Shown here piece by piece: positions 1 through 32,000 of a stretch of DNA of 32,000 nucleotides. This stretch comes from Candidatus Electrothrix sp. GW3-4 (GTDB lineage: Bacteria > Desulfobacterota > Desulfobulbia > Desulfobulbales > Desulfobulbaceae): positions 960,001 to 992,000 of the forward strand of contig NZ_CP147990.1 in assembly GCF_037902255.1 (NCBI RefSeq), written 5' to 3'. Position numbers and translations under genes: made by a program. Below the pieces are notes generated by a model. That model did no database searches. It worked only from the letters and a program-made list of their open reading frames with translations, and was not told the origin of the DNA. The first letter of the stretch is position 1. The number at the start of each line of letters is the position of its first letter.

Positions 1-19
1 CAGGAGAGGACACCGGGAG

Positions 20-205
20 TTAAACAGTCTTTTTCCCCGTCTGACCTGATGCTATCCGCTTCGGCGGAAACGATACTTTCGGATGCGTGCTCCTGCTTTC
101 AGCTTCCTTGAACGCCTTGTAAATGGCATCCAGGTTATAATTATATTTCGCTGCATGAGCTTCCCGACATCTACGAATTTCAGCTACTATTTCATCCTGT
201 CGCAT
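20..205 (-). CDS. small hypothetical protein (61 aa), second gene of an overlapping two-gene pair
   Basis: ORF-track ORF. Its ATG lies 19 nt inside the end of the upstream 187-360 ORF. The motif EIVAEIRRCREAHAAKYNYNLDAIY resembles small conserved proteins I recall from cyanobacteria and deltaproteobacteria. Function unknown. Confidence 0.5.
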   Translation of the reverse strand: MRQDEIVAEIRRCREAHAAKYNYNLDAIYKAFKEAESRSTHPKVSFPPKRIASGQTGKKTV

Positions 206-360
206 ACCAGAACTTCATCGTCCTCGTCCTTTTCTTCCATCAGACGGTAAAGAGCATGATTCTCAATAACCTCTTCCATCTTCTCAAACGTTTCGATGTC
301 AAGCAGAACGGCTGTTCTCCGTTCCTGTTCGTTGACTATATACTGACGTGCAATCCGCAT
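187..360 (-). CDS. 57-aa antitoxin-like small protein (Phd/YefM-like pattern)
   Basis: Hand translation of the minus strand gives MRIARQYIVNEQERRTAVLLDIETFEKMEEVIENHALYRLMEEKDEDDEVLVCDRMK*. It is below the 60-aa ORF-track cutoff. GGAGGA lies upstream of the ATG at 360. The pattern 'AVLLDIETFEKMEE..E' followed by an acidic tail is typical of small type II antitoxins. Confidence 0.4.
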   Translation of the reverse strand: MRIARQYIVNEQERRTAVLLDIETFEKMEEVIENHALYRLMEEKDEDDEVLVCDRMK

Positions 361-390
361 GATGCTTCCTCCTCACTCTGCAATGAATCG

Positions 391-513
391 TATGTATTCG
401 TACAATAGCAGTGATGAAACCTGATTGTCAACAGAGAGGTGCGTGTAATCAGAACAGGTGCGGTTCAGAATGGCAAAAAAATACTCCCGCCGCAAGACTG
501 CGACAAGGGGTAC
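391..513 (-). repeat. intergenic terminator+promoter module, copy 1 of 3
   Basis: Aligns with 1311-1423 and 4012-4135. Read on the minus strand it has a hairpin (plus-strand CCCGCCGCAAGACTGCGACAAGGGG, 486-510), then a T-run (plus-strand A-run 474-482), a variable ~40 nt, conserved ..CTCTGTTGACAAT (-35 TTGACA), an 18-nt spacer and TATTGT. Confidence 0.75.
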
Positions 514-519
514 GGCACA

Positions 520-864
520 TCATCCTTCGGCAAACCCCGTATACTTCCGTTTGTAAGGAGCCTGAAAACCGAGAACAATATCCTCCTTGGGCACACCGAG
601 ACTCATGAGTTCCTCCGCAATACCTATTTCCGTACCGTTATGCTGCACCCAGATCTTTCCCTCTTTTATATCGAAATGCAGTATACAGCCGTGAATCCAT
701 TCATATCCGTCCCAACCGACCTGAAACAGCTGGTAATGATTATGCTCTTTATCAAAAATATACTGTTTTTCAATAGAATCGGAGTCGGGTATCTGTTTTC
801 CCAGCGCAAGAATAACATCCTGAATATAGGCTTGATAGAGAATCATTTTTTCTATTGTATCCAT
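520..864 (-). CDS. xisI: XisI family protein (fdxN-element excision controlling factor-like)
   Basis: 114 aa. Motifs HGCILHFDIKEGKIWVQHNGTE.GIAEEL...GVPKEDIVLGF match the XisI family as I remember it. It overlaps the upstream xisH by 13 nt, the usual xisH-xisI arrangement. Confidence 0.85.
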   Translation of the reverse strand: MDTIEKMILYQAYIQDVILALGKQIPDSDSIEKQYIFDKEHNHYQLFQVGWDGYEWIHGCILHFDIKEGKIWVQHNGTEIGIAEELMSLGVPKEDIVLGFQAPYKRKYTGFAEG

Positions 865-1274
865 GAACGAATCTCCTCCTTCTCCGGGTCAAAGGTCAGC
901 AAAGTCACGGCGTACTCACTCAGGACGCTCTGCACGAACGGACGACGAAAGAAGGACTCATAAACATCCAGGGGAACAGCCAAAAACAAGCCGCGTTCCG
1001 GTTCTTTTTGTTTCAAGGCTACCCTGTAGTCTAGGTACTGTCCTAACGCCGTATGAAAGTCTGAAAGAAACGAGGTGCCGAGGAAACTTTTTATTTCCAC
1101 AGCTATTTTCACCCCTTCTTTCTCCGCAGCCAGTACTCGTTCAGCCGCAAGATCAATATATACATTCATATCGCTCCCGGCCAGCTTAATCCAGTACGGA
1201 TCATGCGTAATGCTCCACCCTTCTTTGAATAAGGCATGTTTTACCTGCTGATGAAAAATATCCCGTGCTGACAT
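852..1274 (-). CDS. xisH: XisH family protein (endonuclease-fold, fdxN-element excision controlling factor-like)
   Basis: MSARDIFHQQVKHALFKEGWSITHDPY...DLAAERVLAAEK....IAVEIKSF is typical XisH. Start moved to the internal ATG at 1274, because the family normally begins M.A.D.FH. The longer ORF-track start at 1343 lies inside the repeat module. Confidence 0.85.
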   Translation of the reverse strand: MSARDIFHQQVKHALFKEGWSITHDPYWIKLAGSDMNVYIDLAAERVLAAEKEGVKIAVEIKSFLGTSFLSDFHTALGQYLDYRVALKQKEPERGLFLAVPLDVYESFFRRPFVQSVLSEYAVTLLTFDPEKEEIRSWIQ

Positions 1275-1310
1275 GCATCCTCTCAATGTTAGAGACCTAT
1301 CTACTTTTTT

Positions 1311-1423
1311 TACACAGTACCAGCAATGAAACCGTATTGTCAACAGAGGGTTGCATGAAGCAAGAATAGACGCGGTTCAGCAAGGCCAAAAAATACCCCG
1401 CCGCAATGCTGCGACAGGGGCAC
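1311..1423 (-). repeat. intergenic terminator+promoter module, copy 2 of 3
   Basis: Plus strand reads TACACAGTACCAGCAATGAAACCGTATTGTCAACAGAGGGTTGC...GCGGTTCAGCAAGGCCAAAAAATACCCCGCCGCAATGCTGCGACAGGGGCAC. On the minus strand this is hairpin + T-run, then TTGACA-18 nt-TACTGT directly upstream of xisH. Confidence 0.75.
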
Positions 1424-1428
1424 ATACA

Positions 1429-1998
1429 TCAAAACAACTCGTAGTATGAGTCTTCACCCAGATGCCGAACATACTTTTTTACCAGTTCATCAAGCCTGTC
1501 CGGCTCCCCGACGTTGGTCCAGTCATCCACCGCTCCCTTGAAACAATACCTTCGAACTATGAACAGCCGTGCTTTATCATCAGTCAAGACAAACTCCATA
1601 TACGGTGAATAGTCGATGGCTAGCATCAGGAGTTTTCGGGCTTCCTTCAGTCCACTTCCGGAGCTGATGATCTCCAGAATTCTGTCAGTATCCTGGTTTG
1701 TTATGAATACACGGATTGTTTTTTGTCGTACATCAATTTTATAATACTCAATCTTTGAAAATCGCTCCATGCCTTGCTCCACGAGAGCAACTTCCTCATC
1801 AGTAATGATTTTCTTGGGTACTTTGCGACAATAAACCTGTCCACTGGGGTTTTCATAAATCTCAAAGCCTTCCGGCATATTGTCAAGGAGCTTCCCTTCG
1901 CTTTTCAGTGAGAAATAATAGCGAGGTTTCCCGGTTTTTGTCACACCTTCATGCAGATAGTATGTTTTTTCGAGACGGTTAACGTATTGTAGTGGCAT
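1429..1998 (-). CDS. hypothetical protein (189 aa)
   Basis: Long ORF with no competing frame apart from a 61-aa same-strand ORF in another frame (1701-1886). It ends just before the copy-2 terminator hairpin. I recognise no domain. Confidence 0.6.
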   Translation of the reverse strand: MPLQYVNRLEKTYYLHEGVTKTGKPRYYFSLKSEGKLLDNMPEGFEIYENPSGQVYCRKVPKKIITDEEVALVEQGMERFSKIEYYKIDVRQKTIRVFITNQDTDRILEIISSGSGLKEARKLLMLAIDYSPYMEFVLTDDKARLFIVRRYCFKGAVDDWTNVGEPDRLDELVKKYVRHLGEDSYYELF

Positions 1999-2044
1999 TT
2001 TGTCTGCTTTCCTCTCTCGTTAAGTCATGAGTCAACATGAATAA

Positions 2045-2635
2045 TCAGGGGTACACACGCTGACTCAGTACAAGCCTGAAGCGCATCTGAAAAGGGTACT
2101 CTGGTCGGTTAGGATTTTCCGCATCGTGCCTGTTGACTTCCGAATGCCAGGCAAAGGTGCCTTCCCTTCGTGAACCAGCCTCTACCCAAGGGGTCCAATG
2201 ATCAATCTGAGTGATGTCAGGCCGAGGAAAAGGGAACATTTCCAAAGCATCTTTCACGGTCACCGCACCTTCTTTTTCCCAACACACGGTTGCACCCAAG
2301 GACATTCTTCCTTTGACAGCATACTTGGGTAGATGGATCGTCTCGTGCCAGACAAGAAACTCCCCGCGTCGTTCACTCTTTGACGGATCAAACCAGGCTG
2401 AACTAACGCTTATCGGAGTAAAGTGACTGGCATCTAATATGGAAACAGCACCGGGAGCAACAGTATCGGGAGGGGTTGTCAAACGGGCAGCATTGACCCG
2501 TAATTCGACTTCACGGTGGACATACAACCCGCTTTCTCTATGCATAAGCGCATCATTCTGCGCTTCCATATAAAACGGGCTGCACCCGAACAACGAACTA
2601 CCAAGCAGCAGGAGGGAACAAATTTTCTTTTTCAT
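2045..2635 (-). CDS. putative lipoprotein (196 aa)
   Basis: N-terminus MKKKICSLLLLGSSLFGC has a signal peptide plus lipobox (LFGC). The rest is unrecognised. Confidence 0.6.
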   Translation of the reverse strand: MKKKICSLLLLGSSLFGCSPFYMEAQNDALMHRESGLYVHREVELRVNAARLTTPPDTVAPGAVSILDASHFTPISVSSAWFDPSKSERRGEFLVWHETIHLPKYAVKGRMSLGATVCWEKEGAVTVKDALEMFPFPRPDITQIDHWTPWVEAGSRREGTFAWHSEVNRHDAENPNRPEYPFQMRFRLVLSQRVYP

Positions 2636-2699
2636 ATTTGCCTATCGGTCGTATCTCTAATTTGCCGCCTTTAAAAACGTAGCTGACAGTAAGCAGGTA

Positions 2700-3197
2700 T
2701 CACTCTTGTTGCTGCATATGCAGGGGTATTTTATTAACGACAGTCCTTCCCGTTGTGGTTTGATATGATTCTGTAACCAAGAGCAAGTTAGGTTCAATGC
2801 TGGTGACGACTCCATGTCGGCCAATGGCCATGCCTTGCTCTATCAGATGGCCCTCTCCGGTGACGTCTTCCAGCATGGCTATCGTTTTGTCCTTAAAAGC
2901 CATCACCGCAACAAGCCGTAATTGGCCCGGTTCAAACTTCTGTAGTTCGGTCAAGATTTCATGCGGATCAATCCTTTTTTCTTCTGGGGGTTCCTTGGTG
3001 TTAAAAAAGGGGAAAAAAGGATCTGGTCGATCTGCAAATGTATAATCGAATTGATGGTACCCTCGGAGATCGGTTACAGGAGGAACCTGTTGTTTTTCGT
3101 TTGCTGACTGTTCGTTCGCTTGCACCTGAACGCAGAGGAATCCCGCCAAAACAAGAATGGCAGCGAACAGGTATCTGTGTTGTAAAATAGCCTTCAT
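2700..3197 (-). CDS. exported PilP-like protein (type IV pilus assembly PilP-type C-terminal domain)
   Basis: Start chosen at the ATG at 3197, preceded by AGGAGG, giving signal peptide MKAILQHRYLFAAILVLAGFLCVQVQA. PDPFFPF followed by LQKFEPGQLRLVAVM...AMLEDVTGEGHLIEQGMAIGRHGVVTSIEPN.LLVTE follows the PilP pattern from memory. Confidence 0.5.
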   Translation of the reverse strand: MKAILQHRYLFAAILVLAGFLCVQVQANEQSANEKQQVPPVTDLRGYHQFDYTFADRPDPFFPFFNTKEPPEEKRIDPHEILTELQKFEPGQLRLVAVMAFKDKTIAMLEDVTGEGHLIEQGMAIGRHGVVTSIEPNLLLVTESYQTTTGRTVVNKIPLHMQQQE

Positions 3198-3322
3198 GGT
3201 ACGACCTCCTTTTGGTATGGATAATTTTACCTGCAAGGTTGCTAGCACGGTAGTAGTTGTGATGGTTGGTATGCGTTGTTATCTATCGTTCACCCCTTGA
3301 TAACGGAGAGGAGGGCATGCCG

Positions 3323-3910
3323 TCAATGTTTACGGGAGTAGCCAAAGAGATCAAGGGCAAATCCTTCTTGCTTATGCATTTTTTCAACTTTGTCTCGGTG
3401 AGCACCTACTATACCACAAAGTGCTTGTTGTGCCTCCTGGGAGAGTTCAGTCCAGCAAAATGCTGCAACTCGGAAACTGAACTGGAAGAGCTTGGCATCG
3501 AACATTTCGCTTGAACGAACAAAACCGGGAATGGGATGCAGTGTATATCCAAGTGATCGGACCGCTATTATTGCATCCAATGACCACAGTCTTCGTAGCT
3601 CCTTTGCTCCAAGTTCGATGAGGGACAGTAATTGTTGGCCCTTTGGAGGTAAACTGCTTACCCGAACGCCATCATCCGTTGGGTCGATTTTGATTTCTTT
3701 TTTGGTATACGAGCCAATGGATTGCAGCCAGGAATCAGGGAGTTCTATTATCAGACTGTCATTAAGCCGTAACTGATCGAATGTCCGAATGAGCAGATCA
3801 AGGTATAACTCCGTAGCTGATCCGGGGAAACGACAGTGCAGAAATGTCTCGTATGCCAATTCCATACTGTTGATAGGTGTTACCTGTTGATTCTCTGTTG
3901 CTGTTGACAT
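3323..3910 (-). CDS. hypothetical protein (195 aa)
   Basis: Long ORF and first gene downstream of repeat copy 3 (the promoter side). No recognisable domain. Confidence 0.55.
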   Translation of the reverse strand: MSTATENQQVTPINSMELAYETFLHCRFPGSATELYLDLLIRTFDQLRLNDSLIIELPDSWLQSIGSYTKKEIKIDPTDDGVRVSSLPPKGQQLLSLIELGAKELRRLWSLDAIIAVRSLGYTLHPIPGFVRSSEMFDAKLFQFSFRVAAFCWTELSQEAQQALCGIVGAHRDKVEKMHKQEGFALDLFGYSRKH

Positions 3911-4011
3911 TTTTTTCTTGCTCTCTTGTGCTAACTATTGATTATCAAGCGTTCTTTCCTGATAACAGGTGATGTTGAGTTGTCAGGAGCAATCCCTATT
4001 GTATATTCATA

Positions 4012-4135
4012 TACACAGTAACCGTAATAAAACTTGTTTGTCAACAAAGGGTTGCAGGAGAGAAAGGAGAGATGAGGGGCAATACAGGATAATGAGCAAA
4101 AAAATACCCCCGCCGCAAGACTGCGACAGGGGTAC
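4012..4135 (-). repeat. intergenic terminator+promoter module, copy 3 of 3
   Basis: Plus strand reads TACACAGTAACCGTAATAAAACTTGTTTGTCAACAAAGGGTTGC...AGCAAAAAAATACCCCCGCCGCAAGACTGCGACAGGGGTAC. On the minus strand this is a hairpin (4107-4132) plus T-run (4098-4104), then TTGACA-18 nt-TACTGT. Confidence 0.75.
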
Positions 4136-4161
4136 ATGAGCCTCCTCTCAATGAACCTACA

Positions 4162-4383
4162 TCAGGTCCACCAGATAGAGCGCTTGGGTGGGTTGCCGTA
4201 TTTCTCAAATACATCCCCAGCTTCCTTGAGCACCTCATCAAGCTCTTCCACTGTAAAGGTATATCCATCTTCTGTCGCCAAGGCGACAAACTCTTCCTTA
4301 TTGCCTGGAACATCATATTTTGCCCGGACGTGCTTATCCTCGCCACCTGCAATCAACAATGCTTCAACGTCTTTTTTAGCCAC
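4162..4383 (-). CDS. Nif11-like small protein (73 aa)
   Basis: MAKKDVEALLIAGGEDKHVRAKY.....EEFVALATEDGYTFTVEELDEVLKE resembles the Nif11 domain / Nif11-type leader pattern from memory. It is the last gene of the sigma-54 operon and is followed by a terminator. Confidence 0.5.
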   Translation of the reverse strand: MAKKDVEALLIAGGEDKHVRAKYDVPGNKEEFVALATEDGYTFTVEELDEVLKEAGDVFEKYGNPPKRSIWWT

Positions 4384-4427
4384 CGGAATCTCCTTCCTTA
4401 CGTATTTAGTTAATGCCTATCCGTGTG

Positions 4428-4742
4428 TTACGGGATAAATTCAATGTTAATCTGCTCATCCTCTCCTTGCGTTAAGGCGTATACACCGCCATCAAGGAGG
4501 ACCATTTCTCTTTCCAGCGCAGCCAGTTTTAAGGCTACGATCGTTGCCTGAACCGGTTCCTGGTCCGCCTCACGGTTGGTATGTACCAGAACCTTATCAC
4601 TCTCGTCGGTGAATTGGAGGAGGAGGGCGTTATGATCGAGAAAAATAAGGTCTTCATAGACATAGGAGATGCCCATGCCTGTTGACTCCACGATCTCCTT
4701 GACTACACCGAGTTTTTTTACTGCACTTTCCTCACTCATCAC
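4428..4742 (-). CDS. hypothetical protein (104 aa)
   Basis: ORF closely spaced within the same-strand operon. No recognisable domain. Confidence 0.5.
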   Translation of the reverse strand: MMSEESAVKKLGVVKEIVESTGMGISYVYEDLIFLDHNALLLQFTDESDKVLVHTNREADQEPVQATIVALKLAALEREMVLLDGGVYALTQGEDEQINIEFIP

Positions 4743-4761
4743 ACATCACTCTCTTGTATAT

Positions 4762-5196
4762 TCAGCAGATAAGCTCTTTAGTGACTAATATCTGCATCTT
4801 GTCGGCCAGTTCCAGCATTGCCGGGATCTTTTCCATTTCCGGCGGGCTGATTTTAAAGCCGTCAAGATCGCATATCTCCTGATACTTGTCCATTTCCAGT
4901 AATCCTGCACCAAGCTCTGTCATCCTGCCTGGGAAGGTGTTTTCCATCGCCTCAACCAGGTCCACCATAGTATGGTTGTACGGCATGGTGCCTCGTTGCA
5001 TCAGGGCTGCCATGACGAATTTTTCAATGGCCATCGCGATCAGATTGTAGAGGATTTCTGAAGTAAAAATCTTGTTCTTTTTTTTGTAGGCCGCAGTCGC
5101 CGTCTTGAGGTACGCTTCTCCGTCGTGAAGAAATTCCTCCCATCCCTTGATCGGTTCAAGTCCCGCCAAGGGGATCAGCTCTGGTTCTTTTATCAT
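4762..5196 (-). CDS. hypothetical helical protein, possibly HEPN-like (144 aa)
   Basis: Its start overlaps the GNAT stop by 4 nt (ATGA coupling). The segment LIAMAIEKFVMAALMQRGTMPYNHTMVDLVE weakly resembles the HEPN helix pattern. This is a weak call. Confidence 0.45.
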   Translation of the reverse strand: MIKEPELIPLAGLEPIKGWEEFLHDGEAYLKTATAAYKKKNKIFTSEILYNLIAMAIEKFVMAALMQRGTMPYNHTMVDLVEAMENTFPGRMTELGAGLLEMDKYQEICDLDGFKISPPEMEKIPAMLELADKMQILVTKELIC

Positions 5197-5678
5197 TCCC
5201 CAACTCCCTTTGTCTTGCGCAGGCAGATCAGGTCCGTGGGTTGGTAGCCTATCCGATTGTAAAAGCCTAATGCCCTGCTGTTATTGCGATCAGCCAGTAA
5301 TTGAATCCGGGTCGCTCCCTGAAGGGCTGACCATTCCGCAATGGCCTCCATGAGTCTCCTGCCCGTGCCTTGTGTCTGCCAGGCGGGCAGGATGACCACA
5401 TCTTCCACCAGGGCGGATACCCCGCCCTCTGCCGTGGAGATGAGTAACTGAGCTGTACACATGCCGATGATCCGACCCTGACGTTCCGCCACCAGAACTG
5501 CAGCCTGAGGTCTCTGCAAGAGCAGGCGCAATCCCCGCTTCTGCCTGTCCGCATTGAAGTTAAAATCCTTTTCAATGCTGAACAAGACTTCCAGGAGAAA
5601 AACCAGGCCGGTGAGATCCTCTTCCCGTGCTCTGCGGATCAGTATTTTTCCGGCAATGTCCGGCATTATCCCGCTCAT
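5193..5678 (-). CDS. GNAT family N-acetyltransferase
   Basis: Has the acetyl-CoA-binding pattern VEDVVILPAWQTQGTGRRLMEAI......GATRIQLLADRNNSRALGFYNRIGY. Confidence 0.85.
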   Translation of the reverse strand: MSGIMPDIAGKILIRRAREEDLTGLVFLLEVLFSIEKDFNFNADRQKRGLRLLLQRPQAAVLVAERQGRIIGMCTAQLLISTAEGGVSALVEDVVILPAWQTQGTGRRLMEAIAEWSALQGATRIQLLADRNNSRALGFYNRIGYQPTDLICLRKTKGVGE

Positions 5679-5690
5679 GGATCTGTTCTC

Positions 5691-5996
5691 TTAGCTTTCC
5701 AGCAGGTAATCCGCTGCCGGTTCACCATCTTCCAGGCCGTCCAGGATGGCATCAACCGCCTCTTCGCTATCCACGCCCCCGAACCACCAGTTCTCGGGCT
5801 GAATGACCATGATTGGTCCTTTTTCACATTGCTTGAGGCAGGTAGTGCCGCTCACCAGGCAGTCCAGGCCGCGATCCAGTATCTCTTCCTCGATGTATTG
5901 CAGAAAGCCATCGCTCTGTTTATGACAGATACCCTTTTTATCTCCTGCTGCACGAAAACTCTGGCAGAGTAATATCTGCCTCTCTGGTACGGCCAT
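5691..5996 (-). CDS. thioredoxin-like [2Fe-2S] ferredoxin
   Basis: ILLCQS....GICH........C..C..GPIMVIQPENWWFGGV is the typical layout of (2Fe-2S) ferredoxin-domain proteins. AAGGAG RBS upstream. Confidence 0.8.
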   Translation of the reverse strand: MAVPERQILLCQSFRAAGDKKGICHKQSDGFLQYIEEEILDRGLDCLVSGTTCLKQCEKGPIMVIQPENWWFGGVDSEEAVDAILDGLEDGEPAADYLLES

Positions 5997-6112
5997 TTCT
6001 TTTCTCCTTTTTCTCTTGAGGTGAAAATGAGTAGCACAACATGCTCTTCATTTTCATTAGTTGTTGTTCTGGCCCGTTTTAGCATGAAGGGCCGGGATCT
6101 ATAGATCCTGAA

Positions 6113-7267
6113 TTATTTTTTACACTTCTTCTTTTTGCCGCCGCCATAAAGTACATCAACGGTGCCTTCAATATTCTCTTCGGTCAGCAAGACCTTAACG
6201 CCCAGGTCGCCTAAGACCTTTTGTGGATTTTGCCCGGCATTAGCGGCCAAGAGGGCAAAACAATCGGGCAGGCTGTTGGCCAGGGCCTGCCAGCGCGAGT
6301 CGCCGCTCCCTGCCTCTGGTGCGGTTCGTGACTCTAAGAGACAGGCCAATCCATCTTCACGGGGCCCGTAGATCAAAAATTTGTTGGCCTGGCCGAGATG
6401 GAGATCTACGTCCATGCCACTTGTGCTGGCCACTGCTACATTCGGGCGTTCCTTGCTCGGTTTGGGGAGCAGGGTGGTTGCGTTTTGGAAATCTCCGCTT
6501 GCTGACGGGGGGGGCAGATATACGTCCTTGTCAGCAATAACTTCAAGGTAAACTGCGGCGGCTTTCTTTGCGCTTTCAAGCAGAGCTGCATCGTAGGCTT
6601 CCAGTTTTTCTTCATCAGAAACCGGTTGAAAGGGCAGCAGGGTTATGGATGATGCTCCCCAGGAGGCGGCCTTTTCCGCAATGGCTGTAAGATGCTCGTC
6701 ATTGATGCCCGGGTAGATCGTGGTCTGTATATTGACCTTGATCCCGGCCTTGTTGAGTGCTGCAATAGCCTTTTCCTGTTCCTGAAGTAAAAAATCTATG
6801 ATTTCAGGAAGGGGGACAGTTCGTTTGCCGGGACGGATCCAGGTATATATCTTCTTCAAGATATCTGCGGATACGGCTTCAATCTGCAGATGAACCTGGC
6901 TTATACCCTTACTGGCCAGATCCGCAGCAAGGGCAGCTGCATTAAGACCGATGGTGGTCAGTTTGATCGGGCAGTTGGGATACTTCTCCTTGAGCAGATC
7001 AAGAAGGGGGAGAAGTGTCTCTGGGGCTGCCAGGGCATCGCCAGGGCCGCAGATGTTCATACTGTCAATCTTTTTGCCACCCTTGATAAGGTCTCCCATC
7101 CAGGCAAGCGCTTCATCCGGCAAAAGGGCTGGAGCGGGTTTGTCGATCTCGCCAAATCGTTTTCTGTTATTCGCCTGCGGGGCAGCTGGCAGGATCAGGG
7201 AGTCGATCTGCATGGATTTCTCGCAGGGTTTCTTTGCTGCTGTATCTGATAATGGCTCAATGCTCAT
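6113..7267 (-). CDS. NifB-like / NifX-domain fusion protein lacking the radical-SAM CxxxCxxC motif
   Basis: The middle region (ICGPGDALAAPETL..., KLTTIGLN, HLQIEAVSADILKKIYTWIRPG, KVNIQTTIYPGINDEHL) parallels the NifB core. The C-terminus (VAVASTSGMDVDLHLGQANKFLIY...ALLAANAGQNPQKVLGDLGVKVL) is a NifX/NifB-C (dinitrogenase FeMo-cofactor binding) type domain. An in-frame TAA lies 18 nt upstream of the ATG, so no N-terminal extension could supply the missing Cys motif. Confidence 0.7.
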   Translation of the reverse strand: MSIEPLSDTAAKKPCEKSMQIDSLILPAAPQANNRKRFGEIDKPAPALLPDEALAWMGDLIKGGKKIDSMNICGPGDALAAPETLLPLLDLLKEKYPNCPIKLTTIGLNAAALAADLASKGISQVHLQIEAVSADILKKIYTWIRPGKRTVPLPEIIDFLLQEQEKAIAALNKAGIKVNIQTTIYPGINDEHLTAIAEKAASWGASSITLLPFQPVSDEEKLEAYDAALLESAKKAAAVYLEVIADKDVYLPPPSASGDFQNATTLLPKPSKERPNVAVASTSGMDVDLHLGQANKFLIYGPREDGLACLLESRTAPEAGSGDSRWQALANSLPDCFALLAANAGQNPQKVLGDLGVKVLLTEENIEGTVDVLYGGGKKKKCKK

Positions 7268-7329
7268 AGTCTTTTCTCGGGGTTAATTGCGCTGATCAAT
7301 CTGAGGGCCAGTGCTGTCTCTCTCTAATT

Positions 7330-7345
7330 AGCAAAGGATATGCCA
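7330..7345 (-). promoter_or_regulatory. sigma-54 (RpoN) -24/-12 promoter for the nifB-like operon
   Basis: Minus strand reads TGGCATATCCTTTGCT, against consensus TGGCACG-N4-TTGCW. GG and GC are at exact spacing, and the site is 63-78 nt upstream of the ATG at 7267. Confidence 0.6.
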
Positions 7346-7873
7346 GTGGAATGAAAAATAATAATATTGTTTAAAAACATTATGTTGATTGTCTGGGATT
7401 GTTATCGCCTGTGATGGGGGCTTATGACGGTGGTTTCATTTTTGAAGAGTTTTTGTCGATAAGGTTCAGTTGTGTCGTAATTGTCGGTTATTGTTGATCG
7501 TCAACCTTGAGCCTGTAGTTGAATGAGCTGGCTGAGATTTGTTGGCGAGAATATCCTGTCTGTTTTTTCGCTTAAGGGGTGCGAAAGAGGAGGTTATGCT
7601 GTATATATAACTTTTTTGTGTGAGATTTTATTCAGAACTTTACATTGATGTAATTGAATGTTAAGTTTTTTCGAAAAAAGACAAAAGGTATCTTTTTTGT
7701 TGCTGCGATGTTTTTGGGTCATTGAATACGCAAGGGCAAGAGGAGCATGCTCTGTGTATTCATGGCTGGAGAGCCAAACCGTCTGCTCTCGGGCAGCCGA
7801 AATCTTATTGAACAGAATAATGCTTCATTTTTGTCAAACTTTAACAGGTTGATTTTTTTATAAGGAGTGTATA

Positions 7874-9109
7874 ATGGAATTGAGTGCAGTCAATGCGGGA
7901 GATACCGCCTTTATGATGGTTGCGGCGGCCCTGGTCATGTTTATGACCCCTGGCCTGGCCCTGTTTTACGGGGGGATGGTACGTTCCAAGAACGTGCTTT
8001 CAACCGTTGTCCAAAGTTTTTTTTCTTTGGGTATAGTGGGGCTGATTTGGGTGTTATATGGATATTCTCTGGCCTTTGGGCCTGATGTCGGCGGGTTTAT
8101 CGGTAATCTGGATTGGGTTTTTCTGCAAGGGGTCGGGCTGGAACCCAGCGATACCTATGCCACCACGATCCCGCATCTGGTCTTCTGTGCCTTTCAATTG
8201 ATGTTTGCCAGCATTACTCCCGCCCTGATCACCGGTGCCTTTGCCGAGCGAATCAAGTTTAGCGGTTTCCTGTTCTTCACCGTTGTCTGGACAACCATTG
8301 TCTACCTGCCGGTCTGTCATTGGGTCTGGGGGGATGGCGGCTGGCTGCTCAACCTGGGTGCTCTGGATTTTGCAGGAGGTACAGTTATTCACCTGAATTC
8401 CGGCATGGCGGCCCTGGTTGCGGCGATCTTTATCGGAAAACGTAAAGGATATGGCCATGTCTCATTCATGCCCCATAGCCTGGGAATGACTCTTCTCGGT
8501 GCAGGTATTCTCTGGTTTGGTTGGTTTGGCTTTAATGCGGGCAGTGCTGCTGCGGCCAACGGCATAGCAGGTTCTGCCTTTTTTGTTACTCATATTGCCG
8601 CAGCAGCAGCGATGGTGTCCTGGGTTATGGCGGAATGGATCATGCAAGGAAAGCCGACCGCTTTGGGGGCTGCGTCAGGGGCTGTTGCCGGATTGGTGGC
8701 CATAACCCCGGCTGCCGGTTTTGTCGGGCCGGTATCCGCAGTCATTATTGGACTGGTCGGGGGTGTGCTCTGCTTTCTTGCCATCAGGCTCAAGACCAAA
8801 TTTAAATATGATGATGCCTTGGATGTGGTTGCCGTACATGGCTGCGGCGGGACCTGGGGCGCTGTTGCCACAGGCCTGTTTGCCTCTACAGCCATTAATC
8901 CGGATGGTGCAGACGGGTTGTTTTTTGGCGGTTCTGGTCTGGTGTTCATCCAGGTCGCAGGTGTTCTTGCCACCTTTGTCTACTCAGGTGTGCTCACCTA
9001 TGGTATTCTGAAGGTTACTGAAAAACTGACTGGCTTTCGGGCCTCTGAAGAAGACGAAGCCATGGGACTGGATTTGTCCCAGCATGACGAAGTGGGCTAT
9101 AACCTGTAA
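7874..9109 (+). CDS. amtB: ammonium transporter AmtB
   Basis: 411 aa and polytopic. Amt family motifs are present: FMTPGLALFYGGMVR, DFAGGTVIHLNSG, GWFGFNAGS, AVHGCGGTWG. AGGAG RBS upstream. Confidence 0.95.
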   Translation: MELSAVNAGDTAFMMVAAALVMFMTPGLALFYGGMVRSKNVLSTVVQSFFSLGIVGLIWVLYGYSLAFGPDVGGFIGNLDWVFLQGVGLEPSDTYATTIPHLVFCAFQLMFASITPALITGAFAERIKFSGFLFFTVVWTTIVYLPVCHWVWGDGGWLLNLGALDFAGGTVIHLNSGMAALVAAIFIGKRKGYGHVSFMPHSLGMTLLGAGILWFGWFGFNAGSAAAANGIAGSAFFVTHIAAAAAMVSWVMAEWIMQGKPTALGAASGAVAGLVAITPAAGFVGPVSAVIIGLVGGVLCFLAIRLKTKFKYDDALDVVAVHGCGGTWGAVATGLFASTAINPDGADGLFFGGSGLVFIQVAGVLATFVYSGVLTYGILKVTEKLTGFRASEEDEAMGLDLSQHDEVGYNL

Positions 9110-9122
9110 TCCAACGCGATAG

Positions 9123-9473
<351 letters not shown>

Positions 9474-9501
9474 TGTCTTTCTGATGAGATAATGCAAGAA
9501 A

Positions 9502-9549
9502 GGGGGGAGACTGCTGGTGCAGCCTCCCCCCTTTTTTTCAAGGCGCGAT
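9502..9549. terminator. rho-independent terminator after glnK, probably bidirectional
   Basis: GGGGGGAGACTGCTGGTGCAGCCTCCCCCC followed by TTTTTTT. On the minus strand the same hairpin is followed by TTTCTT and sits just after the convergent gene 9565-9870. Confidence 0.8.
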
Positions 9550-9564
9550 GAGTGCGATGAAAAC

Positions 9565-9870
9565 TTAGCTGGTTGGCTGATTTTCCTCAAGAGTGGCAGC
9601 TAAATCTGAGGAAGGCGCCTCCAGGGGTTCTTCGATGTCCTTTAAAAGCTCATCTTCTGTTTCTGTGTCGTCTGAAGCGGCTTCGGGAGAAAGTTCATTA
9701 CAGGCGCCATTGAGGCTGAATCCGAAGTCTGGGAGGACGACAGTCTCTTCATGTTGTGCATGATCATGCTCGCAATCGGAGAGCGCTCTTGCTGGTGTAC
9801 AACCAAGGGCAAAAAACAGGGCAAGGGCAATAAAAACTCGGTGAGCTGTTTGACGGTATGCTTTTTTCAT
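9565..9870 (-). CDS. small acidic lipoprotein/exported protein (101 aa)
   Basis: Signal peptide with lipobox (FFALGC), followed by a His/Asp/Glu-rich sequence. Confidence 0.55.
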   Translation of the reverse strand: MKKAYRQTAHRVFIALALFFALGCTPARALSDCEHDHAQHEETVVLPDFGFSLNGACNELSPEAASDDTETEDELLKDIEEPLEAPSSDLAATLEENQPTS

Positions 9871-10323
9871 GACGTTTCTCCAAGGTATCTGAACACGGCA
9901 TTTGCTGGCTGTGGCCTTTTTGCAGTTTTTTTTATGTTATGAGTTGGTTGGATTGTCCTCTTGTTGGTAGGGGATACCATAATTCAGTTTTTTTGCCTTG
10001 TCAAGGTTGAGTATAGTTTTTTAAACTTTGAGAAAAGTTTTTTAAAAAGAGTGTCATATCTCAGAAGGGGAAAGAAGAGGGAGGGGCCTACCTAAAATTC
10101 TAGCACCAGGGGCTGGAGGGTGAAAAGGTAGTGTTTTTTTTGAGAAGGATACGGTACTATAGCTTTATTGTATATTGTAATGGGTTGGCAGATACTGTTC
10201 TGGATGTAGGCACAGCATGTTTGTCCGTAGGGAGAATCATATGTGCCGCCTTGCTGAGCGGATATTTTTTGCCATAAACATGTTATCGTCATGTGTTGTA
10301 ATGAAAAGAAGAAAGGAGAAGGA

Positions 10324-11031
10324 ATGAAACTCGCTGTATGTGCAGTATTCAGTCTTATGTTGGTTGCCGGACCAGCTGTGGCCGCAGATCCGGTGACGGA
10401 GCTGAAAACGGAAAAACAGAAGATCAGCTACGCTCTTGGGCTTGACCTTGGCTCATACTTTAAAAGCCTGGAATCGGATTTTGAGCTTGCTGCTGTTTAT
10501 CAGGGAATCACAGACGCCTATACAGATGGGAAGGCCTTATTAACCCCTGAGGAGGCGGAGAAAATTCAGAAAAAATTTGCTGTTGACCAGCAGAAAAAGA
10601 AGGTTGAAAAAATGAAGGCGCTCCTGGAGACCAACAAGGATGCTGCTGCTGAATTTTTGAAGAAAAATAAAAAAGAAAAAGGGGTCAAGGTTACCGAATC
10701 TGGCTTGCAGTACAAGGTGGTTAAGGAAGGAAAGGGGGAAAAACCAGCAGCCACGGATACTGTTAAGGTGCATTATAAGGGAACTCTGCTTGACGGAACC
10801 GAGTTTGACAGTTCCTATAAACGGAACGAGCCTGCCACCTTCCGGGCGGATCAGGTTATCCCCGGTTGGACAGAGGCCTTACAGATGATGAACCCAGGAA
10901 GTAAATATATCCTCTATCTGCCGCCTGAGCTTGCCTATGGTGATCGCGGTGCTCCTCCTGCGATTGAGCCTGGATCATTGCTTATTTTTGAGGTCGAGCT
11001 GGTTGAGATTGTGGAGGGTGGTGACAAGTAA
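10324..11031 (+). CDS. FKBP-type peptidyl-prolyl cis-trans isomerase (FkpA/Mip-like, exported)
   Basis: Start set at the ATG at 10324 (AGGAGAAGGA upstream), giving signal peptide MKLAVCAVFSLMLVAGPAVAA. Has an N-terminal dimerisation-type helix and an FKBP core: VKVHYKGTLLDGTEFDSSY....PATF.....IPGWTEAL..M..GSK..LYLPPELAYG. Confidence 0.9.
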   Translation: MKLAVCAVFSLMLVAGPAVAADPVTELKTEKQKISYALGLDLGSYFKSLESDFELAAVYQGITDAYTDGKALLTPEEAEKIQKKFAVDQQKKKVEKMKALLETNKDAAAEFLKKNKKEKGVKVTESGLQYKVVKEGKGEKPAATDTVKVHYKGTLLDGTEFDSSYKRNEPATFRADQVIPGWTEALQMMNPGSKYILYLPPELAYGDRGAPPAIEPGSLLIFEVELVEIVEGGDK

Positions 11032-11125
11032 GAAGCGGTACGGCGAGTAATGACGAAATTACAACCCGTTTTCGTTTTGATTTGGGCCTCCTGCGAGGAG
11101 GCCTGCTTGGTGTGTGGAGGTACGT

Positions 11126-11551
11126 ATGGGGAAGGAACAAAGCGATAAAGCAAAGAAAAAATGTTGTCGTAAGTACCAGAAGAAAAGTACGTATTGTAAA
11201 CGATGTCCAATAAAGATCAGGCTGCAATGTCAGCTTGAAAGGAGGGTTGCTGAAATGAGTAAGAAGAAAGACGACAAGAAAAAAGAAGAGAAGAAAGCGG
11301 CAAAAAAAGCAGCGAAGAAGGTAGAAAAAAGGCATGCAGCAAAAAATCATGCAAGAAAAAGTCAGAGAAGAAGGGCGGTAAGAAAAAAGACGCAAAAAAG
11401 AAGGGCGATAAGAAGAAAAAAAAGAAATAAGCCTTCAATCCCCCTGCGAGCCTGTCCCTTTTCAGGGGCAGGCTTTTTTTTCGGCCCCTTCTTTTCCTCA
11501 GAGAAGAGCCTGTTCCCTGTCCTGAACAAGCTTCAAGGGGGAGTCCCGTGA
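11126..11551 (+). CDS. small Cys-knuckle (CC..CxxC) protein with a poly-Lys/Arg tail; 3' end uncertain (frame problem)
   Basis: GGAGG lies 5 nt before the ATG at 11126. The product begins MGKEQSDKAKKKCCRKYQKKSTYCKRCP and continues with a Lys-rich tail. The annotated frame reads through a strong terminator hairpin, while another frame ends in KKKKKK-TAA at 11428-11430 just before that hairpin. Confidence 0.5.
   Translation: MGKEQSDKAKKKCCRKYQKKSTYCKRCPIKIRLQCQLERRVAEMSKKKDDKKKEEKKAAKKAAKKVEKRHAAKNHARKSQRRRAVRKKTQKRRAIRRKKRNKPSIPLRACPFSGAGFFFGPFFSSEKSLFPVLNKLQGGVP
11451..11482 (+). terminator. rho-independent terminator
   Basis: GCCTGTCCCTTTTCAGGGGCAGGC followed by TTTTTTTT. Confidence 0.75.
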
Positions 11552-11561
11552 TAGCAGCGTT

Positions 11562-12452
11562 TTATGCTTTAATCGCTGTTATGGGTTCTGCCTGTCCAAG
11601 TTCTCCATCCGTATCGGTAAGATGACCAATCTTGCGCCAGTCTTTCCCCAGTAAGGCGGCTCCATAACTATCTATGGCCACAGGGTCAAAGCCCGCGACC
11701 AGTTTGTTGACCGGAGGATCGCAGATCGGTCCCCAGAGATGGGCCTTTGCCATGCCCACAGTGGCGTCCAGGAGAGTGAAGTCTGGGCTGCGGTAGCGAT
11801 TCAGATCTGCAACCGCTTCATGGACCCGCTTATGAAAAGCGGCCTTTTTCCAGCCACCGCCCTGATGATAGTGAGCTGGCGGAGCAAGTCCCATCATATT
11901 TTTCATGGTCAGGGTGACCCCGGCCAAGGTATGGGCTTTGAGTACGGGAACGGAAAGGAGAAAGCTGTCCGCAGCGATATCTGGCAGGTAGAACTCTGGC
12001 CAGCGTTTGCATTGCGGCAGGCTGTATTGTTGATAGGGGACCTCATTGAGGTCGATCAGCTCAACCCCTGTCTCGCGGGCCATTGCAGTATATCCCAGCT
12101 CGGTAAAGCAACGGTGGGTATCGTAATCCAAGGCCCCGCATCCCTCCCCAATGACAATGGGGTTCTTCAGGCGCTCCTGAAGATAGGTAACGATGCACCT
12201 AACGAGCTTGACAGGTGTTGTAATGGGCGGGCGCAGGGTCTCGACCAAGTTGGGCTTGATCAGGATGGTTTTACCCGCAGGGATATAGTTCACTAAGCCT
12301 GCCTTGTCCAGCAAAGGAGGGAGGCTTTCTTGCCAGGAGAGGAACGTGGTGGTGTAAACTCTGCCGTTTTGCTTGCTTGCTTTCATAAAATTTTGTTTGA
12401 TTCGAGAGGGGTTAAGGGGGCTCATCCAGGTCTTTTTTGTTGTAATGATCAC
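11562..12452 (-). CDS. DUF362 domain-containing protein
   Basis: ILIKPNLV....P.TT.P..V..IV.YL, GEG, LLSVPVLKAHTLAGVTLTMKNMMG and FTLLDATVGM are the hallmark DUF362 layout from memory. The exact start is uncertain; internal Met codons are possible. Confidence 0.75.
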   Translation of the reverse strand: MIITTKKTWMSPLNPSRIKQNFMKASKQNGRVYTTTFLSWQESLPPLLDKAGLVNYIPAGKTILIKPNLVETLRPPITTPVKLVRCIVTYLQERLKNPIVIGEGCGALDYDTHRCFTELGYTAMARETGVELIDLNEVPYQQYSLPQCKRWPEFYLPDIAADSFLLSVPVLKAHTLAGVTLTMKNMMGLAPPAHYHQGGGWKKAAFHKRVHEAVADLNRYRSPDFTLLDATVGMAKAHLWGPICDPPVNKLVAGFDPVAIDSYGAALLGKDWRKIGHLTDTDGELGQAEPITAIKA

Positions 12453-12468
12453 AGCTTTTCCTTAATCC

Positions 12469-13128
12469 TTAAGGAGTATTCACAACAACATAATCTGCCT
12501 TCTGCTTTTGCGGCAAGATGCATTGGGTAAAGAGTGCTGTTTGCATAGTATCAAAAAGAACCGCAGATTGCTCTGCTGCAACCCCTCTTTCCTTCTGGTC
12601 CCGTTCTATTCTGGATTTTCTTCGGGCCTTGTTCGCCCGCTCGATAAAGAGTGCAAAATCAAGGTATGGGCGGAGTTCTTCGCAAAAGCTGAGGATGCCA
12701 TCAAGGAAGGTAACCCTGGTCGGAACAAAAAGTTCTGTGTGGCTGGTATCTCTGCCGTCCTCTATTTTCTGATACAGATAGATTGGTACCTCAATGGATT
12801 GCCCGTTGCGTAGCGCGATGAGGTCATTGATCAAGCGCGGCATCTCAAAGGCGTCCGGGGCGTCAAAGGCGGGGATGCCGTGGGCAAATTCCCGGATTTG
12901 CGGGACAGGTTTGTAGTATGCATCCATGGGGAGTACCCTGCCGGTGTTCTGTGAGGCGAGATAGTTGGCCAAGGAGGTCTTGCCTGAGCAGGAGCCGCCG
13001 CAGAGAGCAATAAGCAGGGACTTGTTCGCTGAGCTGGCAATGGCCGTGAGCAGGTCTTTGACCGGCTGGGCGGTAAAGAAAGGGAACTGCGGGGCGGGAC
13101 TGTTTTGAGGAGAAGGACTATTCATCAT
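12469..13128 (-). CDS. uridine kinase / PRK-family P-loop kinase-like protein
   Basis: Walker A IALCGGSCSGKTSLA followed by LPMDAYYK, as in the Udk/phosphoribulokinase family. Confidence 0.65.
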   Translation of the reverse strand: MMNSPSPQNSPAPQFPFFTAQPVKDLLTAIASSANKSLLIALCGGSCSGKTSLANYLASQNTGRVLPMDAYYKPVPQIREFAHGIPAFDAPDAFEMPRLINDLIALRNGQSIEVPIYLYQKIEDGRDTSHTELFVPTRVTFLDGILSFCEELRPYLDFALFIERANKARRKSRIERDQKERGVAAEQSAVLFDTMQTALFTQCILPQKQKADYVVVNTP

Positions 13129-13270
13129 GTTGTGAGCGGCTTTGCCCCAAAGTATGCAGCTGTTTTTTCATCTCCCGGGAAGGTGTTGAGAAGGAATGAG
13201 CTGGGAGTTGACGGAGATAGCAAAAAAATATTTTTGGGAAAACAGCGTCCTTTGTGACGATAGGTCAAGG

Positions 13271-13308
13271 CAAAAAGAAACCGGGAACGCGCTCCTTAAC
13301 GCACCCGG
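13271..13308 (-). terminator. rho-independent terminator after the nitroreductase gene (member of a terminator-repeat family)
   Basis: Minus strand has CCGGGTGCGTTAAGGAGCGCGTTCCCGG followed by TTTCTTTTTG. The sequence resembles the terminators at 19404-19442 and 27751-27789. Confidence 0.65.
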
Positions 13309-13360
13309 AAGGAAAATTTCAGCTGAAGAGAACAATTCATCACCGCAAAACGCTCTCCGC

Positions 13361-13882
13361 TCATTCCTCTTCATGCCACCTGTTCATATGCACCCGCTCT
13401 TCAAGAAATATATCCTTGCGGGCAAGCTGCTGATTCACTGGTCCGAGCGGGACAAAAGAAAACGGAACAACCTCTTCAGGTAGCCCAAGAAGGTGTCGAA
13501 AACCTCTTTCTCGTCCCTTGTCGGGATGGACTCCTGTCCAAACAGCACCAAGACCCGCCCCGTGCGCCGCAAGAAGAAGGTTTTGAGTTGCGGCGGAACA
13601 ATCCTGCACCCAGAATCCCTTGTATTTTTCAAGCCGTGTATCTCCGCAGACCAGGATGCCGAGAGAAGCCTGGCGCACCATAGAGGCATGAGGATGAAAC
13701 TCGGGGATGCTGTCAAGAAGGGTACGTTCACGAATCACCACGAATTGCCATGGCTGCTCATTGCCAGCAGAAGGTGCGCACATGGCGGCGGCTAAAATCT
13801 TCCAGACAATTTCTTCTCCGACGTCACCTTCAGTATATTTCCTTATACTGCGACGTGTGTGAAGAGCTTCAAAAATCTCCAT
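13361..13882 (-). CDS. nitroreductase family protein
   Basis: RRSIRKY, PSAGNEQPWQFVV, and QDCSAATQNLLLAAHGAGLGAVW. Confidence 0.9.
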   Translation of the reverse strand: MEIFEALHTRRSIRKYTEGDVGEEIVWKILAAAMCAPSAGNEQPWQFVVIRERTLLDSIPEFHPHASMVRQASLGILVCGDTRLEKYKGFWVQDCSAATQNLLLAAHGAGLGAVWTGVHPDKGRERGFRHLLGLPEEVVPFSFVPLGPVNQQLARKDIFLEERVHMNRWHEEE

Positions 13883-14167
13883 TCCGATACCTCCTTTGTT
13901 TTTTTCGAGCGAAATTTTTCGGATTCGTTTGCTGTGCTGTTTTCAGCAATAACTTTTGCTAAAAATCGCGTTCTTTAACCGCAAGAGACGTAAGCTGGAT
14001 CATGAAATATATATTCTTCTACTCATACCCTTAACTTGGTAAGCGAGCAAGGGAAATGAAGTCTCATGCACGTTTCTTTGTTCTTCTCTTGTTCCGTTAC
14101 AGTTCTGCGTATTTCTTCTGCGTACTCTTGGTGGGTCCGCTTCCTCATGATACGAGACAGGGACAAT

Positions 14168-14992
14168 TCAATTTATAGCGGCGTGGAGTTCTGGTTCGCT
14201 AAAATCAAGTTCAATATAGCCTAAGATAGGAATTTTTATCGCCACGCCAGTGAGCAAATCCTGTTCGGAAAAAGTAAACCTGTAAATGTATTCAGTGCTT
14301 GTTCTTGCGGAAGAGTCAGCTGATGCGCTGCTTTTTTTGACCCTGTAATGATATTCGAGAGAATCAATTCCGTTTTTGTTTTCGGTGAGGTATGGTATCC
14401 CGAACTGTTGCACAAGCGCATCCTGCTTTACTGAAGACAGTGTATGGTTAATGTCAACATCTCCTCCTCTGTACCTGACTTCTCTGTTCCTTTGGTCGAG
14501 ATCCATATCGGATTGCCCCATATATTTGCATAAGGCAATAAAGAAGTCTTTTGACAGGGCGGTAAAGAAACTCTCTGGAAAGTATATGGCATGTAATTTT
14601 TCGTTTTGATACCTTGTATCAATTGGGAAATCGTAACTTCCTGTTTCTGCCTGATTGTCATTGTACATTTTTTCGAGGATATGTTTCCAGATTGTTACCC
14701 CTGATTTGGTTTTCTGAGAGACAGGATAAAGGCCCAGCCATTTGATATCGTTTCCATAAAGGGTTGGCCTCAAAAATGAGAACGTGAGTCCGTCCTTTTT
14801 ATCTACCACGATATACTTGTCAAACTGCGTAAATTGTTTTCTTAGCGCGAGTATCCGAAGATATACGCAACTACTCATGGTAACAGAAAAGCATATCAGG
14901 ATGAGGATCAAGAGCGTTTTTTTCGATGGGAGCGTGCCGGAAATTTTCTTATCTGCCGTTTTTGAGAATCCGATGCCTGTCATTCCGTTCAT
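14168..14992 (-). CDS. hypothetical membrane-anchored/exported protein (274 aa)
   Basis: Long ORF with one N-terminal hydrophobic segment (LLILILICFSVTMSSC, a possible lipobox). No recognisable domain. Confidence 0.55.
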   Translation of the reverse strand: MNGMTGIGFSKTADKKISGTLPSKKTLLILILICFSVTMSSCVYLRILALRKQFTQFDKYIVVDKKDGLTFSFLRPTLYGNDIKWLGLYPVSQKTKSGVTIWKHILEKMYNDNQAETGSYDFPIDTRYQNEKLHAIYFPESFFTALSKDFFIALCKYMGQSDMDLDQRNREVRYRGGDVDINHTLSSVKQDALVQQFGIPYLTENKNGIDSLEYHYRVKKSSASADSSARTSTEYIYRFTFSEQDLLTGVAIKIPILGYIELDFSEPELHAAIN

Positions 14993-15184
14993 TGGGTTCG
15001 CTCCTTTATGAAATTGGTCGCTTTCGAAAAGGTCATGTTGTGTATCTATCCTGAGCAGCAGTATAATGGACCCCTATTCTTGGACAGCTATTTAAGGTAG
15101 ATTTTTTTCTAAAAATGCTGAATGTATTTTGGTGCGCTTGGCACGAGTCCGAAATTCATACAGCCACTACCGGAGAATCTACGC

Positions 15185-15463
15185 ATGTCACGTAAAAGAA
15201 GAGTCCACTCAGCTGCATTTAAAGGAAAAGTTGCACTTGAAGCACTGAAAGAACTAAAGCCGATTAATGTACTGGCCTCCCAGTATGAGATTCAGCCAAA
15301 CCAGATTAGCACCTGGAAAAAGCAGCTAAAAGAAGGAGTAACCGAAATATTCAGCCGAAAACGCGGTAAAGCAAAAGATGATTCCCGCAAGGCTGAAAAA
15401 CGCTTATACGAAGAAATCGGTCGTCTGAAAATGGAGCTGGACTGGCTTAAAAAAAAAGTCTGA
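15185..15463 (+). CDS. IS3-family transposase OrfA (HTH)
   Basis: MSRKRRVHSAAFKGKVALEALKE.....LASQYEIQPNQISTWKKQL....LYEEIGRLKMELDWLKKK. It ends in an A9 run. GGAGAA RBS before the ATG at 15185. Confidence 0.9.
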   Translation: MSRKRRVHSAAFKGKVALEALKELKPINVLASQYEIQPNQISTWKKQLKEGVTEIFSRKRGKAKDDSRKAEKRLYEEIGRLKMELDWLKKKV

Positions 15464-15599
15464 GCCCTACTCGGATCCCCTTGATTTAATTGATTCTCAG
15501 CATAGGTCGATCAGCATCCAGAGGCAATGTGAGCTGCTTGGCATCAGTCGATCCCGCTATTACTACAAGCCAGCGGTTGAGAGCGAACTGAACCTCAAA

Positions 15600-16292
15600 T
15601 TGATGCGAATTATCGATGAGATCTACACCGACTGTCCTTTTTACGGAAGCAGACGGATGGTCATCGAGCTGGAACGGCGTGCTTTTCATGTTAACAGAAA
15701 ACGGGTTCAACGGTTGATGCGCCTAATGGGGCTTGAGGCTATTTACCCGAAACCGAAACTAACTCATCGGAATATTGAACACAAAGTTTATCCATACCTT
15801 TTGAGGAACATCTTGATTGATCGTCCCAATCAGGTTTGGAGCACTGATATCACGTATATTCCGATGCAGAGCGGTTTCATGTATCTGACGGTAATTATTG
15901 ACTGGTACAGCCGATACATCCTCAGTTGGCGTATATCCAATACGATGGATAACGATTTTTGTGTCGAAGCTCTTGATGAAGCATTAACTCATGGATTACC
16001 CGATATTTTTAATACAGATCAGGGAGTGCAATTCACAAGCAAGCAGTTTACACAACGCCTGACAGATGTTGATGTAAAAATCAGCATGGACGGCAAGGGC
16101 CGAGCACTGGATAATATTTTTGTCGAGCGTCTTTGGCGTACAGTAAAGTACGAAAATATCTACCTGAAAGACTATCGAAATGGCAATGAGTTATACCACG
16201 GTCTGGAAGAGTATTTTTCGTTTTATAACACTCGACGTCCTCATCAGTCTTTGGGGTACAGATCTCCTGAAGATATTCATTATTGCTCATGA
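15600..16292 (+). CDS. IS3-family transposase OrfB (DDE/rve integrase core)
   Basis: Motifs: YGSRRM, NQVWSTDITYI, IIDWYSR, FNTDQGVQFTS, FVERLW.T.KYE, YN..RPHQSLGY. The frame stays open upstream to the A9 run (..LKKKSEPYSDPLDLIDSQHRSISIQRQCELLGISRSRYYYKP..), so an OrfAB fusion is expected. Confidence 0.9.
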   Translation: MMRIIDEIYTDCPFYGSRRMVIELERRAFHVNRKRVQRLMRLMGLEAIYPKPKLTHRNIEHKVYPYLLRNILIDRPNQVWSTDITYIPMQSGFMYLTVIIDWYSRYILSWRISNTMDNDFCVEALDEALTHGLPDIFNTDQGVQFTSKQFTQRLTDVDVKISMDGKGRALDNIFVERLWRTVKYENIYLKDYRNGNELYHGLEEYFSFYNTRRPHQSLGYRSPEDIHYCS

Positions 16293-16490
16293 GATACAGT
16301 CAAACAAATATAGGAGGAAATCACCAGATAAGAAAGTTTGTTGTTAGCCCGAAATCTATCTTAAATTATGCTAAATTTTGTGTTGACTATGGGGTCCACT
16401 TTACAGTAAAACAAATATCAGTCTGTTTAACAAGGCAATCTCCCAGGCGGGAGTAAAAAGCGGGCCTTCACCTGGTAAAGAGAAGCCGCT

Positions 16491-16650
16491 ACTTTTTAAA
16501 AGCGGACGTTGGATTTTAAAAGAAGAGAGGTCATTTTTTAAAACAGAGCTCTCTACTTTAAAAAATATGTCCTCATCTTTTTAAATAGGGTCATGGATAT
16601 TAAAAACTGAGGCCTGACTTTTAAAAGGTGGGCCGAGGATTTTAAAAGAG
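16491..16650. repeat. array of eight phased T(3-6)A(3-5) cores with about 21-bp period, non-coding
   Basis: T|A junctions fall at 16497/98, 16517/18, 16539/40, 16559/60, 16582/83, 16601/02, 16622/23 and 16643/44. Spacings are 20, 22, 20, 23, 19, 21 and 21, mean about 20.9 bp. GC-richer variable linkers separate the cores. Confidence 0.8.
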
Positions 16651-16806
16651 TCATCGCCGCCTTTTTGTTGGTTGCCCGCGCTGTGAAAAAAAGGAGAGGC
16701 ATCCTGTGAGAAGGGTGGCTCAGCCTGGAGCGAGGACCGAAGGGGATGAAGAACAGGGCGTTTTTTCTGACCTGCGTACCGAGCAGCTGATGAGTGGAAG
16801 GCATGC

Positions 16807-19149
16807 TTACGGAACGTTATGCCTGCCGGTACCATTCATCTGCGCCAGATATTCCTGTAATCGCTTATGGATGAAGTGGTAGCTTCCACCGACTCGTTGC
16901 AGCAGTTTGCGTTGGTGCAGGTCTTCCAGCCAGATTACCAAGCGGAATGGCAGTTGCCCTTCTTGCCAGAGAAGCACTCTAAGTATATAGTGCCCCAAGA
17001 CAATGTCAGCACCGAGAAGAATAAAACAACATATTGACAACATAAAGTAACCATAATACAAGAAGGGTATGTTGAAAAAATATCCTTCGATATTAAAAGA
17101 ATAGGCCAATAAATTTACTCGGACAAAAATAAGCATGGCTGCTGTGCTGAAAACAGGGGCCAATAACAAACTGCTTCGTACAGCGTAAGTAAGACCTTGA
17201 CCGGGAAACGCTGCGTCCAGCACTGGATTTTCAAGTTTCTTCAACCCGAAGGTGAGCCCGAAAGTTACCCCAATAGCCAATCCCAAAGATACCCCTGCAA
17301 CCAACCCCAAAGCTGGACCGAAGATCAATCCTGCCATCAGTCCGTAAACCAGCCAGACAGTGAAATCTATAATATTTTTTTTCAAGTTTTGAAAAAAAGA
17401 GATTGAAACGGGTCGTTTTATCTTCCCGATTATTTCAATGTGTTTTAGATCGGTATAGCCTGTAGGATATATTCCTGAGGACATCGCGGTTGAAAGCAGC
17501 CCTAATGCCAGCCCGAACACTATTGCATAATTCGGCCCCGTAGCCACCAGCCCTTCAGATAACGCATAATCCAGCCGATAAGGCAGCAGCACATAAGCTA
17601 GCAGTCCCAAAAGAGCCAAGGCGAAGGCCGCATAATAAAACACAAGAGTTGCTGTCCATTTCTTGGAGCCAAGTAACCATATAAATAATTCATGCGTTAG
17701 CAGTGCGGATAGTCCGTAAGCTAGCCCGAAAGTCATCCCGCCAAAGGCCAAGCTTCCAGCCAGGACTACAGAACATCCTATAATTAATCCGTAAATCAAA
17801 ATATACGTCGTTTTAAATCTCCGACTATGATTCAGCCAACTCGGCTGCATCTCTTCAATTCTAAGTTCCACCATCCCTTCGGAGGTCATCCTGTCAGCCA
17901 AACACCGAAGCCAATATAGCGCCTGCTTTTCAGTGTACCTGTAACGCCTTTCACTCGGAGTTTCCGAGCATAGTCTACCGGACGGTGTTCCTCTCAGGCA
18001 GCAATTTAAATAAAGCCTCCAGAGAAACTGTTCCGCATCCTCTCCCCTCTTCATCCCGGCATGACCGGTCAGCAGTTTTCCTTCTTCCAGCTGAAGCATA
18101 ATGCTGAGGAAAAGAGGCCTGCCAGCCAGCTCCATCAGTGTTGGTTCCGCCTGAAGAAGCCGCCATAAATCCTCCAGCTTCTCCTGCCTGAGATATGCTT
18201 CCAGTCGTTGCGCCGAGATATCATGAAGAACGAGAGCATTATTTAGCTGCACTTTCTTTTTCAGTTGTCGGTACTCCGTGACCCGGCAGCAGAGCAGCAT
18301 GGGGTGACCGTGCTGAAAGGCGTTGAAGGCCTCGACAAACCTCTCTTGCAATTCTCCCTTGAGTTCATCCAGACCGTCGAAGAACGGAAAAATAAGCTCA
18401 CCTTGAATCAGCTTTTGGGCCCGTTCCTTCTTGAGATCATATTTGACCACCAGCTGATGCGCCATCCAGGCGGGCAGGGTCCCTCCATTCCATTCCGAGC
18501 ACTCGAACACCACCGGCAGAGGGTTCTGGATATCCTGTTCCGCTGCCTCCAGGATGTGGTCGAAGATCCGCAACAGGCAGGATGTCTTGCCACTCCCCGG
18601 TTTGCCCAGGATTGCGAGCCGTTGATTGATGTCCGGCTGATTGAAGATCTCGACTACATCGCGTTCGATGGTTCGTGCCGTGCTTCCTGCCTGTTCCAGG
18701 GAGTATTCAATGACCTTCTCCCGCAGGGAATGGGCCCGTGAGACGTCGGTGGGCGAGAAGTTTTTGGGCAGCGTAATAGAGCCGTGTTCACCGAAAAAGG
18801 ACTCAAGGCGACAGGAGAGATCATTGCGAAAGCGCCTGAGCAATTGCTCTCTCAGCCAGGGAGGACAGAGGTCCTCTTGTGTTGCCTGCATGGAATTCCT
18901 CGACTTGCCCTCGGGCTGCGCCTCAAGCTCTTGCAGCTCTTTTTCCAGTTGCCACCTGTCTTCCTTTACTCGGGTGATAACCTGATCCAGGCGAAAGCGT
19001 TCCTCGGTACGGGTTTCTCTTATTCTGTCCCTCTCTAACTCAGCAAGTTGTTGCGTTAACAGCGTCCACTGGGTCTGTATTTCTTCCTTGCTGGAAGAGG
19101 CTTGCCGGTTATGGAGCATACAGTCTTTTTCCTTTGCAAGGCAATTCAT
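16807..19149 (-). CDS. NACHT-family STAND NTPase with N-terminal coiled coil and an inserted polytopic glycine-zipper membrane domain
   Basis: Walker A is ILGKPGSGKTS (aa 180-190). Walker B is LIFPFFDGLDEL (aa 252-263), followed by LLCCRVTEY and GRPLFLSIML. About 8 hydrophobic helices occupy aa ~447-725, including GLMAGLIFGPALGLVAGVSLGLAIGVTFGLTFG. The C-terminus is GGSYHFIHKRLQEYLA, the NACHT winged-helix signature. An alternative start is the ATG at 19119, which has AAGGA upstream. Confidence 0.8.
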   Translation of the reverse strand: MNCLAKEKDCMLHNRQASSSKEEIQTQWTLLTQQLAELERDRIRETRTEERFRLDQVITRVKEDRWQLEKELQELEAQPEGKSRNSMQATQEDLCPPWLREQLLRRFRNDLSCRLESFFGEHGSITLPKNFSPTDVSRAHSLREKVIEYSLEQAGSTARTIERDVVEIFNQPDINQRLAILGKPGSGKTSCLLRIFDHILEAAEQDIQNPLPVVFECSEWNGGTLPAWMAHQLVVKYDLKKERAQKLIQGELIFPFFDGLDELKGELQERFVEAFNAFQHGHPMLLCCRVTEYRQLKKKVQLNNALVLHDISAQRLEAYLRQEKLEDLWRLLQAEPTLMELAGRPLFLSIMLQLEEGKLLTGHAGMKRGEDAEQFLWRLYLNCCLRGTPSGRLCSETPSERRYRYTEKQALYWLRCLADRMTSEGMVELRIEEMQPSWLNHSRRFKTTYILIYGLIIGCSVVLAGSLAFGGMTFGLAYGLSALLTHELFIWLLGSKKWTATLVFYYAAFALALLGLLAYVLLPYRLDYALSEGLVATGPNYAIVFGLALGLLSTAMSSGIYPTGYTDLKHIEIIGKIKRPVSISFFQNLKKNIIDFTVWLVYGLMAGLIFGPALGLVAGVSLGLAIGVTFGLTFGLKKLENPVLDAAFPGQGLTYAVRSSLLLAPVFSTAAMLIFVRVNLLAYSFNIEGYFFNIPFLYYGYFMLSICCFILLGADIVLGHYILRVLLWQEGQLPFRLVIWLEDLHQRKLLQRVGGSYHFIHKRLQEYLAQMNGTGRHNVP

Positions 19150-19403
19150 GCGTCTGCCTGTCGAGTATCTATTTATTCCTGCCTGTTGTTGTCCATGAAA
19201 GGAAACGACTCAATATCAGGACGTTTTGAACCTTATTGGTCAAAAATAACAGAGAACGCGCTTTTGTCAAATGCGGAGTTGCAAGAGGGGAGGATATCAC
19301 ATGATAAAGAGTGGGTAGTCTCTATATTACAGGGCAAAAACGAAGTGCGCAGTGATGAGGGGGATACAGCGGGATCTTCCAGATTTGAATCCCAGAGGCA
19401 GGG

Positions 19404-19442
19404 CAAAAAAAAACCGGGTTACGCGCCCCGCACGCACCCGGT
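19404..19442 (-). terminator. rho-independent terminator after the two-CW gene
   Basis: Minus strand has ACCGGGTGCGTGCGGGGCGCGTAACCCGGT followed by TTTTTTTTT. Confidence 0.75.
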
Positions 19443-19465
19443 ACCTTATGAATTCAACAGACAGA

Positions 19466-19750
19466 CTATACAATAGCGAGTAACTCTGTATCTTCTTTCC
19501 TGATCATGTTGTAAAAATCACATTCATGGCATTTAATAAATCCTTCTTTACACCGGCAGCCGAACGTGTCTTCTGATAGATATGTCGAAGCCACAACCCA
19601 ACAGCAACGGCCACCATTTTTCCCATCATGGATTCCATCGGCTCTTTCATCAATCGTAGCAGGACATACTCCGTGCAGAAAGGTATTTCTACCACCAGGT
19701 TCTCTCCCGCAATCCATAACCTCCCAGCAGTTTAAATGCTCCCTTTTCAT
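19466..19750 (-). CDS. stand-alone Cys-rich 'two-CW'-type domain protein (94 aa)
   Basis: Start set at the ATG at 19750 (GGAGGAGAAAGT upstream). The product is MKREHLNCWEVMDCGREPGG......GVCPA.......DGIHDGKNGGRCCWVVA......F.C......C.ECDFY. I recognise this pattern as the two-CW domain usually found at the N-terminus of deltaproteobacterial sensor kinases (from memory). Confidence 0.65.
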   Translation of the reverse strand: MKREHLNCWEVMDCGREPGGRNTFLHGVCPATIDERADGIHDGKNGGRCCWVVASTYLSEDTFGCRCKEGFIKCHECDFYNMIRKEDTELLAIV

Positions 19751-20196
19751 ACTTTCTCCTCCTGCCAAAAACGAAAATTCCATGATGTACAAAACGATTC
19801 AAAAAACACCGAGACCTGATTAAGGATAACTTTTTGTACCTCATGAGGTCCTTGTTTAATTTTTACAACAATTCAAAAAATTGTACAATGGGGAAAAATA
19901 GACGAGGAAAAGGGGAGAAAGCAGTGAAGCGGTGGGTGAGGGATATTGTCGGGCAGATCTTTGCTGTTTCATTCCGAGCCCTCGCGCTGGTATCTTTTTG
20001 GAATTTTTTGAGAAGAGCAAAGAAAACAAATTTGTCAAACAGCGTCTGTGGTGAAAGATGAGCAGGATGAAAGAAGTTCTGAATAGTTTGCCACCTGTCG
20101 ATGATTGCATTATACTGCCGAAATACTATGACTTCAACGCCGATCCGTCCAGGACGGATAATCAGTCCGTAACTCCATCGCCCTGTTAATCGCCTG

Positions 20197-23100
20197 ATGA
20201 AACCAGACAACACACCCCCTGCCCGAAGCCCTTGGCGCAAATGGCTTTTTCTTTTCCTCCTTCCTTTCCTGATTCTGTTCGTTGTCCTCTTTTTGGCTCT
20301 GACGAGCGAATTCGGCTTTCGGCTGTTACTCCGCACGGCAGATACCCTGAGCGGACCTGTGTTTTCTGTACAGGAAATAGAGGGGCGGCTGCTGAGTCGC
20401 TGGCGTCTGGGCAAGGTGCGGGTCCATATTGACAAGGTCGTTGATGTGGACCTGGATGAGCTGGTCTTTGCCTGGTCCCCTGAGATGTTGTTTCAGAAGA
20501 GACTGGTTTTGCATCAGGTGGCTGCCCAAGGGTTGGTGGTGCAGTTGACTGGGAATGAAAACAAGGAGGAAAAAGAGGAGAGAGAGGGGCCGCTTGCCAT
20601 GCCGACCATCAAACTGCCCTTGGATATTGACCTTGAAGACCTGCACCTTCGTGAGGGTAAGATATTTTTTTCTGAGCAGGGTAACCCGCTTGTCATTCAA
20701 GAGGTTATCTTGCAGGCCAAGGGCCGCAAGCAGCAACAGGAAACGCAGCAGGCCAGCCAGCTCGATATTCAACGGATTAAACTGGACCTTCGCGATTACG
20801 GGGTGGATCTTCAGGGAAAGGTCGCCTTCCATGATGGCTGGCCCCTTGCGCTGAAAGGGACGTGGCGGGTTGCCGATCCTGGCATCAACGATCTTGACGG
20901 GACTGCGGACTTGCACGGGGATCTGAATGATCTGGCTGTCTTCCTAACCCTGGTTACACCGGCTGAGGTCACCCTGGAGGGCAAGGTGACAGATATTTTG
21001 AACGATCTTCATTGGCAGGCCGCAGCCAAAACCGGTCATTTCCACCTCAACGATATCAAGGTCGATGTCCCTGTAGACGGCACCCTGACCATTGTCCAAG
21101 CATCGGGCACTGTGGGCAGCTATCAAGGAACCCTGGCCGCAGATATCCATTATGAGGGCTATCCGCCAGTTCAGGCTGAGGCCAAGGTGATTGCTGAGGA
21201 TTATACCGGTCTGGCCATTGAATATCTTGCTGTTCATCATGGGGACTCCACCTTGAGCACCCGAGGCAGGATGAAGTGGATAGGTGGTTTTTCCTGGCAG
21301 GCAGAGCTGGAGGGAAAGGCGCTTGATCCCTCCCTGGTTGCGGAAAGATGGCCAGGGAAAATCAATGGGCTGATTCAGAGTCAGGGACAACTCGGCGCCT
21401 CAGGGACCTCGCTGGAGGTGAATATCAATACCCTGAACGGTGAGCTGGCCGGTTTTCCCTTGCAGGGCAGCGGCGGGATGGCGTTGAATAAGCAGGGACT
21501 GCTGTTCAATGACGTGCATGTTCAGGCCGGTTCTGCGCAGGCCGAGATTGACGGACGCATTGCCAAGGATAATTCGTTGGACCTCAAGGTCCGGGTGGAA
21601 TCAGAGGATCTCTCTGCCTTTTTTCCTGAGTATGCTGGCAGTCTCCATTTGCAAGGCACCGCCACAGGCAGGCAGGAAAATCCTGGGCTTGATTTCGCAC
21701 TGGAAGGGGCTGATTTGCACCTGGCAGGCTATGATTTTGATAAAATCCAGGCAAATCTTGCTGCTGATCTAGTCATGGAAGGCGAAGAGAGCGGTATGAA
21801 GATCAATGACCTGCATTTGCTGGTTAATGAGGATATGGTGCTGGATGTCATTGGTCAGCTGGGCTGGGCCGAGGGTATTTCCTGGCAGGCGGAATTGACG
21901 GGGAGTAATCTGAATCCAGGACTTTTTTTGCCTGAATGGCCGGGAAAGATCCAGGCCAGGATACGCTCGCAGGGAAGTAAGACGGCGGAGAAGTTGCTCG
22001 CCACAGTTGTTCTTGATGAACTGAGCGGTGCCCTGCGAGACCTCCCTTTACAGGGCAGTGGTGCTGCTGCGATTGACAGCAAGAAGATACAGGTTGATGC
22101 CTTGCACGTGCAATCCGGTTCCACCAGCCTAGATGTTGATGGAAAGGCGGATGAGGAACAGCTCCATTTCACGGTTCAAGCCCGTTCCGATGACCTGAGC
22201 CTTCTGGTGCCCGAGCTCAAAGGTGCGTTTACAGCGACAGCTGAAGCGCAAGGGGTCGCTGCTCAGCCAGATGTGCAGCTGACCTTGAATGGTTCAAAAC
22301 TCGTCTTTCGCAATTATTCCCTGCAAAATCTGCAAACGGATCTGAAGGCAAAGCTTGTTGTGCAGGGAGAGGAGCAGGGGGCCACTGTGGATGACCTGCA
22401 ATTGGTTCTGAATAAAAAGAGCAGGCTTGCAGCACAGGGGAAAATTGGCTGGAGTAAGGGGATTTCCTGGCAGGTCGACCTGACAGGGGAGCAGCTTGAT
22501 CCTGCCCTGTTTCGTCCAGAATGGCCTGGGAATATCAAGACCGAGATCCATACCCAGGGAGAGAAAAAAGCAGAGACGCTGACGGCCCAGGTCCAGATAA
22601 AAGAACTGGCAGGAAAACTGCGTGATCTCCCGCTCTCCGGGAGCGGTAAGGTTGAGCTGAACGACAAGCAGATTCTGATTGATAAATTGCGCCTTGGTTT
22701 GGGATCGGGGTACATCCTGGTGAATGGCTCGGCTGATCCTAGCCAGCATTTTGATCTCAGCTTTGCAGCGGAATCAGAAGATCTGGCTGGGGTGCTGTCA
22801 GGGGCTGAAGGAAATGTTCAGCTTCAGGGAACGCTGAAGGGAAAGGCCCAGCAGCCTGATCTGGACTTGAAGATCAAGGCCGGAAAGGTGCGCTATGAGG
22901 GATACCAACTCAAGCAGCTCAACGGCAGGGTCAGGGCTGATCTTGCCGAGCAGGGGAAGATTGATGCGGGCCTCAAGGCCTCCGGGATGCAGGTTAAGGA
23001 GGAAAGGATCAATATGGCTTCTTTGCAGATTCAGGGCAGCACAGATCAGCATAGCCTGGAACTTACCCTTGATGGGACACCGGGAAAGGCCCTGTTGGCA

Positions 23101-24963
23101 GCGAGCGGTGGGCTCAAGGAACAGACTTGGCAGGGCGAATTGACCCGAATGACCTTTGAGCATGAGCAATTCGGTCAATGGGCAATGCGTCAACCTGCTG
23201 GTCTGCATTTTTCTGCCAAGGAAGCAGCACTTTCCGGTTTTGATCTGCGCCATAATAAGGATAAGAATCTTAAAATTGCCTTAGATGGCGATTGGAAGCA
23301 GCAAGGTTCCTGGCAGGTCAAAGGAGCTATCGATAATTTTGCCCTCAAGCTTTTGCAGGAATGGCAGTTGTCGGTTCCTGATCTAGAGGGGACAGCAAAG
23401 GTAGAGTTGACAGCCCAGGGACGGGGGGGAAAGCCGGAACAGGCATTGATCACCATGACCTTGCCCAAGCTTTCCCTGACCACGGAGAGTTTTGAGGATA
23501 ATGGGGAAGAAGTGGGTACTACGGTCTGGACCTGGACCAATAATATTATCGAGGCTCGCCTTCAGGATAAGGTCACCCGTTTACATGCCCGAACGGAATT
23601 CCAGGATAATAGTGATGCAGACCTGGAAATTCTCGTAAAGAATTGCAGCGACTTCAGCAAACCAGAAAAAATGCCCTTGAGTGGTCAGCTGAATCTCAAT
23701 ATGAAAGACCTCACCCCGATAGCCCATCTCACCAATGAGGTGGTTCAGGCCACGGGAAGATTTGGCGGCCGCATCCTTTTTGGGGGTACTGCCCGTAAAC
23801 CCACGGTGAACGGTAAGTTGGCTTTGAGTAAGGGCAAAGAGAAAAAAGGCGAGATTTTTGTGGCTGCTGCCGGAATAGGGCTGGAGGATATTCAGGTCTC
23901 CCTGGAAGGAGATAGTACATCCAATAAACTGGATGCGCAGCTCCGCTCCGGGGAGGGCACACTGAAACTCTCTGGTACGGCGCGCCAGGGTGCTGACCAA
24001 CACTGGCTGGCCGATGTTGTCATCTCCGGTGAGAATTTCCAGGCAGCAGATCTTTCTGAATATCGTGCTGTGATCAGTCCAGAGCTTCGCCTGCGCTATG
24101 CGGAAACAGGAACTCGGCTCAGCGGTACAGTGGTTCTGGACAAGGCAGAAATCGCTCCGACAGGATTCAGCGGTGCAGCCTCTTCCTCTGCTGACGTTAT
24201 CGTGATTGACGACGAGCAGGCAGTGAAGGGTACTTCGCCCATGTATCTTGATCTGCAACTCGTTATGGGTAAAGAGGTGCTGGTGAATACCTTTGGCCTG
24301 AAGGGGTATCTTGATGGCAGTTTAAAGATTAAGGCTAAGCCAGGTCGTCCGATTACCGCCCTTGGCAATCTTGATCTCCGGGATGGCACCTTTGATTTTG
24401 AGGGGAATATGCTGGAACTCAGCCAGAGTCGGGTCTTTTATCAGGGAGGGCCCATTGATGATCCAGGGCTGGATATTCTGGCATCAAGAACGATCGATAA
24501 GGTCGAATTGGGCGTACGCCTCACCGGGACGGCGAATAATATGGAAATGCGCCTGTTTTCCGATACGGCTATGGATGAATCAGAGATCCTCTCCTATTTA
24601 TTAACCGGTCAGGATATCTCGAAGTCATCCTCAGATGGTGAGGAAAAGGCGCTTTCTCCAGCAGCAGCCACCTTGGGCAAAGTTGGCGGTGGCGTCCTGC
24701 TCAAGACCGTTGATCCCCTCAAGACCCTTGATATGGAAGGTCTCGTGGATCTCAGTATCGGTGGGGGCGAGGACGCTTCAGACGTGTCTCTGGTGATGGG
24801 CAAAGAGATCTATAAGGACCTCTATATCAGTTACGGCAAGGATCTTACCGGAGCTGGAGGTACCTTCAAAGCTCGTTATGATCTGAAGTATGGTTTTTCC
24901 GTTGAAACGGCGACCAATGCCAAGACCAGCGGCGCTGATCTGCTTTGGTCATGGGAACATTAA
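20197..24963 (+). CDS. tamB: TamB / AsmA-like translocation-and-assembly-module protein (DUF490 C-terminus), 1588 aa
   Basis: N-terminal membrane anchor (WLFLFLLPFLILFVVLFLAL), a very long beta-rich body, and a C-terminal DUF490-type end: LRLFSDTAMDESEILSYLLTGQ....LVMGKEIYKDLYISYG...........YDLKYGFSVE. Confidence 0.85.
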   Translation: MKPDNTPPARSPWRKWLFLFLLPFLILFVVLFLALTSEFGFRLLLRTADTLSGPVFSVQEIEGRLLSRWRLGKVRVHIDKVVDVDLDELVFAWSPEMLFQKRLVLHQVAAQGLVVQLTGNENKEEKEEREGPLAMPTIKLPLDIDLEDLHLREGKIFFSEQGNPLVIQEVILQAKGRKQQQETQQASQLDIQRIKLDLRDYGVDLQGKVAFHDGWPLALKGTWRVADPGINDLDGTADLHGDLNDLAVFLTLVTPAEVTLEGKVTDILNDLHWQAAAKTGHFHLNDIKVDVPVDGTLTIVQASGTVGSYQGTLAADIHYEGYPPVQAEAKVIAEDYTGLAIEYLAVHHGDSTLSTRGRMKWIGGFSWQAELEGKALDPSLVAERWPGKINGLIQSQGQLGASGTSLEVNINTLNGELAGFPLQGSGGMALNKQGLLFNDVHVQAGSAQAEIDGRIAKDNSLDLKVRVESEDLSAFFPEYAGSLHLQGTATGRQENPGLDFALEGADLHLAGYDFDKIQANLAADLVMEGEESGMKINDLHLLVNEDMVLDVIGQLGWAEGISWQAELTGSNLNPGLFLPEWPGKIQARIRSQGSKTAEKLLATVVLDELSGALRDLPLQGSGAAAIDSKKIQVDALHVQSGSTSLDVDGKADEEQLHFTVQARSDDLSLLVPELKGAFTATAEAQGVAAQPDVQLTLNGSKLVFRNYSLQNLQTDLKAKLVVQGEEQGATVDDLQLVLNKKSRLAAQGKIGWSKGISWQVDLTGEQLDPALFRPEWPGNIKTEIHTQGEKKAETLTAQVQIKELAGKLRDLPLSGSGKVELNDKQILIDKLRLGLGSGYILVNGSADPSQHFDLSFAAESEDLAGVLSGAEGNVQLQGTLKGKAQQPDLDLKIKAGKVRYEGYQLKQLNGRVRADLAEQGKIDAGLKASGMQVKEERINMASLQIQGSTDQHSLELTLDGTPGKALLAASGGLKEQTWQGELTRMTFEHEQFGQWAMRQPAGLHFSAKEAALSGFDLRHNKDKNLKIALDGDWKQQGSWQVKGAIDNFALKLLQEWQLSVPDLEGTAKVELTAQGRGGKPEQALITMTLPKLSLTTESFEDNGEEVGTTVWTWTNNIIEARLQDKVTRLHARTEFQDNSDADLEILVKNCSDFSKPEKMPLSGQLNLNMKDLTPIAHLTNEVVQATGRFGGRILFGGTARKPTVNGKLALSKGKEKKGEIFVAAAGIGLEDIQVSLEGDSTSNKLDAQLRSGEGTLKLSGTARQGADQHWLADVVISGENFQAADLSEYRAVISPELRLRYAETGTRLSGTVVLDKAEIAPTGFSGAASSSADVIVIDDEQAVKGTSPMYLDLQLVMGKEVLVNTFGLKGYLDGSLKIKAKPGRPITALGNLDLRDGTFDFEGNMLELSQSRVFYQGGPIDDPGLDILASRTIDKVELGVRLTGTANNMEMRLFSDTAMDESEILSYLLTGQDISKSSSDGEEKALSPAAATLGKVGGGVLLKTVDPLKTLDMEGLVDLSIGGGEDASDVSLVMGKEIYKDLYISYGKDLTGAGGTFKARYDLKYGFSVETATNAKTSGADLLWSWEH

Positions 24964-25030
24964 GCGGGGAAGCGGCCTAAGGGGCGGGATGGGAGTTATG
25001 CCTTTGTACCAGTCCGGAATAAAAAAGAAA

Positions 25031-25065
25031 AGGCAGGTCTCGTTGAAGAGGACCTGCCTTTTATT
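25031..25065. terminator. bidirectional rho-independent terminator between tamB and the convergent globin gene
   Basis: AGGCAGGTCTCGTTGAAGAGGACCTGCCT is flanked by an A-rich run on the left (T-run on the minus strand) and TTTATT on the right. Confidence 0.75.
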
Positions 25066-25141
25066 CGGGAGCATCACTCCCTGAAAGGAGTTTTACAAAG
25101 CCCTGGATGTGTAATATTGCTTCGTTGGAGGGGCTGGAGTC

Positions 25142-25636
25142 CTATTCCTCGTCCTTTCCAAGGATATCGCCGCGAACACTATTTGCCACGCCAGCTGCCT
25201 GCTGAATCAGCTCGTCTTTTACGCCCAGCTCTTTCAGGGTAGCGCCGAGATGCTCAAGGATGATGTCAAAATGGGTATCGTTCAGGCCTTTTGCTACCAG
25301 GTGAGCATGGCCAGCACGCAGGTCTTTTCCTTCATAAGCATTCGGCCCACCAAAGGCAAAGGTGAGGAAGGCCGTCTGCATTGCCCGCTGACGATCCATA
25401 TCAACGCCCTCAAAGAAGCCGTTCACGCGATCATCAGCCAGCACCTTGTCGTAAAAACCGTCTACCGCCGCTTTAACAGCCTCTTCTCCTCCTAATTGTT
25501 CAAAGAGGGTCGGTTGCGGCTCTTCCGCTTCAACCTTGGCTTCCGCAGGTTGGGCTCCGCCTGCGATTGCGTTCGTGCCAGCACCAACGAGGAATAATGC
25601 TGCGAATGCTGTCAAGAAAATAAGTGATTTTTTCAT
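25142..25636 (-). CDS. group-I truncated haemoglobin (trHbN-like) with an N-terminal signal peptide
   Basis: The globin core is LFEQLGGEEAVKAAVDGFYDKVLADDRVNGFF.GVDM.RQ...Q.AFLTFAFGGP..Y.G.DLR.AH. It is preceded by MKKSLIFLTAFAALFLVGAGTNAIAGG. AAGGAG RBS upstream. Confidence 0.8.
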   Translation of the reverse strand: MKKSLIFLTAFAALFLVGAGTNAIAGGAQPAEAKVEAEEPQPTLFEQLGGEEAVKAAVDGFYDKVLADDRVNGFFEGVDMDRQRAMQTAFLTFAFGGPNAYEGKDLRAGHAHLVAKGLNDTHFDIILEHLGATLKELGVKDELIQQAAGVANSVRGDILGKDEE

Positions 25637-25840
25637 GGGTCCAACTCCTTTTTGTAGGTTATTTGTAGGTTATCTGGGCTGCTCACCATACATCAGGTAT
25701 GATAAGCTTTGTGTGGCCATATTAACGGAGGTCGAGAGGAAAAAGTTGACCATATCTTTAAACTCAATTGTATGCAACCATCTGGTAAATGCAAGGGAAA
25801 TAATAACGGTTATCCTTTTTTGAGGTAACTGTTTAAATGT

Positions 25841-26263
25841 TCAGTATATTTTTTTATAATAATCATGTAATATGAGGGAATGGTCAAAGGCTAATTCAGG
25901 TAAGCCCTCTTTGGTGAAGACCTGTGCCTGTTTGGCGTCATCTGCGCCCACAGGGGTGCCGACAGCAGTGGCAATAAAGACTGTTGAGGCGGTATGTTGG
26001 CGTTGGTCGCGGTCTGGATGGGAATAGGTATGAAATTGACGGACCAGGGTCACGTCCAGACCGGTCTCCTCTTTTGCCTCGCGGACAGCAGCATCTTCAT
26101 AGCTTTCGCCGTAGTCAACAAAGCCGCCAGGTAAGGCCCAACCAAAGGGAGGATTTTTTCGTTCAATCAGGACAATCCCTTGCTTTACTTCAATAATGAT
26201 GTCCACTGTAGGGGTTGGATTTTTATACACAGGGATATCTGCCCCGCATTGACTGCATTGCAT
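25841..26263 (-). CDS. NUDIX hydrolase with N-terminal zinc-ribbon
   Basis: Nudix box [25 protein letters not shown]-terminal CSQCG. Confidence 0.9.
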
Positions 26264-26528
26264 AGTCTTTCTCCAGGGAATGCTTTTGCTTATCTTTTGC
26301 TTATCGTGGTATATGTTCTCCTGAGAATTGAGAATATATCATTTTTTCGTTGAGTTCGGCAAGATGAGTAAGGTGGAATTTCTGCCAGAGCTTATTGACC
26401 TGAGCGCTGTTTGTCTCTGGTTCTGTCAAAATTTATGCAGCTACAAGTGTGGTTCGCACAGATCTGGACCATGAAGAAAATGCTTTCACATTTCGGAGAA
26501 ATGAGGTATTATTTTTCGACTATCCTAG

Positions 26529-26605
26529 GCGCCCGTAGCTCAGCTGGATAGAGCATCGGACTTCGAATCCGAGGGTCGCAGGTTCGAATCCTGCCGGGCG
26601 CACCA
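26529..26605 (+). tRNA. tRNA-Arg (anticodon UCG)
   Basis: Hand-folded cloverleaf: acceptor GCGCCCG/CGGGCGC, D arm GCTC..GAGC, anticodon stem TCGGA/TCCGA with loop CTTCGAA, T arm GCAGG-TTCGAAT-CCTGC, and an encoded CCA. Confidence 0.9.
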
Positions 26606-26615
26606 TGTATATTCA

Positions 26616-26651
26616 AGAGGTTAGAGCTTTTTTGTTCTAACCTCTTTTTTT
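26616..26651 (+). terminator. rho-independent terminator after the tRNA
   Basis: AGAGGTTAGAGCTTTTTTGTTCTAACCTCT followed by TTTTTTT. Confidence 0.8.
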
Positions 26652-26728
26652 GTCTTGCACTCCAGCTCCTGCTGTCCCCACGTACAAGGTACGTAAAACG
26701 CATAAGCGGTTCTGCTTTTTACCTGCTG

Positions 26729-26929
26729 TCAAAAGAGTGCCAGCCCAACGCGATCTTGCTGTATTTGTTTTAACCCCTCTAGCTCTTGCTTTAACTCATC
26801 AAGATAAAAAGAATTTACTACATAAAGATAGTTATTGTTTTCTTTATACGCCTCCCGAGCCTGTTCAGCATAGCTAATTTTAACTCTTAATTCATCTGCT
26901 CGTTGCTGTTTTTTTTCTTCGTTTTTCAT
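26729..26929 (-). CDS. hypothetical coiled-coil protein (66 aa)
   Basis: ORF-track ORF in the AT-rich island. Charged heptad-like sequence with no recognisable family. Confidence 0.35.
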   Translation of the reverse strand: MKNEEKKQQRADELRVKISYAEQAREAYKENNNYLYVVNSFYLDELKQELEGLKQIQQDRVGLALF

Positions 26930-27132
26930 GATAAAATATTGGTATAGATAAATGTACTCTTGTCTTGCAAAGAAGATTTAAGAGAAATGGACACGCACGC
27001 ATACTGAATGGAACGGTTCGCCAACCTTAAACGATTTCCTGTAGTTGCATTCAGTCGGAATATCTACTACGCACGCACCCCGGCAAGACTCCTATGTTAA
27101 TTATCCTGTCGGCTTTAAAGACCGCCAATGCC

Positions 27133-27267
27133 TCAGGTCTTTTGAGACATCTTTCTTCCGGCGTCTGGATAATTAATATGAAGTGCTGCCTGATAGGCAA
27201 AAGGAGCAGCGGTAAATAAAAAAACGGCTGCGATGAGACTTTTCTTGATGATAGCTGTGGTTTTCAT
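27133..27267 (-). CDS. putative 44-aa exported peptide
   Basis: Hand translation gives MKTTAIIKKSLIAAVFLFTAAPFAYQAALHINYPDAGRKMSQKT*. GGAGGG lies 5 nt upstream of the ATG. It has a signal-peptide-like N-terminus and is below the ORF-track size cutoff. Confidence 0.4.
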   Translation of the reverse strand: MKTTAIIKKSLIAAVFLFTAAPFAYQAALHINYPDAGRKMSQKT

Positions 27268-27750
27268 AACATCCCTCCTGGTATTGAAGAATTTGAAAGT
27301 AGGTAACCCGGCTGTCTCTATTGTCTTAGAGACCCGTGGCTTTCCGACACCGCCTCACGACGGCTGTGGCTTTATCAACTTTCTGGCTTACTCCATCCAG
27401 AAAGTTTGTTATATCAAAGAGCCTGCTATAAGAAGCTGAAAAAGAAATTTTCAGGTGACTATATTATTTTATACCGCCTTAAGCATAATGATGTCAAGTG
27501 TCTTTAAAAAGAAACTACCAGAAAAGAAATATTCTTAGATGAAGCAGCTTTTTAGATCGATTCGGCATGTCGGCCAATCGGTATCACATCTCAACGTCAG
27601 ACCCTGTTCATCCGTCTAAAATGGTCTCTTGTGGGCTTGGGCGGTTATTTTTGACGGCATGTCACGCTGGCAAGCGCAATAAGAACTGTATGTATTGCGG
27701 GTCGTACAGGTAAAAATTGAAATGCGCAGTGAAGCGGGGTACAGGGCGGG

Positions 27751-27789
27751 ACAAAAAGAAACCGGGTCACATGCAGAACATGCGCCCGG
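27751..27789 (-). terminator. rho-independent terminator (same repeat family as 19404-19442)
   Basis: Minus strand has ACCGGGCGCATGTTCTGCATGTGACCCGGT followed by TTTCTTTTTG. Confidence 0.7.
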
Positions 27790-27834
27790 TGAGGTGATCA
27801 GGAAACAACTTATATAAAATGCAGTTAATCCATC

Positions 27835-28026
27835 TTATTTCCAGAGTAAAAAGCTATTGCTTCTTCGCTCAACAGGGGTCATGAACATCTCTGTTAACTT
27901 TTCATATGAATTATAAAGTGCTTGAAATGATTCATCAGAAAACAGAGAAGGGTTGTTGTTGGCGGATTGTTCAATCAGTTCAATAGCTCTTGTGAAGGCG
28001 TATATTTTTTGTTTGTTTGCAATCAT
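27835..28026 (-). CDS. hypothetical protein (63 aa)
   Basis: Start set at the ATG at 28026, preceded by AAGGAG. No recognisable family. Confidence 0.45.
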   Translation of the reverse strand: MIANKQKIYAFTRAIELIEQSANNNPSLFSDESFQALYNSYEKLTEMFMTPVERRSNSFLLWK

Positions 28027-28298
28027 CGTGATGCTCCTTATTGGTACAAGCCAGTCCTGAATCAATAAATGCGGCGCCTTTTCCGCCTACTTCATTTTTT
28101 GACCTTATCTTACATTGTAGTATAGAAAGTTATACTGTATGCAGCAAGGTAAAAATAATTTTACAGATAAGGGACGATAGGCTCTTGGGTGGATAAGATT
28201 GGAAAAAAGGCCTGTTAGGGGGCGCTAAGAGACGGTATTTTGTGCAACTTATGAAAAAGGAAAAACGGGACGGATTCTTTTTGATATAGCCGTTCGGG

Positions 28299-28820
28299 TT
28301 AGCTGGAAAATTGACTAAAAATAAATCTGACGCCCTTTTTTTTAAAGTAAGATACAGCAGGTTCTTCGTTCTTATTGATAATCCTGCTCACGGTTGTTGG
28401 CAATTCCCATGCGCCTCCTGGAAATCCTTTGCACATACCTGTTGACCCTTCTTCGGCCTTTTCAAAGGCCTTGCCGGTCCATACCCATGAAGCGCTGCAC
28501 CAACAGTCACCCAGTCCTCTTCCTTTGTTTGCAGAGGAAAGGAATCCCTGCTCATAGTCACTTGCCCCGCCCTCTGCGTCCGCATCGCCTAGAGCCGGTC
28601 GAGGATTATAGGGCGGCTTGTCATTGATCAGCCAAAAAGAAAAGCCCATGTTATACGCAGCCTGCCAAGCTAGCTGACTCACCAGCAACTTGTTGTTGCT
28701 CAAGCGGTAAACGGATCTGGATTCTTTGCAGACTTCCTGGTCCAGCCCTTTTTTCTCGCATTCCAGATCGAAAAAATTCGCCAAGGCAGTGAGCACCTCC
28801 TTATCCTGTTCCGTTGTCAA
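28299..28820 (-). CDS. hypothetical protein; true start unclear (possibly ATG at 28914 with a frameshift in a homopolymer)
   Basis: The ORF-track start is a TTG without an RBS. The same frame stays open upstream (..KKGKKPEAKVLPPLPKKTFIIPPIPL..). An ATG at 28912-28914 in another frame could join it if the 6-nt homopolymer at 28890-28895 were 5 nt. Confidence 0.45.
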   Translation of the reverse strand: MTTEQDKEVLTALANFFDLECEKKGLDQEVCKESRSVYRLSNNKLLVSQLAWQAAYNMGFSFWLINDKPPYNPRPALGDADAEGGASDYEQGFLSSANKGRGLGDCWCSASWVWTGKAFEKAEEGSTGMCKGFPGGAWELPTTVSRIINKNEEPAVSYFKKKGVRFIFSQFSS

Positions 28821-28962
28821 AGGAATGGGCGGAATAATGAAAGTCTTTTTCGGGAGAGGCGGCAGGACCTTGGCTTCCGGCTTCTTGCCTTTTTTGATCC
28901 TTTTTACTTAACATAACATCACTTATGCGACTTTTTAATATGTCTGGTAAAAGTGACAGGTA

Positions 28963-29206
28963 TTAATGATGAAAATTACCAAAAAGTTTATCTAGAACCT
29001 TTTTATCTTTTGAGCACTTCTTACAAAAGAAAAATTCCGACGCACATTCCTTCAATATTATATCGACAGCTGTATTCAATATAGTCTTCAAATTCTGCCC
29101 CAAAAGGGCCGTCACATATATTTTCATTCCATTGCTTTGCATTAAGAATAACAATGGGTTTTCCTTGAAACGCCTTTACACAGCCATCACAATAAAAAAA
29201 TGCCAT
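28963..29206 (-). pseudogene. small four-Cys (zinc-ribbon-like) protein gene split into two overlapping frames
   Basis: ORFs 29021-29206 (MAFFYCDGC...) and 28963-29154 (...FFFCKKCSKDKK...) overlap in different frames. Removing one base of the homopolymer at 29030-29034 would join CDGC ... CKKC into one ~80-aa product. Confidence 0.4.
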
Positions 29207-29261
29207 AATTTTTTAGCCCTTAATGTATTGCAACTGATTACAATACCACAACAAGGTGTGA

Positions 29262-29459
29262 TTATTTCACCAGCCTTAACGAACCTCTTTTGTTCCATGC
29301 CGCTATAGCATCCTCTTTGACGTCAAAATCAATTGTTTCTACATCGACAAGACAGTCATCATTAAGACAGACAACAGTCCAGTATTCAACATGTTGCCGT
29401 TCATAGCTGTCAAGCTCAGGCTGTTTTCCGCAAAAAGGGCAGGTAAGCATATTCTGCAT
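29262..29459 (-). CDS. Lar-family restriction alleviation-like protein (65 aa)
   Basis: MQNMLTCPFCGKQPEL........W.VVC....C.......F..KEDAIAAWNKR matches the Lar family pattern (CPFCG ... AW NxR) from memory. Start moved from the ORF-track TTG (29543) to the ATG at 29459. Confidence 0.6.
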   Translation of the reverse strand: MQNMLTCPFCGKQPELDSYERQHVEYWTVVCLNDDCLVDVETIDFDVKEDAIAAWNKRGSLRLVK

Positions 29460-29989
29460 CAGGTTAATAATCCTATTAAATTTTGTTGAGCCTTTTTCTC
29501 GATAAAAGGCATGGATAATAAATCCGTCTCCATTTTGCAACAAAGAAATGAAGAAATAGCCGGGTCAAGTTTTTACAGTTTAAAAAGACGTTAAAGGTAA
29601 CTATCACCGGTTGCACAGTCCGAAGCCGGGTCAAATAATCTCCGTGGCTTAATCCTGTGGTCAGGTTGTTCGTGGATGTATGAGGCGGGGTGGGGGAGAA
29701 GACAGGGCGAATGTACGAGATATTATCTTTTTATAACAAATAGTTAAAATGCATGTATAGTTCCTTGAAAAAGTGTCATCCAAGCGTCGTTATTGCATAA
29801 AAACTATAGAGAGAAGCATATTTTCAATAAAACATGGAACGAGTTTACATATTCTATTAATTCTATGGCAGAAGTCATGCGTTTGCCCTGGAGAGAGAAG
29901 GACGCCTGCTGTGCTTTGATAATGACTCAACTTTCTGAGTTGGTCAATCAGTTACGAGACGGCGTGCTATGCATTTTTACCCATTTTTC

Positions 29990-30613
29990 TTATCTGGTGA
30001 AGGTATTTTTATTAAAAGCTCTATTGTTATATAACATGTCCTCAATATTATATATAGAACCCTTGTAACATTTAAAGTCAAAGTTTTTAGAATCCGACTC
30101 ACTTGTAGATAAATTAAAGTATTCAATACGTAGAGTGCAAGGAGATGTTGACATGTTAATATTGTGTCTTTTGTCGTAAAAAACAGGAAGGTTCCATTCA
30201 GTTTTAATATTTCTTTTATGTTGTATTAATAAAAAAGATTTGTTGCAAGATATTGTCTTTCCCCATTGGTCTTCTGCTATAGAAAATATCCGTTTATTAT
30301 CATCGATATCGTTCAAGTTGTTAATAATACATATTTCTTTTATCCCAATAACAGCATTTCCTGCGTTTGTAATCATGAATTTAAATTCATTAATTGTTGA
30401 CTTCAAAAGTATTGCTTCTAGCTTAGGTTTTTTTCCAAGTAATAACCCTATCGTCGGCGCCAACAACACTCCTGAAGCACTCAATAATAATGTTACCGCA
30501 CTAAATATTAAAGCAAAATTTGAAAAGAATCTCTTCCAATCTAACCATGACTGACAATGATGACATTTTTTTGCACCATCAGAAATAGATTGTTTACATA
30601 GTCTGCATTTCAT
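29990..30613 (-). CDS. zinc-ribbon + single-TM hypothetical protein, very AT-rich
   Basis: MKCRLCKQSISDGAKKCHHCQSW (CxxC..CxxC), then a TM helix (FALIFSAVTLLLSASGVLLAPTIGLLL), then an Asn/Ile/Lys-rich domain of unknown function. GAGG lies upstream of the ATG at 30613. Confidence 0.55.
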   Translation of the reverse strand: MKCRLCKQSISDGAKKCHHCQSWLDWKRFFSNFALIFSAVTLLLSASGVLLAPTIGLLLGKKPKLEAILLKSTINEFKFMITNAGNAVIGIKEICIINNLNDIDDNKRIFSIAEDQWGKTISCNKSFLLIQHKRNIKTEWNLPVFYDKRHNINMSTSPCTLRIEYFNLSTSESDSKNFDFKCYKGSIYNIEDMLYNNRAFNKNTFTR

Positions 30614-30739
30614 TAAAAGAACCTCATATATTTTTGGCATCCTTCATATCCGGGTTGACACTTGTACAGAAAGTTATTCATAAAGTTGCGACAAGCTGCT
30701 TGGTTCAGCTATTATAATGGCAAATAATCCTCAGCCAAA

Positions 30740-32000
30740 TTGAACCAACATCGCCTTATGTTTTCTCTCGTACCTCAAGTGCCCGTCCCCGATAACGCGA
30801 GCAATATTTTCGGAAATAAATTTCTTCGTCGCCCTGAGTTAGCAACTTTCGATCGACTACAAATCGTTTATGAAGCGTATTGCGCTAAAATTTTCGGTCT
30901 ATGGGGCACGGTAACCGCATTATCGAAATATTACAATGTTTCCAGGACGTTTATCTATGACACCTTGGCGGTTTTCGAGGAAATTGTTGAACTTGCGCTC
31001 GGGCCGCCCGTTCAACCTGCCGATACTGAAAACAAAAGAGAAGCTGTTGAAATGATAGCTTCATTACGACTTGAGGGGAAATGCGGTATCGGATCTATTG
31101 TGGCGATAATGAACCGCATCGGCCTACGCTTCTCATCTCAAGGTACTGTTAGCACATATTTAAATCATATAGGCTCGCTTGTTCCCCCTGAGCTGAGGCT
31201 TGAAGACAATGATTTGCGGGTTGTCTTTCTGAGCGATGAAATCTTTTCCGGCGGTGTACCTATTCTAATCACTGTCGATCCGATCAGCTCCGCGATTTTA
31301 AAGATAGAACTCGCCGAAAAACGACGTGCTGAAGAATGGAAAAAGCATTGGATCTGCCTTGAAAATAATGGAATTGAGGCGATTTATCTCGTCACCGATG
31401 AAGGATCCGGGCTGTGCGCGGCTCACGATGAACTTTTTTCAGGTGTCATCATGAGGCAGCCAGACACTTTTCACGCTGTTGCATATCGTCTCGGAAGTCG
31501 GTTGGAACAACTAGAAAAATCGGCTTATAAAGCTATTACGGAGGAGTATAACCGCGAAGGAAAAATTGCTTCTGCACGAACGAAGGCGGTTATCCGCAAA
31601 CGAACCGAACTCTATGAAAAAGCACGCAGCGAAGCGCGGAAGGCCGTGGCGCTGTATGATAACTTTTTTATCTATACCGATGTATTATCAATGAATTGAA
31701 CCCGTTCTGCTGCGACGGCCAACTGCGGAATCGTCAGCAGGCGGAAGGCAACATTCAGGCAGCTCTTGAGATGATTGAAACTCTCGGCAATGAAAAAATC
31801 AACAAAGCAATCGACGGAATAAAAAATATCCTGCCGAATCTTCTGAATTATTTCGTTGTAGCCCTCGAGGTCAGGGAAGAACTCGAAAAATTGCCGATCA
31901 ATCATAACGCGCTGTCGTCGCTCTGTTCGGCATGGCAGCATCATAAAGCAGTGATCAAAGCAAAAAAGGCGGATCGCCGTAAGAGATGCGCGGACAGAGA
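30740..32000 (+). pseudogene. DDE-type transposase, frameshifted at a T6 run and truncated by the window end
   Basis: The catalytic-core-like layout is VFLSDEIFSGG.PILITVDP.S ... YLVTDEGSGL ... DTFHAV. The frame stops at 31697-31699. The next frame continues with FYLYRCIINELNPFCCDGQLRNRQQAEGNIQAALEMIETLG... to position 32000. One extra T in 31664-31669 would restore a single ORF. Confidence 0.7.

Follow-up and report, generated by a model that had tools for sequence, protein, structure and literature searches.

A NACHT NTPase from the cable bacterium Candidatus Electrothrix sp. GW3-4 with a predicted eight-helix membrane block inserted into its winged-helix domain

Characterised NLR/STAND switches are soluble proteins with repeat-type sensors, and no experimentally studied integral-membrane NLR was found in the literature searched. 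A reverse-strand gene in the window analysed here (32,000 nucleotides of contig NZ_CP147990.1, forward-strand positions 960,001 to 992,000) raises the question of what a glycine-rich polytopic membrane block does inside such a switch. The original prediction, made from the DNA letters alone, regarded this block as a possible effector of a single polypeptide that also comprises the sensor and the NTPase. The features of the gene are collected in Table 1. Translation probably starts at Met11, since an AGGA lies 10 nt 5' of ATG 19119, whereas upstream inspection found none before ATG 19149, and since the conserved frame of the E. aestuarii orthologue begins at MLHNR, which corresponds to the Met11 position. 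An identical 770-aa gene call exists (P0001), the identical protein was found on two contigs, and a candidate promoter lies about 95-125 nt upstream of both candidate starts.

Table 1. Features of the gene and its product (nucleotide positions in the window; aa, amino acid positions; TM, transmembrane; WHD, winged-helix domain)
Feature	Position	Strand	Details
Sigma-70-like promoter candidate	19243..19270	-	TTGACA-16-TATTTT, extended TG; 10/12 consensus matches, pattern only
Whole ORF	16807..19149	-	780 codons + stop; stop codon 16807-16809
Likely CDS	start ATG 19119, Met11	-	770 aa
N-terminal charged helical hairpin (coiled coil)	18892..19119	-	aa 11-86; variable effector/adaptor slot of the family
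Pre-NACHT helical region	18619..18891	-	aa 87-177; conserved across the family (alignments A1, A2, A4)
Nucleotide-binding domain	18250..18618	-	aa 178-300; Walker A G182-T189, Walker B D258-E262, sensor-1 R289
Helical domain 1	17950..18249	-	aa 301-400; GxP motif GRPLFL, P345
WHD N-terminal half	17827..17949	-	aa 401-441; helix 407-423, short strand ~429, 'IEE(M/L)QP' motif, P436
Inserted membrane block	16963..17826	-	aa 442-729; eight predicted TM helices; both ends predicted cytoplasmic
TM1-TM8			aa 442-469, 472-494, 498-532, 534-560, 583-614, 616-637, 651-684, 694-729 (AF2)
Basic cytoplasmic loop TM4-TM5	17362..17469	-	aa 561-596; short conserved beta element IEIIGKIKRPVSIS
Nine-Gly i/i+4 ladder	17245..17343	-	aa 603-635; TM5 end-turn-TM6 hairpin
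Cytoplasmic loop TM6-TM7	17170..17238	-	aa 638-660; family motif P-(N/G)-Q-G, here FPGQG
WHD C-terminal half	16840..16962	-	aa 730-770; helix 737-746, beta-hairpin 750-759, Y757-H-F-I-H761, helix 762-770 (AF2)

The protein is a genuine NACHT NTPase, as had been proposed, and is of the NLR type. The Walker A motif GKPGSGKTS occupies aa 182-190 (nt 18580-18606), with K188 inside GKPGSGKT (aa 182-189), and the Walker B stretch FFDGLDEL (aa 256-263) contains the NACHT signature DGLDE (D258-G-L-D-E262), in agreement with the D[GAS]hDE criterion as defined in Kibby et al. LLCCRVTEY follows at aa 285-293 and GRPLFLSIML at aa 343-352. Among 137 family sequences, G182, G187, K188, R289 and P345 are invariant, while each of the five residues of DGLDE (D258, G259, L260, D261, E262) is at least 90% conserved. 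The Pfam NACHT model PF05729 matches aa 178-323 significantly but marginally (E=1e-6; 29.1 bits, where the gathering cut-off is 26.7), and precomputed PF05729 matches are recorded on most of the homologues. Foldseek searches against the PDB returned NOD2 (5irm, E=1e-7), NLRC4 (4kxf, 5e-6) and NLRP3 (7pzc, 7e-6), and then ORC/Cdc6. Profile comparison with hhalign related the family (profile A4) to bNACHT01, an experimentally validated bNACHT, over the nucleotide-binding domain and helical domain 1 (NBD-HD1) with 93.4% probability and E=2.5e-7, and at helical domain 1 the family profile aligns to 'MKTPLFV' of NLRC4. The pre-NACHT helical region is 93% identical to that of the E. aestuarii orthologue. 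Judged by its motifs (K188, DGLDE, R289, P345 and His761), the NACHT module is apparently catalytically complete.

The winged-helix domain of this protein is, in the predicted structure, interrupted by the eight-helix membrane block. By AF2 secondary structure, the insertion point falls after the first WHD helix and strand and before the WHD His signature. The N-terminal half carries the motif YWLRCLADRMTSEGMVELRIEEM (aa 412-434), and L414, L417, A418, E432 and Q435 each reach at least 90% conservation across the 137 sequences; the C-terminal half, 91% identical to the E. aestuarii orthologue, carries the tail motif YHFIHKRLQEYLA (aa 757-769), in which F759 and H761 are invariant in the same set. 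The tail of the family profile aligns to the NLRC4 WHD motif TYKFFHKSFQEY (residues 438-449), a stretch that alone scores only 2 bits. This NLRC4 motif includes His443, which reportedly contacts ADP (Hu et al. 2013). The cytoplasmic end of TM8 (H720, L723, R724) runs into the C-terminal half of the WHD. Neither an HD2 domain nor a C-terminal repeat domain is present, and the protein ends 11 residues past the tail motif, which bears out the claim that the usual C-terminal repeat sensor is missing.

Kyte-Doolittle analysis places hydrophobic segments across aa 445-729, and the AF2 model (pLDDT 81, pTM 0.74) has eight long helices at aa 442-729, so that a hydrophobic polytopic block does precede the WHD signature, as originally described. 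Lys and Arg residues number 17 on the predicted cytoplasmic side versus 1 on the periplasmic side; an in-in topology with periplasmic loops of only a few residues is predicted, in line with the even helix count and cytoplasmic flanks that had been expected. The glycine ladder was described as a single uninterrupted stretch: its nine glycines and its position were borne out and its length was not reached in any of 20,000 shuffles of the membrane block, but it spans the hairpin formed by the end of TM5, a turn and TM6 rather than a single helix. GxxxG motifs occur 12 times in the block compared with 3.2 +/- 1.6 expected, and in the family the ladder has a median length of 6 and a maximum of 15 glycines. 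Within the block, conservation peaks at TM6 (occupancy 0.88), which bears a zipper of five glycines; the Gly-zipper pattern is present in most of the block helices, and the TM5-TM6 hairpin is a repeat of TM1-2 (z=5.1) and of TM3-4 (z=3.7). The block is built largely of repeated glycine-zipper hairpins. Searched in isolation (aa 441-731), it matched nothing in Pfam even at E<=10, Gly-zipper toxin and pore families included.

In this part of the protein, the conserved positions cluster on the cytoplasmic face and in the two WHD halves. The loop between TM4 and TM5 holds six Lys and Arg residues and an AF2 strand at 575-577 with the family pattern 'I..vE.l.wS', and an equivalent strand is predicted at 694-697 of the TIR-bearing relative P0019, for which the same split WHD and eight helices are predicted as well. 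The loop between TM6 and TM7, with the consensus 'PNQGI..S..N' in alignments A1 and A2 and an AF2 strand at 640-642, is 61% identical to the orthologue, as compared with about 30% for the flanking helices.

At the N-terminus, the coiled coil that had been recognised from the letters is modelled as two long helices (aa 4-44 and 48-77, pLDDT 81-90). The E. aestuarii orthologue shares this hairpin with 75% identity, and the other paralogues lack it. Pfam searches found no domain in it, and no recognisable effector in this protein or in the cable-bacterial paralogues. It contains 14 Lys and Arg and 16 Asp and Glu residues in 76 aa, and is unlikely to enter the membrane owing to this high charge.

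The family to which this protein belongs is large, with at least 1,808 clusters (50% identity) matching at E<=1e-30, most of them from filamentous cyanobacteria, Chloroflexota and cable bacteria. Among 80 genome loci, 49 were cyanobacterial and 19 from Chloroflexota, the others including cable bacteria and one filamentous methanogen. The order Walker A, at least three hydrophobic segments and a His tail (required within 80 residues of the C-terminus) was found in 137 of the 168 fetched relatives; in just one of the 168 does the His tail occur only before the block. What varies is the N-terminus. When 40 N-terminal regions were scanned, TIR (15), CHAT (4), kinase (3), EAD10 (3), EAD1 (2), EAD8 (2) and EAD7 (1) domains were detected, besides HNH, SEFIR, BTAD and HTH, and the TIR of relative P0024 matches the Thoeris ThsB TIR model with E=2e-54. 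Sequence comparison across the clade thus identifies the membrane block as its constant module and the N-terminus as its variable one, and supports a wider family of conflict/immunity type. In 29 of 125 members (about 23%), the N-terminal extension is no longer than 30 aa; the output of these proteins cannot be N-terminal, as there is no N-terminal module.

Cable bacteria hold about 25 distinct clusters of the family, including the diverged paralogues P0009 and P0011 in one MAG. The neighbours of the present locus and of the cable-bacterial paralogues are housekeeping genes (TamB, glyQ/nadA, a ribosomal protein operon), the paralogues are solitary, and no conserved partner gene was seen at this locus or at the paralogue loci examined. 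Two species share the syntenic slot with TamB on one side and a lipoprotein gene on the other, and PADLOC matched no system at this locus and does not recognise the family. A consistent housekeeping setting combined with no phage or toxicity phenotype would have counted against the original prediction, and the first part of this is what the cable-bacterial homologues display; however, an EAD10-bearing relative adjoins a caspase gene and an EAD10-NB-ARC-WD40 (STAND) gene, and fusions to TIR, CHAT, EAD and HNH domains occur family-wide. Between syntenic orthologues, the TM helices are 30-34% identical compared with 85-93% for the cores. Such hypervariability is typical of modules in the sensor position, and agrees just as well with a block that only anchors the protein and is under relaxed constraint.

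In STAND proteins, the WHD rotates upon exchange of ADP for ATP, and an invariant WHD His contacts the nucleotide. We see an even prospect that the protein described here is an integral inner-membrane, NLR-like STAND switch with the block as its sensor or anchor, acting in conflict or programmed-cell-death signalling of the multicellular filament. As the block is constant and the N-terminus variable, STAND logic would assign the output to the N-terminus and the sensor/anchor position to the block; being the only module attached to the WHD, the block would also take the place of the usual C-terminal sensor/autoinhibitor. It would tether the switch to the membrane, while the beta element of loop 4-5, the P-N/G-Q-G motif of loop 6-7 and H720/R724 could relay the condition of the bilayer or envelope to the WHD through contacts that we infer from predicted secondary structure only. 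Membrane damage, depolarisation and a phage or other foreign membrane protein are candidate signals; a periplasmic ligand is unlikely to be sensed, given the tiny periplasmic loops. A signal from within the membrane is harder to conceive of and to test. Release of the WHD would then lead to nucleotide exchange and oligomerisation and hence to activation of the N-terminal module, which in this protein may mean recruitment of a partner by the hairpin, clustering, or an action of the clustered membrane blocks themselves.

The last of these options leads to the model put forward originally, in which the block is the executioner of abortive infection or cell death: NTP-driven oligomerisation of the NACHT ring would gather the zipper bundles inserted in the WHD, and the five-Gly face of TM6 would pack between protomers and open a lesion. 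Much of the proposal stands, namely the NACHT/STAND NTPase, the polytopic block and the conflict-type family. Furthermore, Pfam searches recognise no enzymatic effector in this protein, 29 of 125 members consist of NACHT and membrane block only, the domain that carries the block is the one that moves on activation, and both the non-random ladder and the conservation of TM6 would fit. Glycine zippers reportedly often line homo-oligomeric channels (Kim et al. 2005, PNAS). The part that fares poorly is the block as effector, as it co-occurs with N-terminal TIR, CHAT, kinase, HNH and EAD domains, next to which a second, redundant effector would be unparsimonious. In addition, zippers in most helices and internally repeated hairpins fit tight intramolecular packing, hypervariable TM helices are unusual for a pore lining, and none of the Gly-zipper toxin or pore families was matched at E<=10. 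Going by this distribution across the family, the block is more likely an anchor or sensor than a killing device, and we regard the executioner role as rather doubtful. Even so, a built-in pore is possible in the present protein, because its N-terminus is only a coiled coil and about a quarter of the family lacks an N-terminal module.

Another reading, which we consider unlikely, dispenses with an output in this polypeptide altogether. The protein may be a sensor of a membrane-associated cue that signals in trans, for instance by hetero-oligomerising with effector-bearing paralogues in the manner of NAIP/NLRC4 or of sensor-helper pairs in plants. Or it may be a membrane scaffold that serves neither immunity nor phage defence, and whose nucleotide-regulated action helps to assemble or regulate an envelope process of filamentous bacteria. 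The many diverged cable-bacterial paralogues, their solitary position among housekeeping genes, the syntenic TamB-lipoprotein slot and the missing PADLOC match would all agree with it, as would the interspersion of defence and non-defence STAND clades in a 2026 Nature survey of STAND proteins. Nevertheless, the fusions seen across the family are to death and immunity effectors rather than housekeeping domains, one relative has the caspase/EAD10 neighbourhood, a single hypervariable module between close orthologues is more typical of conflict genes, and no envelope-biogenesis partner was seen to be conserved across the paralogues.

For the members devoid of an effector, we further speculate that a NACHT ring and a zipper bundle make up a self-contained 'resistosome', constitutively embedded in the membrane, whose hypervariable block both senses and executes, although we give this bolder idea a low probability. 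The intramembrane cue might be a membrane protein of a phage, damage to the envelope, or a loss of membrane potential affecting a single cell of an electrically coupled filament; ATP-driven oligomerisation would turn the block into a lethal or sealing conduit, and the block might be swapped between paralogues as a cassette that diversifies specificity. If true, such a protein would be without precedent in any domain of life, within the literature searched, as an integral-membrane NLR that carries its own channel. Finally, it is very improbable that the gene is merely decaying beside a mobile element, with an IS3-family element about 400 nt downstream of its stop codon and a block eroded far from that of the orthologue, as the element lies outside the gene, the frame is intact over 780 codons with all catalytic motifs kept, the core dN of 0.06 is far below the dS of 0.72, the block is still hydrophobic and retains Gly periodicity, a positive-inside bias and the conserved loops, and the protein occurs identically on two contigs.

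With its eight predicted TM helices between the WHD halves, the protein falls in the 'TM regions' class that Kibby et al. 2023 list in one sentence of their Supplementary Discussion (category 4), which covers multiple TM regions placed within the NACHT module or C-terminal of it and presumes them to be the sensor. The original view that this architecture is uncharacterised is correct insofar as the literature searched contains no report of an experimentally tested member, but the class as such had already been listed. With the bNACHT proteins (Kibby et al.) our protein shares the D[GAS]hDE Walker B, the WHD His, homology to bNACHT01, multiple TM regions in the NACHT module, variable N-terminal effectors and enrichment in multicellular bacteria; in contrast, it has no recognised effector, lies outside a defence island and escapes recognition by PADLOC. 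In part 1 of 3 of Table S2 of Kibby et al., no bNACHT has the inserted-TM architecture, and bNACHT13 has only an N-terminal TM helix. The insertion point, the in-in topology, the Gly-zipper hairpin repeats, the loop motifs and the hypervariability of the block were not found described in the literature searched.

Structurally, the NBD-HD1-WHD core comes closest to the animal NLRs NLRC4, NOD2 and NLRP3. These NLRs are soluble or peripherally membrane-associated and possess HD2 and LRR sensors as well as CARD/PYD effectors, whereas here HD2 and LRR are absent and an integral membrane domain splits the WHD. Plant CC-NLR resistosomes (ZAR1, Sr35) and fungal HeLo/HET-S-type NLRs convert oligomerisation into a membrane-active assembly; they are soluble until activated, their channels are formed by N-terminal helices, and the plant NTPase is an NB-ARC. 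By analogy, the coiled-coil-like module in front of the NTPase may be likened to that of CC-NLRs, although the membrane domain here would be constitutive, polytopic and inserted into the WHD. Glycine-zipper proteins likewise have a long GxxxG ladder on one helix face, but the zippers of the present block are internally repeated hairpins in an eight-helix bundle. HMMs of such families (Gly-zipper_Omp, Gly-zipper_YMGG, Rick_17kDa_Anti) gave no match even at E<=10. A precedent for TM insertion in a conflict-associated P-loop NTPase module is provided by the KAP P-loop NTPases, which the title of Aravind et al. (2004, Genome Biol 5:R30) describes as having TM segments inserted within the P-loop domain. 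Assignment to the KAP family itself was rejected, since the insertion here lies in the WHD instead of the P-loop domain and no KAP_NTPase Pfam match appeared at E<=1.

If the block is the sensor, these proteins would illustrate how NLRs can read out membrane state, and if it is the effector, they would be a minimal, built-in analogue of the resistosome. Relatives of the TIR-NACHT-TM type (P0019, P0024) have an enzymatic activity through which the trigger could be sought directly, and the sharp boundary between the conserved WHD halves and the hypervariable cassette suggests a mode of diversification. A death or sealing switch triggered by the state of the membrane would be of particular interest in cable bacteria, because the cells of their filaments are electrically coupled.

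The NACHT gene proved to be a real open reading frame on the minus strand, and every motif claimed for it in the original prediction was found at its claimed position (see the table). Met11 (ATG at 19119) is a better candidate for the translation start than the ATG at 19149, since an AGGA lies 10 nt 5' of the former while the latter is without such a site, the identical protein in the database is called with 770 aa, and the DNA of Ca. Electrothrix aestuarii 5' of the annotated orthologue continues in frame, with 73% identity, back to an 'MLHNR' that corresponds to Met11 of the query. The public call of this orthologue (P0002, 719 aa; locus L002, 9757-10000) appears to be N-terminally truncated, the full protein comprising 795 aa from 'MLHNR' and including the coiled coil. 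The possibility that the 86 N-terminal codons of the query are non-coding was ruled out from Met11 on, as the orthologue shares 75% identity over this stretch.

Features of the NACHT gene and of its surroundings in the window
Feature	Protein position (aa)	Window position (nt)	Strand	Remark
NACHT ORF		16807-19149	-	780 codons
Walker A GKPGSGKTS	182-190
Walker B FFDGLDEL	256-263
LLCCRVTEY	285-293
GRPLFLSIML	343-352
YWLRCLADRMTSEG...	412-434
Membrane block	442-729	16963-17826	-	eight predicted TM helices
Glycine ladder	603-635	17245-17343	-
YHFIHKRLQEYLA	757-769
Loss of DNA similarity to orthologue		17010-17778
Sigma-70-like promoter		19243-19270		pattern match
274-aa gene		14168-14992	-
IS3-family element		15067-16403
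IS3 orfA		15122-15463	+
IS3 orfB		15600-16292	+
Segment absent in E. aestuarii		19135-19991		~860 bp
Two-CW gene		19466-19750	-	94 aa
TamB homologue gene		20197-24963	+	1,588 aa; translocation and assembly module
Region with few long ORFs		~25.6-28.3 kb
tRNA-Arg (anticodon TCG)		26529-26605	+	ARAGORN and Rfam
c-di-GMP-I-UAU riboswitch aptamer		27298-27379	-	Rfam RF03168

The NACHT core is genuine and looks active. Pfam NACHT was matched above the curated threshold, albeit narrowly (29.1 vs 26.7 bits, E=1e-6), and the Walker B motif D-G-L-D-E fits the D[GAS]hDE signature by which Kibby et al. set NACHT apart from other STANDs. Gly182, Gly187, Lys188, Arg289 (sensor 1), Pro345 (of the GxP motif), Phe759, and His761 are invariant in an alignment of 137 family sequences. 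An AlphaFold2 model of the query, built with 42 homologues (mean pLDDT 81, pTM 0.74), found its best matches among solved structures in NOD2, NLRC4, NLRP3, NLRP9, and NAIP5, followed by ORC/Cdc6. The profile of the family aligned with the experimentally validated bNACHT01 at an hhalign probability of 93%, with homologous NBD-HD1 regions. A search of a viral fold library with the query returned AAA+ and NLR-like matches only, and the NCBIfam search gave nothing useful. PADLOC did not recognise the family, returning only weak P-loop or TIR matches, and membership in the KAP NTPases was ruled out by the Pfam results for the query.

A polytopic hydrophobic region had been claimed to precede the winged-helix signature, and hydropathy and the AlphaFold2 model agree on eight long helices at this place. 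In the model, HD1 is separated from the block by no more than a single helix (407-423), one short strand, and a conserved 'IEE(M/L)QP' motif; behind the block stand helix 737-746, beta-hairpin 750-759, His761, which is invariant, and the last helix (762-770). As modelled, the membrane block thus splits the WHD of the query behind the first helix and the first strand of this domain. The tail of the family profile aligns with 'TYKFFHKSFQEY' of NLRC4 (residues 438-449), a stretch that includes the ADP-contacting His443; this sequence alignment favours the split of the WHD but falls short of proof, because the stretch alone scores only ~2 bits. The alignment with bNACHT01 ends at the GxP motif and hence offers no independent proof of the split. 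A PDB sequence search after in-silico removal of aa 442-716 gave spurious P-loop matches and no continuous WHD alignment, and is uninformative since the single sequence is too divergent. An eight-TM topology with both termini inside fits the model and the distribution of basic residues in the block, 17 of which lie on predicted cytoplasmic loops or flanks vs 1 on the periplasmic side, where the predicted loops are ~2-17 residues long. In the model of the TIR-bearing relative P0019, the WHD is likewise split, eight helices are present, and loops 4-5 and 6-7 each contain a short strand. Since the query ends 11 residues past the tail motif, it has neither HD2 nor a repeat sensor, the latter absence having been part of the original prediction.

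The glycine ladder is real and non-random, with nine Gly residues at i/i+4 spacing, a length that none of 20,000 shuffles reached; within the block, 12 GxxxG motifs were observed vs 3.2 +/- 1.6 expected. According to the model, the ladder extends through the TM5-turn-TM6 hairpin. Such ladders occur family-wide (the longest ladder has a median of 6 and a maximum of 15), and internal hairpin repeats were detected between TM1-2 and TM5-6 (z=5.1) and between TM3-4 and TM5-6 (z=3.7), TM7-8 being distinct. Among family members, the hydrophobic part of the block totals between 85 and 364 residues. Our interpretation is that Gly-zipper hairpins make up a variable array joined to a core, TM7-TM8, that is conserved. 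When the block was searched in isolation, Pfam gave no match even at E<=10, by which membership in a Gly-zipper toxin family was ruled out.

Comparison of the query with its syntenic orthologue revealed that the block is hypervariable. Amino acid identity amounts to 93% in the pre-NACHT helices, 85% in the NBD, and 91% in the C-terminal half of the WHD, vs 61% in loop 6-7 (PGQG) and 30-34% in the TM helices, where similarity is lost at the DNA level too; the boundaries of hypervariability are the insertion boundaries of the block. In the core, no other relative comes nearly as close to the query as the orthologue does (82% identity, 591 bits), while in the block the orthologue is no nearer than distant homologues, all of which show ~30-36% identity. 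NG86 dS rises from 0.63-0.84 in the flanks to 1.9-3.9 (saturated) in the block, and whole codons are identical at 40/96 identical residues in the block vs 252/376 in the flanks (p=1e-5); the four-fold sites, which provide the cleanest test, gave 43% vs 53% and no significant difference (p=0.39, n=30). GC3 is 0.43 in the block of the query, down from 0.61 elsewhere in the gene, and 0.33 in that of the orthologue, down from 0.54, and the drop persists on G/A/V/T/P codons alone; it is not family-wide, being weak or absent in more distant members. The drop could stem from an origin of the block as foreign DNA or as a cassette, or from selection on codons within TM segments. The hypervariability itself may reflect either cassette exchange between paralogues or extremely fast divergence in place.

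When 1.84 billion representatives were scanned in full with HMMER, 1,808 of them matched at E<=1e-30, a number that rose to 6,145 at E<=1e-10. The full architecture, defined as NACHT followed by at least three hydrophobic segments and then by the His tail 13-80 residues from the C-terminus, was present in 137 of the 168 fetched relatives bearing Walker A, a single one of which has its His tail solely before the block. The elements conserved throughout the family are located on the cytoplasmic side: the block is preceded by 'IEELQP', loop 4-5 contains the beta element 'I..vE.l.wS' and loop 6-7 the motif 'P-N-Q-G-I..S..N' (FPGQG in the query), 'H..LR' lies at the end of TM8, and the C-terminal half of the WHD carries 'LQRVGG.Y.F.H..L.E'. 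The NBD and both halves of the WHD are the most conserved regions, TM6-TM8 are moderately conserved, and TM1-TM5 show little conservation. Cyanobacteria, mostly filamentous, contribute 49 of 80 genome loci and Chloroflexota 19; actinomycetes, Acidobacteriota, a few Pseudomonadota, and the filamentous methanogen Methanocrinis are also represented. The nearest relatives of the query are all cable-bacterial (Ca. Electrothrix and Ca. Electronema).

At the N-terminus, Pfam searches of 40 family members identified TIR (15), CHAT (4), protein kinase (3), EAD10 (3), EAD1 (2), EAD8 (2), and EAD7 (1) domains, in addition to HTH, SEFIR, BTAD, HNH, and DUF4062; the TIR of the relative P0024 matched the Thoeris ThsB TIR model at E=2e-54. 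Since these domains differ while P0019 keeps the split WHD and the eight helices, it is the membrane block that stays constant, with the N-terminus acting as an exchangeable output slot. In 29 of 125 members the extension beyond the pre-NACHT helices is <=30 aa. The cable-bacterial subgroup carries only a single TM helix at the N-terminus, where the query instead has a charged helical hairpin. In Mastigocoleus testarum, an EAD10-bearing relative adjoins a caspase gene and an EAD10-NB-ARC-WD40 gene, an arrangement that resembles the recruitment of effectors by adaptors described by Kaur et al. (2021). The three genes, encoding an EAD10-NB-ARC-WD40 STAND, a caspase (Peptidase_C14), and the EAD10-NACHT-TM member, form a compact conflict cluster (L006/L007, 50-6947), in which two distinct STAND sensors may share one caspase via EAD10 adaptors.

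The neighbours of the query are housekeeping genes. Synteny between the window and Ca. E. aestuarii covers TamB, the NACHT gene, and the 274-aa gene (72-82% DNA identity), the TamB homologue being divergently oriented in both species. Other paralogues lie between glyQ and nadA, beside hemerythrin and ion-channel genes, or after a ribosomal-protein operon, and the contexts of cyanobacterial members are likewise heterogeneous. No conserved partner gene was found around the query, the paralogues, or the cyanobacterial members examined; with neighbours varying among paralogues, a conserved operon partner was ruled out. The downstream 274-aa gene, on the same strand, encodes a lipoprotein-like N-terminus (...SVTMSSC) and a product without Pfam or NCBIfam match; it shares 82% DNA identity at the syntenic E. 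aestuarii position, is syntenic in the closest species only, and was not found beside other paralogues. Between it and the NACHT gene, the IS3-family element forms a clean 1.34-kb intergenic insertion that is absent from the E. aestuarii locus; an exact search found no terminal inverted repeats of at least 12 nt. Upstream lies a gene whose Cys-rich product has a two-CW domain (NCBIfam NF045718, E=9e-27). A hairpin and T-run of its own were seen by eye behind this gene, though the terminator scan did not report them. The gene is missing from the orthologous locus, where 74 bp stand in place of the whole segment carrying it, and is thus not linked to the NACHT gene. Further along the window, the riboswitch aptamer scored 66.0 bits vs a gathering threshold of 65.9 (E=2e-12), and the region around tRNA-Arg holds few long ORFs.

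In the closed state of STAND proteins, a His residue of the WHD contacts ADP, and activation swings the WHD away and permits oligomerisation; in several NLRs, mutation of the equivalent His causes autoactivation. As the query has no HD2 or repeat domain, its block is the only element able to hold or release the WHD, which argues that it most likely serves as a tether and as a sensor or autoinhibitor. We give even confidence to the block being a sensor or anchor: it would tether the switch to the membrane, control the WHD, and report an intramembrane or envelope cue, with the output passing through the N-terminal module. In the query, the charged hairpin may recruit partners or work by clustering, or the output may depend on the clustered blocks. 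The original prediction had instead proposed a built-in effector, in which oligomerisation turns the Gly-zipper bundles into a membrane lesion. This is mechanically plausible and would suit the members without an effector domain, but it is less parsimonious, given the presence of this block alongside many bona fide effectors and the hypervariability of its helices; we regard it as unlikely. A trans-acting or non-immune role appears less likely again, and a decaying gene highly improbable.

The KAP NTPases offer a precedent for TM insertion into an NTPase, although there the insertion sits in the P-loop domain of a different clade, while that of the query sits in the WHD. A TM-block NACHT class was already listed by Kibby et al., none of the tested bNACHTs in part 1 of 3 of their Table S2 has the inserted-TM architecture, and searches of their Tables S1 and S2 found neither TM strings nor cable-bacterial entries. 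The literature searched contained no characterisation of the clade, no cable-bacterial NACHTs, no glycine zippers in NACHTs, and neither the anatomical details nor the hypervariable cassette described here. The query is therefore not unprecedented, and belongs to a known kind that is without a characterised member in that literature. It represents a good entry point to a very large class of integral-membrane NLR-like switches.
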